Origin: an uncultured Candidatus Rokubacteria bacterium
GTDB taxonomy: Bacteria > Methylomirabilota > Methylomirabilia > Rokubacteriales > CSP1-6
Length of the DNA stretch: 64,000 bases
Reading direction: 5' to 3'
NCBI GenBank assembly: GCA_963771355.1
Contig: CAVYTA010000004.1
Coordinates: 192,001-256,000 of the forward strand
Positions 1 through 64,000 of this stretch are shown here, piece after piece (position 1 is the stretch's first letter; each line of letters begins with the position of its first letter). The position numbers and the translations under genes are program-made. Below the pieces are notes generated by a model that did not search any database, was not told where the DNA came from, and saw nothing but the letters and a program-made list of their open reading frames with translations.

Positions 1-333
1 GCGCTCAATGCCCGCACCGCCCGCAGCCAGCTCATCGGCGGCATGGTGTGGGGCATCGGGATGGCTCTCACCGAGGACACCGTGATGGACGGCCGGCTGG
101 GCCGTGTCGTGAACGGCAATCTCGCCGACTATCACGTGCCCGTGGAGGCCGACGTGCCCGATCTGGACGTGTCCTGGATCGGCGCGCCCGACGAGCGCGC
201 CAATCCCGTGGGCGCCAAGGGCATCGGCGAGCTCGGCATCACCGGCGCCGCCGCCGCCATCGCCAACGCCGTCTTCCACGCTACCGGCCGCCGCGTGCGC
301 GATCTACCGATTACCCTCGACAAGCTGCTCTAG
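1..333 (+). CDS. Xanthine dehydrogenase family molybdopterin-binding subunit, C-terminal fragment (5' end outside window)
   Basis: GG.VWGIGMAL..., NLADYHVP, GAKGIGE.G..G.AAAIANAVFHATG.R.RDLPIT motifs. Confidence 0.92.
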   Translation, partial: ALNARTARSQLIGGMVWGIGMALTEDTVMDGRLGRVVNGNLADYHVPVEADVPDLDVSWIGAPDERANPVGAKGIGELGITGAAAAIANAVFHATGRRVRDLPITLDKLL

Positions 334-379
334 CCCAGGGCGTGCGCGCCACGCCCCCGTCGCCCCCCCGGGGCCGCCT

Positions 380-814
380 TCAGTCGTTGGGCGGCGCGGC
401 GCTGATCTCCCCCAGGCAGGAGTCGGGGTCGCGCTCGAGGGCGAGGTCGCCCAGGGACACGATGCCGACGGGTCGCCCGCTCTCCACCACGGGCAGACGC
501 CTGATGGAGCGCTCACGCATGAGGGCTACCGCGGCGTCGACGGGCTCGTCGGGGGAGATGGTCGTGAGCTCGCGGCTGGCGACATCACCGACGGGCGTCT
601 GGCTGGGGTCCCAGCCCTCCGCTACGGCGCGCACGACGATGTCGCGGTCGGTGAGAATACCCGTGATCAGCTCCCCTTCTAGCACGATCACGTTGCCGAT
701 GCCGGCGTCGCGCATGTGGCGCGCCGCCTGCTCGAGAGTGGTGGTGGCGGCTACCGTCACGGGCTCAGGCGTCATGACGTCGCGGATGGAGTCGCCCCGC
801 AGTTCGATCTTCAT
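380..814 (-). CDS. CBS domain-containing protein
   Basis: Tandem CBS motifs (IRDVMT, GILTDRDI, IRRLPVV..GIVSLGD). Confidence 0.9.
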   Translation of the reverse strand: MKIELRGDSIRDVMTPEPVTVAATTTLEQAARHMRDAGIGNVIVLEGELITGILTDRDIVVRAVAEGWDPSQTPVGDVASRELTTISPDEPVDAAVALMRERSIRRLPVVESGRPVGIVSLGDLALERDPDSCLGEISAAPPND

Positions 815-1017
815 GGGTGCACCTCGCTGGTTCGAAGGTGGTGGTTCCGCTCACGCATGCCCTCCGTCAGGCAAGTGACATGCCATGAATGAGCGCCGCG
901 CATGGTTCCCCTCTCGGGTGAAAACGCGGCGCGGCGCGACTTATTGCGGGGGCGAAAGGCGGAAGCGGGCGCTTCCGACCGGGTAGGTTCGGGCCGCCGG
1001 GTGGTTGCTGCGGCTGA

Positions 1018-2016
1018 CTACGGCGCGCAGGCGCGGATGGCGTCGACGAAGGCCGCGCGGGCGCCGGCGCCGCGGGCCCGGGGGCTGATGATGGGGAGCG
1101 TGAGGCCGGCGGCGCGGTATTCATCGATACGCGCGCGGCACTCTGCCGCCGTGCCGACCACGCCCACCGCGCCGGCCATGGCATCGGGCACCGCGCGCGC
1201 GGCGCCCTCGCGGTCACCGGCCTGCCAGGCGGTCTGGATCGCGCGCGCCGCCTCGGGGAAGCCCGCCTCCGCGATCAGGCGGTTATAGCGGGGGAAGAAG
1301 CCGGCGTACATGGCGACGGCGGGGCGCATCCGGTCGAGGCCCTCCGCGCGGCTCGGCGCGATCACGCAGGGCAGGAGCGAGGTCACCTCGACCGCGTCCG
1401 GCGCGCGGCCGGCGCGACGCGCGCCCGCGGCCACGTGGGCGGCGGCGCGGGCCGGCGCCTCCAGCGTGCTCCAGGTGAGGATGAGGCCGTCGGCGATCTC
1501 GCCGCACACTTCCAGCATGGGCGGGAAGAGCGCGGAGAGATAGATGGGAATGACGCGGCGGTGGGGCGTGAACCAGAGGTCGAAGCGATCGATTTGAAGC
1601 ACGTCACCTTGGTAAGTCACCTCGCCGTCGCGCAGCAGCGCGCGGATGGCCTCCACACTCTCGCGCACCCGCGCGATGGGCTTGGCATAGGGCAGGCCGT
1701 GCTCGCCCTCCACCTGCACGCGGTGACTCGAGCCCAGGCCCAGCACGAAGCGACCGCCGGAGAGCGCGTCCACCGTGGCCGCCGCCATGGCGATGGTGGG
1801 CACGCTGCGCACGAAGACGCTGCTGATGCTGGTGCCCAGGCGAATGCGTGTCGTGGCCGTCGCGCAGGCGGCGAGAATGGCGAACTGGTCGCCGCCATGG
1901 CCCTCGGCCACCCAGGCGGACTCGTAGCCGAGATCCTCCGCCAGGCGCACGCAGTCGACGATCTCCGGCGCGGTGAGGCCGCCGCTCACCGCCACGCCGA
2001 TGCGCGGGGGCGCCAC
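1018..2016 (-). CDS. LLM class flavin-dependent oxidoreductase
   Basis: AEDLGYESAWVAE, T.RIRLGT, LSGGRF.LGLG motifs. Confidence 0.9.
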   Translation of the reverse strand: MAPPRIGVAVSGGLTAPEIVDCVRLAEDLGYESAWVAEGHGGDQFAILAACATATTRIRLGTSISSVFVRSVPTIAMAAATVDALSGGRFVLGLGSSHRVQVEGEHGLPYAKPIARVRESVEAIRALLRDGEVTYQGDVLQIDRFDLWFTPHRRVIPIYLSALFPPMLEVCGEIADGLILTWSTLEAPARAAAHVAAGARRAGRAPDAVEVTSLLPCVIAPSRAEGLDRMRPAVAMYAGFFPRYNRLIAEAGFPEAARAIQTAWQAGDREGAARAVPDAMAGAVGVVGTAAECRARIDEYRAAGLTLPIISPRARGAGARAAFVDAIRACAP

Positions 2017-2020
2017 CGCG

Positions 2021-3124
2021 CTACGCGACCCGGTAGCGCGCGATCACCGCGGGGTCGGGGTCGGCGCCGAGGCCGGGCCCCGGCGGGACCGCGAGCTTCC
2101 CGCCGCGCGCCGCGGTGGCGCCACCAAAAAGATCGGGCTCGAGGTCGCAGTAGATCCGCTCCACGAGCGGCTCGCGCGGCTGGGCGGCCAGGAATTGCAG
2201 CGTGGCCAGGAGGCCGGGGCCGAAGTAGGGCGAGTGCGGCACGAGCGTCACGCCGGCGGCCTCGGCCAGCGTGGCCACCTCGCGCAGCGCGGAGAGGCCG
2301 CCGATCTTGGTGACGCTGGGCTGGGCGTAGGTGACGGCCCCCGCGTCGAACATGTGCTTGAAGTCGATGGGATTGCTCGTGTTCTCGCCGGCGGCGAGCG
2401 CGATGCCCCCCTCCACGCGCACGCGCGCCAACCCCGCCCAGTCCTCCGGCGGCCACACCGGCTCCTCCAGCCAGAGGAGATCGTGCGGGCGGAAGCGCCG
2501 CGCCATCTCGAGCGCCTCGACGGGCGTCCAGGGACAATTGGTATCCACCGTGAGCTTCATCTCGGGCCCGCCCGCCTCGCGCGCGGCGCGCACCGCGGGC
2601 TCGGTCACCTCGTGGAGCTTCACGTAGCGATAGCCCCGCTTCACCGCGTCCTCGGTGAGGCGCCCGACCACCGGGGCGTCGCCATAGCGGAAGAGGCTCG
2701 CATAGGCGGTCACCTCGGTGCGCGCGCCTCCGCCGAGCAGCCGGTGCAGCGGCAGCCCCGCCGCCTTGCCCGCGAGGTCCCAGAGCGCGATGTCGAGGCC
2801 CGAGAGCGCGAAGATCAGCGGGCCGCCGCGGCCCAGGTTGTGGAAGCGCTTCTGGATCTCGAGCCGGGTGGCGGCGATCTGGGTGGCGTCCCGGCCCACG
2901 CAGAAGGGCGCGATGAGCGAGTCGAGCGCGGCCTTGGTCGATTCATTCACCGCGTAGCCGAACGCCTCGCCCCAGCCGGTGAGGCCCGCGTCCGTGTCCA
3001 CGCGGACGAGGAGGATGTCCACGGTGGAGAAGACACGGCCGAAGAACCCGGTGGGCGGGCCGGGCTGGGTGAAGGGCAGCTTCACGATGGTGGACTCCAC
3101 GCGGACGATCTTCACGGGGCGCAC
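2021..3124 (-). CDS. Mandelate racemase/muconate lactonizing enzyme family protein
   Basis: D.ALWDL.GK..GLP...LLGG, WLEEP, GEN motifs. Confidence 0.9.
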   Translation of the reverse strand: MRPVKIVRVESTIVKLPFTQPGPPTGFFGRVFSTVDILLVRVDTDAGLTGWGEAFGYAVNESTKAALDSLIAPFCVGRDATQIAATRLEIQKRFHNLGRGGPLIFALSGLDIALWDLAGKAAGLPLHRLLGGGARTEVTAYASLFRYGDAPVVGRLTEDAVKRGYRYVKLHEVTEPAVRAAREAGGPEMKLTVDTNCPWTPVEALEMARRFRPHDLLWLEEPVWPPEDWAGLARVRVEGGIALAAGENTSNPIDFKHMFDAGAVTYAQPSVTKIGGLSALREVATLAEAAGVTLVPHSPYFGPGLLATLQFLAAQPREPLVERIYCDLEPDLFGGATAARGGKLAVPPGPGLGADPDPAVIARYRVA

Positions 3125-3222
3125 CTCCGGCGCGCATTATCCTCGGACGGGCGCGGCGAGGCAACCGGCGGCGCCCGGCGGCGCTCTTGTCCGCGCGCAC
3201 CGCCTGTGGCATGGTCCCGGCC

Positions 3223-4308
3223 ATGAAGATCAGCTCGGTCGTGGTCCATCGTCTCTCGGTGCCGCTGCCGCGCCCGGTGCGCACCGCCATCCACAACCAC
3301 GCGCATGCCGACACCGTGGTGGTGGAGCTGCGGAGCGACGCGGGCGCGGTGGGCTCGGGCTATTGCTTCGCCTTCGGCGCCAAGCGTGCCGCCGCTCTCG
3401 CCGCGCTGGTGGAGGACCTCGTGCCCTTCTACGAGGGCAAGGACCCGGCGGCGGTGGTGGCCCACTTCGAGGCGGCCTGGCGGTCCATCAACTTCATCGG
3501 GCACTCCGGCCTGGCGGTGATCGCGCTCTCGGCGCTCGACACCGCGTGCTGGGACCTGGCCGCGCGCGCGGCGGGCCTGCCGCTCTACCGCTATCTCGGC
3601 GGCGAGAAGACACGGGTGCCCACCTATGCCTCCTCCGGTCTCTGGATCGACTACTCCGTCGGCCAGCTCCTCGCCGAGGCCGACCAGTTCCGCAACCAGG
3701 GCCATCGCGCCATGAAGATGCGCGTGGGCGGCCCTGATCCCCGGGTCGACGTGGAGCGGGCGCGGCTCCTGCGCGAGGCGCTGGGCCCGGAGATCAAGCT
3801 GCTCGCCGACGTGAACCAGGGCTGGGACGAGCCCACGGCCATCCGCGTGGGGCGCGAGCTGGAGGCGGCCGCCGATCTCTACTGGCTGGAGGAGCCCCTG
3901 CCCTATGAAGACCTCGAGGGCTGCGCGCGCGTGGCCGCCGCGCTCACCATGCGCATTGCCACCGGCGAATCCGACTACGGCAGCCTGGGCATGAAGCGCC
4001 ACCTGGACGTGCGCGCCGCCGACGTGCTCATGCCCGATCTCCAGCGCATGGGCGGGATCACGGAGTATCGCCGCGCGGGCGATCTCTGCCGCGCCTATGG
4101 CCAGCCCGTCTCGTCCCACCTCTTCATGGAGGCCTCCTGCCACGTGCTCGCGGCGGCGCCGAACGCGCTCATCCTCGAGCACATGGACTGGTGGCAGGGG
4201 CTCTTCACCGAGCCGCTCCGCATCGAGGACGGCTGCGTGCTCGTGCCCGATCGGCCCGGCATCGGCGTGGAGCTCGACCCGAAGGCGCTAGCGCGCTTTC
4301 GCGCCTGA
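3223..4308 (+). CDS. Mandelate racemase/muconate lactonizing enzyme family protein (divergent paralogue)
   Basis: KMRVG, DVNQGW, WLEEP, TGE, PG.G.ELD motifs; ATG at 3223 chosen. Confidence 0.9.
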   Translation: MKISSVVVHRLSVPLPRPVRTAIHNHAHADTVVVELRSDAGAVGSGYCFAFGAKRAAALAALVEDLVPFYEGKDPAAVVAHFEAAWRSINFIGHSGLAVIALSALDTACWDLAARAAGLPLYRYLGGEKTRVPTYASSGLWIDYSVGQLLAEADQFRNQGHRAMKMRVGGPDPRVDVERARLLREALGPEIKLLADVNQGWDEPTAIRVGRELEAAADLYWLEEPLPYEDLEGCARVAAALTMRIATGESDYGSLGMKRHLDVRAADVLMPDLQRMGGITEYRRAGDLCRAYGQPVSSHLFMEASCHVLAAAPNALILEHMDWWQGLFTEPLRIEDGCVLVPDRPGIGVELDPKALARFRA

Positions 4309-4395
4309 GCGCGCACCGCGCGATCCCGGTCCGTGTAATACTGGGCCGCCACCAGGCGCTATGCGTCAACGATGCCACCCGCAAGGCGACGTAGC

Positions 4396-4845
4396 ATGCA
4401 CCGACTGACGTTGCTGCTGTGCTCGTTGATCCTCGCGACCGGGCTTGTTCCCGCCTTCGCGCAGCCGGCCGTGGAAGCCCAGAAGAAACTGCAAGGGACC
4501 TGGACAGCAACAAAGGCGGAGCGCGACGGCAGCGCCGCCGCTGACGTTGTCGGACATCGGCTCTCCGTTACCGGCAACCGCTTCCAGATCCAGTCCCAGG
4601 ACGGCCAGCGTCTCCACGCGGGAACCGTCCGGCTCGACCCGAGCGCGAAGCCCGCGGCCATTGACTTCGAGCATACGGAAGGGGCCCTCGGGGGGAAGGC
4701 GTGGAAGGGGATCTATGCTCTGGCCGGCGACACCCTGAGGGTGTGCGACAACGCACCCAACCTGGACAAGGGCCGGCCCGCCGCATTCGAGGCCCCACGT
4801 GGCTCCGGGTATGTCCTCATCACGTTCAAGCGCGAGAAGCGCTGA
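4396..4845 (+). CDS. Exported TIGR03067-like domain protein
   Basis: Signal peptide, LQGTW, LDPS..P..ID, GIY.L.GD.L.VC, RP..F pattern. Confidence 0.75.
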   Translation: MHRLTLLLCSLILATGLVPAFAQPAVEAQKKLQGTWTATKAERDGSAAADVVGHRLSVTGNRFQIQSQDGQRLHAGTVRLDPSAKPAAIDFEHTEGALGGKAWKGIYALAGDTLRVCDNAPNLDKGRPAAFEAPRGSGYVLITFKREKR

Positions 4846-4875
4846 CACTAGAAAAGACATCAGGGGAGGGCGAAT

Positions 4876-6480
4876 ATGTGCAAACGGTGTGACGAGGGAA
4901 TGCCGCAAGACCACACCACTTCACTCGGCCGTTCACGGCGCGATTTTCTGAAGGCCTCGAGCGCGGCGGCGGTCTCCGCCGCGGGGATGAGCTTCCTGAG
5001 CGCGTCGCCGGCCGAGGCCAAGCCCGACGGAGGACCTCCCGCCGACACCGGCGCGCGCCGGCGCCGCTATGTCATTCGCGGCGGGCACGTCATGTCGATG
5101 GACCCGCAGGTGGGTGACTTCGCCCAGGGGGACGTGCTGGTCGAGGGGACGAAAATCGTCGCCGTCGGGCCGAATCTGAAGCCGGGTTCGGGAGCGGGTG
5201 TCATCGACGCGACCGGCTGCATCGTGATGCCCGGCTTCATCGATACGCATCACCATCAGTTCGAGACCGCGCTGCGCAGCTTTCTCGCCAACGGCATCCT
5301 GATCAACGACGGCTCCGGCTCGCCGAGCGCGGATCCCACGTACTTCGAATACATTCTGCTCAAATTCGCGCCGGTGTACCGGCCGGAAGACGTGTACATC
5401 AACGAGCTATTCGGCGGACTGGCGCAGCTCGACGGCGGCGTCACCACGGTGCACGACATCTCGCAGATCCATCACTCGCCCCAGCACTCCGACGCCGCCA
5501 TCCAGGCGCTGTTCGACACGGGGCGCCGAGCCGCGTTCGGCTATTTCGAGAGTGCTGGTGGCGTGACCGGGAACCAGTATCCGCAGGACGCGAACCGGAT
5601 CAAGCAGCAGTGGTTTTCCTCGAGCGACCAGCTCGTTCACATGATCATGGGCGGGGAGGTGTACCTGGGGGAACCGACCTACACCCAGGCCTGGAACATC
5701 GGGCGCCAGCTCGATCTTCAGATTGCGGCGCACATCCTGTCGCCATTCGGCATCCGCCCGATCCTGGACGATCTCGCCCAGGGCACGGGCGGCGTCAACA
5801 ACGACATCGCGCTCGGCCCCGACAATCTGTTCATCCACATGACGGGGATGTCCGACCTCGGCTGGCAGGGAGTCAAGGACGCCGGCGCGCAGGTCTCGAT
5901 CTCCTTCCCGATCGAGATGAACATGCGGCACGGCACTCCACCCATCCTCAAGATGCAGCGCCTGGGCATGGAGCCGTCCCTGAGCTCCGACGTCGAAGTC
6001 ACCATGACGGCGGACTTCTTTACCCAGATGCGCTCCGCGATGACCATGCAGCGCATGGTCGTGAACCAGATGATCCTCGACCAGGGGACCTTCACCCCGC
6101 CCAACCAGTGGCCGACGCCGGCTCCCGGCACGCCGCCGCTTCTCAATGTGCGCGACGTGCTGCGGTTCGCCACCATCAACGGGGCGAAGCACCTGCGACT
6201 GGACGGCAAGACCGGCTCGCTCACGCCCGGCAAAGAGGCGGACATCATCCTGCTCGACGCCACCGCGCTCAACGTGGCGCCGCTCAACAACGTGCCGGGA
6301 GCGGTGGTGTCGCTGATGGACCGTGCCAACGTCGAGACGGTGATCGTGGCGGGCACGGTCCGGAAGTGGAAGGGAAAGCTGCTCGGCGTCGATCTGAACC
6401 ATCTTCGCCGGCAGCTCGAAGCCTCGCGCGACCATGTCTTTGCCGCGGCGGGCATCGCGCAGAACGTGTTCGGTCAGTAG
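4876..6480 (+). CDS. Tat-exported amidohydrolase family protein
   Basis: SRRDFLK twin-arginine signal, PGFIDTHHH metal motif, GSL.PGK.AD. Confidence 0.88.
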   Translation: MCKRCDEGMPQDHTTSLGRSRRDFLKASSAAAVSAAGMSFLSASPAEAKPDGGPPADTGARRRRYVIRGGHVMSMDPQVGDFAQGDVLVEGTKIVAVGPNLKPGSGAGVIDATGCIVMPGFIDTHHHQFETALRSFLANGILINDGSGSPSADPTYFEYILLKFAPVYRPEDVYINELFGGLAQLDGGVTTVHDISQIHHSPQHSDAAIQALFDTGRRAAFGYFESAGGVTGNQYPQDANRIKQQWFSSSDQLVHMIMGGEVYLGEPTYTQAWNIGRQLDLQIAAHILSPFGIRPILDDLAQGTGGVNNDIALGPDNLFIHMTGMSDLGWQGVKDAGAQVSISFPIEMNMRHGTPPILKMQRLGMEPSLSSDVEVTMTADFFTQMRSAMTMQRMVVNQMILDQGTFTPPNQWPTPAPGTPPLLNVRDVLRFATINGAKHLRLDGKTGSLTPGKEADIILLDATALNVAPLNNVPGAVVSLMDRANVETVIVAGTVRKWKGKLLGVDLNHLRRQLEASRDHVFAAAGIAQNVFGQ

Positions 6481-6523
6481 AGGCGGACTCTGGCAATCCA
6501 TTGAATTCCTTCAGGAGGCTCTC

Positions 6524-6913
6524 ATGGCGACAGTGACGCAGCAGACCGGAGTCGAGGCGGACGTTCTCCGTGCCGACGACCGCCGTTTCGAGGCGATGCG
6601 CACGGGCGATTGGGCCGCCCTCGACGCCGCGCTCGCCGACGATCTGGTGTACGTCCACTCTACCGCGCGCCAGGAGTCGAAGGCCGAGCACATCGCGAAC
6701 CTCCGCGCCGGCCAGCCGCGATACCGCGGCATCGCGCCCCGCGAGCGACGGGCGCGCGTTCACGGCGGGGTCGGCCTGGTCCACGGCGTGTCGGACATGC
6801 ACGTGGAGCGGGACGGCAAGGAGAATCGCTTCACCGTCCGCTATCTGGCGGTCTACGCGAAGGCCGGGGAGCACTGGCGGATGATCGCCTGGCAGTCCAC
6901 GCGGCAGGACTAG
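6524..6913 (+). CDS. NTF2-like (DUF4440) protein
   Basis: GD.AALD.LADD.VYVHS, W...AWQST; AGGAGG RBS before ATG 6524. Confidence 0.8.
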   Translation: MATVTQQTGVEADVLRADDRRFEAMRTGDWAALDAALADDLVYVHSTARQESKAEHIANLRAGQPRYRGIAPRERRARVHGGVGLVHGVSDMHVERDGKENRFTVRYLAVYAKAGEHWRMIAWQSTRQD

Positions 6914-6923
6914 GAGGCCCGGC

Positions 6924-7865
6924 ATGTCGGTGCTGGTGATCGGCGCGACGGGCTTCATCGGCCCGCGGCTCATCCGGCGGCTGGTCGCGCGAGGGGAATC
7001 GGTGGTCGGCATGGACGTGAACCCCGGCGCGGCGGCGTTCGGCGACGTGCCGATCGGCGCGCCCGTTACCCGCGGGGACGTCACACAATTCGAGGATGTG
7101 ATGCGGACCGTCCTCGACGTGAAGCCGGATCGGCTCATCAACCTCGCCTACGGTCTCGGAGCCGGCGAGGGCAACCCGCACCAGGTCATGCGCCTGGACA
7201 TTCTGGGGATGGACAACTGCTTCGAGGCCGCGCGCCTGGGTGGGGTCAAGCGGGTAGTCTACGCGAGCTCGATCGCGGTAAGCGGCCAGCAGAGCCACTT
7301 CGGCGACCGGCTCGTGAACGAGGACGATCCGACTCACGGCACCAGCCAGTACGCGATGCACAAGATCTTCAATGAGTTCCAGGCCCGCAAGTACATCACG
7401 AACTACGGAATGTCGATCACGGGCGTGCGCCCCGCCAACGTCACCGGTCCCGACAAGGTCCGCGGCTCGGTCGACCACGTGCAGATCATGGTCGACGCCG
7501 CGCGCGGCCGGCCGGTGCATCTCCCGAGCAAGGGGCTCATGCGCCTCATGATTCACGTGGAAGATATTGCCGAAGTGTTCACCCGCGTGCTCTTGGCCGA
7601 TGCGCCCCGCCACCCCCTCTACAACTCGGGCGGGATCCCGGTGAGCCTAGGGGAGCTGGCGGACATCGTGCGTGGGTTTCTCCCGGATGCGCAGATCACG
7701 TTTGCGAAGGAAAGCGGGCGCGAGGAGTCTGGCAACTATCTGGTGGACTGGAGCCGTCTGGCCAAGGAGTTCGGGATCGAGTACCCCGGGTTGCACACCC
7801 GTGTCCTCGAGGTGATCAACGAGGTCCGGCGCCAGGAGGGACTGCCCCCGGTGCCCGGGCGGTAA
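6924..7865 (+). CDS. NAD-dependent epimerase/dehydratase
   Basis: GATGFIG Rossmann motif, YxxxK (YAMHK). Confidence 0.88.
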   Translation: MSVLVIGATGFIGPRLIRRLVARGESVVGMDVNPGAAAFGDVPIGAPVTRGDVTQFEDVMRTVLDVKPDRLINLAYGLGAGEGNPHQVMRLDILGMDNCFEAARLGGVKRVVYASSIAVSGQQSHFGDRLVNEDDPTHGTSQYAMHKIFNEFQARKYITNYGMSITGVRPANVTGPDKVRGSVDHVQIMVDAARGRPVHLPSKGLMRLMIHVEDIAEVFTRVLLADAPRHPLYNSGGIPVSLGELADIVRGFLPDAQITFAKESGREESGNYLVDWSRLAKEFGIEYPGLHTRVLEVINEVRRQEGLPPVPGR

Positions 7866-7953
7866 CCGGGCCCGCCTCGGGCTCACGCCGCCATCTGTCT
7901 CGCAAACTAGAGAGAAGAACATTGAGCGAGAGATGGAACCTGGCCGCGAGCCC

Positions 7954-8856
7954 TCACGCGGTTGGCGATCGCGCGGAAGCCGGCCTAGCGGACCCGCCCG
8001 CGCGGCCGAGGAGCCCCGCCCGGCTGGCGGTGACGATGAGCACGCCGGCGAGCGTCGCCAGGCCCCCGACGATCTCCGCCACGCCCGGCCGGCCACCGAA
8101 TATCGCCATGGACCAGGCCCAGGTGATCACCGGGGTGAGGGTCAGGATGATGGTGAGGACGCTCATGTCCATCCGGCGCAGCGCGAGGTAGTACAGCCCT
8201 CGACTGACCACCACGTTCACGGTGCCGGCCAGGAGTAGCCAGCCCCAGCCCACCGCGGACGGCCAGACGAGCGCGCCCTGGGCGACCGCGAGCAGCAGGA
8301 GCACGGCGGCCACCGCGCTCACCCGGTAGAAGAGGAATTCGCCGAACGCGATGTCCCCGCCGTAGCGCTTCACCACCGCTGAGTGCAGCGCGTAGAGGAA
8401 GGTGGACCCGATCACGATCAGTGCGCCCGCCCGCAGGTAGTCGCCGGGCTGGAAGCTGATCACCACCACGCCGACCACGGCGAGGGCCGAGCCGGCGAGC
8501 TCGAGCCGCGTCAGGCGCTCGCGCAGCCAGAGCAGGCCCAGCGCCAGGCTGAAGATGATGGACGTGCGCGAGAGCAGCGAGGCGGTGCCGGGGTCCACGT
8601 AGCGGACGGCGACGAATCCCATGTTGGTGTTCACGCCGACGAGGAGCCCGATGGCGAGGAAGAACCACGGGTGCCGCGTCAAGGTGGCCAGCCGGATCCG
8701 GCCCCGCAGGAGCGCCAGGATCGTCGCGCCGCCCACCGCCATCATGTAGAAGGCGCCGGCGGCGGGCGGGAAGTGCGGCAGCAGCAATCGCGCGAACACG
8801 TAGTACAGGCTGTCGGCCACGAGCAGCAGCGGGACCAGCAGGCGGGGATCGCTCAA
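7954..8856 (-). CDS. DMT/EamA family transporter
   Basis: About 10 hydrophobic segments in a duplicated EamA pattern (L.ERL). Confidence 0.82.
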   Translation of the reverse strand: MSDPRLLVPLLLVADSLYYVFARLLLPHFPPAAGAFYMMAVGGATILALLRGRIRLATLTRHPWFFLAIGLLVGVNTNMGFVAVRYVDPGTASLLSRTSIIFSLALGLLWLRERLTRLELAGSALAVVGVVVISFQPGDYLRAGALIVIGSTFLYALHSAVVKRYGGDIAFGEFLFYRVSAVAAVLLLLAVAQGALVWPSAVGWGWLLLAGTVNVVVSRGLYYLALRRMDMSVLTIILTLTPVITWAWSMAIFGGRPGVAEIVGGLATLAGVLIVTASRAGLLGRAGGSARPASARSPTA

Positions 8857-8871
8857 GCGCGAGCGGGCGAA

Positions 8872-9567
8872 CTAGACCAGCGGCCAGGGATAGCGCATGC
8901 CGGAGGGGTCGGTGGGGAACACCGCCTCCTCCAGGAGCGCGGCGGCGCGCTCGCGCAGGGCGGCGCATTCCGGCGGCGTCACCAGCTCGCCGAGGCCATC
9001 GGGGAAGCCCCTCTGGAGCAATCGCCGGATATCGGCGAGCAGGGGGGCGGGCAGGGGCTCGCCCGCGAAGTCCCAGATCACGGTGCGGAGCTTCTCCGCC
9101 GCGTGGAGCATCAGCCCATTGTCGATGGCGAAGATCTGCCCGTCGGGCCCGAGGAGGCAGTGGCCGCTCTTCCGGTCGGCATTATTGGTCAGCAGATCGA
9201 AGAGACAGATGCGCCGCAGAGCGTCGTGGTGAGCCGCGTCGTCGAGCAGGGTGAAGTAGTGCTGCTCGAAGTCCGCGTGGATGAAGAGCTGGAGCGAGCC
9301 CTCGCCGTGCGGCCCCTCGCGCGGGACCGTCAGCGGCACCAGCCCCCAGCCCAGGGCCTCCGAGAGGAGAAAGGCGGCGAGCTCGCGCTTCCAGAGCCCC
9401 GGCGGGAAATCCCAGAGCCGCCGCTCCCCCTTCCGCGGCTTGTAGACGGCGAGCGCGCTGGTCTTGCCCAGCGTGCACTCCACCAGCAGCGTGACGTTCG
9501 ACGAGGCGGGCATCCGGCCCTTGACCTCGATGGCGCCGCGGGTGAGGAGATCGAACGCCGTGGGCAC
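8872..9567 (-). CDS. SCO1664 family protein (PI3/4-kinase-like fold)
   Basis: AVYKP..GER.LWDFP, RE.AA, NNADRK.GH, IDNG, YPWPLV. Confidence 0.88.
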   Translation of the reverse strand: MPTAFDLLTRGAIEVKGRMPASSNVTLLVECTLGKTSALAVYKPRKGERRLWDFPPGLWKRELAAFLLSEALGWGLVPLTVPREGPHGEGSLQLFIHADFEQHYFTLLDDAAHHDALRRICLFDLLTNNADRKSGHCLLGPDGQIFAIDNGLMLHAAEKLRTVIWDFAGEPLPAPLLADIRRLLQRGFPDGLGELVTPPECAALRERAAALLEEAVFPTDPSGMRYPWPLV

Positions 9568-10176
9568 TCAGTGGCGGACGTGCCCGTTCGTACCCGGGCA
9601 GGTGTGGCCGTCGGGATCCATGGGCAGCCCGCAGAGCCGGCACGAGGGACGCCCCGCCTGGACGAGGCTGCGCGCGCGCTCCACGAAGGCGGCGGCCTGC
9701 GGGCGCGTGAGGCGGAAGCGCGCCTTGGCGGTGTCGGGAGGCTCGCCCGGCTCGGGCGGCTCCACCGCCTCCGCCGGCGCGCGCGCGGCGCGGGGCCCTT
9801 CTTCCGCGGCCGACTCCTCGGTGGCTTCGTCGTCGTCGTCGTCCTCCTCCTCCTCCGCTTCCTCCGACAGCTCCTCGGCCACGATGAGGATGCGGTCGGC
9901 GGCCTCGTCGTAGGCCACGCCCAGCGAGCCCACCACCCAGGCCTCGCTCACCGGCTCGAGCAGTGCCATGTCGCGCGGCAGCGCCCCGGGATCGGGGAGA
10001 TCGTTGAGGAGCTTGGCGAGGTATTCCGCCAGCGCGCGTATCTGCTCCTTCTCGAGCTTGAGCGTGACGACGCTGCCCGCCTCGCGCGCCTGGAGATAGA
10101 AGGTGCGCCGCCCGGGCACGCCCACCGTGCCGGTGGTGAAGAAATCCGGCGCCTCGAAGTCGAACGAGGGCGCCAT
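9568..10176 (-). CDS. DUF3090 family protein
   Basis: GTVG.PG.RTFYLQA, EKEQ, C-terminal GRP.C.LCG.P.DP.GH.CP..NGH; acidic linker. Confidence 0.88.
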   Translation of the reverse strand: MAPSFDFEAPDFFTTGTVGVPGRRTFYLQAREAGSVVTLKLEKEQIRALAEYLAKLLNDLPDPGALPRDMALLEPVSEAWVVGSLGVAYDEAADRILIVAEELSEEAEEEEDDDDDEATEESAAEEGPRAARAPAEAVEPPEPGEPPDTAKARFRLTRPQAAAFVERARSLVQAGRPSCRLCGLPMDPDGHTCPGTNGHVRH

Positions 10177-10817
10177 CAGGGAGCGAAGGCGGTGAGATCA
10201 CCGCCAGTGGAGTTGACGGTCAGCACGGTGGGGCCGATGCGGCCGTACGCGATGGCAGAGACGGATGCGGTCCCGATGGCGATGCGCTGGAAGAGGTCCA
10301 GCGGCGTGCCCAGCGCATGCGCCACCGCGGTCTTTATGGGGTCGGAGTGCGACACGGCGACGATGGTCTCGCCCGGATGGCGGGCCACCAGGGCGTGCAG
10401 CGTGTCGGACATGCGCGTCTGGATCTCCATGAAGGACTCGCCCCCGGGGAAGCGAAAGCCGCTCGGGTGCCGCTGCACCACCGTCCACTCGGGCAGCTTG
10501 GCCGCCTTCGCCAGCTCGATCCCCGTCCATTCGCCGATCTCGCACTCGACCAGGCCCGGCTCGATCCGAACTTCAAGCCCGCGACGCCGAGCGATCGGGT
10601 CTGCCGTTTCTCTGGCGCGCTCCAGCGGGGAGCTGTAGACGGCGGCCACCGCCTTGAGCCGGGCGATGCGCTCGGCGGCGGCCTCGGCTTCCTTGCGACC
10701 CTCCTCCGCGAGATGGAGCCCCGGCGCGCGACCGGGGAGGATGGTGCCCGTGGTCGGCGTCCGCCCATGGCGGACGAGCAGGATGAGCGTGGCGGTCGGG
10801 CGGCGGCGCTTGTGAAT
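10176..10817 (-). CDS. MSMEG_4193 family histidine phosphatase/phosphomutase (probable ATT start)
   Basis: Frame extends upstream of the ORF-track start to include catalytic LVRHG; SSPLERA.ETA, VSH.D.IK, DLFQR; GGAG 8 nt before ATT at 10817. Confidence 0.85.
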   Translation of the reverse strand: MHKRRRPTATLILLVRHGRTPTTGTILPGRAPGLHLAEEGRKEAEAAAERIARLKAVAAVYSSPLERARETADPIARRRGLEVRIEPGLVECEIGEWTGIELAKAAKLPEWTVVQRHPSGFRFPGGESFMEIQTRMSDTLHALVARHPGETIVAVSHSDPIKTAVAHALGTPLDLFQRIAIGTASVSAIAYGRIGPTVLTVNSTGGDLTAFAP

Positions 10818-10957
10818 GGCGTGGTCTCCGTGGCGGCGGTCGAGGGGCCGTGCGTGAGCCGAATGGTAGACCGCGCGGCGCCGTCGCGCAAGCGCCGCGG
10901 CAGCCCGGCGCCGTTCGAGGCCCCGCCTCCGCGCGGCAACGTGGCATCATAGGGGGC

Positions 10958-11425
10958 ATGGCGACCATCGAAGCTGGCGACAAGGCCCCCGCGTTCTCGG
11001 TCCCCGACCAGGACGGCGTGCTCCACCGCCTCCGGGACTATGCGGGGAAGCCCTTGGTCCTCTACTTCTATCCCAAGGACGACACCCCCGGGTGCACCCG
11101 GGAAGCCTGCGCCTTCCAGGATGCGCTACCGAAGTTCGGCAAGTCCAAGGCGGTGGTCCTCGGCGTCAGCATCCTGGACACCGTGAGCAAGGCCAAGTTC
11201 GCCAAGAAGCACGGCCTCACCTTCCGGTTGCTCGCCGACGCCGACCACGAAATGGCCGACCGGTACGGGGTGTGGAAGAAGAAGACGCTCTACGGGCGCC
11301 AGTTCATGGGGCTCGTGCGCACCACCTTCCTCATCGGGCCCGACGGCAAGGTCGCGCGCCGCTGGGACAACGTGAAGGTGGACGGTCACGCCGCCGAGGT
11401 GCTCGCGGCGGTGAACGCCCTCTAG
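10958..11425 (+). CDS. bcp: Thioredoxin-dependent thiol peroxidase (BCP/PrxQ)
   Basis: LYFYPKDDTPGCTREAC.F. Confidence 0.93.
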   Translation: MATIEAGDKAPAFSVPDQDGVLHRLRDYAGKPLVLYFYPKDDTPGCTREACAFQDALPKFGKSKAVVLGVSILDTVSKAKFAKKHGLTFRLLADADHEMADRYGVWKKKTLYGRQFMGLVRTTFLIGPDGKVARRWDNVKVDGHAAEVLAAVNAL

Positions 11426-12354
11426 CCCGCCCACTCTCCCGTGCGCAGGTAGCGGATGGCAGCCAGCGCCGCGGTGGCGCCGTCGCCCGCCGCGGTCACG
11501 AGCTGACGGGCGGAGTGGGCGCGGATGTCGCCCGCCGCCGTGATCCCCGGCACCGCGGTGCGCATCCAGAGATCCGTCACGATGTGGCCGCTGGCGGTCA
11601 GCGGGACCAGGTCGCCCAGGAAGGCGGTGTTGGGGCGGAGGCCGACATAGATGAAGACCCCGCTCACCGGCAGGGGCGCGCGCTCGCCGGACCCGAGGTC
11701 CTCGACGGCGAGACGCTGCACGCCCTCCGCGCCCTCGATGGCGCGTACCGCCGCATTCCAGCGGAACTTGATCTTGGCGTGGCCGCGCGCGCGCTCCTGG
11801 AGGGCGGCGCAGGCGCGGAGCGTGTCGCGGCGGTGGATGACGGTGACCTGCGAGGCGTACTGGGTCAGGTGCACCGCCTCGTCGATGGCCGCGTCGCCCC
11901 CACCCACCACCGCTACCGACTGGCCCATGAAGAAGGAGCCGTCGCAGGAGGCGCAGTGGGAAAGGCCCTTGCCCACGAACTCCGTCTCGCCGGGTATGTC
12001 GAGAGTTGCGAAGCTCGAGCCGGCGGCGATTACCAGCGCTCGCGCTCGGACGTCGCCGGTATCGGTTTCCAGGACCGTCAGGCCGCCCTCTCGGCGCACC
12101 GACGCGACCTCCCCCATCTGGACCTCGAGGCCGGCCGCGGTGGCCTGCTGCTGGAGGACGGGGCCCAGCGTATATCCGGCGATGCCGTCGGGGAAGCCGG
12201 GGAAGTTCTCGATGTGCTCGCAGTTGAGCACCTGTCCCCCCGAGGAGAATCGCTCGAGCAGCAAGGCGCGGCAGCGGTCCCGCGCCGCGAAGATCCCGGC
12301 GGTATAGCCGGCGGCGCCGCCGCCCACGATGACGACCTCATAGGGCTCGGGCAT
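11422..12354 (-). CDS. trxB: Thioredoxin-disulfide reductase
   Basis: GGG.AG, IENFPGF, CASCDG active site, VVGGGDAA, AAGD. Confidence 0.88.
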   Translation of the reverse strand: MPEPYEVVIVGGGAAGYTAGIFAARDRCRALLLERFSSGGQVLNCEHIENFPGFPDGIAGYTLGPVLQQQATAAGLEVQMGEVASVRREGGLTVLETDTGDVRARALVIAAGSSFATLDIPGETEFVGKGLSHCASCDGSFFMGQSVAVVGGGDAAIDEAVHLTQYASQVTVIHRRDTLRACAALQERARGHAKIKFRWNAAVRAIEGAEGVQRLAVEDLGSGERAPLPVSGVFIYVGLRPNTAFLGDLVPLTASGHIVTDLWMRTAVPGITAAGDIRAHSARQLVTAAGDGATAALAAIRYLRTGEWAG

Positions 12355-12437
12355 GCCGCCATCATACTCGACCCGGCGAAGGAGATGGACGCGCTCCGGG
12401 GCTTCGGTTCCTTCGTGTGTGTGCGCGCCCTGAGGGG

Positions 12438-14693
12438 TCAGTGCTGGGCGCTGGGGCCCAGCCGCCGGTGAAGCCGCGCGAGTGGGGCGGGTGCCCACCA
12501 GTTCCACTCGCCCATCAGCCGCATGGTGGCGGGGACCAGCAGGGCGCGGACGATGGTGGCGTCCACCACCACCGCGATGCCCATGCCGATTCCGATGGCC
12601 TGGATGGGCACCATGTCCGCGGTGCCGAAGGCGAAGAACACCGCCGCCATGATGGCGGCGGCGCCGGTGATGAGGCGTCCGGTGCGCTCCAGAGCGCTCG
12701 CCACCGCCTGTGTATTGTCCCCGGTGCGCTCGTATTCCTCCCGCACGCGACTGAGCAGCAGCACCTCGTAGTCCATGGACAGCCCGAACATCACGCAGAA
12801 CATGATGATGGGCGTGGAGGTCTCGATGGGGCTCGGCGTGAAGCCGAGCCAGTGACGGAGGTGGCCGTCCTGGAAGATCCACACCAGCGCTCCGTAGGAG
12901 GCGCTGATGGAGAGCACGTTCATCACCACCGCCTTGAGCGGTAGCAGGAGCGAGCCCAGCAGCAGGAAGAGCACGAGGTAGGTGGCGACCATGATGACGG
13001 CCACGGTGAGGGGGGCGTGCCGGCCGATGGCCTCCGCCAAATCGAGGTCGAGCGCGGTCTGGCCGGTGACGAGCACCTCGACGTCCACCGCCGGATGGGT
13101 GCGCCGGATGGTGCGCACGAGCTCGCGGGCCTCGGTGGAGCCGGCGCGCAGGGGGGTGGAGGCCACCAGCACCATCAGCCGCTCGCTGGCGGTCTGGGCC
13201 ACCGCGTCGCGGATGAAGGGAGGCAGCTCCCCGGGCGCGGCGGCGAAGATCTGCCGGTACTGCGCGAGGGTGATGTCGGGATGCAGCGCCACCGGCCCCT
13301 CCACCCGGCTCACGCCGGGAAGACCAGCGAGCCAGCGCGCCAAATCATAGGCGCGGACCACCGACTCCGGCGAGCGCATGCGGCCCTGCGGGTCGTGCAG
13401 CACGATCACCACCTGATTGGCGTCGCCCGACGGAAACTCGCGCCGCAGCTCCTCCCCCCTCCGAGCCTCCGCGGTGGCCGGGAGCACGCTGGCGTCGCTG
13501 GCGCCCAGGCGGAGACGCAGGAACGGCGAGCCCACCAGGACGAGCACCGCTACCACCGGGATCAGCACGCGCCAGGGATGGGCCATCACCGCGGCGGCGA
13601 GCCGCCGCCAGGCCCGCCGGCTCCGCTCCGACTGCACGGGGGAGAGGAAGGGCACCCGCAGCGCGTCCACCCGCGGGCCGAGGATGGCGAGCAGCGCGGG
13701 GAGGAAGGTCAGCGAGAAGAGCACCGCGAGCAGCACCACCGCGGTGCCGGCCAGCCCCATGGAGGCGAGGCTCTGCAGGCGCAGGCAGAGCATGCCGAGG
13801 AGCCCGATGGCCACGGTGAGGCCGGAGAAGAGCACGGCGCGCCCCGCCGTCTCCATGGTGCGCCCCAGCGCGTCCTCCGCGGGCCGCTCCGCCAGCTCGT
13901 CGCGGAAGCGGCTGATCACGAAGAGGGAGTAGTCCACCGCCACGCTGAAGCCGACCATGGAGACCACGTTGACGGCGTAGACGGACACGGGGAGGAACTG
14001 CGAGAGGAAGTAGGTGAAGCCGAGCCCGGTGGCCACGCCGAGCATGCCCACCCCCAGCGGCAAGATCGCCGCGATGAGCGAGCCGAAGACGAGGACGAGG
14101 AGGAACGGGACCACCGGCCAGATCACCCGCTCGGCGCGCCGGATGGCGCGCGTGGCCGTTTCCGTGAAGTCGTGGTTGAGCGCCATCGGTCCCGCCGGCA
14201 CCACCTCGAACGTCTCCGAGCGGACCAGCGGGCGGAGCTCCTTGTAGGCGCCGCTCTCGCTCTGGCCGAGACTGAGCGAGGCGAACTCCGACGGCCCGCC
14301 CTTGAGCTCCACCGTGACCATCACCCGGTGTCCGTCGCGGGCGATCTGCGGCACGTCGATGGGGGTGAGGGGATCGTAGGGCGTCTTCACCCGGACCACG
14401 CGCGGATCCGAGCGCAGGGGCGCCAGCGCCCGCTCCACCTCGGCGCGGAAGGCGGGATCCTCGGCGCGCAGGGTGGGGTGGCTGAAGATCAGGTGGAAGG
14501 TGGGCGGCTTCCTGGGGAGCTCGCGCTCGATGAGGCGCGCGGCGCGGCCCGCCTCCGTGGAATGGGGGGTGGGGTTGTTATCGAACTCGCCGCCGCGAAG
14601 AATGAACCACGCGGCGGGGAGGAGGGTCAGCAGGGAGAGCAGCAGGACGGAGAGACGGTTCCGGAAGACGAAACGGCCCCAGGCGTCGAACAC
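12438..14693 (-). CDS. MMPL family (RND) lipid transporter
   Basis: VDYSLF.ISRFR.E, TAGRAV.FSG.TV, FGLSMDYEV.LLSR.RE, DAT.VR.LLVPA. Confidence 0.92.
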   Translation of the reverse strand: MFDAWGRFVFRNRLSVLLLSLLTLLPAAWFILRGGEFDNNPTPHSTEAGRAARLIERELPRKPPTFHLIFSHPTLRAEDPAFRAEVERALAPLRSDPRVVRVKTPYDPLTPIDVPQIARDGHRVMVTVELKGGPSEFASLSLGQSESGAYKELRPLVRSETFEVVPAGPMALNHDFTETATRAIRRAERVIWPVVPFLLVLVFGSLIAAILPLGVGMLGVATGLGFTYFLSQFLPVSVYAVNVVSMVGFSVAVDYSLFVISRFRDELAERPAEDALGRTMETAGRAVLFSGLTVAIGLLGMLCLRLQSLASMGLAGTAVVLLAVLFSLTFLPALLAILGPRVDALRVPFLSPVQSERSRRAWRRLAAAVMAHPWRVLIPVVAVLVLVGSPFLRLRLGASDASVLPATAEARRGEELRREFPSGDANQVVIVLHDPQGRMRSPESVVRAYDLARWLAGLPGVSRVEGPVALHPDITLAQYRQIFAAAPGELPPFIRDAVAQTASERLMVLVASTPLRAGSTEARELVRTIRRTHPAVDVEVLVTGQTALDLDLAEAIGRHAPLTVAVIMVATYLVLFLLLGSLLLPLKAVVMNVLSISASYGALVWIFQDGHLRHWLGFTPSPIETSTPIIMFCVMFGLSMDYEVLLLSRVREEYERTGDNTQAVASALERTGRLITGAAAIMAAVFFAFGTADMVPIQAIGIGMGIAVVVDATIVRALLVPATMRLMGEWNWWAPAPLARLHRRLGPSAQH

Positions 14694-16319
14694 TTATGCT
14701 TCGGCAGCAGGCACGGGCGCCAGCGTCCTCGAAGGGGCGTAGAAGGACGGCTCCGGCATGCCGGCCAGGCACTGCCGCGCGAACTCGATCAGGTGGTGGC
14801 TCACCACCGCGCTCTGGACGAACTCCTCGAAGCGGCCGCGCCCCAGCGTGCGCGCGGCCATCCGCCAGAAGTCCCCGCGATAGCTGCTGTGCACGCCCAG
14901 CCGCCAGAAGAGCCGCGCGAAGATGCCGAGCCCGCGCCGGACATTGCGGGGCGCGAGCCGGCGCGGGTCCATCGGGTACCAGGGCCGGTTCCGGAACGTG
15001 TGCCGCTGCTGATGCGCGTAGCGCCCGTAGATGGCGCTCGGCTCGTAGGCGGCCTCGATACACTTCCGCCACATGCCGAGCACGGTCTCGTAGGGCAGGA
15101 GGAAGTCCACGTTGGACTCGCGCCCCTCCTCGTTCCGGATCCGCCCGGCCCGCTCGAGGCGGTCCCAGAGCGGGGTCTTCGGCAGCGCGTAGAGCACGTT
15201 GATGGTGAGGATGGGGATCTGCGAGGCCCGGATGAACTCGACGATGCGGCCGGCCGAATCCGGGGTGTCGGTGTCGAGCCCGATGATGATGCCGGACACC
15301 ACTTCCATCCCGTACTTGTTGATGGTCTCCACCGCGTCGAGGATGGGCAGCCGGAGGTTCTGCGACTTCGACATCGCCTGGAGCGCCTCCGGCTCCGGCG
15401 TCTCGATGCCGCAGAAGATGGTGACGAAGCCGGCGTCACGCATGAGCGCCAAGGTCTTTTCGTTCTTGGCGATGTTCAGCGTGGCCTCGCAGGCGATGCG
15501 GAGCGGATAACGGTGACGCTTCTGCCAGGTCACGAGGTGCGGGAGGAGGTCGGCCGCCGCCTTCGGGTTGGCGATGAAGTTGTCGTCCACGAAGTAGACC
15601 GACTGGGCGCCGCCGATCCGGAGCCGGTCCAGCTCCGCCACCACCTGCTCCGGGTTCTTGAGCCGCGGGTTCCGCCCGTAGAGCGCGGGGATGTCGCAGA
15701 ACTCGCAGGTGAAGGGACAGCCGCTGGAGAACTGCACGCTGGCCAGGAAGTAGTCGGGGATGGAGATCAGCTCGTAGGCGGGCATCGGGAACTGGTTGAG
15801 CGGCAGCCGGTCCTTGGTGGTGAGAACCTGCTGCGGCCCCTCCGGTCGGCCGTCTAGGCCGTCGAGGATCTCGATGAGCTGGTCGGTGGCGTCACCGATC
15901 TCACCCACGTGGACGAAGTCGGCGTCGGGGTACATCTCGGGACACCCGGAGGCCGACGGCCCGCCGATGGCCACCGGCCGCCCACAGGCGTGCGCGCGGC
16001 GCGTGATGTCCTCGATGTGGCGCTGCTGCACGTGCATGCCGGAGACGAGCACCGCGTCCGCCCAGCGGAGATCCTCGGGGGTCACCGCGCTCCGGTTCTC
16101 GTCCACGAAGCGGACCTTCCAGGACTCGGGCAGATAGGCCGCAATGAGGAGGAGGCCCTGAGGCGGCATGAAGGCGCGCACACCGCCGAGGAGGCTATAG
16201 GAATGATGGAAGGTCCCGAAGGACGGCGTATAGCGCGGGAACACGCAGAGAATGCGGCGAACGGTGGTCGGGCTATACGGGGTTCGCATACCGGTTGACG
16301 GCTTCGCCGCCAGGGTCAA
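14694..16319 (-). CDS. hpnP: B12-binding radical SAM methyltransferase, hopanoid C-2 methylase (HpnP)-like
   Basis: RRILCVFPRY..SFGTF, AFMPPQGLL.IAAYLP, CPFTCEFCDIP.LYGRNPRLK, CEATLNIAK, RESNVDFLLP match HpnP as I recall it; alternative ATG start at 16289. Confidence 0.8.
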   Translation of the reverse strand: MTLAAKPSTGMRTPYSPTTVRRILCVFPRYTPSFGTFHHSYSLLGGVRAFMPPQGLLLIAAYLPESWKVRFVDENRSAVTPEDLRWADAVLVSGMHVQQRHIEDITRRAHACGRPVAIGGPSASGCPEMYPDADFVHVGEIGDATDQLIEILDGLDGRPEGPQQVLTTKDRLPLNQFPMPAYELISIPDYFLASVQFSSGCPFTCEFCDIPALYGRNPRLKNPEQVVAELDRLRIGGAQSVYFVDDNFIANPKAAADLLPHLVTWQKRHRYPLRIACEATLNIAKNEKTLALMRDAGFVTIFCGIETPEPEALQAMSKSQNLRLPILDAVETINKYGMEVVSGIIIGLDTDTPDSAGRIVEFIRASQIPILTINVLYALPKTPLWDRLERAGRIRNEEGRESNVDFLLPYETVLGMWRKCIEAAYEPSAIYGRYAHQQRHTFRNRPWYPMDPRRLAPRNVRRGLGIFARLFWRLGVHSSYRGDFWRMAARTLGRGRFEEFVQSAVVSHHLIEFARQCLAGMPEPSFYAPSRTLAPVPAAEA

Positions 16320-16365
16320 AGTTTAGCATGGCCCTCCGGCCATCGGCGCACACGCTCTCGGCTAC

Positions 16366-16947
16366 CTATGTGTGTTCGGGCGACTCCGCCGCGCGCCGGA
16401 TCGCGCGCAGCATGGCGCGCCGGATGAGGCCGCTGCCGGGCCGCACGATGAGCCAGTAGGCGCGAAAACGCCGACGCGTGGCCGCGTCCGCGCAGCACAC
16501 CCGCGTCTCGGTGGTGAGCCGCACGCGGCCGCCCGGGAGCGGCTCGGCGCGGAAGTCCCAGGCCGCGCGCGCCAGGCCCGGGGCCAGCGCCTCCCGGAAC
16601 CGCCGCGCATCGGTGGGGCGGAGATCGCCGGCCGCCGTCCAGAAGCGTCCCTCGAGGCCGATCACCATCTCGCGGTCCGGCCGTTCTTCCAGCACCACGA
16701 AGCCGCGGGAGAAGAAAGTATCCAGTGTGAGGCGCTCCGCGTCGCGCTCCCGGAGGCGGCGGAGCGTGCGGCGGGGAGCGGTCAGCAGGGAGGGCAGCGC
16801 CCGGAGGCCCAGCAGCGTGGCGATCAGGGGCGACCGGCCGAAGTCGGCGGCCCGGAGCGCGGCCCAAACCCGCGCCGGGGCAGCCCGGATGACCAGGCTA
16901 TGTCGCTCCACCGCGTCGAACTCGGGGAGATAGTCGTCGATCAGCAC
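16366..16947 (-). CDS. Hypothetical protein (DUF2867-like)
   Basis: LID..LP.FD..E.H, L.TETRV...D...RRRF..YW..VRP.SG.IRR pattern. Confidence 0.65.
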   Translation of the reverse strand: MLIDDYLPEFDAVERHSLVIRAAPARVWAALRAADFGRSPLIATLLGLRALPSLLTAPRRTLRRLRERDAERLTLDTFFSRGFVVLEERPDREMVIGLEGRFWTAAGDLRPTDARRFREALAPGLARAAWDFRAEPLPGGRVRLTTETRVCCADAATRRRFRAYWLIVRPGSGLIRRAMLRAIRRAAESPEHT

Positions 16948-17027
16948 GGGGCCATTTCACGCCGGGCCCCGGCCGGGGTCTTAGCCGGTGACACCAAGAC
17001 CGGCTCACTGGAGCCAGGGGAGGGCGT

Positions 17028-17492
17028 ATGGCGGACAAGCGAAAGCTGCTCAAGGACGCGGACGAGGCCTACACCGAGCTGACCGAGGCCGTGGCCGGCC
17101 TCACCGACCTCGAGCTGAGCCGGGTCTGGCTCGGCACCTGGGGCGCGCGGGAGATCCTCATTCACATCGCGGCCTGGGACCGGGAGATGATTCCCGCGCT
17201 CCAGCGGGTGGGCCGGGGCGAAGCCCCGTATGCGGCCGGCACGTATGACGACGTCGATGCCTGGAATGCCCGCTTCGTCGAGGCCCGGCTGGGCGCCAAT
17301 GCCTCGGGGATCCTGGCCGAGCTGGCCGCCAATCACGCGGCCTTCGTGGCCGCCGCGGCGGCGCTGCCGGAGGAGCACTTCCTGCCGGGCGGCGGCGCGG
17401 GCGACCTGGTGTCGGGCACGACCACGGGGCACTACCGCGAGCATGCCGAGCAGATCCGGGGCTGGCGGGAGGAGAAGGAGCAGCAGGCGTAA
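17028..17492 (+). CDS. DinB/ClbS-like four-helix bundle protein
   Basis: W...EIL.HIA.WD, D.WNA, HY.EH motifs; GGAGG RBS. Confidence 0.75.
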   Translation: MADKRKLLKDADEAYTELTEAVAGLTDLELSRVWLGTWGAREILIHIAAWDREMIPALQRVGRGEAPYAAGTYDDVDAWNARFVEARLGANASGILAELAANHAAFVAAAAALPEEHFLPGGGAGDLVSGTTTGHYREHAEQIRGWREEKEQQA

Positions 17493-17522
17493 GCGCACCG
17501 CGCGTCGATCGCGGTCGGCGGC

Positions 17523-18966
17523 TCATGACCCGGCGGCAGGTGACGCCGGGTCGTGAGCCGTCTCCAGCAATCGGATCACCGCCGCGCGATCGTGCTTCCC
17601 GGTGATCAGCGCGGGGATCTGGGGGCGTACCGCCACGATGGCGGGCTGTAGCCACGCCGGCAGGGTCCGGCTCGCCACGGCGTGGATGTCCGGGACGCCG
17701 ACACCCTCACGTGCCGCGACGAGGACGCCGATCACGGCGGCGCCGCGGCGTGGGACCGGTACCACCACGCTGTCGAGCACGCCGGGGTGCGTGCGCAGCG
17801 CGTTTGCGACCTGGGCCGGGCTCACCAGATAGCCACCGCTGGTCTTGAAGCAGTCGTCCAGCCGACCCAGCAGGATGAGGCGTCCCTCGGGCGTGAGCGT
17901 GCCCACGTCCTCGGTGCCGCTCCAGCCGTCTTCTCGGGACAGCGCTTGCACATCCGGCGGGTACCCATAGCCTTCGCTGTGCCAGGGGCAGCGAATCCAG
18001 ACGCGCCCCGGTTGCCCGGGCGGGACCGCGGCCTCCGGCGTCTCGCCGCAGCGGATCTCCACGCCGGGAGACGGGAAGCCGACCGTCTCCGGCCGGATCT
18101 CGGTCACCGGCGCCGGGTCGGAGGTGATGAAGCTGCACTCGGTGCGCCCGTAGCTCTGGCGGATCGGCACGCCGAAGCGCTCGAGGAAGCCCCGATACAC
18201 CGCCTCCGCCACATGCCCGCTACTGATGTGACAGATCCCGGGCGTCCGCCCCGGCCACTCCCCCAGCGGCGCGCGGACCAGCAGATCGGCCATGAGCGCG
18301 GTGCCGGGCCAGTAGTCGTATCCGCCTTGCGCGAAGAGGTGGAGCAGCGAGCGGTGATCGAAGCGTTCGAGCAGGCCGACATGCCCGTGGAGATAGGCGG
18401 GCAAGAGGAAGTTCTGGCTGAGCCCGAACGAGGTGGCCAGCGGCAAGCACGCGGCGATGCGCGCGCCCCGCGCGAGCCCATACGTCTCGGCGATGGCCTG
18501 AACCGCCAGAAAGAGCCCCTTGGTAGACCGGAAGCCGGGCTTGGGCGTGCCGGTGGAGCCGGAGGTGAAGATGACGAAGCCGGGCGTGGAGAAGAAGGTG
18601 GGCGGCGGGCCGGGGGCCCTGCCAGGCTCGGGAAGCGCGATGGCCGAGAGCCCGGCTTCCTCGAGCGCGGGCGCGAATTCCGCGGTGGCCGGAGTGAGGA
18701 AGACCGGCATGACAGTGGGGAATGGAGGGTCGCTACGCCAGGTGCTGGGCTCGGGGTGGAGCAGCACGACGGGCGCCGGGAGCGCCGACAGCGCGAAGAG
18801 GAGCGCGAAGGTCTCGGGATGACTCCGCGCCACCAGCGCCACCGCGTCCGGCATCGCCGGGAGCCGCTCGACGACGCCGCGCATGCCAGCCCGCCGCCAT
18901 CCCCGCGAGCGTCTCGCCGCTCCAGTCGCGCCCCTGGAAGGTGATGCTCGGCGGCAGAAGGGTCAC
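17523..18966 (-). CDS. AMP-binding acyl-CoA synthetase family protein, apparent frameshift near 18880
   Basis: FTSGSTGTPK, YG.TE, GR.DD motifs in ORF 17523-18884; N-terminal ~28 codons lie in another frame from 18966. Confidence 0.75.
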
Positions 18967-19112
18967 GCGAGCAGGCTAACATGGGCGACTCCGGACCTCG
19001 GCGATCCGACTGGATCACGATACGAGGGCAAGTAGGCCGGGATTCGGGTACGTCGATACCGGTTGCACTGATATCCAGGAAGCCCTATTAGATCGTGAAG
19101 GGGGAATCCGGC

Positions 19113-21014
19113 ATGCGCAGTGTCTACGACGAGGTGTACGCCCGCTCGCGGCGAGACCCGGAGGGCTTCTGGGGCGCGGCGGCCGAGGATCTTCACTGGG
19201 ACCGGCGCTGGGACCGGGTCTTCGACGATTCCCGCCCGCCGTACTACCGCTGGTTCACGGGCGGCATGCTCAACACCTGCTACAACGCGCTCGACCTCCA
19301 CGTGGACCGCGGCCGGGGCAAGCAGGCCGCGCTGATCTACGATAGCCCGGTCACCGGCACGGTGAAGGCCTTCACCTATGCGGCGCTCCGTGATGAAGTG
19401 GCGCGCTTCGCCGGCGCCTTGCGCCAGGGGGGCGTGGACAAGGGCGACCGCGTCATCATCTACATGCCCATGGTGCCGGAGGCGGTGATCGCCATGCTCG
19501 CCTGCGCGCGCATCGGCGCCATTCACTCCGTGGTCTTCGGCGGCTTCGCGTCCAAGGAGCTGGCCACCCGCATCGACGACGCCAAGCCCACCGTGATGCT
19601 CTCCGCCTCCTGCGGCATCGAGGGCAACCGCGTCATCCCCTACAAGCCCCTGCTCGACGCCGCCCTCGAGATGGCGAGCTTCAAGCCCCGGCGCTGCGTC
19701 ATCCTCCAGCGCCCACAAGAAACGTGCGCGCTCGTTCCCGGCCGCGACGTGGACTGGGCAGAGGCGGTGGCGGGCGCCTCGCCGGTGGACTGCGTGCCGG
19801 TGGCGGCGACCGACCCGCTCTACATCCTCTATACGTCGGGCACCACGGGCATCCCCAAGGGCGTGGTGCGCGACAACGGCGGCCATGCCGTGGCGCTCAA
19901 GTGGAGCATGGGGAATGTCTACGGGATGGGCGCGGGTGAGACCTACTGGGCCGCGTCCGACATCGGCTGGGTGGTCGGCCACTCCTATATCGTCTACGCG
20001 CCGCTCCTCCGCGGCTGCACGACCATTCTCTACGAGGGCAAGCCGGTGGGGACGCCGGATCCCGGCGCCTTCTGGCGCGTGGCCTCCCAGCACGGGGTGA
20101 GCGCGCTCTTCACCGCGCCCACCGCGTTTCGCGCCATCAAGAAGGAAGATCCGCAGGGGGCCTACATCGGGAAGTACGATCTCTCGCGCTTCCGCACCCT
20201 CTTCCTCGCGGGCGAGCGCTGCGACCCGGACACGCTGCTCTGGGCGCGCGAGCGCCTCCAGGTGCCGGTGATCGACCACTGGTGGCAGACGGAGACGGGC
20301 TGGCCCATGGCCGCCAACTGCGTGGGCCTCGGCATGCTGCCGGTGAAGCCGGGCTCGCCCACCAAGGCGGTGCCGGGCTATGACGTGCGCGTGCTCTCCG
20401 AGGACAACCAGGAGATGCCGGCGGGCCAGATCGGCAGCATCGCGGTGCGCCTGCCGTTGCCGCCGGGCTCGCTGCCCACCCTCTGGAACAACGACGCGGG
20501 GTTCGAGGCGTCCTACCTCGCGCGGCATCCCGGCCATTACCTCACCGGCGACGCGGGCTACCAGGACGCCGACGGCTACCTCTACATCATGAGCCGGGTG
20601 GACGACATCATCAACGTGGCGGGGCACCGGCTCTCCACCGGCGCCATGGAGGAAGTGCTCTCCGCGCATCCGGACATCGCGGAGTGCGCGGTGGTGGGCG
20701 TGGCCGATGAGATCAAGGGTGAGATCCCGGTGGGCTTCGCCGTCACCAAGGCGGGCGTCACGCGCGCCGAGGCCGAGATCACCCGGGAGCTGGTCGAGAT
20801 GGTGCGCGAGCGCATCGGCCCCGTCGCCTCCTTCAAGGTGGTGACGCTGGTCAAGCGCCTGCCCAAGACGCGCTCGGGCAAGATCCTCCGCGGGACCGTG
20901 AAGCGCATCGCCGACGGCGTGGACTACACCGTGCCCGCGACCATCGACGATCCGGTGATCCTGGACGAGATCACGGGGTACCTGAAGGCGCTCGGCTATC
21001 CGAAGAAGGGGTAG
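19113..21014 (+). CDS. prpE: Propionyl-CoA synthetase (acetate/propionate-CoA ligase family)
   Basis: YTSGTTG.PKGV, DHWWQTETG, LPKTRSGKILR. Confidence 0.85.
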   Translation: MRSVYDEVYARSRRDPEGFWGAAAEDLHWDRRWDRVFDDSRPPYYRWFTGGMLNTCYNALDLHVDRGRGKQAALIYDSPVTGTVKAFTYAALRDEVARFAGALRQGGVDKGDRVIIYMPMVPEAVIAMLACARIGAIHSVVFGGFASKELATRIDDAKPTVMLSASCGIEGNRVIPYKPLLDAALEMASFKPRRCVILQRPQETCALVPGRDVDWAEAVAGASPVDCVPVAATDPLYILYTSGTTGIPKGVVRDNGGHAVALKWSMGNVYGMGAGETYWAASDIGWVVGHSYIVYAPLLRGCTTILYEGKPVGTPDPGAFWRVASQHGVSALFTAPTAFRAIKKEDPQGAYIGKYDLSRFRTLFLAGERCDPDTLLWARERLQVPVIDHWWQTETGWPMAANCVGLGMLPVKPGSPTKAVPGYDVRVLSEDNQEMPAGQIGSIAVRLPLPPGSLPTLWNNDAGFEASYLARHPGHYLTGDAGYQDADGYLYIMSRVDDIINVAGHRLSTGAMEEVLSAHPDIAECAVVGVADEIKGEIPVGFAVTKAGVTRAEAEITRELVEMVRERIGPVASFKVVTLVKRLPKTRSGKILRGTVKRIADGVDYTVPATIDDPVILDEITGYLKALGYPKKG

Positions 21015-21019
21015 CCGCC

Positions 21020-22306
21020 GTGCGTGAGCTCGCCCTCGGGATCCTCGTGGCCGCGTGCGTCGGTTGCGCAGGGCCGTCGGGCCCACCCACGAACGGCGCG
21101 GTGGTGAGCGCCTCGTCCTCCGCCGGGTCGTCAGCCACCCCCGGACCTCGGTTCGCCGCGGACGGCCCGGACGCCGAGGAGTACGGCGCGCGCGAGGGCT
21201 ATCCGGTCAGGATCATCTCGCGCGCCCCGTTCCTTGTCGGCGCCTTCAGTCACTACGACCAGCTCTTCGAAGGCCGGATTGTCCGCCGGGCCGCCACGCC
21301 GTCGCGCCTCCACCGGGCCTCCGCCGAGCCGCCCCTGCGCTACGAGTACGGGGTCAAGACCCTCACGCTCGACGACTACCTGGCGCACAATCCCATCACC
21401 GGACTTCTCATCGCGCGCGGTGACACGATCCTGGTCGAGCGCTACCAGTACGCCCGGAGCGACCGGCACCGCTTCACCTCGTTCTCGATGGCCAAGACGG
21501 TCACGGCGATGCTGATCGGCGTCGCGATCGCCGAGGGTCGCATCCGTTCGGTGGACGATCCGGCCGCGGCGTACGTGCCCGCGCTCGCCGACACCGAGTA
21601 CGGCCGCACGTCGCTCCGCCACCTGCTGCAGATGTCCTCGGGCGTCCGGTTCTCCGAGCGATACTCGGGCCGGGACGATGTGGCGCGGCTCTTCGTCGAG
21701 ACGGTTCTCCAGGACGGCGCGGGCGGGGTCGAGGCGGTGAAGCCGTACAACGAGCGGGGCTGGCCGAGCGGCACCATCTTCTCCTACGCCTCCGTGGAGA
21801 CCCAGGTGCTCGGTCTGGTCCTTCGCGGCGCGATCCAGCGGCCGGTGGTCGACTATCTCCACGAGAAGATCTGGGAGCCAATGGGGGCGGAGGCGGACGC
21901 GACCTGGCTCGTCGACCGCACCGGCCAGGAAGTGACCTTCTGCTGTCTCAACGCGGTGCTGCGCGACTACGCGCGGCTCGGCTTGCTGCTCGCGCACGAT
22001 GGGAACTGGCGTGGACGCCAGCTCATTCCCGCCGCGTGGATCAACGAGGCCACCCGGGTGCGCGACGATCAGCCGCATCTCCGGCCGGGAACCGCCCGTG
22101 GGTACCTGGGCTATGGCTATCAGGTATGGCTACTTCCGGGAGAGCGGCGGATGTTCGTCCTTCTGGGCGTTCACGGCCAGGCGATCTTCGTCGATCCGAC
22201 GAGTCGCCTCGTCATGGTGCAGACTGCCGTGTACAAAGAGCCCGGGGACCCCATCAGGGAGGCGTATGCGCTGTGGCGAGGCGTGGTGACGAGGCGTCGT
22301 GACTGA
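21020..22306 (+). CDS. Serine hydrolase (class C beta-lactamase-like), probable lipoprotein
   Basis: SxxK (SMAK), F.Y.S, RD.AR.G; N-terminal signal ending in Cys. Confidence 0.85.
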   Translation: MRELALGILVAACVGCAGPSGPPTNGAVVSASSSAGSSATPGPRFAADGPDAEEYGAREGYPVRIISRAPFLVGAFSHYDQLFEGRIVRRAATPSRLHRASAEPPLRYEYGVKTLTLDDYLAHNPITGLLIARGDTILVERYQYARSDRHRFTSFSMAKTVTAMLIGVAIAEGRIRSVDDPAAAYVPALADTEYGRTSLRHLLQMSSGVRFSERYSGRDDVARLFVETVLQDGAGGVEAVKPYNERGWPSGTIFSYASVETQVLGLVLRGAIQRPVVDYLHEKIWEPMGAEADATWLVDRTGQEVTFCCLNAVLRDYARLGLLLAHDGNWRGRQLIPAAWINEATRVRDDQPHLRPGTARGYLGYGYQVWLLPGERRMFVLLGVHGQAIFVDPTSRLVMVQTAVYKEPGDPIREAYALWRGVVTRRRD

Positions 22307-22323
22307 GCTCGAGAGCTGATCGC

Positions 22324-23460
22324 ATGTACGACGTCATCGTGGCGGGAGGCGGGGTGGTGGGCGCGACCGCGGCGTATCTCTGCGCCCGCGGGGGGCTCCG
22401 CACGCTTCTCCTGGATCGCGCGGACCCCGGACGCGCCACCGACGCGGGCGCGGGCATCATCGCGCCACGAACTAGCAGCCGCAGCGAGGTCCTGTTCGAG
22501 CTCGGGGTCCGTTCCGGCGAGTTCTACTCGACCCTCCTCGGCCATCTCGCGGAGGATGGCGGCGGCGACACGGGCTATGCGCGGTGCGGCGACCTGCGCG
22601 TCGCCGTGACGGAAGACGAGCTCGAGCCGTTCGGGGCGCTCGTCGCCATCCTGGAGGAGCGGCGCGCGCGGCATGGCTACCCCACGGCCGATGAGGTGCG
22701 CGAGATCAAACCGGACGAGGCGCGAGCGTTCTTCCCGCCGCTGGCCCGCCCGCTCCGGGCGCTCCACGACCGGACGGCGGCGCGTGTGGACGGGCGGCTG
22801 CTCAACCAGGCGCTCCTCAAAGCCGCCGCCGGCCGCAACGTCACGGTGGTCCGGGCGGGGGTGGACCGTCTCGTCCTCGAGGGCGGCCGGTTCGCCGGCG
22901 TGGTCGCGGGCGCCGACGTTCATCGTGCCGGGCACGTCATCATCGCCGGCGGCGCGTGGACGCCGGCCCTGGCCGGGCCGCTCGGCGTCTCGATCGCCGT
23001 AACGCCTCAGCGCGGGCAGATCATCCATCTCCAGGTTGCCGAGGGCGCCACCGGCGACTGGCCGATCGTGCACGCCTTCCACGATCACTACATCGTGTCG
23101 TGGAGCGGCGGACGGGTCGTGGCCGGCGCCACGCGAGAGACCGGCTCGGGCTTTGACCCGCGCATCACCGCCGCCGGCGTCCATGAAGTGCTCGGCGAGG
23201 CGCTGCGCGTGGCGCCGGGCCTTGCGAGTGCGGGCATGCTCGAGACGCGCGTGGGCTTGCGGCCGCTGTCGGCGGACGGCCTGCCCGTGCTTGGCCCCAT
23301 CCCCGGCGTGGCCGGCGCGTACGTCGCCACCGGCCACGGCCCATCCGGCCTCACGCTCGGGCCCTACAGCGCCGCGCTCGTCTGCGATCTGGTGCGGGGC
23401 CGTGCCCCCACGCTGGACCTGGCGCCGTTCCGCGCCGACCGCTTTTCCGGCGCCCGCTAG
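22324..23460 (+). CDS. FAD-dependent oxidoreductase (D-amino acid dehydrogenase/glycine oxidase family)
   Basis: GGGVVG, GLRP...DGLP..G, TGHG..GL. Confidence 0.88.
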   Translation: MYDVIVAGGGVVGATAAYLCARGGLRTLLLDRADPGRATDAGAGIIAPRTSSRSEVLFELGVRSGEFYSTLLGHLAEDGGGDTGYARCGDLRVAVTEDELEPFGALVAILEERRARHGYPTADEVREIKPDEARAFFPPLARPLRALHDRTAARVDGRLLNQALLKAAAGRNVTVVRAGVDRLVLEGGRFAGVVAGADVHRAGHVIIAGGAWTPALAGPLGVSIAVTPQRGQIIHLQVAEGATGDWPIVHAFHDHYIVSWSGGRVVAGATRETGSGFDPRITAAGVHEVLGEALRVAPGLASAGMLETRVGLRPLSADGLPVLGPIPGVAGAYVATGHGPSGLTLGPYSAALVCDLVRGRAPTLDLAPFRADRFSGAR

Positions 23461-23610
23461 TCGGCTCCACCCTCGGGCTCAACGGGCAGGGAGACCCCCA
23501 CGAATTTCCCAGGTTCGGACCCGGCCGTGGTATTTTCCTGTGATCTCCAGGGACGAAAGCATCATGAGAATACCGCGTACCTATTTGATATCTGGTGTGA
23601 CCTCCCGCTG

Positions 23611-25251
23611 ATGAGCACCGGCCAGGGAGCAACGGTTTTTGCCCTGCTTCTGGCCACGATGCCATTCCTGGCTGCGTCCGCCTCCGCCCGGGCCCCGCTG
23701 GCCCCGGCTCCCAGCCCCGCCCCGGGTGTCGTGCGCGTCTCGGCCTTCCGTATCACCGGCAGCACGATATTGCAGTGGGACGAGCTCCCGGCTCTGGTCT
23801 CGGACGGAGTAGGCCGTGAGCTGACGCTCGCCCAGATCGAAGCGCTCGCCGCGCGCGTCACCGCATGGTATCGGGCGCGCGGGTATCTTCTGGCCCGTGC
23901 CTATGTGCCGGTGCAGGACCTCGCGGACGGGGTGGTCGAGATCACGGTGTCCGAGGGCCAGATCGGCGCCGTGGAGGTCAGGGGGTCGCGTCGTTACGAC
24001 CCCGGATTCCTTCGGGCTCACGTGCTGCTCGATCGCGAGCGGCCGCCGTTCCAGGCGGATGACTTCGAGCGCAGCCTACTCCTGCTCAACGACCTCCCGG
24101 GTCTCGAGGTGAAGAGCACCTTGAGGCCGGGGGCCATCCCCGGCACGACCGACGTGGTCCTCGATGTGGAGAAGGAGTTTCTCCTCACCGGAGATCTCGA
24201 AGCCAACAACTACGGCTCGCGGGAGACGGGCTACGAGCGCTTCGCCCTCGGGCTGAACCTCAATAACCCGTTCGGCTGGAACGACACCTTCGGGATCCGC
24301 GGGCTCGTCTCCCGCGAGATCGATGCCCTCTGGTTCGCCCGCGGGACCTACAGCGTGGCGCTCGGTCATTGGGGCACGCGACTCTCCCTCGCCTACACCC
24401 ACATCAATGCGGCGGCCGACGTGCGGGAGGTCATCGGGCCCATCGACGTCACCGGCAGCGGCGACATCGGGAGCGTGGCCCTCATCCACCCGATCTGGAG
24501 GAGCCGCGCGTGGAGCCTCTACGTCTATGGCGGCTTCGACATCTCGAATCTCGAGAACACGAGTGAGGCGGCAGGCGAAGGGGTGAGCACGCGCGATCGC
24601 CTTCGCGTGCTGAGCGCGGGGGCCACGGTCAACACCGTGGACAGCTGGCAGGGCGCCTCCGCGCTGTCGCTCACCCTGTATCAGGGGCTCGGGGGTTTCC
24701 TCGGAGGGCTCGACAACGACAACGATCCCGAGGCCAGCCGCCCTGGGGCGGGCGGGAGCTTCTTCAAGTTCGTCGGCCAGGTGTCCCGGCTCCAGCGAGT
24801 GTGGGGACCGGTCTCGGTCTACGCCAAGGCCGCCGGACAGCTGGCGAACACCGACCTCGTCGCCGCCGAGCAGTTCTTCATCGGGGGTGTTGGCACGGTG
24901 CGCGGGTACGCACTCGCCCAGTTCGCGGGGGACAGCGGCTACGCGGTCACGGGCGAGGTTCACCTCGTCGCGCCGGGCTTTTCCGACGTCCCGGCGTTCC
25001 TCGGCAAGAACTGGGGGGAGATCCTCCGGCTCTATGCCTTCGTCGACCACGGCGGCGCCTGGCTCCGGCAACCAGGGCCGGACGAGCGGCGGAGTCAATT
25101 CCTTACGAGCGTCGGCGCGGGGGCGAGCGCCAGCGTCGCCCAGAACTTCCTGGTCAATGTCGAATACGCACGACCGGTGGGTCCGCGATCCTCCGATGGT
25201 CGGGACAATGTCGTCTACTTCCGAGCCGTCAAGTTCTTCAATTTTTTCTAG
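23611..25251 (+). CDS. TpsB (ShlB/FhaC/HecB) two-partner secretion outer-membrane transporter
   Basis: POTRA motif Y...GY.LARAY.P.Q....G.V.I.V.EG, NNYG...TG, GG..TVRGY, C-terminal Phe. Confidence 0.92.
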   Translation: MSTGQGATVFALLLATMPFLAASASARAPLAPAPSPAPGVVRVSAFRITGSTILQWDELPALVSDGVGRELTLAQIEALAARVTAWYRARGYLLARAYVPVQDLADGVVEITVSEGQIGAVEVRGSRRYDPGFLRAHVLLDRERPPFQADDFERSLLLLNDLPGLEVKSTLRPGAIPGTTDVVLDVEKEFLLTGDLEANNYGSRETGYERFALGLNLNNPFGWNDTFGIRGLVSREIDALWFARGTYSVALGHWGTRLSLAYTHINAAADVREVIGPIDVTGSGDIGSVALIHPIWRSRAWSLYVYGGFDISNLENTSEAAGEGVSTRDRLRVLSAGATVNTVDSWQGASALSLTLYQGLGGFLGGLDNDNDPEASRPGAGGSFFKFVGQVSRLQRVWGPVSVYAKAAGQLANTDLVAAEQFFIGGVGTVRGYALAQFAGDSGYAVTGEVHLVAPGFSDVPAFLGKNWGEILRLYAFVDHGGAWLRQPGPDERRSQFLTSVGAGASASVAQNFLVNVEYARPVGPRSSDGRDNVVYFRAVKFFNFF

Positions 25252-25272
25252 GGTAGGATCACGAACGCCCTC

Positions 25273-28200
25273 ATGCGTCGACCTCGAGTATCGAGCCGGA
25301 CCACCTTCACCGGATTCCTGCCCCCACCGGTCCGGCGGGGGCTCGCGAGCCTTCTCGCCGTTCTCTTCGCCACGGGACCCGCGTGGGGCCTGCCGCATGG
25401 CGCGGTGGTGGTGTCCGGGAATGCAACAGTCTCTCGGACGGGCCCGAGTACGCTCCAGGTCGTCCAGGTCGGCGGCCCCGTGGTCATCCAGTGGAGCAGT
25501 TTCAGCATTGGCGCCGGCGAGCTCGTCCGTTTCCTCCAGCCGGGGCAAGCGTCGCTCGCCGTGAACCGCGTTGCGGCGGGAAACGCGTCGGTCGTCATGG
25601 GTCAGCTCCTCGCCAATGGGCGCATCGTGCTCATCAACCCCGCGGGGATCACCGTGGGAGCGGGCGGGCTCATCAAGGTGGCGGGGCTGGTCGCGACGAC
25701 GCTTGAGCTCCGGGATGCGGACCTCCGAACCGGGCGCCTCCTCTTCGAGCAGGGGCCGGGCCAGCTGGCGACGATCCTGAACCAGGGCACGATCACCGTG
25801 GTCCCGGGCGGTGTCGTCGCGCTGGTGGCGCCCGGGGTCATCAACCGGGGCACGATCACCGCTGAGCTGGGCAGCGTCCATCTTGCTTCGGGCCGACAGC
25901 TCATCGTGGACTTCGCGGGCGACGGCCTCGTCCGCTTCGCCGTCGACGGGGCGCTGGTGGGCGCCCCCGCGAGCACAGAGGCGCGCACGGAGTTCCCAGG
26001 AGTCCGGAACGAGGGGCGCATCCGAGCCGATGGCGGCCTGGTGGAGCTCACGGCAAAGACCGCGGGTGACGTGCTGAACGGTGTCGTGAACAACAGCGGC
26101 ATCGTCGAGGCCCGCTCGCTCGTGAACCGAGGAGGCGTGGTACGACTGATCGGCGGTGACGATGCCGCCGCGACGGCGACCGCGAGCGGCGCCATCCGAC
26201 CCGCGGGCGTGGTGCGCGGCATCGTCAGCAATACGGGAACCATCGACGTCTCCGCCAGGGAGGCGGGCGCGGCGCCGGGCCAGGTGCTGCTGGTGGGCGA
26301 GCGCGTCGGCCACGTGGGGACGATCGACGCCCGCGGCGCGGATGGCGGCCGCGGCGGCGAGGTGGGGATCGCCACCACCGAGCGGAGCGTCCTGTTGCCC
26401 GGGAGTGCCATCGACGTGAGTGGCGTCGGACACGCGAGCGCGGGGCGGGTCACCGTCTGGTCCGATCAGGAGACCACCGCCGCCACCGGCGCCACGATCC
26501 TGGCGCGTGGCGGGGAGCAGGGAGGCCACGGCGGCTTCGTAGAGGTATCCGGGGGCGTGGGCCTGAGCTTCGACGCGGCGGTGGACGCCCGGGCGCCGGC
26601 CGGCGCGACCGGCACGCTCCTCCTGGACCCGCGGAACATCACCGTCCGGACCACGGGCGGTGTCGCCTACAATCCCGGCGTCAACAACCTCTTCGGCAAC
26701 AACCTCGGCGCCACCACCGTGATCACGCCCGCGAGCATCAACGCGGCGGCGGCGAACGTGATCCTCCAGGCCAACTCCGACATTACCGTCACCGATCCGA
26801 TCGCGATGGCGAACGCGGCGGTCGGCTTGACCATGCAGGCCGGGCGCAGCATCATGGTCAATGCCAACGTAGCCACGAACAACGGGCCCATCTCGCTGAC
26901 CGCGAACTCCCCCGGCGCCACCCTCGCCGACCGTGCCGCGGGCGCGGGCGGCATCACCATGGCCGTCGGCACCGCCATCAACGCCGGGAGTCAGCCGATC
27001 AGCCTGAGCGTCGGCGGTCTCGCGGGGGGCACTCCAGGTGACATCGCTGCCCGCGGGTTGACGAGCAGCGCTGGCGGTATCCTCCTGAGCACGCCGAATA
27101 ATCTCGCGCTGAGCGGCGTGGTCAATGCCGGGTCCGGCCCGGTGACGATCCAGACGAATACGGACGGAGCGGGCGCCCAGAACTTCCTGATGAATGCGGG
27201 GAGCTCGATTGCCACGACGAGCACGGCGGCGAATGCGGTGACGATCAATGTCAACGCCGCCGCCGGGGGCACCGGGACCGCGACGGTCCGGGACATCAGC
27301 ACGGGGGCGGGGGGCGGGATCACGGTGCGGACCGATACGGGCGGGAATCTCACCGGGGGGGCGATCACACAGTCTTCCGGCACGCTCCAGTCCGGCGGCC
27401 TCCTGCTGAGCTCCCCGAACGCTGTCACCCTGAGCGGCGTGGTCAATGCCGGGGCAGGGCCGGTGACGATCCAGACGAATACCGACGGGATAGGCGCCCA
27501 GAGCTTCCTGATGAACGTGGGGAGCTCGATTGCCACGACGAGCACGGCGAATGCGGTGGCGATCAATGTCAACGCCGCCGCCGGGGGCACGGGCACCGCG
27601 ACGGTCCGGGATATCAGCACGGGGACGGGCGGGATCATCACGGTAGTGACGAACACCGGCGGGAACACCACGGGTGGGACGATCACGCAGGTGGCGGGGA
27701 CGACGCTCGCCGGCGGGGCTGCGCTGAGCTCGGCGAACGCGGTCACGCTGAACGGGGCGATCAATGCCGGCCCGGCGGCCGTCGCCATCCAGGCCAACAC
27801 GGACGGGGCGGGTGCTGAGAGCTTCACGATGGCCACCGGCAGCTCGATCACGACGACCAATACCGGGGCCGGCGCGGTGGCGATCAACGTCAACGCCGCC
27901 GCCGGGGGCACGGGCACGGCGACGGTCCGGGATATCAGCACGGGGGCGGGGGGCGGGATCACGGTGCGGACCGATACGGGCGGGAATCTCACCGGGGGCG
28001 CGATCACGCAGTCGTCCGGCACGCTCCAGTCCGGTGGCCTCCTGCTGAGATCGCCGAACGCCGTCACCCTGAGCGGCGTGGTGAATGCCGGCGCGGGGCC
28101 GGTCACCATCGCGGCGAATACCGATGGCGTCGGCAACCAGACCTTTACCATGGGGGCGGCGAGCACCATCACCACCACCAACGCGTCGGCGGGCGCCGTG

Positions 28201-30975
28201 GCGATCAACGTGAACGCCGGCGGCGGGGGCACCGGCGCGGCGGCGCTCGGGGGCATCACCACCGGGTCGGGCGGCGCCATCACGGTGTCGACGAACACCG
28301 GCGGCAACACGACCGGCGGCTCGATCACCCGCGCGGGCAGCTCACTCGATACCGGCGCCGGGTCGGTGGTGCTGACGGCGCCCACGACCGGGGCGAGCAG
28401 CGTCGGCACTGCCGCTGCCCGCATCCAGACCACATCGGGGTCGGTTACCGCCACCGCGGGCTCCGGCGGAATCTTCGTCACCGAGGCGGACGGCGCGAGC
28501 TTTCAGGGGACCGCCGCGGGGGCAGGGCAGGTGAATCTCGCGAGCACCGTGGGCACGCTCGCGATCGCGGCGCCGACGACCACCGGAAGCGGCGCGATCA
28601 CCCTCGCGAGCGGGGACGCGGTGGCGTTGAACGAGAATGTCGGCGGCGGCTCGGGGACGATCACGGTCAACGCGAACACGAACGGGGCGGGACCGGAGGG
28701 CTTCACCCAGAGCCCCGCCGCGAGCATCACGACAACCAACGCCTCGGCGACCGCGGTACAGGTGAATGTCAACGCCGCCGCCGGTGGGACCGGCGGGGCG
28801 GCGCTCGGAAACGTCACGACCGGCTCGGGCGGGCGGATCACGGTGGCCACGGATACCGGGGGCAATACCACGGGAGGCTCGATCACCCAGAGCGCCGGTC
28901 TTCTGCTTGGCACCGGCACGGGGTCGGTCATCCTGAGGACGCCGACGGCGGGGACGAGTGGCATCGGCGCGTCGGGCGCCGCCATCCAGACCACGGCGGG
29001 CACCGTGACCGGGACCGCGGGGTCGGGGGGCGTCTTCATCACCGAGACCAACGGGGCGAGCTTCACCGCGACGGCAACGGGGGCGGGACCGATCAGCCTG
29101 ACGAGCCTCGCCGGCACCCTCACCATCGCCGGCGCGACGACGACCGGCAGCGGGCCGATCACGCTCGCCAGCGGCGACGGGGTCACGGTCAACGCCAACC
29201 TCGGCGCCGGCGCATACTCGGGCCCTCTCGCGATCAGCGCCAACACCAACGGGGCGGGCGCGGAGGGCTTCACGCAGGCGGCCGGCGCCGCCATCGCCAC
29301 GACCGATGCTTCGGCGAGCGCGGTGGCGATCGCAGTGAACGCCGCCGGTGGCGGCACGGGCGGAGCCGTGCTCGGGAACATCACCACTGGCTCCGGAGGC
29401 ACCATCGCCGTCGGGACCAATACGAGCGGCAACGTCACGGGTGGGTCGATCACCCGGACCGGCGCGACCGTTCTCAATGCGGGGACAGGCGTGGTTGCGC
29501 TCGCGACGCCCGGGGCGGGGGCAAGTGGCGTCGGCACCGCGGGGACCCCGATGCAGACGAGGGCGGGCACGGTGGTGGCGAGCGCCGGCTCGGGCGGGGT
29601 GTTCATCACCGAGACCGACGGAGCGGCTTTCACGGCCACGGCGACGGGGGCGGGGCCCATCACGCTGACCAGCACCACGGGAACCCTCGGCATCGCGGGC
29701 GCCACCGGCACGGGGAGCGGCAACATCACGCTCTCGAGCGGCGATGCGGTGTCGCTGAGCGCGAACGTGGGGGGAGCCGGCTCCGGTACGGTTACCGTCA
29801 ACGCCAATACCAACGCCGCGGGGCTGGAGGGATTCACCCAGAATCCCGGCGGCAGCATCACGACCAGCAATGCCACTGCGACGGCGGTGCGGGTGAATGT
29901 GAACACCGCCGGCGGGGGAACGGGTGGCGCCGTCCTCGGCGACATCGCCACCGGCTCCGGCGGCACGATCACGGTGCGCACGGACATCGGTGGAAACGCC
30001 ACCGGCGGATCGATCGGCCAGCCGACGGGCGGACTCCTGCAGAGTGGCCCGGGCGCCGTGGTACTGGCGACCCCCTCCGGGGGAACGAGCGGCATCGGCA
30101 CCGCGGGAGCGCCCATCCAGACCGCGACGGGAGCGGTGACCGCGACGGCTGGGTCGGGGGGCGTCTTCATCACGGAGACCGACGGGGCGAGCTTCACGGC
30201 GACGGCGACGGGTGCGGGACCGGTCAGCCTTGCGAGCACCACGGGCACTCTCACCATCGCCGGCGCGACCAGCACCGGAACGGGCTCCATCGCGATCAGC
30301 GGCAACACGATCGTCCAGAACGCGAACCTGACCACGGGCGGGCCGATCACGGTGACGGCGGCGGCCGGACCCATCACGATGGCCGGCGGCTCACAGAGCA
30401 CGGCAGGCGGGAACGTCACCTATCAGGCGGCCGGCGACATCACCCTCCGCTCACTGACGAGCGGCGCCGTGGCGGGGGTGACGTCGACGGGTGGATCCAT
30501 CCTCGACGGCAATGCCGCCGCGCTCAATGTCTCGGCCGGCACTACCGCGCTCCAGGCCGGCGGCGTGATCGGAACGCTCACCGACCCGCTCGAGATCGCG
30601 GTGGCCGGCCTCGCCAACGTCAACGCCAACGGCGCGCAGTCGGGAGTATCGGTCAACATCAACGGGACGACGGGTGACAATACCCTGCAGTTCCCCCTCA
30701 CCGTGCCCGGCCAGATCTTCTTCAACGGGGTTCTTCTCTTCCCGATCGCCCCGCCGGTGGCTCCGGTTGTCCCGCCGCTGGCGCCGGGCATCCCCACGCT
30801 GGCACCGGGTGTCCTTCAAGGCGCCAGCCTTGGCGTCTACGAGCAGGCGATCGCCTCGTGCGAGCTGAGCACCGGCATGGACGCGCTGGTGCGACTGCCG
30901 ACCGCCTGCCGGCCGGGGGTGAGCGCCAAGCAGGAGCTGGCGGCTCCCCTGCCGGAGCTCAGCGAGTCCCCGTGA
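25273..30975 (+). CDS. TpsA filamentous haemagglutinin-like exoprotein, 1900 aa
   Basis: Signal peptide, TPS domain (W.SF.I..GE.V.F.QP, NRV, G.L.ANG.I.LINP.GI), GGFVEVSG, GTLLLDP, G/A/T-rich repeats. Confidence 0.92.
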   Translation: MRRPRVSSRTTFTGFLPPPVRRGLASLLAVLFATGPAWGLPHGAVVVSGNATVSRTGPSTLQVVQVGGPVVIQWSSFSIGAGELVRFLQPGQASLAVNRVAAGNASVVMGQLLANGRIVLINPAGITVGAGGLIKVAGLVATTLELRDADLRTGRLLFEQGPGQLATILNQGTITVVPGGVVALVAPGVINRGTITAELGSVHLASGRQLIVDFAGDGLVRFAVDGALVGAPASTEARTEFPGVRNEGRIRADGGLVELTAKTAGDVLNGVVNNSGIVEARSLVNRGGVVRLIGGDDAAATATASGAIRPAGVVRGIVSNTGTIDVSAREAGAAPGQVLLVGERVGHVGTIDARGADGGRGGEVGIATTERSVLLPGSAIDVSGVGHASAGRVTVWSDQETTAATGATILARGGEQGGHGGFVEVSGGVGLSFDAAVDARAPAGATGTLLLDPRNITVRTTGGVAYNPGVNNLFGNNLGATTVITPASINAAAANVILQANSDITVTDPIAMANAAVGLTMQAGRSIMVNANVATNNGPISLTANSPGATLADRAAGAGGITMAVGTAINAGSQPISLSVGGLAGGTPGDIAARGLTSSAGGILLSTPNNLALSGVVNAGSGPVTIQTNTDGAGAQNFLMNAGSSIATTSTAANAVTINVNAAAGGTGTATVRDISTGAGGGITVRTDTGGNLTGGAITQSSGTLQSGGLLLSSPNAVTLSGVVNAGAGPVTIQTNTDGIGAQSFLMNVGSSIATTSTANAVAINVNAAAGGTGTATVRDISTGTGGIITVVTNTGGNTTGGTITQVAGTTLAGGAALSSANAVTLNGAINAGPAAVAIQANTDGAGAESFTMATGSSITTTNTGAGAVAINVNAAAGGTGTATVRDISTGAGGGITVRTDTGGNLTGGAITQSSGTLQSGGLLLRSPNAVTLSGVVNAGAGPVTIAANTDGVGNQTFTMGAASTITTTNASAGAVAINVNAGGGGTGAAALGGITTGSGGAITVSTNTGGNTTGGSITRAGSSLDTGAGSVVLTAPTTGASSVGTAAARIQTTSGSVTATAGSGGIFVTEADGASFQGTAAGAGQVNLASTVGTLAIAAPTTTGSGAITLASGDAVALNENVGGGSGTITVNANTNGAGPEGFTQSPAASITTTNASATAVQVNVNAAAGGTGGAALGNVTTGSGGRITVATDTGGNTTGGSITQSAGLLLGTGTGSVILRTPTAGTSGIGASGAAIQTTAGTVTGTAGSGGVFITETNGASFTATATGAGPISLTSLAGTLTIAGATTTGSGPITLASGDGVTVNANLGAGAYSGPLAISANTNGAGAEGFTQAAGAAIATTDASASAVAIAVNAAGGGTGGAVLGNITTGSGGTIAVGTNTSGNVTGGSITRTGATVLNAGTGVVALATPGAGASGVGTAGTPMQTRAGTVVASAGSGGVFITETDGAAFTATATGAGPITLTSTTGTLGIAGATGTGSGNITLSSGDAVSLSANVGGAGSGTVTVNANTNAAGLEGFTQNPGGSITTSNATATAVRVNVNTAGGGTGGAVLGDIATGSGGTITVRTDIGGNATGGSIGQPTGGLLQSGPGAVVLATPSGGTSGIGTAGAPIQTATGAVTATAGSGGVFITETDGASFTATATGAGPVSLASTTGTLTIAGATSTGTGSIAISGNTIVQNANLTTGGPITVTAAAGPITMAGGSQSTAGGNVTYQAAGDITLRSLTSGAVAGVTSTGGSILDGNAAALNVSAGTTALQAGGVIGTLTDPLEIAVAGLANVNANGAQSGVSVNINGTTGDNTLQFPLTVPGQIFFNGVLLFPIAPPVAPVVPPLAPGIPTLAPGVLQGASLGVYEQAIASCELSTGMDALVRLPTACRPGVSAKQELAAPLPELSESP
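27109..30300 (+). repeat. Intragenic tandem repeats of TpsA: ~107-aa units, then ~188-aa units
   Basis: L(S/N)G..NAG units start at 27109, 27430, 27748, 28069 (spacing 321/318/321 nt); GSGG.F.TE..GA.F at 28459, 29020, 29587, 30151 (561/567/564 nt). Confidence 0.85.
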
Positions 30976-30985
30976 GGGTCCTCGG

Positions 30986-32113
30986 TCAGCGTGGGGGCCC
31001 CCGCCAGTCGCGGTAGAAGATCGCCGACTGGACGCGCGCGAACTCCACGAGCCCGCGGTCCTTGGCCAGCACCGCGTCCAGCCGCTCGAGATCCCCCGCG
31101 TCGCCCTCCCGCCAGTAGAACGCCGTGAGCTGAAGGCCCCGCGGCTTGAGCGCGGGCGCGATGTGGTAGGAGGCGCCCGGCGGCCCGCTGCGTCCCGGCA
31201 GTCGCCGGCGCTCGCCGAGCGATCCCTGGAAGACGTAGAAGGCGTCGTCGGGCGGCAGGAACTGGAGGCGATAGTCCGGCTCCGTCCGGCCCTCGGTGAT
31301 GTCCTCGGCGCCCAGCAGCGGCCGCTTCTCACCGGAGATCAGGTAGCGCAGCGAGGCGGCGCCGGGTGTCCCCATCATCCGGTGGGACACGCGCCCGGGC
31401 TGATGCGGGTAGAGCACGTTGGAGCGAACGGACACGTCCAGCACCACGCGCCCGTCGGGGGACAGGATGGCGTCGCGACCAAAGAGATAGGTGTGCATGT
31501 GATTGTGCTGCTGGAGCATGAGGGCCACCGGCTTGGCACGCCGGTCCAGGGCGACAATCGCCGCGGGGTAGTGGTCGAGCTGACGCCAGTCCTCCGGCGA
31601 GGCCACGCGCTCGATCAGCCACTCCTGCCAGGCCAGCATGCCGGCCGGCAGCCCCGAGCGGCGGAACACCGCGTGATAGGTGAGGAAGGTGAACGGCTCG
31701 ACCACGGGGCCACCTTCCGTCTCGAACGTCACGTCCTCCTGGTCCACGCGCCCGTACACGGTGGGAGTGCCCGGCCGGCCCGAGGGCTCGTGGACGAAGA
31801 CCGCCCCGGGATCGCGCTTGTGAGCATTGAGGGCCAGCCGGTCGAGCGGGCCTGACACGCGGCGGCCCGCGCCGTCGGTGAGATGGCCTTGCGGGACATA
31901 GTCCACATAGAAATCGATCAAGCCGGGATGGTCCGGCGGCAGCAGGAAGTGCGGCCGATGCCGACGGAGCAGGGCCTGCTCGACGGGGCCGGCGGCCGTG
32001 GAGGCCGGCGGCGATTTCGCGAAGTACTCCGCGAAGCCCGGCTCCTGAGAAAAGCTGTTGCGCCCGTTGCCGCAGCCGGCCAGGCCCACCGACAGAGCCA
32101 GCAGCAGCGCCAT
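30986..32113 (-). CDS. Hypothetical lipoprotein
   Basis: MALLLALSVGLAG-C lipobox at ATG 32113; the upstream part of the 1065-aa track ORF is an antisense shadow of selD. Confidence 0.72.
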   Translation of the reverse strand: MALLLALSVGLAGCGNGRNSFSQEPGFAEYFAKSPPASTAAGPVEQALLRRHRPHFLLPPDHPGLIDFYVDYVPQGHLTDGAGRRVSGPLDRLALNAHKRDPGAVFVHEPSGRPGTPTVYGRVDQEDVTFETEGGPVVEPFTFLTYHAVFRRSGLPAGMLAWQEWLIERVASPEDWRQLDHYPAAIVALDRRAKPVALMLQQHNHMHTYLFGRDAILSPDGRVVLDVSVRSNVLYPHQPGRVSHRMMGTPGAASLRYLISGEKRPLLGAEDITEGRTEPDYRLQFLPPDDAFYVFQGSLGERRRLPGRSGPPGASYHIAPALKPRGLQLTAFYWREGDAGDLERLDAVLAKDRGLVEFARVQSAIFYRDWRGPPR

Positions 32114-32134
32114 GATACGCTCGGTCACGACGTC

Positions 32135-34377
32135 ATGATGACCGCGGGCGGCGAAATTCGCCACGATCTCGTGCTGGTGGGGGGCGGTCATACCCATGTC
32201 CAGGTGCTGCGGGCCTGGGCCATGCGCCCCGTGCCGGGGGTCCGGCTGACCGTGGTGGTGGATTGGCCCGAGGCCGTCTACTCGGGGATGGTGCCCGGCT
32301 TCGTGGCCGGCCAGTACCGGCGTGAAGACCTCGAGATCGACGTCCGCCCGCTGGCCCTCCGGGCCGGAGCGCGCTTCATCGTGACCCCGGCGGTGGGCCT
32401 GGACCCGCGCGAGCGGCTCATTCACCTGGCCGGCCGGCCCCCGCTGCGCTATGACACGGCCGCCTTCGACGTGGGCTCGACGGTGGCGGGCCTCGCGCTG
32501 CCCGGCGTGCGCGAGCACGCGCTGGCCTCGCGGCCCATCGGGCGCTTCGTGGAGCACGTCGAGGCCCTCGTCGCGCGGGCGCGCGAGCGCGGGCGCTGCC
32601 GGCTGGTGGCGGTGGGCGCGGGCGCGGGCGGCGTGGAGCTGGCCTTCGCCTTCCGGGCGCGGCTCGAGCGGGAGGGCGTGCGCGAGGCCTCCGTGCTGCT
32701 GCTGGAGTCGGGCCCGCGCGTGCTGGCCGGCTATCCCGCCGGCACTGCGCGCCGGGTGGAGGCCAATGCCCGCGCGCGCGGCATCGAGATCCGGCTGGGC
32801 GCGCGTGTGGCCGAAGCGCGCGCGTCGGAGCTCGTGCTGGCGGACGGTCAGGTCGTCCCGTTCGACGCGCTGGTGTGGGTGACGGGAGCGGCGAGCCTGC
32901 CGCTCTTCCACGGGGCGGGCGTGGCGCTCGACGAGCGCGGCTTCGTGCGCGTGCGCCGGACGCTCCAGCTCCTGGAGCACGAGGACATCTTCGCGGTCGG
33001 CGATTGCGCGAGCCTCGAGGGCGCGACGGATCTGGCCAAGGCCGGAGTCTACGCCGTGCGCGAGGGGCCCGTCCTCACCGCCAATCTCCGCGCCCGCCTC
33101 ATGGGGCAGCCGCTGGAACCCTATCGCCCCCAGCGCGATTTCCTGTCGCTGCTCAACCTGGGGGACGGACGCGCCATCGGCAGCAAGTGGGGCGTGAGCT
33201 TCGAGGGTCGCTGGGTGTTCCGATTGAAGGACTGGATCGACCGGCGCTTCATGGCGCGCTTCCAGGTGCTCGCGGCCGACGGCGCGCTCGCCCCCGAGTT
33301 CGCGCCTCTGCCCGCGATGCCTGGCGCCGAGGTGGTCTGCGGCGGCTGCGCGGCCAAGGTGGGCGAGTCCACCCTCAGCCGCGCGCTGGAGCGACTGGGC
33401 GTGGCGAGCGATCCCAGCGTGGTGCTGGGCCTGGGCGTGCCCGACGACGTCGCCGCGGTGGCCACCGAGCGCGGCGAGATCGTGGTGTCGAGCGTGGACG
33501 GGTTCCGCGCCTTCACCGACGATCCCTATCTCGTCGGCCGCGTGGCCGCGGTGAACGCCGCCAGCGACCTGTGGGCGAAGGGGGCCACGCCCCGCTGGGC
33601 GCTGGCCTCGGTGGAGATCCCGGACCTCGAGCCCGCGCGCGCGGAGGAGACCTTGTATCAGACGCTGGCGGGCGCGCGCGCCGCGCTGGACGCGGACGGC
33701 ATCACGCTCGTGGGCGGGCACACCACCAGCGGCGCCGCGCTCCACGTGGGCTTCGCGGTGCACGGAACCGCGCCCTCCGCCGACGCGCTGATGCGCAAGG
33801 GCGGCGTCTCGCCCGGCGAGCGGCTCATCCTCACCAAGCCGCTCGGCACGGGCGTGCTCTTCTTCGCCGACATGCGCGGCCGCGCGCGGGGCGAGTGGAT
33901 GGAGGCCGCGATCGCGTCCATGGTGCGCAGCAATGCCGCCGCCGCGCGCGTGGCCCGGGCGCTGGGCGCCACCGCCTGCACGGACGTGAGCGGCTTCGGC
34001 CTGGCGGGCCACCTGGGTGAGATGCTCCGCGCCAGCAAGTGCGCGGCGATCCTGGATCTGGCCGCCCTGCCGCTCCTGCCCGGCGCCGGCGCCCTGCTGG
34101 CCCGCGGCGACCGCAGCACCTTCCACCCGGAGAACGCAAAATCGCGACGCGCGCTCCGTATAGACGCGGGCGCGCAAGCCCATCCGGCGCTGGACATCCT
34201 CTTCGACCCGCAGACCTCGGGCGGGCTTCTCTTCGCGGTGCCCGCCGAGCGCGCGGAGGCGGCGCTGGCCGCGCTGCGGGCCGCCGGCGATGGCGCGACG
34301 CCGCCCTGATCGGCGAGGTCACGCCGCCGCGCGGCGATCAGGCGCTGTTCGAGGTGGTGGCGCGCTCTACTTCGTAG
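32135..34377 (+). CDS. selD: Pyridine nucleotide-disulfide oxidoreductase-like domain fused to selenide,water dikinase SelD; apparent frameshift near 34295
   Basis: LVLVGGGH.H, YSGM.PG, KDWIDRRFM, then CGGCAAK, DD.A, GGHT, LTKPLGTG, TDVSGFGL.GHL.EM, DPQTSGGLL; frame stops at 34309 and the tail AALIGEV continues in another frame to 34377. Confidence 0.88.
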
Positions 34378-34867
34378 CCGGGCGCGCCGCGAGGCCCATC
34401 ACGCGGCCCACCTGCGGCAGGCGCGGCAGCGCGTCGTGGGCGGCCTGGGCCTGGGCCAGCCGCGCGAGGATGGCCGGTGCCATCGGCGCGCCCCGGCGGG
34501 TGGCCTGGCTCACGTGCAGCGACATCAGCTCGTTGGTGGCGGCGAGATAGCCGGCGTCCGCGTGGAACATCTCGTGGATGTAGTGGATGCGCTTGGCGTC
34601 GTGACCGAGGAGCCGCGTGGTGAAGCGCAGCGGATCACCCTCGCGGACCTCCTGATGATAGGTCACGTGGGCCTCGAGGCAGAAGGTGGTGACCCGATGC
34701 GTGTCGCGGTGCGCGGCATCGAGCCCCACCCAGCTGAGCCACTCGTCCGTGGCGAGGTCGAAGACCACCACGTAGTAGCCCATGTTCATGTGCCCGTTGT
34801 TGTCGATCCACTCGGGGCGCACACGCGTGCGGTAGCGGTCGAAGGGCGCGGGAATCGGCTCGGTCAC
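34367..34867 (-). CDS. Hotdog-fold thioesterase family protein
   Basis: VRPEWID.NGHMN..YY...FD; GTGA overlap with the ogt stop. Confidence 0.85.
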   Translation of the reverse strand: MTEPIPAPFDRYRTRVRPEWIDNNGHMNMGYYVVVFDLATDEWLSWVGLDAAHRDTHRVTTFCLEAHVTYHQEVREGDPLRFTTRLLGHDAKRIHYIHEMFHADAGYLAATNELMSLHVSQATRRGAPMAPAILARLAQAQAAHDALPRLPQVGRVMGLAARPATK

Positions 34868-35370
34868 GGAAGGAGCGGGCGCTGGCGCGATTCGAGGGCG
34901 AGGAGCGCCCGCTTGATGGGAAGCCCGCCGCCATACCCGGTGAGGCTGCCGTTGCTGCCGATCACGCGGTGGCAGGGAATGACGATGGGCAGCGGGTTCT
35001 GGCCGTTGGCGGCGCCCACCGCGCGCACCGCGTTCGGCCGGCGGATGCGCCGCGCCACTTCCCCATACGCGCGTGTTTGTCCATACGGGATCTCCGCCAC
35101 CGCGCGCCACACCTTCACCTGGAAGGGCGTGCCGTCGAGCGCCAGCGGCAGGTCGAAGACTTCGAGGCGGCCCGCGAAGTAGGCCTCGAGCTGACGCCGC
35201 GCGTCCGCGAAGGGGCGCGGATCCTCATGCCAGGCCGGATCCGGCGTCATCCGACCCGGCCCGCTCATGAAGTAGATGAGCGAGAGCGCGCCCGCGCGGC
35301 CGGCCAGGAGCAAGCGGCCGATGGGGCTGTCCAGGTAGGCAAACTGGGTGGCGGCGGTATCGCTGGTCAT
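34864..35370 (-). CDS. ogt: Methylated-DNA--protein-cysteine methyltransferase
   Basis: GTPFQ..VW, IPYG, RAVG.ANG.NP, PCHRV. Confidence 0.95.
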   Translation of the reverse strand: MTSDTAATQFAYLDSPIGRLLLAGRAGALSLIYFMSGPGRMTPDPAWHEDPRPFADARRQLEAYFAGRLEVFDLPLALDGTPFQVKVWRAVAEIPYGQTRAYGEVARRIRRPNAVRAVGAANGQNPLPIVIPCHRVIGSNGSLTGYGGGLPIKRALLALESRQRPLLP

Positions 35371-35441
35371 ACGGTTTCTGCTATCTTACCCGATGCTCGG
35401 ACAGCCCACGCCCGGCTCGAGCGAGCCCAGGGAGGTGCGTC

Positions 35442-36590
35442 ATGCGCTCAATGTGGAGTCTGGTGCTGATACTCGGGATGGCCACCGCCGCCGAAGCCCA
35501 GCTCGCGATCTCCGTGAACGACAACAAGGTGGTGCTGGTCAACGGCGCCGTCCAGGTGGTGCAGAACCCCGCCCCCGACACCCTGACCGTGCTCGACCTC
35601 AAGGGGGGCTCGCCGAAGGTGATCGCCGAGATCCCCGTGCCCGCCAGCGTGGTGGGTCCGCCGCTGTCCGTGGCCATCACGCCGGACGAGGGGCTGGCGC
35701 TGGTCACCTCTGCCATGAAGGTGGATCCCGCCGACAAGACCAAGACCATCAACGACAATCGCCTGTCGGTGGTGGATCTCTCGTCGAGTCCGCCCCGGTT
35801 GCTCGGCACGATGGAAACGGGCGCGTCGCCCGCCGGGATCTCGATCAACCGGCAGGGTAATCTCGCCCTGGTGGCCAATCGAGGCGAAGGCACCGTCTCG
35901 GTCTTCACCATCTCCGGCAAGACCGTGAGCGGGCTGGGCAAGATCGCGGTGGGGCCGGCCAACGGGGGTCCGAGCCACGTGGCCATCACGCCGGACGGCA
36001 AGATGGCGCTGGTCACCCGCGACGGGGACAGCTACATCTCCGTGCTGTCCATCGACGGCACCAAGGTCGAGTACACCAAGCGGGATCTCGCCGCGGGGCT
36101 CCGGCCCTACGGGCTCGACATCAGCAAGAACGGCGCGGTGGCGGTGGTCGCCAATATCGGCCGCGGCCTCGGCGACAACGACAGCGTGAGCGTCATCGAC
36201 CTCAAGGCCCGGCCGCCCCGCGTGGTGGAGACCATCTCGGTGGACCAGACGCCCGAGGGGATCAAGCTCTCGCCGGACGGCACCTTGCTGGGCGTGATCG
36301 TGATGAACGGGAGCAACAAGCCCAAGGAGTCCCCCTTCTACAACGACTCCGGCAAGCTCCTGCTCTATCGCCTCGACGGCACGCGCCTCCTCGGGCTCGG
36401 GGCGGCGTGGATCGGCCGCTGGTCGCAGGGCGTCGCGTTCTCGCCCGACAACAAGGTGATCCTCGTGGGCAACATGGTGGAGCGGAACGTCCAGGTGCTG
36501 CGCTGGGACGACGTCTCGCTGAAGGACCTGGGCGAGCGCATCAACGTCAACGGTGGCTCGGCCGCAATCCGCACCGCGGACAAGCCGTAG
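35442..36590 (+). CDS. Exported YncE/YVTN-type beta-propeller protein
   Basis: Signal peptide, repeated AITPDG / VAN...TVSV blades. Confidence 0.82.
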   Translation: MRSMWSLVLILGMATAAEAQLAISVNDNKVVLVNGAVQVVQNPAPDTLTVLDLKGGSPKVIAEIPVPASVVGPPLSVAITPDEGLALVTSAMKVDPADKTKTINDNRLSVVDLSSSPPRLLGTMETGASPAGISINRQGNLALVANRGEGTVSVFTISGKTVSGLGKIAVGPANGGPSHVAITPDGKMALVTRDGDSYISVLSIDGTKVEYTKRDLAAGLRPYGLDISKNGAVAVVANIGRGLGDNDSVSVIDLKARPPRVVETISVDQTPEGIKLSPDGTLLGVIVMNGSNKPKESPFYNDSGKLLLYRLDGTRLLGLGAAWIGRWSQGVAFSPDNKVILVGNMVERNVQVLRWDDVSLKDLGERINVNGGSAAIRTADKP

Positions 36591-37621
36591 CCCCGCGCTC
36601 GCCGCTCGCCTCCTGGTTCGAGGGCGCCGCCGCCGAGGACGCGTTCCGGCGGCACCGGCTCGGCGCGCGGCCGGCGCTCCTGTCCCCGCGCGACCGCGCC
36701 TGGCGGGCGATCGCGCCCGCGTTCGCCGACTGCCTCGCGCTGGCCGAGGCGGGCTCGCCCTTCCAGACCGCGGTCGAGCGGCGCTATGACCGCTCGGCCG
36801 ACCGCCGCCGTCTGCCGCGCGCGCTGGCCGCGGGGGAGTCGGTGTTCTTCCCCCAGGTGCACCAGGTGCTTCCGCGCCTCATGCGGCTCATGGTGGCGCT
36901 TCGTGCCAGCTTCCTCGGCGGGGGCCGCGAGGAATGCTCCTTCCTCTTTCTCGCCGAGGGGCGCGGGCGCGAGGCCCTGGGCCTCCACCACGACGGCGAG
37001 ACGGATGCCTTCTGGCTCCAGCTCGAGGGCCGGCGCCACCTCACGGTCGGCCCGCCCGTCCCGCGCGGCACGCCGGAAGACCTCGACCCGCGGGTGATCC
37101 CCGCGCGTCGCGCCGGGAGTCCGCAGCCCTCCGGCGGCTGGTGGTCGGGGACGCTGGGGCCCGGCACGCTCTTCTATCTACCGCCGCGCACGCCGCACCG
37201 GGTGGTCTATCACGGCCGCTCGCTCGCGCTGTCGCTGACGTGGAAGCGGCCGGGGCGCCGTGCTCGGCCCGATCCCGCCGCGCTGCTGGACTGGGACGTG
37301 GCGCCGGGCCGCGCCGATCGCGTGCCGCCCGCGAGTCGCGACCGGCTCTGGGCTCAGGCGCCCGCGCTGGCGGGCCACCTGCGCCCCGGCGCGCGCGCCT
37401 TCACGCTGCGCGTGCCCGGCGGCGCGCTGAGCTTGCCCGCCTCCGCGCATGCGCTCGCGCGCCGGCTCGCGGTCATGCCGTGGTGGCAGGGCGTGCCGGT
37501 GCCGCCGCGCGGGGGCGCGCTGGCCCTCCTCCTGGCGCACGGCCTCATCGCCCGCCGCGATCTTCCGCTCCGCATCGTCCCCGCGGAGCCGAAGGCGCTC
37601 GACGGCTGGCGCTTCGCCTGA
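36591..37621 (+). CDS. JmjC/cupin-4-like Fe(II)/2OG oxygenase (start uncertain)
   Basis: LHHD...F.LQLEG and L.PG..FYLP..TPH.V give HxD...H; no canonical start just after the upstream stop. Confidence 0.6.
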
Positions 37622-37631
37622 GCGGGCGTCC

Positions 37632-38828
37632 TCACGCCGCCACCTGGCGCCAGAGGCGCGAGCGCGTGAGGAGCGCGGCGAGCACCACCAGCATGCCGGC
37701 GGCGGGATAGACGGCGGCCTGGCGCGGCCCGGTGAAGGCGGCGAGATAGCCGATGAGGAGCGAGCCCACCGGCGCCCCGCCCATGAGGCCGAGCTGGAAG
37801 AGCGAGAGGATGCGCGCGCGGTGGGTCTCGGGCGCGGCGATCTGCACGATGGTGCGGCCCTGGGTCATCACCACGCCCGCGCCGAGCCCCCAGAGCAGGC
37901 ACAGCAGCAGGAGGCCGCGGAACGGGAGCCCGATCGACATGGCGGCCAGGATCATCGCCCCGAAGGCCAGCGCGACGATCATGGCGCGGCCCGGCCGGCG
38001 GAGCGCGCCCAGCTTGATCTGCGCGAGCGTGGCGGCGATGGTGCCGCCCCAGAAGCAGATGGAGACCAGCGACAGCTCCGCCGATCCGCCGTGGTAGTCG
38101 TCGCGGACCATGAGCGGCAGGATCACGAAGAACGCGCCCACGTAGAGCACGCCCACCGCGAGCTGGGCCACCAGCACCGGCGCGATCACGGCCGAGCGCG
38201 CGCCTTCACGCAGGCCGTCCAGCATGGCGGCGAGCCGGCTCTCCACGACCGGCGCCGCCGCCGGCGGACCGGGCGGCAATTGCAGGGCGGCCAGACCGCC
38301 CAGCGCCAGCACCCCGGCCTGGAGCAGGAGCAGCGCCGGGGCGCCCACCGTCTCCGCCGCCGCGCCGGAGGCGATGCCCACGAGCTGCGCGCCGAACTGG
38401 GTGGCGGTCATGATGGCCACCGCGCGGCCCAGATTGCCCGTGGCCACGCGCGTGAGCATGGCGTCGCGCGCGGGCAGGACGAAGGCGCCGACGGTGCCGA
38501 CGCCGAGCGCGTAGACGATGAGGGCGCCATACGAGAGCCGCCCGCCGGCAACGGCGAGGGCCAGGCCCAGCGGGAGAAGCGCCACCAGGAAATGCCCGCG
38601 CACGAGGAGGCGCCGGCAGTCGGCACGGTCCGCCACCGCGCCGCCCAGCAGCATGAAGAGGATGGAGGGCGCCATCAGCGACATCACCGCCACCCCCACT
38701 CGCGAGGCCGGCTCGTGCAGCACCACGGTGACGAGCCAGGGGAAGACGATGTTCTGCATCCCGAAGCTCGAGAACCAGGAGGCGACGCCGGTGAGGTACC
38801 AGGGGAATGCGTGGGCGGGTTGCCGCAC
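37632..38828 (-). CDS. MFS transporter
   Basis: About 12 TM segments, GGAVADR.D.RRLL motif A. Confidence 0.88.
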   Translation of the reverse strand: MRQPAHAFPWYLTGVASWFSSFGMQNIVFPWLVTVVLHEPASRVGVAVMSLMAPSILFMLLGGAVADRADCRRLLVRGHFLVALLPLGLALAVAGGRLSYGALIVYALGVGTVGAFVLPARDAMLTRVATGNLGRAVAIMTATQFGAQLVGIASGAAAETVGAPALLLLQAGVLALGGLAALQLPPGPPAAAPVVESRLAAMLDGLREGARSAVIAPVLVAQLAVGVLYVGAFFVILPLMVRDDYHGGSAELSLVSICFWGGTIAATLAQIKLGALRRPGRAMIVALAFGAMILAAMSIGLPFRGLLLLCLLWGLGAGVVMTQGRTIVQIAAPETHRARILSLFQLGLMGGAPVGSLLIGYLAAFTGPRQAAVYPAAGMLVVLAALLTRSRLWRQVAA

Positions 38829-38895
38829 TATCCACCGACCTTAGCACGCTTGACTCGGCCGACCCCGCCGCCTAGCATCCGGCGAGGAGGCGCGC

Positions 38896-39807
38896 ATGCG
38901 AATCGGGATCTCACTCACGAGCGGGCGCACGGTGTCGGATCCGCGCGCGGGCGCGCGCTGGATGGTGGAGCGCACGGCGGCGGCGCGGCAGGCGGGCCTG
39001 GACTCGCTCTTCGTGGGCGATCACCACGCCACGCCCGGCCCCTACTACCAGAACGTGCCCATCATGGGCCGGCTGCTCGCCGAGTGGGGCGCGACGCCTG
39101 CGGGCTGCCTCTTCCTCCTGCCGCTGTGGAATCCCGTGCTGATCGCGGAGCAGGTGGGCACGCTGGCCGCCATCGCCCAGGGCCGATTCATCTTCCAGTG
39201 CGGCCTGGGCGACGACGCCCAGCAGTTCGCGGCGATGGGGGCGGACATCCGCTTCCGGCCGTCGGCCTTCGAGGCGTCCTTCGATCTCGTGCAGCGCTTG
39301 CTCCGCGGCGAGACGGTGAGCGCGTCCGGCCGCTTCCGCCTCGAGCGCGCGCGCGTGGCGCTGCGCCCGGCCGAGCCGGTGGAGTACTGGATCGGCGCCA
39401 GCGCGGACGTGGCCATCGACCGCGCCGCGCGCATCGCCGATGGCTGGCTGGCCTCGCCGGGGCAGACTCCGGAGATGGCGCGCCGCCAGGTGGAGCTCTA
39501 CCGCGAGCGCTGCGCGAAGCACGGCCGGTCGCCCGCGGCCGTCGCCATCCGGCGCGACATCTTCGTGGGCGCCACGCCCGAGGCGGCGGAGGCCGTGGCC
39601 GGTCCCATCGTGAAGCGGGGCTATCGCGGCTTCGATCCCGCCGCCCTGGTCTGGGGCTCGGTGGAGCAGGTGACCGAGAAGTTCCGCGCGCTGGCCGCCA
39701 TGGGCTATACCGACGTGATCGTCCGGCACCTCACCGACGAGCAGGCCGACGTGCTGGGCTCGCTCGAGCGCCTCGCGGCGGTGCGCGAGGCGCTGCGGAG
39801 CACGTGA
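38896..39807 (+). CDS. LLM class flavin-dependent oxidoreductase
   Basis: G.DSL.VGDHH, PL.NPV..AEQ..TL, RAARIADGW. Confidence 0.85.
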   Translation: MRIGISLTSGRTVSDPRAGARWMVERTAAARQAGLDSLFVGDHHATPGPYYQNVPIMGRLLAEWGATPAGCLFLLPLWNPVLIAEQVGTLAAIAQGRFIFQCGLGDDAQQFAAMGADIRFRPSAFEASFDLVQRLLRGETVSASGRFRLERARVALRPAEPVEYWIGASADVAIDRAARIADGWLASPGQTPEMARRQVELYRERCAKHGRSPAAVAIRRDIFVGATPEAAEAVAGPIVKRGYRGFDPAALVWGSVEQVTEKFRALAAMGYTDVIVRHLTDEQADVLGSLERLAAVREALRST

Positions 39808-39811
39808 CGCG

Positions 39812-41014
39812 GTGACGCTCGACCTCGAGCGCGCCCGGCGCGAGACGCCGGGCTGCGCGACGGTGCTGCACTTCAACAATGCCGGCGCCGCGCTCATGCC
39901 AAAGCCGGTGCTGGACGCCCTCCAGCGCCATCTCCAGCTCGAGGCCACCATCGGCGGCTACGAGGCGGCGGACCGCGAGCACGCCGCGGTGGAGCGCGTC
40001 TACGATGCCCTCGCGCACCTGCTGGGCGGGCACCGCGACGAGATCGCGGTGATCGAGAACGCCACCCGCGCCTGGGACATGGCGTTCTACTCGCTCCGCT
40101 TCGGCCCCGGTGACCGCATCCTCACCGCCACCGCGGAGTACGCGAGCAACTACATCGCCTATCTCCAGGTCGCGGCCCGGACCGGCGCGGTGGTGGAGGT
40201 GATCCCCGACGACGAGCACGGCCAGGTGTCGGTGGACGCGCTCCGCCGCATGCTGGATGACCGCGTCAAGCTCATCGCCATCACCCATGTGCCGACCAAT
40301 GGCGGCCTCGTGAATCCGGCCGCCGCGGTGGGCCGGGTGGCGCGGGAGGCCGGCGTGCCCTATCTCCTCGACGCCTGCCAGTCGGTGGGCCAGCTCCCGA
40401 TGGACGTGACGGAGCTGGGCTGCGACATGCTCTCCGCCACCGGCCGCAAGTATCTGCGCGGGCCGCGCGCCACCGGCTTTCTCTGGGTCCGGCGGGACTT
40501 CCTCCCGCAGATGACCCCGCCCTTCCTCGACCTGCACGCGGCCACCTGGGTGGCGCGCGACCGCTACGAGGTGCGGGCGGACGCGCGGCGCTTCGAGAAC
40601 TGGGAGACCTACTACGCGGGGAAGATCGCGCTCGGCGTGGCGGTGGACTATGCGCTCGCCTGGGGCCTGCCCGCCATCCGCGAGCGCGTGTACCTGCTCG
40701 CGGCGCGCCTCCGCGAGCGGCTGGCGGCGCTGCCGGGCATCACCCTGCGCGACAAGGGGGCCGAGCGCTGCGGCATCGTCACCTTCACCGCCGCGGGCTG
40801 CGCGGCGGCCTTGATCAGGCAGGTGCTCCTCTCCCAGGCCATCAATGTCTCGGTGTCCTCGTACGCGGGCACGCGGCTCGACATGGAGGCCCGCCGCCTG
40901 CCGGGGGTGGTGCGGGCGTCCGTGCACTACTACAACAGCGAGGAGGAGATCGAGCGCTTCTGCGCCGCCCTGGCGCCGCTGCTCGCGCGTCCTAGGGGCG
41001 GGGCCGCAAGGTGA
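39812..41014 (+). CDS. Class V PLP enzyme (cysteine desulfurase/selenocysteine lyase-like)
   Basis: HFNNAG, DACQSVG, TGRKYLRGP, RAS.HYYN. Confidence 0.85.
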   Translation: MTLDLERARRETPGCATVLHFNNAGAALMPKPVLDALQRHLQLEATIGGYEAADREHAAVERVYDALAHLLGGHRDEIAVIENATRAWDMAFYSLRFGPGDRILTATAEYASNYIAYLQVAARTGAVVEVIPDDEHGQVSVDALRRMLDDRVKLIAITHVPTNGGLVNPAAAVGRVAREAGVPYLLDACQSVGQLPMDVTELGCDMLSATGRKYLRGPRATGFLWVRRDFLPQMTPPFLDLHAATWVARDRYEVRADARRFENWETYYAGKIALGVAVDYALAWGLPAIRERVYLLAARLRERLAALPGITLRDKGAERCGIVTFTAAGCAAALIRQVLLSQAINVSVSSYAGTRLDMEARRLPGVVRASVHYYNSEEEIERFCAALAPLLARPRGGAAR

Positions 41015-42416
41015 TGGCGTCGTACCAGGCGGTGGCGGTCTCGCCCGTGTCGTCGGTGTCCGTCATCACCGCCACGCCCACGAGCCGCGTCGGCTCCCCG
41101 CCGAAGAGCCGCTTGTAGTCGTCGTAGAGGTTGCGGGTCTCGGCCACCCAGCGGCCGACCTCTTCCCCTCCGCTCTCGAGCACGAGCATGCGCGCGCGGC
41201 TCGTGTAGGCATTGGGCAGGGCGGTGTTCTTCGCCAGGCGGCTGTCCCAGATGTAGTTGATGACGGCGCCGGGTGGGTATTCGCCGTAGAAGGCCCGGTA
41301 GAACTCGTACCGGGTCCGCTCCCAGATCCCCGCCCGCTCCGGATCGTAGCGGAACGCCACGTAGACGCGCGCGGCATAGTCGTCCCCGGACTTGCGAAAG
41401 GGGTTGCTCCTCTCGAGCACGCGCGAGACCTTCCAGCGCCAGGCGATCAGCTGGTAGACGCGCGGGTCCAGGTCGAGCGGGCGATAGAGCGCGGCGGCGG
41501 CGGCCTCGCTGTCGGCGCGGAGCGCCCACCCCGCGCCCTCGGGCACGATCTGGTAGCGCGTGTGGCGGTCGATCGTGCGAAAGGTCACCGGGCGCCAGTC
41601 GGGCGGCAGCGCGTCGGGGCTGGCGGGCGGGCCGAGGCGGAGCACGTCCAGCGGGGCCACCGACGGGGAACCGGAGGGGGCCTGCGCGCCGGCGCCGGGG
41701 GCACCCAGCGCCAGCAGCAGCGCGAGGGCGGTCACGCCGAGGCGCGGGTAGTACCAGCGGTGCAGCCGCGCCGGGCTCACGCCGCAGGCGTAGAGCAGGC
41801 GCAGCGTCCACATGAGGAGGGTGGTCCGCGCCACGCCCTCCTGCTCCCACTTGCGCGCCGAGGTGATCACACGCTCGCGGAGCGCGCCGACCCGGCCGCG
41901 CCGCTTGAGCCGGCGCGTGAGCTCGATGTCCTCCATGAGCGGGATGTCCGGATAGCCGCCCAGGGCCTCGAAGACGGCGCGCCGGACGAAGAGGCCCTGA
42001 TCGCCCGTCGAGATCCCGGACAGGCGCGAGCGCCAGTTCATGAGCCCGCCGATCAGGCGAAAGGGCCAGCGGGGATTGTCCAGGCGCACGTCGAAGCGCC
42101 CGCCCACCACGCCCGGCTCCGCCAGCGCGCGCGCGATGGCCCGCTCGAAGCCCGCGGGCAGGACGGTGTCGGCGTGGAGGAAGAGGAGCACGTCGCCCCG
42201 TGCCGCCGCCGCGCCCGTGTTCATCTGGCGGGCGCGACCGCGCGGGCAGTCGAGCACGGTGACGCCGGGCACGCGCGCGGCGATCTCGCGGCTGCCGTCG
42301 TCGCTCCCCGCATCGGCCACGATGACCTCGGCGCCGGGCGCCTCGGCGCGAAGCGCGGGCAGCAGGCGCGCGAGGTTCTCCGCCTCGCGCAGCACGGGCA
42401 CGATGATGGAGAGCAC
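40992..42416 (-). CDS. TIGR04283-like GT2 glycosyltransferase fused to DUF3047-like domain
   Basis: LSIIVP, GRARQMN.GA, LFLHADT, GDQG.F, PLMED.E, TSAR.W; then signal-like helix and W.WKV, DDYAARVYV.F, MTDTD.TG. Confidence 0.8.
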   Translation of the reverse strand: MLSIIVPVLREAENLARLLPALRAEAPGAEVIVADAGSDDGSREIAARVPGVTVLDCPRGRARQMNTGAAAARGDVLLFLHADTVLPAGFERAIARALAEPGVVGGRFDVRLDNPRWPFRLIGGLMNWRSRLSGISTGDQGLFVRRAVFEALGGYPDIPLMEDIELTRRLKRRGRVGALRERVITSARKWEQEGVARTTLLMWTLRLLYACGVSPARLHRWYYPRLGVTALALLLALGAPGAGAQAPSGSPSVAPLDVLRLGPPASPDALPPDWRPVTFRTIDRHTRYQIVPEGAGWALRADSEAAAAALYRPLDLDPRVYQLIAWRWKVSRVLERSNPFRKSGDDYAARVYVAFRYDPERAGIWERTRYEFYRAFYGEYPPGAVINYIWDSRLAKNTALPNAYTSRARMLVLESGGEEVGRWVAETRNLYDDYKRLFGGEPTRLVGVAVMTDTDDTGETATAWYDAITLRPRP

Positions 42417-43144
42417 TACCCCCCGCTCGGGCCCGCGAGACCGATCTTGACGCGCCGGTTGTGGCGGCCCTTGTTGTCGATCTTGAGGATGCGGAGGGGC
42501 CGGGAGCCTCGGGTCGACGCCAGATGCGTCCCGCCGCAGGCCTGCCGGTCGAGCCCGACGATCTCGACGACGCGAATGGTTCCGTCGGACGCCGGCGGCG
42601 GCGCCACCGAGCGGTTGCGGACGAGCCCGTGCTCGGCGAGCGCGTCTGCCTCCGTCACATAGGCGTAGCGGATCGGCAGGTCCTGCCGGATGACGTCGTT
42701 GATCTCGGGCTCGAGCGCGCGGAGCCGCTCGTTGTCGGCGTCGGGCAGGTCGAAATCCATGCGCGCGGTGCCGTCGGCGTTCAACTGGGCGCCGGTGACG
42801 AGCGCGCCCGCGAAATCCCGGAAGACGAGCGCGTTCAGGATGTGCGTGTCCGTGTGGAGCTGCGCCATCATCGAGCGGAAGTCCGCATCCACGCCCGTCT
42901 CCACGACCCCCGCGAGCTCCACCGGCTCGGCGAGGAGATGCCAGAACCCCTCGGCAGTGGCTTCGATGCCGATCACCCGTACCTCGCCGCCGCCCCAGCG
43001 AAGGGAGCCCTGGTCGGCGAGCTGGCCGCCGCCGCCGGGATGAAACGGGCTCTGCTCGAGGATCACCGCGCCCGGCCGCGCATTCACCACGCGGGTCTCG
43101 AGCCGCAGGGTCTCGGGATGCTCGTGGCAGAAGTAGCGGGTCAT
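42416..43144 (-). CDS. AlaX-type alanyl-tRNA editing protein
   Basis: FHPGGGGQ..D.G, HT..HIL, QACGGTH. Confidence 0.88.
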   Translation of the reverse strand: MTRYFCHEHPETLRLETRVVNARPGAVILEQSPFHPGGGGQLADQGSLRWGGGEVRVIGIEATAEGFWHLLAEPVELAGVVETGVDADFRSMMAQLHTDTHILNALVFRDFAGALVTGAQLNADGTARMDFDLPDADNERLRALEPEINDVIRQDLPIRYAYVTEADALAEHGLVRNRSVAPPPASDGTIRVVEIVGLDRQACGGTHLASTRGSRPLRILKIDNKGRHNRRVKIGLAGPSGG

Positions 43145-43155
43145 GCTCAGGCTCC

Positions 43156-44682
43156 CTAGCGCGTCCAGCGCAGCCAGGCCGCGAAGAGGCGCTTCACCGT
43201 GGGCGTGAGCCGGGTGCGGTTGTAGGCGTCGCCGAGCTTGCGGATGGCCTCGGCCTGGGTCGGATAGGAGTGGATGACGTCGGCGAGCCGCCCGAGCCCG
43301 ATGCCTCGAGTGACCGCCAGCGTGAGCTCGGGCAGCAGCTCGCCCGCGTGCCGGGCCACGATGGTGGCGCCCACGATCTGGTCGCTGCCGGCCCGCACGT
43401 GGACCTTCACGAAGCCCTCGGTCTCGCCGTCGAGCACGGCACGGTCCACCTCCGCCAGCGGCTGGACGAAGGTGGTCACGCGGAGTCCGCGCGCGGATGC
43501 CGCCTGCGCGTCGAGCCCCACCGAGGCCACCTCGGGATCGGTGTAGGTGCAGCGGGGGACCACCAGGGCGCTGGCGCGGGCGCGGCCGAGGAAGAGCGCG
43601 TTCCGGATGACGAGGCGCGCCTGGAAGTCCGAGTGATGGGTGAACTTCTGCGCCGTGCACACGTCCCCCGCGGCATAGATGCGGGGATTGGTGGTGCGCA
43701 GGCGGTCGTCCACCCGCACGCCCGCGGTGGCGTCGTACGCCACCCCCGCCGCCTCGAGCCCCAGGCCCTCGACGTTGGGCTTGCGCCCCACGCCCACCAG
43801 GATCGCGTCCACCTCGAGCGTCTCGAGGGCGCCGCCCGCGTCCACGTGCAGCGTCCGGCCGCCCGCGCTCCGCTCCACGCGGCGGACGCTCGCGCCCATC
43901 AGGAGCCGCACGCCATCCCGCCCCAGGGCCGCGCGCACCAGGGCGGCGGCGTCCGGGTCCTCGCGGCCCAGCAGCTGCGCTCCCGTCTGGACGAGGGTGA
44001 CCTGCGCGCCGAAGCGCGCGAAGGCCTGGGCCAGCTCGCACCCGATGGGTCCGCCGCCGATCACCGCCAGCCGGCGCGGCAGCGCGGTGAGCGAGAACAC
44101 GGTCTCGTTGGTGAGATAGCCCGCCTCGGTCAGACCCGGGACGGCGGGCACCGCCGCGCGCGCGCCGGTGGCGATCACCGCCTTCTTGAAGCGCAAGGTG
44201 GCGTCGCCGACCGCGACCGCGTCCCGTCCCGTGAACGCGCCCGCGCCGAGGAAGACATCCACGCCCAGCCCCCGGAAGCGCGCGGCGGAGTCGAGGGGGC
44301 TGAGCCCCGCCCGGATGCGCCGCATCCGCTCCATCGCCGCCGCGAAGTCCACCGCCGCCTCGCCGGTGACCCGGACGCCGAAGGCGGCGGCGCCGCGCAC
44401 GTCGGCCACGGCCCGCGCGGATCGGAGCAAGCCCTTCGACGGCACGCAGCCCACGTTCAGACAGTCGCCGCCCATGAGATCCCGCTCGACCAGGGCCACC
44501 TTGGCGCCCAGCCCCGCCGCGCCGGCCGCGGTGACCAGGCCCGCGGTGCCCGCGCCGAGCACCACGAGGTTGTAGCGGGGCGCCGGCGTCGGGTTCACCC
44601 AGTCCGGCGGGTGGACATTGGCGACGAGCGCCTGGTTGTGCGCGTCCCACGGCTCGACGCGCACGGGCGCCGCGGCCCTCAT
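43156..44682 (-). CDS. Mercuric reductase-like / dihydrolipoamide dehydrogenase family flavoprotein
   Basis: GGDCLNVGCVPSK, GGGPIGCE, IH.YPT.AE; lacks the MerA C-terminal CysCys. Confidence 0.85.
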   Translation of the reverse strand: MRAAAPVRVEPWDAHNQALVANVHPPDWVNPTPAPRYNLVVLGAGTAGLVTAAGAAGLGAKVALVERDLMGGDCLNVGCVPSKGLLRSARAVADVRGAAAFGVRVTGEAAVDFAAAMERMRRIRAGLSPLDSAARFRGLGVDVFLGAGAFTGRDAVAVGDATLRFKKAVIATGARAAVPAVPGLTEAGYLTNETVFSLTALPRRLAVIGGGPIGCELAQAFARFGAQVTLVQTGAQLLGREDPDAAALVRAALGRDGVRLLMGASVRRVERSAGGRTLHVDAGGALETLEVDAILVGVGRKPNVEGLGLEAAGVAYDATAGVRVDDRLRTTNPRIYAAGDVCTAQKFTHHSDFQARLVIRNALFLGRARASALVVPRCTYTDPEVASVGLDAQAASARGLRVTTFVQPLAEVDRAVLDGETEGFVKVHVRAGSDQIVGATIVARHAGELLPELTLAVTRGIGLGRLADVIHSYPTQAEAIRKLGDAYNRTRLTPTVKRLFAAWLRWTR

Positions 44683-45383
44683 AGCGGTACCCGCTTCGCG
44701 AGCGCGGCGCGCGCCACGCGCGCCACGTAGATGGTCACGGCCACCGTGGCCAGGAGCCCGACCGCGTAGAACGCCCACTCGGCCGGGGTGCGCGTGCGCC
44801 CGGTGGCCACGCCGCTCGCGAGATCGCCGGCCAGGGAGCCCAGGTACACGTAGAGCAACACGCCCGGCAGCATGCCCGCCCACGAGGCGATGACGTAGTC
44901 GCGGAGGCGCACGCGGGTGACGCCGAAGGCATAGTTGAGCAGGTTGAAGGGGACCACCGGCGAGAGCCGGAGCAGCGCGACGATCTTCCCGCCCTCGCGC
45001 GCCACCGCGGCGTCGATGGCCTGGAAGCGCGAATCGGCGGCGATGGTGCGCTCGACCCAGCCGCGCGCGACGTAACGCCCCACGAGGAACGCGGCGGTGG
45101 CGCCCAGGGTGGCAGAGATCGAGACCACGGCAATGCCCTTGACCAGGCCGAAGACCGCGCCCGCGCCCACCGAGAGCACCGAGCCGGGCAGGAGGAGCAC
45201 GCAGGCCACCACGTAGAGCGCACAGAACACCACCGGCGCCCAGGGCCCGAGCCCGCGGATCCACTCCAGCGCGCTCACGAGCCACGCCCGGGCGTCCAGG
45301 AGATGCGCCACGAGCAGCAGCGCCGCCACGCCGGCCGCGATCGCGACGACGCGGGCCCGCCCCCCTCCCCGCTGCGAGGTCAT
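44679..45383 (-). CDS. TVP38/TMEM64 (VTT/DedA) membrane protein
   Basis: LRLSP..PFNLLNY..G.T, G.LPG..LYVYLG. Confidence 0.9.
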   Translation of the reverse strand: MTSQRGGGRARVVAIAAGVAALLLVAHLLDARAWLVSALEWIRGLGPWAPVVFCALYVVACVLLLPGSVLSVGAGAVFGLVKGIAVVSISATLGATAAFLVGRYVARGWVERTIAADSRFQAIDAAVAREGGKIVALLRLSPVVPFNLLNYAFGVTRVRLRDYVIASWAGMLPGVLLYVYLGSLAGDLASGVATGRTRTPAEWAFYAVGLLATVAVTIYVARVARAALAKRVPL

Positions 45384-45400
45384 GTCCCGCAGTATAGAAT

Positions 45401-47122
45401 GTGATCGTGATCCGCCGCCCTGCCTCTCTTTCCGGGATCGTCCTGCTCGCGCTGCTGCTGACGTCGAGCCTCGGGCCCGCTCAGCCCGCCCTGGTTCCGC
45501 CCGGCGCCGAGGAGCTCGCCGCGCACACGGTGGCCCTCACCGCACCCGAGATGGAGGGCCGCGGCTCCGGCACGCCCGGCGGCGCCCTCGCCGCGCGCTA
45601 TATCGAGGAGCGCCTGGCCGCCGCCGGCCTGCGGCCGGGCGGCGACGCCGGCGGCTGGCGCCAGTCCTTCGTGCTGCGCCCGGGCACCCGGCTCGCACCG
45701 GGCAATGCGCTGGCGCGCACCGGCGGCACCCCCCTCGCGCTGGAGGTGTCCCGCGACTGGACCCCCCATGGCGGCGCGCCGGCGAGCGACGTCGAGGCGG
45801 AGCTGGTGTTCGTGGGCCCGGCCGGCGCGGGCAGGGGCGACAGTATGGGCGAGGCCGTGCGGGGGAAGATCGCGCTCGTCCTCGAGGGCGGCGCCACGCG
45901 GCTCGAGCGCCTCATCGCCGCGCGGCGCGCGGGGGCGGTAGCGCTTCTCCTGGTGGGCGACAACCTGCTCGCGCTCGAGCGCACCGCGGTGAGCGCGGGC
46001 CTTCCGTCGGCGACGGTGACGCCGGCGGCCGCCGACCTCCTGCTTGCGCCCGCGGGCATGACGGTGGCGTCGCTGACACGGACGCCGGCGGCCCCGGGGA
46101 GCCCCGCGCCCGTCATCGCCACCGGCGTCACCGCGCGGCTGGCCATCCGCCTCGAGCCCGCCGACCGCCGCGCGGACAATGTCATCGGCATCCTGCCGGG
46201 CACCGATCCCGGGCTGGCGGGCGAATCCGTGGTGATCGGCGCGCACTACGACCACATGGGACGCATCGGCGGCGCCATCTACCACGGCGCCGACGACAAT
46301 GCCTCCGGCACCGCGGTGGTGCTGGGCCTGGCCAAGGCCTTCGCGGCGGCGGGCGGCGCGCCGCGCACGCTCGTGTTCGTCCTCTTCTCCGGCGAGGAGG
46401 TGGGCCTGATCGGCTCCGGCCACTACGTGCGCCATCCGGTGCTGCCCCTCGAGCGCGCGTCGGCCATGGTCAACTTCGACATGGTGGGGCGCATGCGCGA
46501 GGGGCGTGTGACCGTGGCCGGCGTCGAGAGCGGCGACGCGCTGCGCGCGCTGATGACCGCGGCCGCGGCGGGCGTGCCGCTCGCCGTCTCGTATCGCGAA
46601 TCCCCCTTCGCCCCCTCCGACCAGGCGCGGTTCTACGCGGCCGGCGTGCCCGTCCTCTTCTTCACCACCGGGCAGCATCCGGACTACCACCAGCCCACCG
46701 ACACCGCCGACCGCCTCGACACCGCCGGCATGGCGCATATCGCCGCCGTGGGCATGCGCGCGGTGGCGGGCCTGGCGGCCTCCGCGCGCCCGGTCTATGT
46801 GAAGGTGGCGCCCCCCGCGGGCGGCCGCACGCGCGAGGCCACCGGCGCGCGGCCGGCGGGTGGCGCCTTTCTCGGCGTGAGCACGGACGGCGAGGGCGGC
46901 GAGGGGCTGCGCATCGGCGGGGTCGTGCCCGACAGCGGAGCCGAGCGCGGCGGGCTCCGCCCGGGCGACGTGGTCATCCGCATCGACGAGAGCGGCATCG
47001 GCGGCTTCGAGGATCTCGTGGCCGCGCTCGGGCGCCGGCGCCCGGGCGAGACGGCACGCGTGGTCTATCTCCGGGACGGCGAGATCTTCACCGCTCCGGT
47101 CACCCTGGGCGAGCGCCCGTAG
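45401..47122 (+). CDS. M28 family peptidase with PA-like insert and C-terminal PDZ domain
   Basis: GAHYDH, GADDNASG, GEE.GL.GS, DYH.PTD, FLGV...GL.PGD.V. Confidence 0.9.
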   Translation: MIVIRRPASLSGIVLLALLLTSSLGPAQPALVPPGAEELAAHTVALTAPEMEGRGSGTPGGALAARYIEERLAAAGLRPGGDAGGWRQSFVLRPGTRLAPGNALARTGGTPLALEVSRDWTPHGGAPASDVEAELVFVGPAGAGRGDSMGEAVRGKIALVLEGGATRLERLIAARRAGAVALLLVGDNLLALERTAVSAGLPSATVTPAAADLLLAPAGMTVASLTRTPAAPGSPAPVIATGVTARLAIRLEPADRRADNVIGILPGTDPGLAGESVVIGAHYDHMGRIGGAIYHGADDNASGTAVVLGLAKAFAAAGGAPRTLVFVLFSGEEVGLIGSGHYVRHPVLPLERASAMVNFDMVGRMREGRVTVAGVESGDALRALMTAAAAGVPLAVSYRESPFAPSDQARFYAAGVPVLFFTTGQHPDYHQPTDTADRLDTAGMAHIAAVGMRAVAGLAASARPVYVKVAPPAGGRTREATGARPAGGAFLGVSTDGEGGEGLRIGGVVPDSGAERGGLRPGDVVIRIDESGIGGFEDLVAALGRRRPGETARVVYLRDGEIFTAPVTLGERP

Positions 47123-47147
47123 CGCGAGGGCGCGGGAGAGCTTCGAC

Positions 47148-48179
47148 ATGCGGATCGGCATCATCGGCGCGGGCGCCATCGGCAGCGTGGTGGGCGGGCT
47201 CCTCACCAAGGCGGGCAACGACGTGACCCTGGCCGATCAGTGGCCGGAGCACGTCGAGCAGATGCGCACCCACGGCCTGCGCCTCTCCGGCACCTGCGGC
47301 GACCATCTGATTCCCGTGAACGCCATCCACATCCACGAGCTGCAGAAGATCAGCGAGCCCTTCGAGGCGGCCTTCGTGGCGGTGAAGTCCTACGACACCG
47401 AGTGGGCCACCGCGCTCGCCATCCAGTACCTCCGCCGGCCCGACGGCGTGGTGGTGGACTTCCAGAACGGCATCAACGACCACCGCGTGGCCGCGGTGGC
47501 GGGCAAGGAGCGCACGCTCGGCTGCGTCATCACCATCGGCGCGGGCATGTACGAGCCCGGGCACGCCATGCGCACCGACAATGGCAGCGTCGGCTTCAAG
47601 ATCGGTGAGCTGGACGGCAAGGACACCCCGCGCGCGCAGCACCTGGCCAAAGTGCTCAGCGCGGTGGCCGCCACCAAGGTGACGACCAACCTCTTCGGCG
47701 AGCGCTGGTCCAAGCTGGCCGTCAACTGCATGGCCAATCCGATCGCGGGGCTGTCCGGCCTGGGCTCGGCGGAGGTGCGCAGCGAGCCTGTCCCCAGCCG
47801 CATCGCCATCTTCGTGGCCGCGGAGGCCATCCGCGTGGGCCGCGCCGCCGGCTACGAGGTGGAGCCCATCTTCGGCGTCGCCGCCCAGCGCTTCGTGGAC
47901 GCCGCCGCGGGGCACGGCTACGCCGAGCTGGCCGCGGACATGGCGGCCAGCGCGAAGTCCTTCTCCGGCGGCCGCCCGTCCCTCTTGCAGGACGTGATGC
48001 GCGGGCGGCGCACCGAGATCCAGTACCTGAACGGCTACGTCGCGGACGAGGGGCGGCGCCTCGGCGTGCCCACGCCGGTGAACGACGTGGTCGTCAAGAC
48101 CGTGCTCTCCTTCAAGGTGGGCGCGCTCAAGCCGGATCCCAAGAACCTGGAGCCCATCGCCGCCGTCCTGCCGCGCTGA
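47148..48179 (+). CDS. 2-dehydropantoate 2-reductase family protein
   Basis: GAGAIG, VKSYD, QNG, W.KL..N, SLLQD...GRRTE...NG. Confidence 0.88.
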   Translation: MRIGIIGAGAIGSVVGGLLTKAGNDVTLADQWPEHVEQMRTHGLRLSGTCGDHLIPVNAIHIHELQKISEPFEAAFVAVKSYDTEWATALAIQYLRRPDGVVVDFQNGINDHRVAAVAGKERTLGCVITIGAGMYEPGHAMRTDNGSVGFKIGELDGKDTPRAQHLAKVLSAVAATKVTTNLFGERWSKLAVNCMANPIAGLSGLGSAEVRSEPVPSRIAIFVAAEAIRVGRAAGYEVEPIFGVAAQRFVDAAAGHGYAELAADMAASAKSFSGGRPSLLQDVMRGRRTEIQYLNGYVADEGRRLGVPTPVNDVVVKTVLSFKVGALKPDPKNLEPIAAVLPR

Positions 48180-48203
48180 ATCCGCTTCCATGGAGGATCT
48201 TGC

Positions 48204-48497
48204 ATGTGCCGCAACATCAAGACGCTGCACAATTTCAAGCCGCCGGCCACGGATGAGGAGATCCGCGCGTCGTCGCTTCAGTTCGTCCGGAAGCTGAGCG
48301 GCTTCGCGCGGCCGTCCAAGGCCAACGAGGCCGCCTTTGCCCAGGGGGTGGACGAGGTGACACGGGCGGCCCGGACCCTGCTCGGCGCGCTGGTCACTAA
48401 CTCCCCGCCGCGCGATCGTGAGGTTGAAGCGTCGAAGGCCCGCGCGAGAACGGCGGGCCGCTTTCCCGCGCGGGAGTCGGGAGCGAGTTCCGACTGA
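48204..48497 (+). CDS. DUF2277 family protein
   Basis: MCRNIKTL.NF.PPAT.EEI.A..LQFVRK.SG. Confidence 0.88.
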   Translation: MCRNIKTLHNFKPPATDEEIRASSLQFVRKLSGFARPSKANEAAFAQGVDEVTRAARTLLGALVTNSPPRDREVEASKARARTAGRFPARESGASSD

Positions 48498-48569
48498 CGC
48501 CGCAGCACTAGCAAGGGAACGCCATGAGGGCACGTCCTGCCGCGCTGACGGGCGTGTCTCCAGGGAGAG

Positions 48570-48637
48570 ATCTACACCCCGTCCTCAACCGCGGCCCCGC
48601 CGGCGTCCGCAGCCCCGCCGACCGCATAGGCCTCTGA
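48570..48637 (+). pseudogene. intI: Integron integrase C-terminal remnant
   Basis: ATC TAC ACC CC GTC CTC AAC CGC GGC CCC GCC GGC GTC CGC AGC CCC GCC GAC CGC ATA GGC CTC TGA = IYT[H, 1 nt short]VLNRGPAGVRSPADRIGL*, matching the IntI tail IYTHVLNRG..GV.SP.D; the rest of the gene is absent. Confidence 0.85.
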
Positions 48638-48799
48638 CCCTTCCCCCATGCCCGCAGTCTCCGCCGCGCTACACTGGTCCGCCTATCCCCGCCCGCCCCA
48701 CCCCCAGAGTCCAGCCAACTACGCACCACCTGGGCTATCCTTGAAGATAAGGAGACCACCCCAGCGATGCTACACAGCCCCCCTCGCTCGGTCCCCCGC

Positions 48800-48830
48800 G
48801 CTACACAGACCAAGATAATTCTAGTTGGGC
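48800..48830 (+). other. attI: Putative attI site
   Basis: AAGATAA-TTCTA-GTTGGGC; core GTTGGGC (48824-48830) is the exact reverse complement of the first attC inverse core GCCCAAC, with no attC hairpin upstream. Confidence 0.72.
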
Positions 48831-48879
48831 GGGCTATGAGCAAGGCTGGCGATGGTCTCGTGCACGTAAGGCAGCGTAT

Positions 48880-49854
48880 ATGACAGTTTGTCGGCTGGTC
48901 GTCGCGTTGTTGCTGCTTCTCCTCCCGTGTTCCGCCGGAGCCCAGCAAGCCACGAGGATTCCACGCATTGGCGTTCTCAGCCCGGCGCCGATCGGGGCGG
49001 CCTCGGCGTCCCCGTTCTCCGCCCTTCGGGACAAGCTGCGTGAGCTTGGTTACATCGAGGGCCAGAATATAGCGCTGGAGTTCCGCCTCGCAGATGGTCA
49101 CCTCAACCGGTTGCCCGAACTCGCCGCAGATCTCGTCCGCCTACGAGTCGACGTCATCGTGACCGACGGTGGGGATTCCGTGGCTCGTGTCGCTGCGGCT
49201 GCCACCAAGACCATTCCGATCGTGATGGGGACCTCGACTGATCCCGTGGCGAGTGGCCTGGTGGCCAGCATCGCCCAGCCAGGCGGCAACGTCACCGGAT
49301 TCATGCTCCCGTACGCGGACCTCGCAGGAAGACGGTTGCAGCTCCTCAAGGAGATGGTCCCAACCGTCAGCCGCGTAGCTGTCTTGTGGGATGCGGACTC
49401 CGGCGAGCCCCAGCTCCGTGCCGCGGCTGCCGCAGCACCGGCGCTCGGCCTCCACCTCGAGTCCCTGCCGGTGCGCGACCGCGCAGATCTCGACACCGCG
49501 TTCGAAAAGGCCCGTCGCCAGGGCGCCGGGGCCCTGCTGCAGTTGGCCTCGCGGCGGCTGTCCGACAACAGGAAGGCGATCGCCGAACGCGTGCTCAGAT
49601 ATCGACTTCCCGGTGTGTTCGAGCTCGGATTCGCCGAAACTGGTGTCCTCGCCTCCTATGGACCGAGGACCGCGGACAACTTCAGCCGGGCCGCCCTCTA
49701 CGTCGACAGGATCCTGAAGGGCGCGCGCCCCGGCGACCTTCCGGTGCAGTATCCCCTCACGTACTACCTGGAGATCAATCTCCGAACCGCCAAATCTCTC
49801 GGGCTCACGATGCCGCCCTCGGTACTGCTGCAGGCAACGCGGGTCATCGAGTGA
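48880..49854 (+). CDS. Cassette 1: ABC transporter substrate-binding protein (ABC_sub_bind type)
   Basis: Signal peptide, RIG.L, GY.EG.N...E.R.A.G, DPV..GLVAS...PGGN.TG, IL.GA.P.DLPV, INL.TAK.LGL. Confidence 0.9.
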   Translation: MTVCRLVVALLLLLLPCSAGAQQATRIPRIGVLSPAPIGAASASPFSALRDKLRELGYIEGQNIALEFRLADGHLNRLPELAADLVRLRVDVIVTDGGDSVARVAAAATKTIPIVMGTSTDPVASGLVASIAQPGGNVTGFMLPYADLAGRRLQLLKEMVPTVSRVAVLWDADSGEPQLRAAAAAAPALGLHLESLPVRDRADLDTAFEKARRQGAGALLQLASRRLSDNRKAIAERVLRYRLPGVFELGFAETGVLASYGPRTADNFSRAALYVDRILKGARPGDLPVQYPLTYYLEINLRTAKSLGLTMPPSVLLQATRVIE

Positions 49855-49897
49855 CGCCGCCGTGAAGGGTGTGCCGAGCCAATGCGACGAATCAGCC

Positions 49898-49955
49898 GCC
49901 CAACTCCTGCATTCAGCCGACGCGCTATCGCGCGCGGCTGATGCGGGCGTTGGAC
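49898..49955 (+). repeat. attC: attC site 1
   Basis: GCCCAAC...GCA(T)TCAGCCG(A)CGCG / CGCGCGGCTGATGC...GTTGGAC, two extrahelical bases. Confidence 0.92.
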
Positions 49956-49976
49956 GACAACAATAGGTAAACAACG

Positions 49977-50603
49977 TTGAAGCTCCCACCCTTGCCAATC
50001 TTGTCCGACCTGGACGGCACGCTGATTGATTCGAAGGCCTCTGTGGTTGCCGCCTTCCGGTGGTGGGCGGAATCGAAAGGTCTTCCTGCCGATACCGCCT
50101 CGCGCATTCCGTTTGGAAGAACATCAACGGACGCGGCGGCGGTACTTGCGCCACACCTAGATCACATCAAGGAAGGCGCCCTACTTGATCAACGGCAGGA
50201 GCAAGACACCGCCGGCGTCATTGCGCTGGACGGCGCAAGCGAACTCCTTTCATCGCACGACAACTTGGCCATCGTTACGTCCTGTCCACGCCGTCTTGCG
50301 GAAGCTCGGCTGAAAGCAGCGAAGCTACCGACGCCTCGCTTCCTCATCACGCCGGAATGCTGGTCTCGCGGCAAGCCTGACCCTGAGCCCTACTTGCGAG
50401 GAGCGCAGGCGCTTGGTACTGCACCTGAGGCGTGCATCGTGCTGGAGGATGCGCCGTCCGGGGTTGAATCTGGAGTCAGGGCAGGAATGCGAGTCATAGG
50501 AATACTTACAACTCACACGGCGCAGCAACTCTCGGCCGCAACGTGCCTCATCAAGTCCCTGCGTGAGCTTCCAGATGCTTTGCGGTCCGTAAGCAATCAG
50601 TGA
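49977..50603 (+). CDS. Cassette: HAD family hydrolase
   Basis: DLDGTL.DS, GKPDPEPY, EDAPSG. Confidence 0.9.
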   Translation: MKLPPLPILSDLDGTLIDSKASVVAAFRWWAESKGLPADTASRIPFGRTSTDAAAVLAPHLDHIKEGALLDQRQEQDTAGVIALDGASELLSSHDNLAIVTSCPRRLAEARLKAAKLPTPRFLITPECWSRGKPDPEPYLRGAQALGTAPEACIVLEDAPSGVESGVRAGMRVIGILTTHTAQQLSAATCLIKSLRELPDALRSVSNQ

Positions 50604-50610
50604 AGTTGTC

Positions 50611-50706
50611 GTCCAACCCATCGCTGCAGCGGACGGTCCCGCCTTCGGCGGTCCTTCCCTCCGCGCGCTTCGCGCGCGTCGGCGCCGCTGAGCTTAGTCG
50701 TTAGGC
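50611..50706 (+). repeat. attC: attC site 2
   Basis: GTCCAAC...GCT(G)CAGCGG / CCGCTGAGC...GTTAGGC. Confidence 0.92.
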
Positions 50707-50709
50707 GTC

Positions 50710-51009
50710 ATGACGCCAATTACTCCAGCAGTCTCGCAGAAGATCGATGCACTCTTTCTGCCAGAGAGCAGAGACGCAGCGCGGCGACTGCTCGCGGAGC
50801 GGTGCGGGACTGACCTTCCCCTTTCGACTCACATGGGACCCGATCCTTCCGGCTTTGACCGCGTTCGCTTTGCAGTCCTGAAGCTGTCACGCGGGGACTT
50901 GGAGCGGCTGCGGCGAGAGATAGAGGGCGCGCACTGCGACTGGCGTGACACTTTGATGGCGGCTGGGTTCGGCGAGGACATTCATGCACATTTGCAATGG
51001 AACCCTTGA
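50710..51009 (+). CDS. Cassette: hypothetical protein
   Basis: ORF fills the space between attC2 and attC3; R.RFA.LKLS.G, DWRD.L.AAGF. Confidence 0.8.
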   Translation: MTPITPAVSQKIDALFLPESRDAARRLLAERCGTDLPLSTHMGPDPSGFDRVRFAVLKLSRGDLERLRREIEGAHCDWRDTLMAAGFGEDIHAHLQWNP

Positions 51010-51010
51010 T

Positions 51011-51102
51011 GCCTAACCATGCGCTCAGCGAACCCGGCCATCGCGCTCTGGTGGCAATCCACGCCTCCCGTGGGCCGGGTCGCTGAGCTTGGGTCGTTAG
51101 GC
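51011..51102 (+). repeat. attC: attC site 3
   Basis: GCCTAAC...GCTCAGCGA(A)CCCGGCC / GGCCGGGTCGCTGAGC...GTTAGGC. Confidence 0.92.
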
Positions 51103-51122
51103 GCAACAACGAGGAGACTTGC

Positions 51123-51527
51123 ATGTCGCAGGAAGAGAACAAAGCGATCGTGCGGCGATTCTTCGAGGAAGCGTGGAATCAGCAGAACTTGAACGTCATC
51201 GATGAGATCTTCGCTCCGACCGTAGTGTTCAACGGGCAGCCGATCACTCGCGACGCGCTCAAGCAGGCTCTCGCAGGTCGCCGTACCGCGTTCCCCGATA
51301 TCCAGGTTACGGTTGACGATCAGATCGCCGAGGGCGAGAAGGTGTCGACACGCCGGACGTGGCAAGCCACTCACCGGGGTCAGTATCGCGGGATTGCCCC
51401 GACTGGTAAGCAGGTGAAATGGACCCAGATCAGTGTCGTTCGATTTTCCCAGGGCCGGATCGTGGAGGATTGGGCCGTCGCCGACGAGTTGGGCATACTG
51501 CAGCAGCTGGGAGCGTTGCCCACGTGA
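51123..51527 (+). CDS. Cassette: SnoaL-like ester cyclase
   Basis: ENKAIVRRF.EE.WN, AFPD, IAEG.KV, GI.PTGK, QQLG; GAGGAG RBS. Confidence 0.88.
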   Translation: MSQEENKAIVRRFFEEAWNQQNLNVIDEIFAPTVVFNGQPITRDALKQALAGRRTAFPDIQVTVDDQIAEGEKVSTRRTWQATHRGQYRGIAPTGKQVKWTQISVVRFSQGRIVEDWAVADELGILQQLGALPT

Positions 51528-51559
51528 CGAGTGCTTGCGAAGGACGCGGCAGCCTCGGT

Positions 51560-51630
51560 GTCCAACACAGCAGTGCAGCGGACGGCGCGCTCACGTTGCT
51601 CGCCCGCCGCCGCTGACCGCAGCGTTAGGC
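51560..51630 (+). repeat. attC: attC site 4
   Basis: GTCCAAC...GT(G)CAGCGG(A)CGGCG / CGCCGCCGCTGAC...GTTAGGC. Confidence 0.92.
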
Positions 51631-51652
51631 CGACTCGCCCGATTTCGCAGAC

Positions 51653-51904
51653 TTGATGAGCACTCAAGAGGGGCTCCGTGTCATTGCCACGCTCATCGGC
51701 GGTGGCTTCCTCGCATACGCTGCTATAGCCGTCTTTAGAGGAACGCTGTATGACGTGGACGACGGGCATGTCGACCGGGCTACACGGCCAGTCACTTTCT
51801 GGCTGTTAGTGTTCGGCATGACCCTCCTCGGGTTAGTTATCCTGGGTGTCGGCTGGGAGTGGCCGATCGTGGGCACCATAGTCCGGACGATGGGCACCTC
51901 CTGA
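51653..51904 (+). CDS. Cassette: small two-TM membrane protein
   Basis: Two hydrophobic helices, R...P..FW motif; bounded by attC4 and attC5. Confidence 0.72.
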   Translation: MMSTQEGLRVIATLIGGGFLAYAAIAVFRGTLYDVDDGHVDRATRPVTFWLLVFGMTLLGLVILGVGWEWPIVGTIVRTMGTS

Positions 51905-51940
51905 CCAAGGTTGTCCATGCCACAACCTGAAGCGCATCGT

Positions 51941-52042
51941 GCCTAACAACGTGGGTGCAGAGGACACCGGGCGCGCCACGGTTTGGCGAATCTTCTGGGA
52001 TGCGGCGCCGCCCCCGGCGCCTCTGACCTACCTTCGTTAGAC
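51941..52042 (+). repeat. attC: attC site 5
   Basis: GCCTAAC...GGT(G)CAGAGG / CCTCTGACC...GTTAGAC. Confidence 0.9.
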
Positions 52043-52059
52043 GGATAGAGGAAGAGAGA

Positions 52060-52626
52060 GTGTGGCGACCGAGTAGACTGGGCAGCATCATCGCGGAACG
52101 TCGGCTGAGGCTAGTGCGGCGCCGGAAACGGGCCCGCACTGTCCGCGTCAGATTCGGTCGCCCGCTCAGGTCCCCACAAGCCGAACGTAAGGATCCGTGG
52201 TGGTGCCCCGTCGAAATCGCCGGCTTGGGCAGGCGTAGGCTGAGGTCGATTGCCGGTGAAGATTCCCTCCAAGCGCTTGTCCTGGCGTTCCAGTTCGTCA
52301 CTCTCACTCTCCCTGCGGAGGCAGAGCGTGCTGGTGGCCGTATCGAATGGCTGGGCGAACGTGAGAGTCTGGTGTTTGCACACACGCGCTTGCTCAACAT
52401 GGCGAGCGACGCCTTAGAGAATCTCGCGAGTGGGCTCACGGAGGCGGTCGGCATTCTGGAGAATGGCGGAGCCCGTCGTCCCGGCGCGAGGGCGGTTGTT
52501 CGCCGGTTGAGGGCGCTCATTGCGTCAGGTGGCTACACCTCCGATCATCGGCGTGTCTCGGCACCGTCCAACAGCGCGTTGGAGGCGGACGCGCCGCGAC
52601 GGCGCTCCACTCAACGCGGACGTTAA
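52060..52626 (+). CDS. Cassette: hypothetical protein (DUF6968-like); reads through attC6
   Basis: IAER.L, W.CP..I.G, GEDSLQAL.LA. Confidence 0.68.
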   Translation: MWRPSRLGSIIAERRLRLVRRRKRARTVRVRFGRPLRSPQAERKDPWWCPVEIAGLGRRRLRSIAGEDSLQALVLAFQFVTLTLPAEAERAGGRIEWLGERESLVFAHTRLLNMASDALENLASGLTEAVGILENGGARRPGARAVVRRLRALIASGGYTSDHRRVSAPSNSALEADAPRRRSTQRGR

Positions 52627-52628
52627 GC
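52566..52628 (+). repeat. attC: attC site 6
   Basis: GTCCAAC...GTT(G)GAG..GCGCCG / CGGCGC..CTCAAC...GTTAAGC. Confidence 0.85.
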
Positions 52629-52646
52629 GTCAATCTGGATCGAGGT

Positions 52647-53315
52647 GTGAAGATGACACGAATACGAGTCGAGAGTTTTGCCATCTCACTTGACGGATAC
52701 GGAGCTGGTCCGAATCAAGACATCAATAATCCGCTTGGTGCGGGCGGGACTGAGTTGCACCAATGGGCATTTCCGACGCGCACATTCCAGCGGAAACTCT
52801 TTGGCGCCGACAGCGGCGCTACGGGGATCAATGACGACTTCGCCGCACGTGGCTTCAGGAACGTCGGTGCATGGATTCTCGGAAGGAACATGTTCGGACC
52901 GGTTCGCGGAGCCTGGCCGGACATGAACTGGAAAGGTTGGTGGGGGGACAATCCGCCATACCATGTTCCAGTCTTCGTCCTGACTCATCACGCCCGCCCG
53001 CCTATTCAGATGGAAGGCGATACCACGTTCCATTTCGTCACGGACGGCATTCACGAAGCGCTGGATCGGGCGCGGAAGGCAGCCAACGGGATGGATGTGC
53101 GCATTGGCGGTGGGCCCCACACCATACAGCAGTACCTTCGTGCTGGCCTCGTGGATGAGTTGCATATCGCTATCGCGCCCATCCTGCTAGGTGGAGGAGA
53201 GCGACTGTTCGAGGGAGTCGACTTGCGATCTCTTGGATACAGCTGCGTCGAGCACGTGCCCTCAGAGAAGGCAACCCATGTTGTGCTCCGGCGCCGGGGT
53301 CAGAGTGACGCCTAA
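52647..53315 (+). CDS. Cassette: dihydrofolate reductase/RibD C-terminal family protein
   Basis: SLDGY.AGP, GRNMF, PVFVLTH, GLVDEL.I...P..LG.GERLF; stop lies in the GCCTAAC inverse core. Confidence 0.88.
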   Translation: MKMTRIRVESFAISLDGYGAGPNQDINNPLGAGGTELHQWAFPTRTFQRKLFGADSGATGINDDFAARGFRNVGAWILGRNMFGPVRGAWPDMNWKGWWGDNPPYHVPVFVLTHHARPPIQMEGDTTFHFVTDGIHEALDRARKAANGMDVRIGGGPHTIQQYLRAGLVDELHIAIAPILLGGGERLFEGVDLRSLGYSCVEHVPSEKATHVVLRRRGQSDA

Positions 53316-53371
53316 CAACCGGTTGCACGGAGGGCGCTCCGCGCCGCCGCTGAGTGGGGGGTCGGTGAGGC
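53310..53371 (+). repeat. attC: attC site 7 (degenerate, core GTGAGGC)
   Basis: GCCTAAC intact, partial stem, GTT mutated to GTG. Confidence 0.7.
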
Positions 53372-53394
53372 GAGAAGGAACGGCGAGAGGAGTC

Positions 53395-54384
53395 GTGTCA
53401 GGGTCCTGGGTCGGGCCCTTCGTTCTCGCCCTTTTGATGCTGGCCGTCCCCCTCGCCGTAGGAGCGCAGCCGACGGGGAAGGTGGCCCGCATCGGCATCT
53501 TCGGGGACAAGGCGGCGGACGCCTCCGAGAAGCATCTCTGGCAGGTCTTCCGCGACGGCCTGCGCGAGCACGGATGGTCCGAGGGCGCCAACCTCGCCAT
53601 CGAATACCGGTGGGCCGAGGGTAATGCCGCGCGGCTTCCGGAGCTGGCGGCGCAGCTGGTCCGGCTCAAGCCGGATGTGATCGTGACGCGGGGCTCGCTG
53701 TTCACCGGCGCCCTGAAGGCCGCGACATCCTCCATTCCCATCGTGTTCGTCGGCCACGCGGATCCTGTGGAGACCGGCCACGTCGCGAGCCTCGCCAGGC
53801 CGGGCGGAAACATCACCGGGATGGCGGTGCTCCAGACCGAGCTCGGCCCCAAGGGCCTAGAGCTCCTGCACGCCGTCGTCCCCTCGGCCACGCGTGTCGC
53901 CGTGCTGTGGCACCAGGGCACTCCGTCAGCCGTGCCCGGGCTCAAGGCGCTGGAGGGTCCAGCGCGAACGCTCGGCCTCAAGCTGCAGCCCGTCGGGGCG
54001 CGGAGCGCCGGTGAGCTGGAAAGCGCCTTCGCGACCATGGCCAAAGCTGGCGCGGAAGCCGCGCTGGTCTTCAACACCGTCCCGTTCAACAACGCGAGGG
54101 GGCGCATCGTGGAGCTAGCCGGCGCGCATCGGCTGCCGACGATGTACCAGGGAAGGCTCTTCATAGAGGCCGGCGGTCTGATGAGCTACTACCCGAAACA
54201 CGAGGACTTCTGGCGGCGTTCCGCCGCGTACGCGGACAAGATCCTCAGGGGCGCGAAGCCGGCCGACCTCCCGGTCGAGCAGCCGACGAAGTTCGAGCTG
54301 ATCATCAATCTCAAGACCGCCAAAGCGCTTGGCCTCACGATCCCGCAACCGGTGTTGGCTCGCGCCGATGAGGTCATCGAATGA
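53395..54384 (+). CDS. Cassette slot: second ABC transporter substrate-binding protein
   Basis: Signal peptide, PGGNITG, DKIL.GAKPADLPVEQPTKFEL.INLKTAKALGLTIP..ADEVIE; start estimated. Confidence 0.9.
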   Translation: MSGSWVGPFVLALLMLAVPLAVGAQPTGKVARIGIFGDKAADASEKHLWQVFRDGLREHGWSEGANLAIEYRWAEGNAARLPELAAQLVRLKPDVIVTRGSLFTGALKAATSSIPIVFVGHADPVETGHVASLARPGGNITGMAVLQTELGPKGLELLHAVVPSATRVAVLWHQGTPSAVPGLKALEGPARTLGLKLQPVGARSAGELESAFATMAKAGAEAALVFNTVPFNNARGRIVELAGAHRLPTMYQGRLFIEAGGLMSYYPKHEDFWRRSAAYADKILRGAKPADLPVEQPTKFELIINLKTAKALGLTIPQPVLARADEVIE

Positions 54385-54432
54385 GCGCGACCGATAAGCA
54401 TGCGATCCCAGCTTGCGTCGACATATTCGGGC

Positions 54433-54505
54433 GTCGAACTTCCCGCTGCAGCGGACCGGAGGCTCGCGTTGCTCGCCCTCCGGCCGCTGAGCGCGAGCGT
54501 TAGCC
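54433..54505 (+). repeat. attC: attC site 8
   Basis: GTCGAAC...GCT(G)CAGCGG(A)CCGGAGG / CCTCCGGCCGCTGAGC...GTTAGCC. Confidence 0.88.
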
Positions 54506-54510
54506 AGCGC

Positions 54511-54837
54511 ATGGAATCATCGAACACGCTCTTCGCCGTCGTTCGCGTGCGTGGCGCGGCCTGGGAGCCGGCCCGTCAAATGCGCGAACAGCGCGCTTGG
54601 CAAGAACATGCTGCGTTCATGAATGCCCTCGCGGCCAACCGATTCATCGTCTTAGGTGGCCCGCTCGGCGACGGGCAACGCGTGCTCCTCATTGTCGAGT
54701 CAAACTCCGAGGCCACGGTTTGCAGTCGCCTTGCACTCGATCCTTGGTCAACAATGGACCTCTTGCGCATTGAGAGCGTCCATCCGTGGAGAGTTCTTCT
54801 TGACCGCAATTCCACGAATCAGCCGCATGGTGGCTAA
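54511..54837 (+). CDS. Cassette: YciI-like protein
   Basis: W.EHAAFM..L...GGPL, L..DPW; ATG 5 nt after attC8, stop inside GGCTAAC. Confidence 0.78.
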   Translation: MESSNTLFAVVRVRGAAWEPARQMREQRAWQEHAAFMNALAANRFIVLGGPLGDGQRVLLIVESNSEATVCSRLALDPWSTMDLLRIESVHPWRVLLDRNSTNQPHGG

Positions 54838-54910
54838 CCCTTCGTTACACCCGACCTCGCTACGGCTGGCTTCGCCAACCTCCGCGAGCGGGTGAACTCA
54901 AACGTTGGGT
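54832..54910 (+). repeat. attC: attC site 9
   Basis: GGCTAAC...GTT(A)CACCCG..CTCGC / GCGAGCGGGTGAAC...GTTGGGT. Confidence 0.9.
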
Positions 54911-54963
54911 CTCAACCGTCAGGAGCGTCGCGCTGCGACCAATCTGCGACTGAAAGGCGCCGA

Positions 54964-55566
54964 TTGCCGAAAGCAAAAACTCTCCTGCTGATCGCACTCT
55001 GCCTCGCGCTCGCCGGCGCGGCACGCGCGGAGGACTGGTCGGCGTGGCAGCGCGCCCACGATCCGGCGACGCGCACGCGCTTCATTCCCGTGGAACTCTG
55101 GACCGGCGCGCCTTGGGACGGCACGCAGGAGATCCGCATGGCGCCCGCGGCGCTCGAGTTCGGGCGGCAGGGAGACAAGAGCATCAAGGGGCCGACGACC
55201 TGGAACGGTATCCAGGTCTACGAGCGCCTGAACCGCGACAAGCTCCAGCTCTTCGCCATCCGCGACGACCGGACGGGCCTCGGTCGCGTTTTCGACTCGC
55301 GCTATCCGCAGCTCGGCTGCCGCGGCGAGGTGAAATTTCCGCTCGGCCGCTGGAAGCAGGGCGAGGTGCGCGAGTACCAGCTCGACTGCGCGCGCGGTAA
55401 GCGCCCGCTCAGAGTGGCGATCGAGGAGATCGACTTCGTCTACGACGGCGTGCCACACTCGCTGCGCTTCCACTGGCTCTTCATGGAAGGGCGCGGCCGC
55501 GGCACCGATATGCGCTACGTGTATAGCCCGCTGCGCGGGCTGGTCGACGTGCAGGGGAACGAGTAG
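54964..55566 (+). CDS. Cassette: exported hypothetical protein
   Basis: Signal peptide ending ARA-ED, two Cys; start estimated (TTG). Confidence 0.65.
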   Translation: MPKAKTLLLIALCLALAGAARAEDWSAWQRAHDPATRTRFIPVELWTGAPWDGTQEIRMAPAALEFGRQGDKSIKGPTTWNGIQVYERLNRDKLQLFAIRDDRTGLGRVFDSRYPQLGCRGEVKFPLGRWKQGEVREYQLDCARGKRPLRVAIEEIDFVYDGVPHSLRFHWLFMEGRGRGTDMRYVYSPLRGLVDVQGNE

Positions 55567-55586
55567 GCATAGGGGTTCGAAAGTCA

Positions 55587-55675
55587 GCCTAACAACTGAT
55601 TGGAGCGGGCGGCGTTGATGGATGGATGGTCAAGTCGAGATGCTGACAGCGCCGCCGCTGAGTGCAACACTAGGA
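55587..55675 (+). repeat. attC: attC site 10 (degenerate core ACTAGGA)
   Basis: GCCTAAC intact, AGCGG.CGGCG / CGCCGCCGCT stem, GTT lost. Confidence 0.7.
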
Positions 55676-55687
55676 CTCGGAGGAGAA

Positions 55688-56137
55688 ATGGTGATGAGTG
55701 CACAAGGGGTCGTTGTACTGCCGGGACAGGGCTCGGTCTGGAACATATCGCAGGACCGATCGCTCGTGCTCAAGCTCTTGGGCGGAGCGACCGGAGGCAG
55801 CATCATGCTGTTCGAGGAGACCGTTCCCGCAGGGACGAAGAGCTGGTTCCACCTGCATCATGACAGCGACGAGGTAGCCTACGTCCTGAGCGGCGAGATC
55901 ACATTCAAGATTGGCGACGAGGTCACCGCCGGTGGTCCCGGCACCTGCGCCTTCATGCCGCGCGGCGTCCAGCACGCCTGGAAGAACAGCGGCGCGGAAG
56001 CCGGACGGGTGCTGTTCCTCTACACCCCGGCCGCGGCGGGTGGGCTGGTTGAGGAGCAACAGCGGACGCATGAGCGTGCGGGGACCGAGTTGCTCCAGCG
56101 TCACGGCTGGGAGATCGTCGGACCCAATCCGCTCTAA
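55688..56137 (+). CDS. Cassette: cupin domain protein
   Basis: HLH...DE..YVLSG, PRG..HAW.N; GGAGGAG RBS. Confidence 0.88.
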   Translation: MVMSAQGVVVLPGQGSVWNISQDRSLVLKLLGGATGGSIMLFEETVPAGTKSWFHLHHDSDEVAYVLSGEITFKIGDEVTAGGPGTCAFMPRGVQHAWKNSGAEAGRVLFLYTPAAAGGLVEEQQRTHERAGTELLQRHGWEIVGPNPL

Positions 56138-56172
56138 CTGTCTTCAAGAACTTAGCGGAGCGCTGGGATGCC

Positions 56173-56223
56173 GTCTAGCAAGCCGTTAGAGCGGGGCCGG
56201 CCGTCTGCGCCGATCCGTTAGAG
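56173..56223 (+). repeat. attC: Eroded attC remnant
   Basis: GTCTAGC-AAGCC-GTTAGAGCGG...GTTAGAG; right arm largely missing. Confidence 0.5.
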
Positions 56224-56312
56224 CGCAAATCATTCTTCTCAACCCCATCAACACTAGGCTACCTATCAGAGTCATTGCTGCTGCACTATCCCTCTCCACG
56301 GTCGCGTGCGCC

Positions 56313-57368
56313 GTGCCACCTAAGAGAGTGAACCCTGTTGGCCTTTCCTTTGCTGCGTATGAAGACGCTGCGCGCCGCAGCTGGACCGGGCCTCAGGACC
56401 GCCCATTGGCCACGGCGATCTGGTATCCCGCAGCGCCGGGAAGTCGTGAATCTGAATGGCGAGTCGGCATCTTCAACGCCGGGTGGAACGCACAAAAGGC
56501 CCCGCTGTCCGCTGCCACCACCAAACGTCCGTTGGTCGTCCTATCGCACGGAACCGGCGGTGGAGCGGCAGGAATGGCCTGGCTTGCCGAGACCCTCGCG
56601 TCGAATGGGTATATCGTTGCTGCTGTAAATCACCACGGCAACACGGCGGCCGAACCTTCATACCAGCTTGAAGGGTTTATCCTGTGGTGGGAACGGGCGA
56701 GGGATATTTCGGTCCTCATCGACAAGGTGTCGGCCGACCCACAGTTTGGCGCTCACATAGACCCATCTCGAATCGGAGTCGCAGGGTTCTCTCTAGGTGG
56801 GTATACCGCGTTGGCAACGGTTGGCGCCAGGCTCGCGTATCAGCAGTGGAAGAGCTTTTGCGCCAGCCAGCCACTAGAGCCAAACTGCAACTTGCCCCCG
56901 GAAGCTTCCTTCTCTATGGCAAACGTCCAGCGACTTCTCGATCACGATGATCGTGTCAAGGAGGCGGTCAGCCACTCGCACGAGTCATTCCGTGATGCAC
57001 GAGTCAGGGCAGCATTCGCCATTGCCCCGGTGCTCGGGCCGGCCATGACAAGGGCCAGTCTGGCTGAGGTTAAGGCTCCGGTCCGCATCATCGTCGGCTC
57101 GAAGGATGACCAAGCGGCTCCAGACGTCAACGCGAGGCCGATAGCATCTGCCATTCCGTACGCTGAACTCGAGATTATCCCCAACGTCATGCACTATACG
57201 TTCCTCGCCAGATGCAATTTCTTGGGTAAAGTCATGGCGCGCTCGCTCTGCACTGACCCTGACGAGATCGACAGGGAGGAAGTGCACAGAAGGATCAGCG
57301 CCGACGCGCTCAGCTTCTTCAACCGCACACTACGAGGAGAACTAGACGGCAATGAAGCACGCAAATAA
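56313..57368 (+). CDS. Alpha/beta hydrolase (dienelactone hydrolase-like)
   Basis: WYPA, PLVVLSHGTGG, GFSLGG nucleophile elbow, HY.FL..C. Confidence 0.85.
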   Translation: MPPKRVNPVGLSFAAYEDAARRSWTGPQDRPLATAIWYPAAPGSRESEWRVGIFNAGWNAQKAPLSAATTKRPLVVLSHGTGGGAAGMAWLAETLASNGYIVAAVNHHGNTAAEPSYQLEGFILWWERARDISVLIDKVSADPQFGAHIDPSRIGVAGFSLGGYTALATVGARLAYQQWKSFCASQPLEPNCNLPPEASFSMANVQRLLDHDDRVKEAVSHSHESFRDARVRAAFAIAPVLGPAMTRASLAEVKAPVRIIVGSKDDQAAPDVNARPIASAIPYAELEIIPNVMHYTFLARCNFLGKVMARSLCTDPDEIDREEVHRRISADALSFFNRTLRGELDGNEARK

Positions 57369-57951
57369 GCTGGCAGCGGCTACTCTCGCCATCTTGTTGA
57401 TGGTCGCGCCGGGGCTCGCCAGCGACGATTCCAGCGAAGCGTGGGCGGCGCTGGCCAAGGGCGGCCACGTGGCGTTGATTCGGCACGGTAACGCGCCGCC
57501 CGGCTATGGCGGCGACCCGCCCGGCTTCAGGTTCGACGACTGCAAGACGCAACGGAACCTGGATGACGTGGGGCGCGAGCAAGCCAGGGCGCTTGGTGAG
57601 GCATTTCGGAAGCACGGCGTGCGCGTGGACCGGATCGTGTCTTCGCCCATCTGCCGCTGCGTGGAGACGGGGCAGTTGATGGCGGTCGGCTCGGTTGAGA
57701 CTTCGGGGGGCCTCCTGCCTGATATCGGGTCGGGTAGAGCCCGGGTCCTGGAGCTGGAGGAGATGGTGTCTTCGTGGCGGGGACCGGGCACGCTGGTGCT
57801 GGTGACTCACGCGCTGACCGTCGGGCGCCTGACCGGATTCACCCTGGAACAGGCCGAAACGCTCGTGCTTCAACCGACCCCTGAGAAGCTGCCGGCCGGC
57901 CATCTTCCACGGGGGGGACGCTTGGCGGGCAGGATCCCGCCACCCCAATAG
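57352..57951 (+). CDS. Exported histidine phosphatase family protein
   Basis: Signal peptide, LIRHG, C..QRNL, SSP.CRC.ET, LVTH. Confidence 0.85.
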   Translation: MKHANKLAAATLAILLMVAPGLASDDSSEAWAALAKGGHVALIRHGNAPPGYGGDPPGFRFDDCKTQRNLDDVGREQARALGEAFRKHGVRVDRIVSSPICRCVETGQLMAVGSVETSGGLLPDIGSGRARVLELEEMVSSWRGPGTLVLVTHALTVGRLTGFTLEQAETLVLQPTPEKLPAGHLPRGGRLAGRIPPPQ

Positions 57952-58016
57952 GGACGGAGACCCTCGCGCTCGAGCGGACGCGCTTCGCGCGCGACCGGGA
58001 CATTAGAGGGAGCCGG

Positions 58017-58409
58017 ATGAAATACGGCATCGAGGTATTGGGTGAACAGCCGGGCGACGGACCGATCGTCGAACGCCGCGAGTCGTACCGCATCCGCGTG
58101 AAGATGTGGCTGAACCGAGGCGATCTGGTTCGATGGGAGCGTCCCTGGGATTTTCTTACTCAGGCATACCTCGAGGACGATGGCGCCACACTCGTTACCG
58201 ACGTGCGCATGGATCGAGCCTTCCTGATTCCTGGCCTCTTCTACGGGATGGAGGGGATGCGAATCGGGGGCACACGAAAGCTCCGCATTCCGCCCTCGTT
58301 CGCTTTCGGTGAGACCGGGATCCCCGATCGCATCCCGCCGAATGCCGTGATCACAGCGGAGGTATCCGTGCTGGCGAAGGGGACCGCATCAGGCTGCACA
58401 ATCACGTAA
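58017..58409 (+). CDS. FKBP-type peptidyl-prolyl isomerase
   Basis: LIPGL..G.EGMRIGG.RKL.IPP..AFG..G....IPPNA. Confidence 0.85.
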   Translation: MKYGIEVLGEQPGDGPIVERRESYRIRVKMWLNRGDLVRWERPWDFLTQAYLEDDGATLVTDVRMDRAFLIPGLFYGMEGMRIGGTRKLRIPPSFAFGETGIPDRIPPNAVITAEVSVLAKGTASGCTIT

Positions 58410-58507
58410 GGCACGCTGGCGCCACCATGGGCATGGGCTCGAGCAGCGTAGGGTAAACTCAGAGCGATAGCCCATTAAGGGGCCCCTTCAGGAGGAGGAC
58501 AAAGAGA

Positions 58508-58807
58508 ATGCTTCTGGACGTCAAGATTCCGCATGAGACCTTCAACGCTGCAGTCCGGGACGGGAGCGCCGGGGAGAAACTGAAGCGAATTCTGGAGGCT
58601 ACGAAGCCGGAGGCAGTCTACTTCACGGAGCGCGACGGGCACCGTGGCGGGATCCTGATCGTGAATCTGGACGACCCGTCGAAGATTCCGGCGTTGGTGG
58701 AGCCGTGGTTTCTCACCTTCAACGCAGATGTAGAGATCCGCGTGGCGATGACACCGGAGGATCTGGCCCGTGCCGGCCTCGATGCGCTTGGGAAGAAGTG
58801 GGTATAG
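58508..58807 (+). CDS. Small conserved hypothetical protein
   Basis: AGGAGG RBS; KPEAVYF...DG.R, IP...EPWFL.FNA, MTPEDL. Confidence 0.75.
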   Translation: MLLDVKIPHETFNAAVRDGSAGEKLKRILEATKPEAVYFTERDGHRGGILIVNLDDPSKIPALVEPWFLTFNADVEIRVAMTPEDLARAGLDALGKKWV

Positions 58808-58832
58808 GCCCCGATAACTTCGCAGTTCAGCG

Positions 58833-59660
58833 ATGACGGGAAGCGTTCCTCCACGGATCTACTGCATTCCAGCGACGGTGGCGCCGATCGTGGCGGTGTT
58901 CCGGCGCGGGCCGACGAACTGGTCCCACGTGGGTCGCTGGGATCTCGGAGAGAGACGGTACGAGGCCGGCGCGTGGCTCGGTGGACGGATCTTTCCACGA
59001 CGGTCCGATCTCTCCCCCGACGGTCGTTTCCTCTGCTACTTTGCGCATAAGCCCAGCGCCACCTGGGAACACGGGGAGGCGTACGTGGCCTTGTCGAAGG
59101 TCCCCTGGCTCACCGCGCTCCACGCCTTCCGTACCTGTGGCACGTGGACGCGTGGCTACTACTTCACCGAGGCTGACGATGACGAGAACCCAGCGGAGAC
59201 GAACCTTCCGATCCCCTACGGGTTGCGCTCCATTCCGGTGATTCAATTTGCGAACGAACGACGTCGCGGCTGGGAGGAAGCGACGGACTCTCCCCCACGC
59301 GACCCCGGGGACGCATGGGATGAGCGCCGCAACGCCCGCATCCAGAAACGCCAGCCCGGCGGCGACCGGCTACTGTGTGTGGAAAGTCTCGGACGGGCGG
59401 GAGGCGAGTTCGGCGTCGATCAGGCGGTCGACGGCCTGCGTGTCAGCTACTGGCTGGAAGTAAGTGGAGAGATCCAACTCTTGAATCACCTCCAATGGGC
59501 GGACTGGGATCGAGAAGGACACCTGCTGGTCGCCACACGGAGCGGGCAGCTTCAGGTCTGGAAACTCGATGGCGATGGCTCCGAGGTACTGTTCGAAGAA
59601 GACCTGTCTGTCTCCGAGCCGAACCCGATTCCCGCGCCGGCATGGGCCACGCGATGGTAA
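58833..59660 (+). CDS. Hypothetical protein
   Basis: Co-oriented ORF with protein-like composition (RRGP..W, DLSPDG, WADWD). Confidence 0.7.
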   Translation: MTGSVPPRIYCIPATVAPIVAVFRRGPTNWSHVGRWDLGERRYEAGAWLGGRIFPRRSDLSPDGRFLCYFAHKPSATWEHGEAYVALSKVPWLTALHAFRTCGTWTRGYYFTEADDDENPAETNLPIPYGLRSIPVIQFANERRRGWEEATDSPPRDPGDAWDERRNARIQKRQPGGDRLLCVESLGRAGGEFGVDQAVDGLRVSYWLEVSGEIQLLNHLQWADWDREGHLLVATRSGQLQVWKLDGDGSEVLFEEDLSVSEPNPIPAPAWATRW

Positions 59661-59706
59661 GGGGCTGGGACGACGCCCCGTGTTCAGCGGACACACGGCA
59701 ATCGTC

Positions 59707-60369
59707 ATGACCGACCCGGACCGCCTGGCACACACGGCGCGCGTTCTGAGCGCACACGGCCTAACCTTGCCCGAGCATTACGTGATGTGCTCGGCGGGCT
59801 ATCGCGTGACGCTGCCTTCCGAGGCGTTCGTCTCGCACGCGTTCGCAGTCACGGAAGGCGACCCTCGTGGCCACCCGGCGCGTCCAGAGCTGGCGGCGGC
59901 CCTCCGGCGGCTTCAGACACGTGGGCTGATGTCATGCCTGACCGCAGCGGCCCTTCGCGCGGACGCCCGACGGAGGGCCGCCTCCAGGGTTCCGGAGGTA
60001 ATCACCGAATACCGAGTCGGTCACGTCGATTTCACTCCCAAAGGATACGGGGTCCATCGGGAGGTGATTCGAGCCATCCACGGCGACGACTTTCTCGCAC
60101 GGAGCGACGCGGGCTTCAATCTCGATCTGGACGCGGGCCGCTTCGACGTGTATGCCGTGAGCGTGGACGAGTGTCGCCGGCTGATGGACGAGATCCAAGC
60201 CGGGGGCGACGATTACACGGGTGCAGAGTGCACCCGGTTCGTTGGTCGGGACGGGCCGGCCGCGATCGCGGCATGGCGGCCCAATCGCTTCTTTGTGCGC
60301 GAGGCCGGGTATCATGGCGCTCTGCGCTTTATCAGCGATGCCGCCGAGCTGGCCGTTCGGCATAGCTGA
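59707..60369 (+). CDS. Hypothetical protein
   Basis: Co-oriented ORF; ATG 59707 avoids overlap with the upstream gene. Confidence 0.55.
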   Translation: MTDPDRLAHTARVLSAHGLTLPEHYVMCSAGYRVTLPSEAFVSHAFAVTEGDPRGHPARPELAAALRRLQTRGLMSCLTAAALRADARRRAASRVPEVITEYRVGHVDFTPKGYGVHREVIRAIHGDDFLARSDAGFNLDLDAGRFDVYAVSVDECRRLMDEIQAGGDDYTGAECTRFVGRDGPAAIAAWRPNRFFVREAGYHGALRFISDAAELAVRHS

Positions 60370-60430
60370 GCGGAAACGCGGTGGTCGTGGCCCCCGATAC
60401 GGAGCGTCCGATATCAGAGAGGAGGCCCTG

Positions 60431-60580
60431 GTGACACCAGAAAATCACAAGGCGATCGCTCGGCGGTTCTTCGAGGACGTCTGGAACAAGCAAGCGTTAG
60501 AGGCGATCGACGACATCTTCGCTGCGTCTGTGGCGGATGAGCTCAGCATCCTACAGCAGCTCGGCCAGTTGAGCGCATGA
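60431..60580 (+). pseudogene. Internally deleted SnoaL-like ester cyclase, paralogue of 51123-51527
   Basis: MTPENHKAIARRFFEDVWN...DDIFA joined directly to VADELSILQQLG; GAGGAGG RBS. Confidence 0.82.
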
Positions 60581-60602
60581 CCCCCACGCCGAACCGGCGG
60601 AT

Positions 60603-60660
60603 GTCCAACCCCGCAGTCCAGCGGTTTGCGGGCTCGCGCTGCTGGCCATCACACTGAGAG
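60603..60660 (+). repeat. attC: Eroded attC remnant related to attC4
   Basis: GTCCAAC-CCCGC-AGTCCAGCGG...GCTCGCGCTGCT resembles the left arm of 51560; core lost. Confidence 0.6.
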
Positions 60661-60672
60661 AGGAGAATCGCC

Positions 60673-61428
60673 ATGCCGTTCTACGAACGAGGCCCCGTCC
60701 GCATCCACTACCAGGAGGCAGGTTCCGGCTTCCCCCTGCTGCTCATTCCCGGCGGCGGGCTCAATTCAGCCCTATCATCCTGGCAGACCGCCTCGCCCTT
60801 CAACCCGATGGAACGGTACAAGGGCGACTTCCGCTGTATCTGCGCCGACCTGCGCAATGCCAATCCCGGCCAGTCCAGCGGCCCGCTGGAGATCGACCGT
60901 CCCTGGGACGCCTATGCCGACGACCAGCTTGGCCTGATGGACCACCTCGGCATCCGGGAGTTCCTGGTCATGGGCTTCTGCATCGGCGGACCGATGATCC
61001 ATAACCTGATCAAGCGGGCGCCGGAGCGCGTCGTCGCGGCCGCGATGATGCAACCCAGCGGGTCCAGGCCTGAGCTCCCGGACCTGTTCTACCAGAACAA
61101 CATCAAGGGCTGGGGACCCGCGCTGTGCGAGAAGCGCCCCGACGTCACGATGGCCATGGTCCATGACTTCCTCACCAGCATGTACACCAACCGCGCCGAC
61201 TTCGTTTTCACCGTGTCGCGCGATTTCGTGCGCTCGATCCAGACGCCGCTGCTGATCGCGCCGGACGACGTGCCCGCGCACCCGTACAAGGTCGCGATGG
61301 AGGTGGCTAGCCTCGCCCGGAACGCCGAGGTGACCATCTATCCCTGGAAGGATTCGCAGGAGCACATCGACGAGGTCGTGGAGCACGCGCGGCGCTTCCT
61401 CAAGGCGCACGAGCCCGTCAGAGCCTAG
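60673..61428 (+). CDS. Alpha/beta hydrolase fold protein (Cys at nucleophile elbow)
   Basis: G.G.PLLL..GG, D.RN...S.G, GFCIGG, D..HP. Confidence 0.85.
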   Translation: MPFYERGPVRIHYQEAGSGFPLLLIPGGGLNSALSSWQTASPFNPMERYKGDFRCICADLRNANPGQSSGPLEIDRPWDAYADDQLGLMDHLGIREFLVMGFCIGGPMIHNLIKRAPERVVAAAMMQPSGSRPELPDLFYQNNIKGWGPALCEKRPDVTMAMVHDFLTSMYTNRADFVFTVSRDFVRSIQTPLLIAPDDVPAHPYKVAMEVASLARNAEVTIYPWKDSQEHIDEVVEHARRFLKAHEPVRA

Positions 61429-61433
61429 GATTT

Positions 61434-61489
61434 CTCCATCAACGTGGGAGCGGACGCGCTCGGTGCACCGCTGACCGTGGACGTTAAAG
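61434..61489 (+). repeat. attC: Eroded attC remnant
   Basis: GAGCGG..GC / GCACCGCTGAC stem followed by GTTAAAG; inverse core degenerate. Confidence 0.6.
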
Positions 61490-61496
61490 GGCCGGT

Positions 61497-61976
61497 GTGA
61501 TGGGCATTCTGGACTTCCTAAAGCGGCCCGCGTTCAGAGATCCGGTGGTGGGCAATCTTCTCCGCCAAGGGCGCTACTGGCGAGGCCAGATCAGCCTCGG
61601 ATCGGAGCGTGACGTGCCGATGCTTCTCGCCGGATCTCGGGCCGCTCCGGACGAAGCAGGCCTCGGACTCGCTCGCGAGCTCGGTCCTCGGTACGCGACG
61701 CTTCTACCGGCCATCGAGCGGGCGCTGTTCGAGCACCAAGAGCCGTATGCCGAGGCGGTGGCATCAGGCGAGGCCGGGCATCTGGTGGAAGTCCCGCGCC
61801 TTGCGAGTCCGGAGCAAGTGTGGGGGCATATCTCGGTCGTGCGCGTGCTGATCGAACCATTGGACGGGGTCGATACGGTGGAGATTGCCTATCGGACGGA
61901 CTGGGACACGGAACACACGCTGGGTGCTCGGTTTCAGGGCTGGGCATTGATCGAACTCAATGGCAGTGTCATCTGA
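61497..61976 (+). CDS. Hypothetical protein (DUF6985-like)
   Basis: C-terminal WD.EH.LG..F motif; starts just after GTTAAAG. Confidence 0.65.
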   Translation: MMGILDFLKRPAFRDPVVGNLLRQGRYWRGQISLGSERDVPMLLAGSRAAPDEAGLGLARELGPRYATLLPAIERALFEHQEPYAEAVASGEAGHLVEVPRLASPEQVWGHISVVRVLIEPLDGVDTVEIAYRTDWDTEHTLGARFQGWALIELNGSVI

Positions 61977-62067
61977 GGGGACGGGACCGGGTGAGAGAGG
62001 AGCCATCAAAGTAAGCTATGGCCATGTGGGTGGGACATACACGACCAGCTAACCTCGGAGGGCCTCC

Positions 62068-62871
62068 ATGATCATTGGCCTGGCGTCGCCTGGTATCGCC
62101 TCAACCCTTGATGAGGGCTTGGACCGGATCCAGCGGCTCCTGTCCGAAGCGTCGACCCAGGGCGCGGAGATCGTGTGTTTCCCGGAAGCCTATCTCCCGG
62201 GACTGCGGGGACAGGATTTTGAAGTAATGCCCTTTGATCTGGCGCTCCAGGAGCGGGCACTCGGGGCCGTGGCTCAGTGGGCGCGAACCTATGGGGTGGC
62301 CACTATCCTCGGGATGGAAAGGATCACGGGGGCGGGTCGGCAGATTGTCGCGTTCGTCATCGACGCCCGGGGCCAGATTCAGGGATACCAAACCAAGAAC
62401 CAACTAGACCCGACCGAGGATCAGTTCTACGTGCCTGGCGATACCCGGCGACTCTTCGAGATCAACGGGACGAAGTTTGGAGTGGCGATCTGCCATGAGG
62501 GCTGGCGCTATCCGGAGACGGTGCGGTGGGCGGCGGTGCGGGGCGCCAAGATCGTCTTCCACCCCCATCACACGGGGAGTGATCGAGAAGGTGTCCGACT
62601 GTCGGAATGGGGCGCGGCCAGCAGCCCGTACTACGAGAAGGCGATGGCCATGCGCAGCCGGGAGAACACGATCTACTTTGCCAGCGTCAACTACGCGTTG
62701 CGCTTCCAGGAATCGGCGACAAGTCTGATCACCCCGTCCGGCGAGTGCCAGGCGTACCTCCCTTATGGGCAGGAAGGCGTACTGGTGCAGGCCATCAAGG
62801 TCGAGGAAGCAACCGGATTGCTCGCGAGTCGATACGCACCCCAGCGCTATCCAGAATTCCCGCGGGAGTGA
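62068..62871 (+). CDS. Carbon-nitrogen hydrolase (nitrilase superfamily)
   Basis: FPE, K, ICHE catalytic triad. Confidence 0.9.
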   Translation: MIIGLASPGIASTLDEGLDRIQRLLSEASTQGAEIVCFPEAYLPGLRGQDFEVMPFDLALQERALGAVAQWARTYGVATILGMERITGAGRQIVAFVIDARGQIQGYQTKNQLDPTEDQFYVPGDTRRLFEINGTKFGVAICHEGWRYPETVRWAAVRGAKIVFHPHHTGSDREGVRLSEWGAASSPYYEKAMAMRSRENTIYFASVNYALRFQESATSLITPSGECQAYLPYGQEGVLVQAIKVEEATGLLASRYAPQRYPEFPRE

Positions 62872-62873
62872 CC

Positions 62874-62917
62874 GCTCAACCCCGCATGCCGTCGACGCCG
62901 TTCCGCCGGCGTTAGGG
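62874..62917 (+). repeat. attC: Shortened attC remnant
   Basis: GCTCAAC right after the stop and GTTAGGG just before the next start, only 44 nt end to end. Confidence 0.55.
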
Positions 62918-62925
62918 CGCTGCCC

Positions 62926-63744
62926 GTGCTGGCCACCCTCAGACAGGCTCGCCGCGCGGACATTCCGGCGATGCATCGTGTTCGGCTCGCCGTGCGTGAG
63001 AACCGGCTCACCTCGAGGATCACCGAAGAGGACTATATTCCGGCGATCGAGGAAACCGGTCGTGGGTGGGTCGTCGAAGTCGACGGTGGGGTGGTAGGCT
63101 TTGCGGTCGGAAACGCGGCGACCGGGAACATCTGGGCATTGTTCGTGGATCCCGCGCATGAAGGTCAGGGCCATGGCCGCCGCTTGCACGATGCCATGGT
63201 CGAGTGGCTGTTCTCTCGCGGTCTCGAGCGGCTATGGCTCAGTACCGATCCCAACACACGTGCCCACCGGTTCTACGAGTCGGCGGGATGGCGGCATACG
63301 GGTATGCTCGCCAACGGCGAAGCAACCTTTGAGCGCCATGCTCCAATCGGCCCGCACCCTATGCCGGGGAGGTCAGGAGGCATGATCAAGTTCGATCATC
63401 TCAGGATCCCGGTCACTGATCTGGCGCGCTCGCGCGACTGGTACATTCGCACGCTGGGCCTGAAGGTCGAGTTCGAGGTTCCGGACCGGCAGACGGTCGC
63501 GCTCCAGGACAGCGACGGCTTTACGATCTTTCTTCAGGAGGTACCCCCTCCCGTCGTGCCAAACCAGTGCGCTCTGTGGTTTCAGGTCACCGATGTCGAC
63601 ACCATGTTCACGGACTGGTCCGCACGAGGAGTCGAGTTCGCCCATAGCCCGCGCAAGTCCTACTGGGGCTACGGGGCCGAGCTCGTCGATCCCGACGGGT
63701 ACTTGATTCGGCTCTGGGACGAGCATTCGATGAAGGCAAAGTGA
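62926..63744 (+). CDS. GNAT acetyltransferase in frame with a VOC/glyoxalase domain (internal RBS and ATG at 63382)
   Basis: LFVDP...GQG.G..L, FYE..GW; then DH..I.V.DL.RS..WY, WG.....DPDG. Confidence 0.85.
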   Translation: MLATLRQARRADIPAMHRVRLAVRENRLTSRITEEDYIPAIEETGRGWVVEVDGGVVGFAVGNAATGNIWALFVDPAHEGQGHGRRLHDAMVEWLFSRGLERLWLSTDPNTRAHRFYESAGWRHTGMLANGEATFERHAPIGPHPMPGRSGGMIKFDHLRIPVTDLARSRDWYIRTLGLKVEFEVPDRQTVALQDSDGFTIFLQEVPPPVVPNQCALWFQVTDVDTMFTDWSARGVEFAHSPRKSYWGYGAELVDPDGYLIRLWDEHSMKAK

Positions 63745-63769
63745 CGGGGTTGCCGAACAGAGGGCGTGG

Positions 63770-64000
63770 ATGGCTACTCTCGAAGAGTACAGCGGGCTCC
63801 CGATAGAGGCTCGTCTCCGACGTCTGGAGCAGACGCCGGGCGAGCTGGAGCGCGACCTGTCTGGAAAGACGGACGCCGAGCTTTCCCGGCGCCCCGACGC
63901 CCACAATTGGGCCGTCAAGGAAATCGTCTGTCACCTGCGTGATGTCGAGGAGCTCTTCCAGATCCGGTTCCACACCGTGGTGGCCCTCGACGAGCCTCGC
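63770..64000 (+). CDS. DinB family protein (3' end outside window)
   Basis: My translation MATLEEYSGLP...SRRPD..NWAVKEIVCHLRDVEE; not in the ORF track because it has no stop. Confidence 0.8.
   Translation, partial: MATLEEYSGLPIEARLRRLEQTPGELERDLSGKTDAELSRRPDAHNWAVKEIVCHLRDVEELFQIRFHTVVALDEPR

Follow-up and report, generated by a model that had tools for sequence, protein, structure and literature searches.

The last 22 codons of a deleted integron integrase ahead of an attI-like site and cassette array in a Rokubacteria genome with four integrase-less platforms, probably loaded in trans

How does an array of gene cassettes come to stand without an integrase gene, and does it stop exchanging cassettes once that gene is gone? 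In the passages that treat their origin, PMC4889954 and 10.1101/2022.09.11.507474 present most CALINs, attC clusters without a working intI, as lacking a recognisable intI relic, and their origin as debated. The question was raised here by 68 bases in a 64,000-nucleotide stretch of DNA (the window) from an uncultured Candidatus Rokubacteria bacterium. The analysis itself pointed to such a host, likely living in soil: a homologue at 81% bears the Rokubacteria name, the sequencing runs that contain the sequence come from soil and rhizosphere, and a GC content of 70% agrees with this tentative placement. The genome that contains the window (G000, including contigs C6, C7, and C8) was compared with those of the congeners G002, G003, and G006.

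The 68 bases (48570..48637, + strand) read ATC TAC ACC, two bases in place of a His codon, GTC CTC AAC and so on to GGC CTC TGA, which amounts to 22 codons and a stop less one base. The initial annotation had taken them for the tail of an integron integrase with one base missing in the His codon and proposed a comparison with IntI sequences, and the comparison confirmed this reading. The part past the frame break, VLNRGPAGVRSPADRIGL, was identical at 18 of 18 residues to the end of P0007, a protein of 327 aa that scored 457 bits against the integron-integrase model TIGR02249 (cut-off 265 bits), and the same tail was found on the intact proteins P0007-P0009. When a profile of IntI tails, with tail types taken from 120 homologues, was run against the 111,607 six-frame segments of the genome, the stub ranked first at 49.5 bits and the runner-up reached 15.1 bits. 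At the nucleotide level, the stub matched the 3' end of intI in G002, which has a full-length gene at this site (84% identity over 141 nt, E 6e-37). The stub carries a C-terminal motif, IYT, whose Tyr we take to be the catalytic residue of IntI, followed by an IntI-type tail. The full-length gene with the IntI-specific insertion, of which 22 codons are left here, was present at the same site in G002 and in P0007. A search of the window against Rfam returned no match.

Short-read contigs from three of four runs, representing three studies, crossed the junction without gaps, the differences numbering 0, 1, and 0; the fourth run had no cover there, and one of the three crossing runs may be the source sample. 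With the junction covered by contigs of three studies, deletion and frameshift alike are real, and the misassembly that the initial annotation wished to have checked is excluded. It is therefore hardly credible that assembly collapse or a chance motif explains the stub, for although G000 is a long-contig metagenome assembly with a frame break in a host gene at 1.214 Mb of C6, the junction was unchanged in independent short-read contigs and the profile score stood far above the second. The 68 bases are the last remnant of a deleted integron integrase gene.

The surroundings of the stub are those of an integron. A ketopantoate reductase family gene (47148..48179, +; Pfam ApbA/ApbA_C), syntenic in the congeners, forms the left flank and is followed by a DUF2277 host gene (48204..48497, +; PF10041), past whose stop codon the integron begins, the junction being the same in G002 and G003. 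The spacer between this stop and the stub measures 72 nt (48498..48569, +), in agreement with the distance of about 70 nt given at first. Its last ~20 nt can tentatively be read as half of a box that precedes the intI promoter, with 8 bases identical to the G002 box and a weak matrix score of 9.7; no alternative source for these nucleotides was found. Downstream of the stub lies a leader of about 190 nt (48638..48823, +), conserved in 23 aligned copies, with three GCTACAC boxes (48668, 48769, and 48800) that are likely accessory IntI sites. The leader perhaps also holds the cassette promoter; TATCCT/TATTCT was conserved within it, and a scan of the leader for the sigma-70 consensus found no promoter. 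The attI-like site (48802..48830, +), with its crossover G|TT at 48824/48825, was assigned by comparison only, as the homology of the copies stops at GTT and differing cassettes start thereafter.

The cassette array (48824..61489, +) was delimited by 13 attC-like sites and a shift in GC content, which was 61-67% in the array vs 70-76% upstream. The sites (49898, 50611, 51011, 51560, 51941, 52566, 53310, 54433, 54832, 55587, 56173, 60603, and 61437, all +) were located with a covariance model trained on 11 attC sites from G002 and G003, whose E-values are rough; the 48 kb upstream gave one weak match only. With 13 attC-like sites on one strand, at least two making a CALIN, and no functional intI nearby, the array falls into that class. 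In the window and in G002, intI is co-oriented with the cassettes and attI lies at its 3' end, and this showed the integron to be of the reverse type, with intI pointing to attI; the same orientation was judged by eye at other intact intI loci. Among the cassettes, PF04392 ABC substrate-binding genes (48880-49854 and 53191-54384) occur here and in many arrays of the genus, and integrons may feed the expanded PF04392 family in this genus. In one run, the contig match of cassette 1 started exactly at the crossover base 48824 and was deeper than the platform contig, a hint that cassette 1 is also present in a second context in that sample. Elsewhere in the window, at 34361-34368, both G002 and G003 have 47 extra bases relative to G000.

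The initial annotation further held that the array is a formerly complete integron from which intI was deleted, and suggested a search for relatives with a full gene at this position. Such a relative is G002, in which a full-length intI (327 of 327 residues covered) lies between the same stop codon and attI. As assembled, its frame is broken by three frameshifts; these match the rate of single-base insertions in that assembly, which has 32 across 19 kb of host DNA where G003 has 2 across 16 kb, and the gene is therefore probably intact. The reads over it are a mix of many integrases. At the same site, G003 retained 62 IntI residues in four to five pieces, N-terminal and middle parts included and only the last ten codons at the end, G000 retained the tail only, and no intI was found in G006. 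The deletion in G000 thus removed the promoter and about 304 codons; that in G003 removed different parts. Because the two genomes keep different parts of intI, neither remnant descends from the other and the two deletions were independent. The host genes on both flanks are syntenic, and G000, G002, and G006 have these flanks and a distal hydrolase gene in common. These comparisons supported the view of the array as a once complete integron minus intI. The G002 leader, at 57% identity to that of the window (79% for G003), is much less alike than the G002 host genes at 89%, so the G002 intI may be a later replacement.

In a different history, the copy that reached this place would have comprised no more than a leader-attI module and a short intI tail, and a whole intI would never have stood here in this lineage. 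The leader on C8 of G000 is 84% like that of the window, and because the homology begins at the intI stop codon, copies of the leader alone may occur. However, G003 has the same leader type and retains N-terminal intI pieces at the site, and G002 has the whole gene there, which makes copying of the module quite improbable and largely refutes it for the DUF2277 site. Deletion of intI would have proceeded through ordinary short-homology slippage, and may have been favoured because an active IntI is costly. Self-deletion catalysed by IntI at a secondary site at the breakpoint was also considered; the breakpoints of the remnants differ and it was not supported.

We then have to ask whether this locus stands alone. 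A genome-wide search for an intact intI, as the initial annotation had recommended, found none above the cut-off in G000, which is 99.8% complete, and none of its only three other long tyrosine recombinases matched the IntI insertion region. The genome carries four attI-headed arrays, each with attC sites downstream, the three others being at C8:125033, C6:1214327, and C6:2498449; the array at C6:1214327 retains an intI stub too, but one that derives from the HTFRHSF region. An attI pattern built from these four integrase-less sites and G002, which may favour integrase-less sites, had 11 matches, spread over 6 of 41 genomes that all belong to the genus (6 of its 8 genomes), and none with the reversed pattern as control. 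It also matched 13 metagenome contigs, and had no match in viral contigs that would point to phage carriage. One matching record, L082, is titled with an archaeal genus although its DNA carries the attI of the bacterial lineage, and is likely mislabelled. Upstream regions were scanned for intI at the 11 genome sites, an eroded G003 site, and 9 of the 13 contigs, the other four being too short. These 21 regions, covering 12 sites, yielded one full-length intI, four stubs (each different), and 16 regions without intI, against one spurious match in 21 with the reversed control. The 16 stub-less copies, for which copying of a leader-attI module still stands as an explanation, may never have had intI.

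The genes ahead of the 12 sites include a dehydratase, DUF445, a LuxR regulator, carbonic anhydrase, superoxide dismutase, TauD, and tRNA-Ser. In the family, intI was matched in 66 of 150 genomes vs 1 of 7 in the genus (a tally that includes three unpublished genomes), and 22 upstream flanks fell into 18 groups. With so many sites and flank groups, the platforms have landed at many places. One candidate route is movement of the whole integron as one giant cassette. The DUF445 site is empty in four of five congeners and the insert there ends at an attC about 30 nt ahead of the host promoter, as this route would have it, but the intergenic DNA at the site is too diverged for the junctions to be read.

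Whether sites without a local integrase still take up cassettes can be judged at the dehydratase site, where G000, G003, and contig L093 have a gap-free integrase-less junction in common. G003 and L093, with 98.4% identity in the host gene there, have unrelated sequence in cassette 1 from the GTT of attI to the next GTT, and then rejoin. The five copies of the site, one a near duplicate, hold four different first cassettes with borders exactly at GTT, and three of the four sit behind the one integrase-less junction. Cassettes common to different sites were 93-97% identical: cassette 2 of the window, a HAD hydrolase (49949..50706, +; Pfam), is the first cassette at the attI of another site (L088, 96% over 767 nt), and two more cassette genes of the window recur (93-94%) in the dehydratase-site array of G003. 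At that site, the first cassette of G003 closes with an attC shrunken to about 19 nt (L073:2030-2055). Since near-identical integrase-less copies had cassette 1 swapped exactly at GTT, integrase-less attI sites were likely served in trans by IntI from another locus, a conclusion that comparative sequence suggests. The genomes with swapped cassettes showed no trans-acting intI alongside, G003 being 67% complete and L093 a short contig.

The main alternative is that the first-cassette differences could have come from recombination between strains. In its full form, this alternative describes an integron that is simply dead: loss of intI would have frozen the array immediately, and the differences at orphan sites would predate the losses or reflect such recombination. 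The distal attC sites of the window array decay, and in a contig from another study the first cassette is that of the window, in keeping with an array that is static in this species. Xanthomonas strains with a common intI lesion usually have arrays in common as well, according to the passage of 10.1101/2025.06.18.660453 that cites Gillings 2005. What such freezing does not readily explain is the set of first cassettes bordered by GTT behind a single integrase-less junction, nor the survival of the leader and attI at many sites where intI was erased, and we regard it as unlikely. The reading we prefer is that the intI 3' stub lies ahead of an intact attI and array, forming one of four integrase-less platforms in G000, and that such platforms are probably loaded in trans by an integrase elsewhere. 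While one locus kept intI, its IntI would have served the orphan attI sites; the DUF2277 site would have retained intI until after the split of G000 and G003; and the G000 arrays would now be static unless intI returns, for example via DNA uptake. The initial annotation considered the array frozen unless IntI is supplied in trans. This applies to the present strain, whose genome has no intact intI, but it understates the lineage, in which integrase-less attI sites show cassette turnover.

A promoter box offers a possible link between intI and DNA uptake. Of 25 intact intI genes, 12 are preceded by a GTATC-N8-GACAC-like box; shuffles gave a mean of 3.6 and a maximum of 9. A matrix built from 13 intI boxes and no others gave 88 matches in G000. 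Among the 30 best are sites that precede dprA, recA, and a comM-type gene, as well as two helix-hairpin-helix genes, of which one lies upstream of comEC. The names comM and comEA were assigned from domains and are presumed here. The region upstream of radC had a weak match, and the box, present at recA, was absent at lexA and two uvrA genes. A score of 13 bits or more was reached upstream of dprA in 11 of 26 cases, in none of 26 gene interiors, and in 7 of 600 windows drawn at random. The box, shared by intI loci (L046-L067 and L122-L150) and G000 sites at C6:1136365, C7:366261, C6:2088360, C6:1888580, and C6:2679137, possibly marks an undescribed competence regulon, or it could be a promoter element instead. 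More tentatively still, the reverse integron can be pictured as a nomadic platform that would land behind host genes, shed its integrase, and persist as an attI network served in trans by a rare intI co-induced with DNA-uptake genes (dprA, comEA-comEC, comM, and recA). In the text of PMC8876359 that concerns them, known links between DNA uptake and intI go via SOS and CRP; if the box is a real link, it would tie competence directly to cassette capture.

That the array illustrates how an integrase-less attC cluster can arise, as initially proposed, is right as to the route; it is not the first view of it. Loss of intI is among the origins given by Cury et al. 2016 (PMC4889954), who report intI pseudogenes near 15 of 279 CALINs, likewise attC clusters without a working intI. 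Compared with the CALINs described there, attI was identified and intact here, and four platforms occur in one genome; a domain search would probably miss a stub as short as 22 codons. In the account that Colombi et al. (10.1101/2025.06.18.660453) give of the Xanthomonas ilvD integron, intI was likewise inactivated or deleted more than once, and independently, in a single genus; additional CALINs lie at other loci, and trans mobilisation is mentioned. With CALINs beside intI pseudogenes and intI deletions in Xanthomonas already in print, the inference is correct but not new. That account describes one ancestral locus, whereas the present genus has at least 12 sites, each with its own attI leader, in reversed orientation. 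The reverse arrangement is also on record for some integrons, such as that of Treponema in the inverted integron-integrase group (PMC4889954, where it is mentioned); that is a different lineage, and here there are many platforms per genome. SALINs and CALINs formed by secondary-site insertion, as outlined in 10.1101/2022.09.11.507474, likewise place cassettes away from an integrase, but are described without attI, and the window array has both attI and an intI stub.

Outside the supplements of Colombi et al., we found no literature on integrons in this bacterial group or on genomes with multiple attI sites. What differs from the published cases is the presence of many attI-bearing platforms per genome, together with a sign of turnover without a local integrase. 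The genus presents a graded series, from a whole gene through a mosaic and a 22-codon stub to nothing, which suggests that deletion can quickly erase intI and leave attI in place. Should orphan attI sites remain usable, CALIN counts would hide active capture sites.
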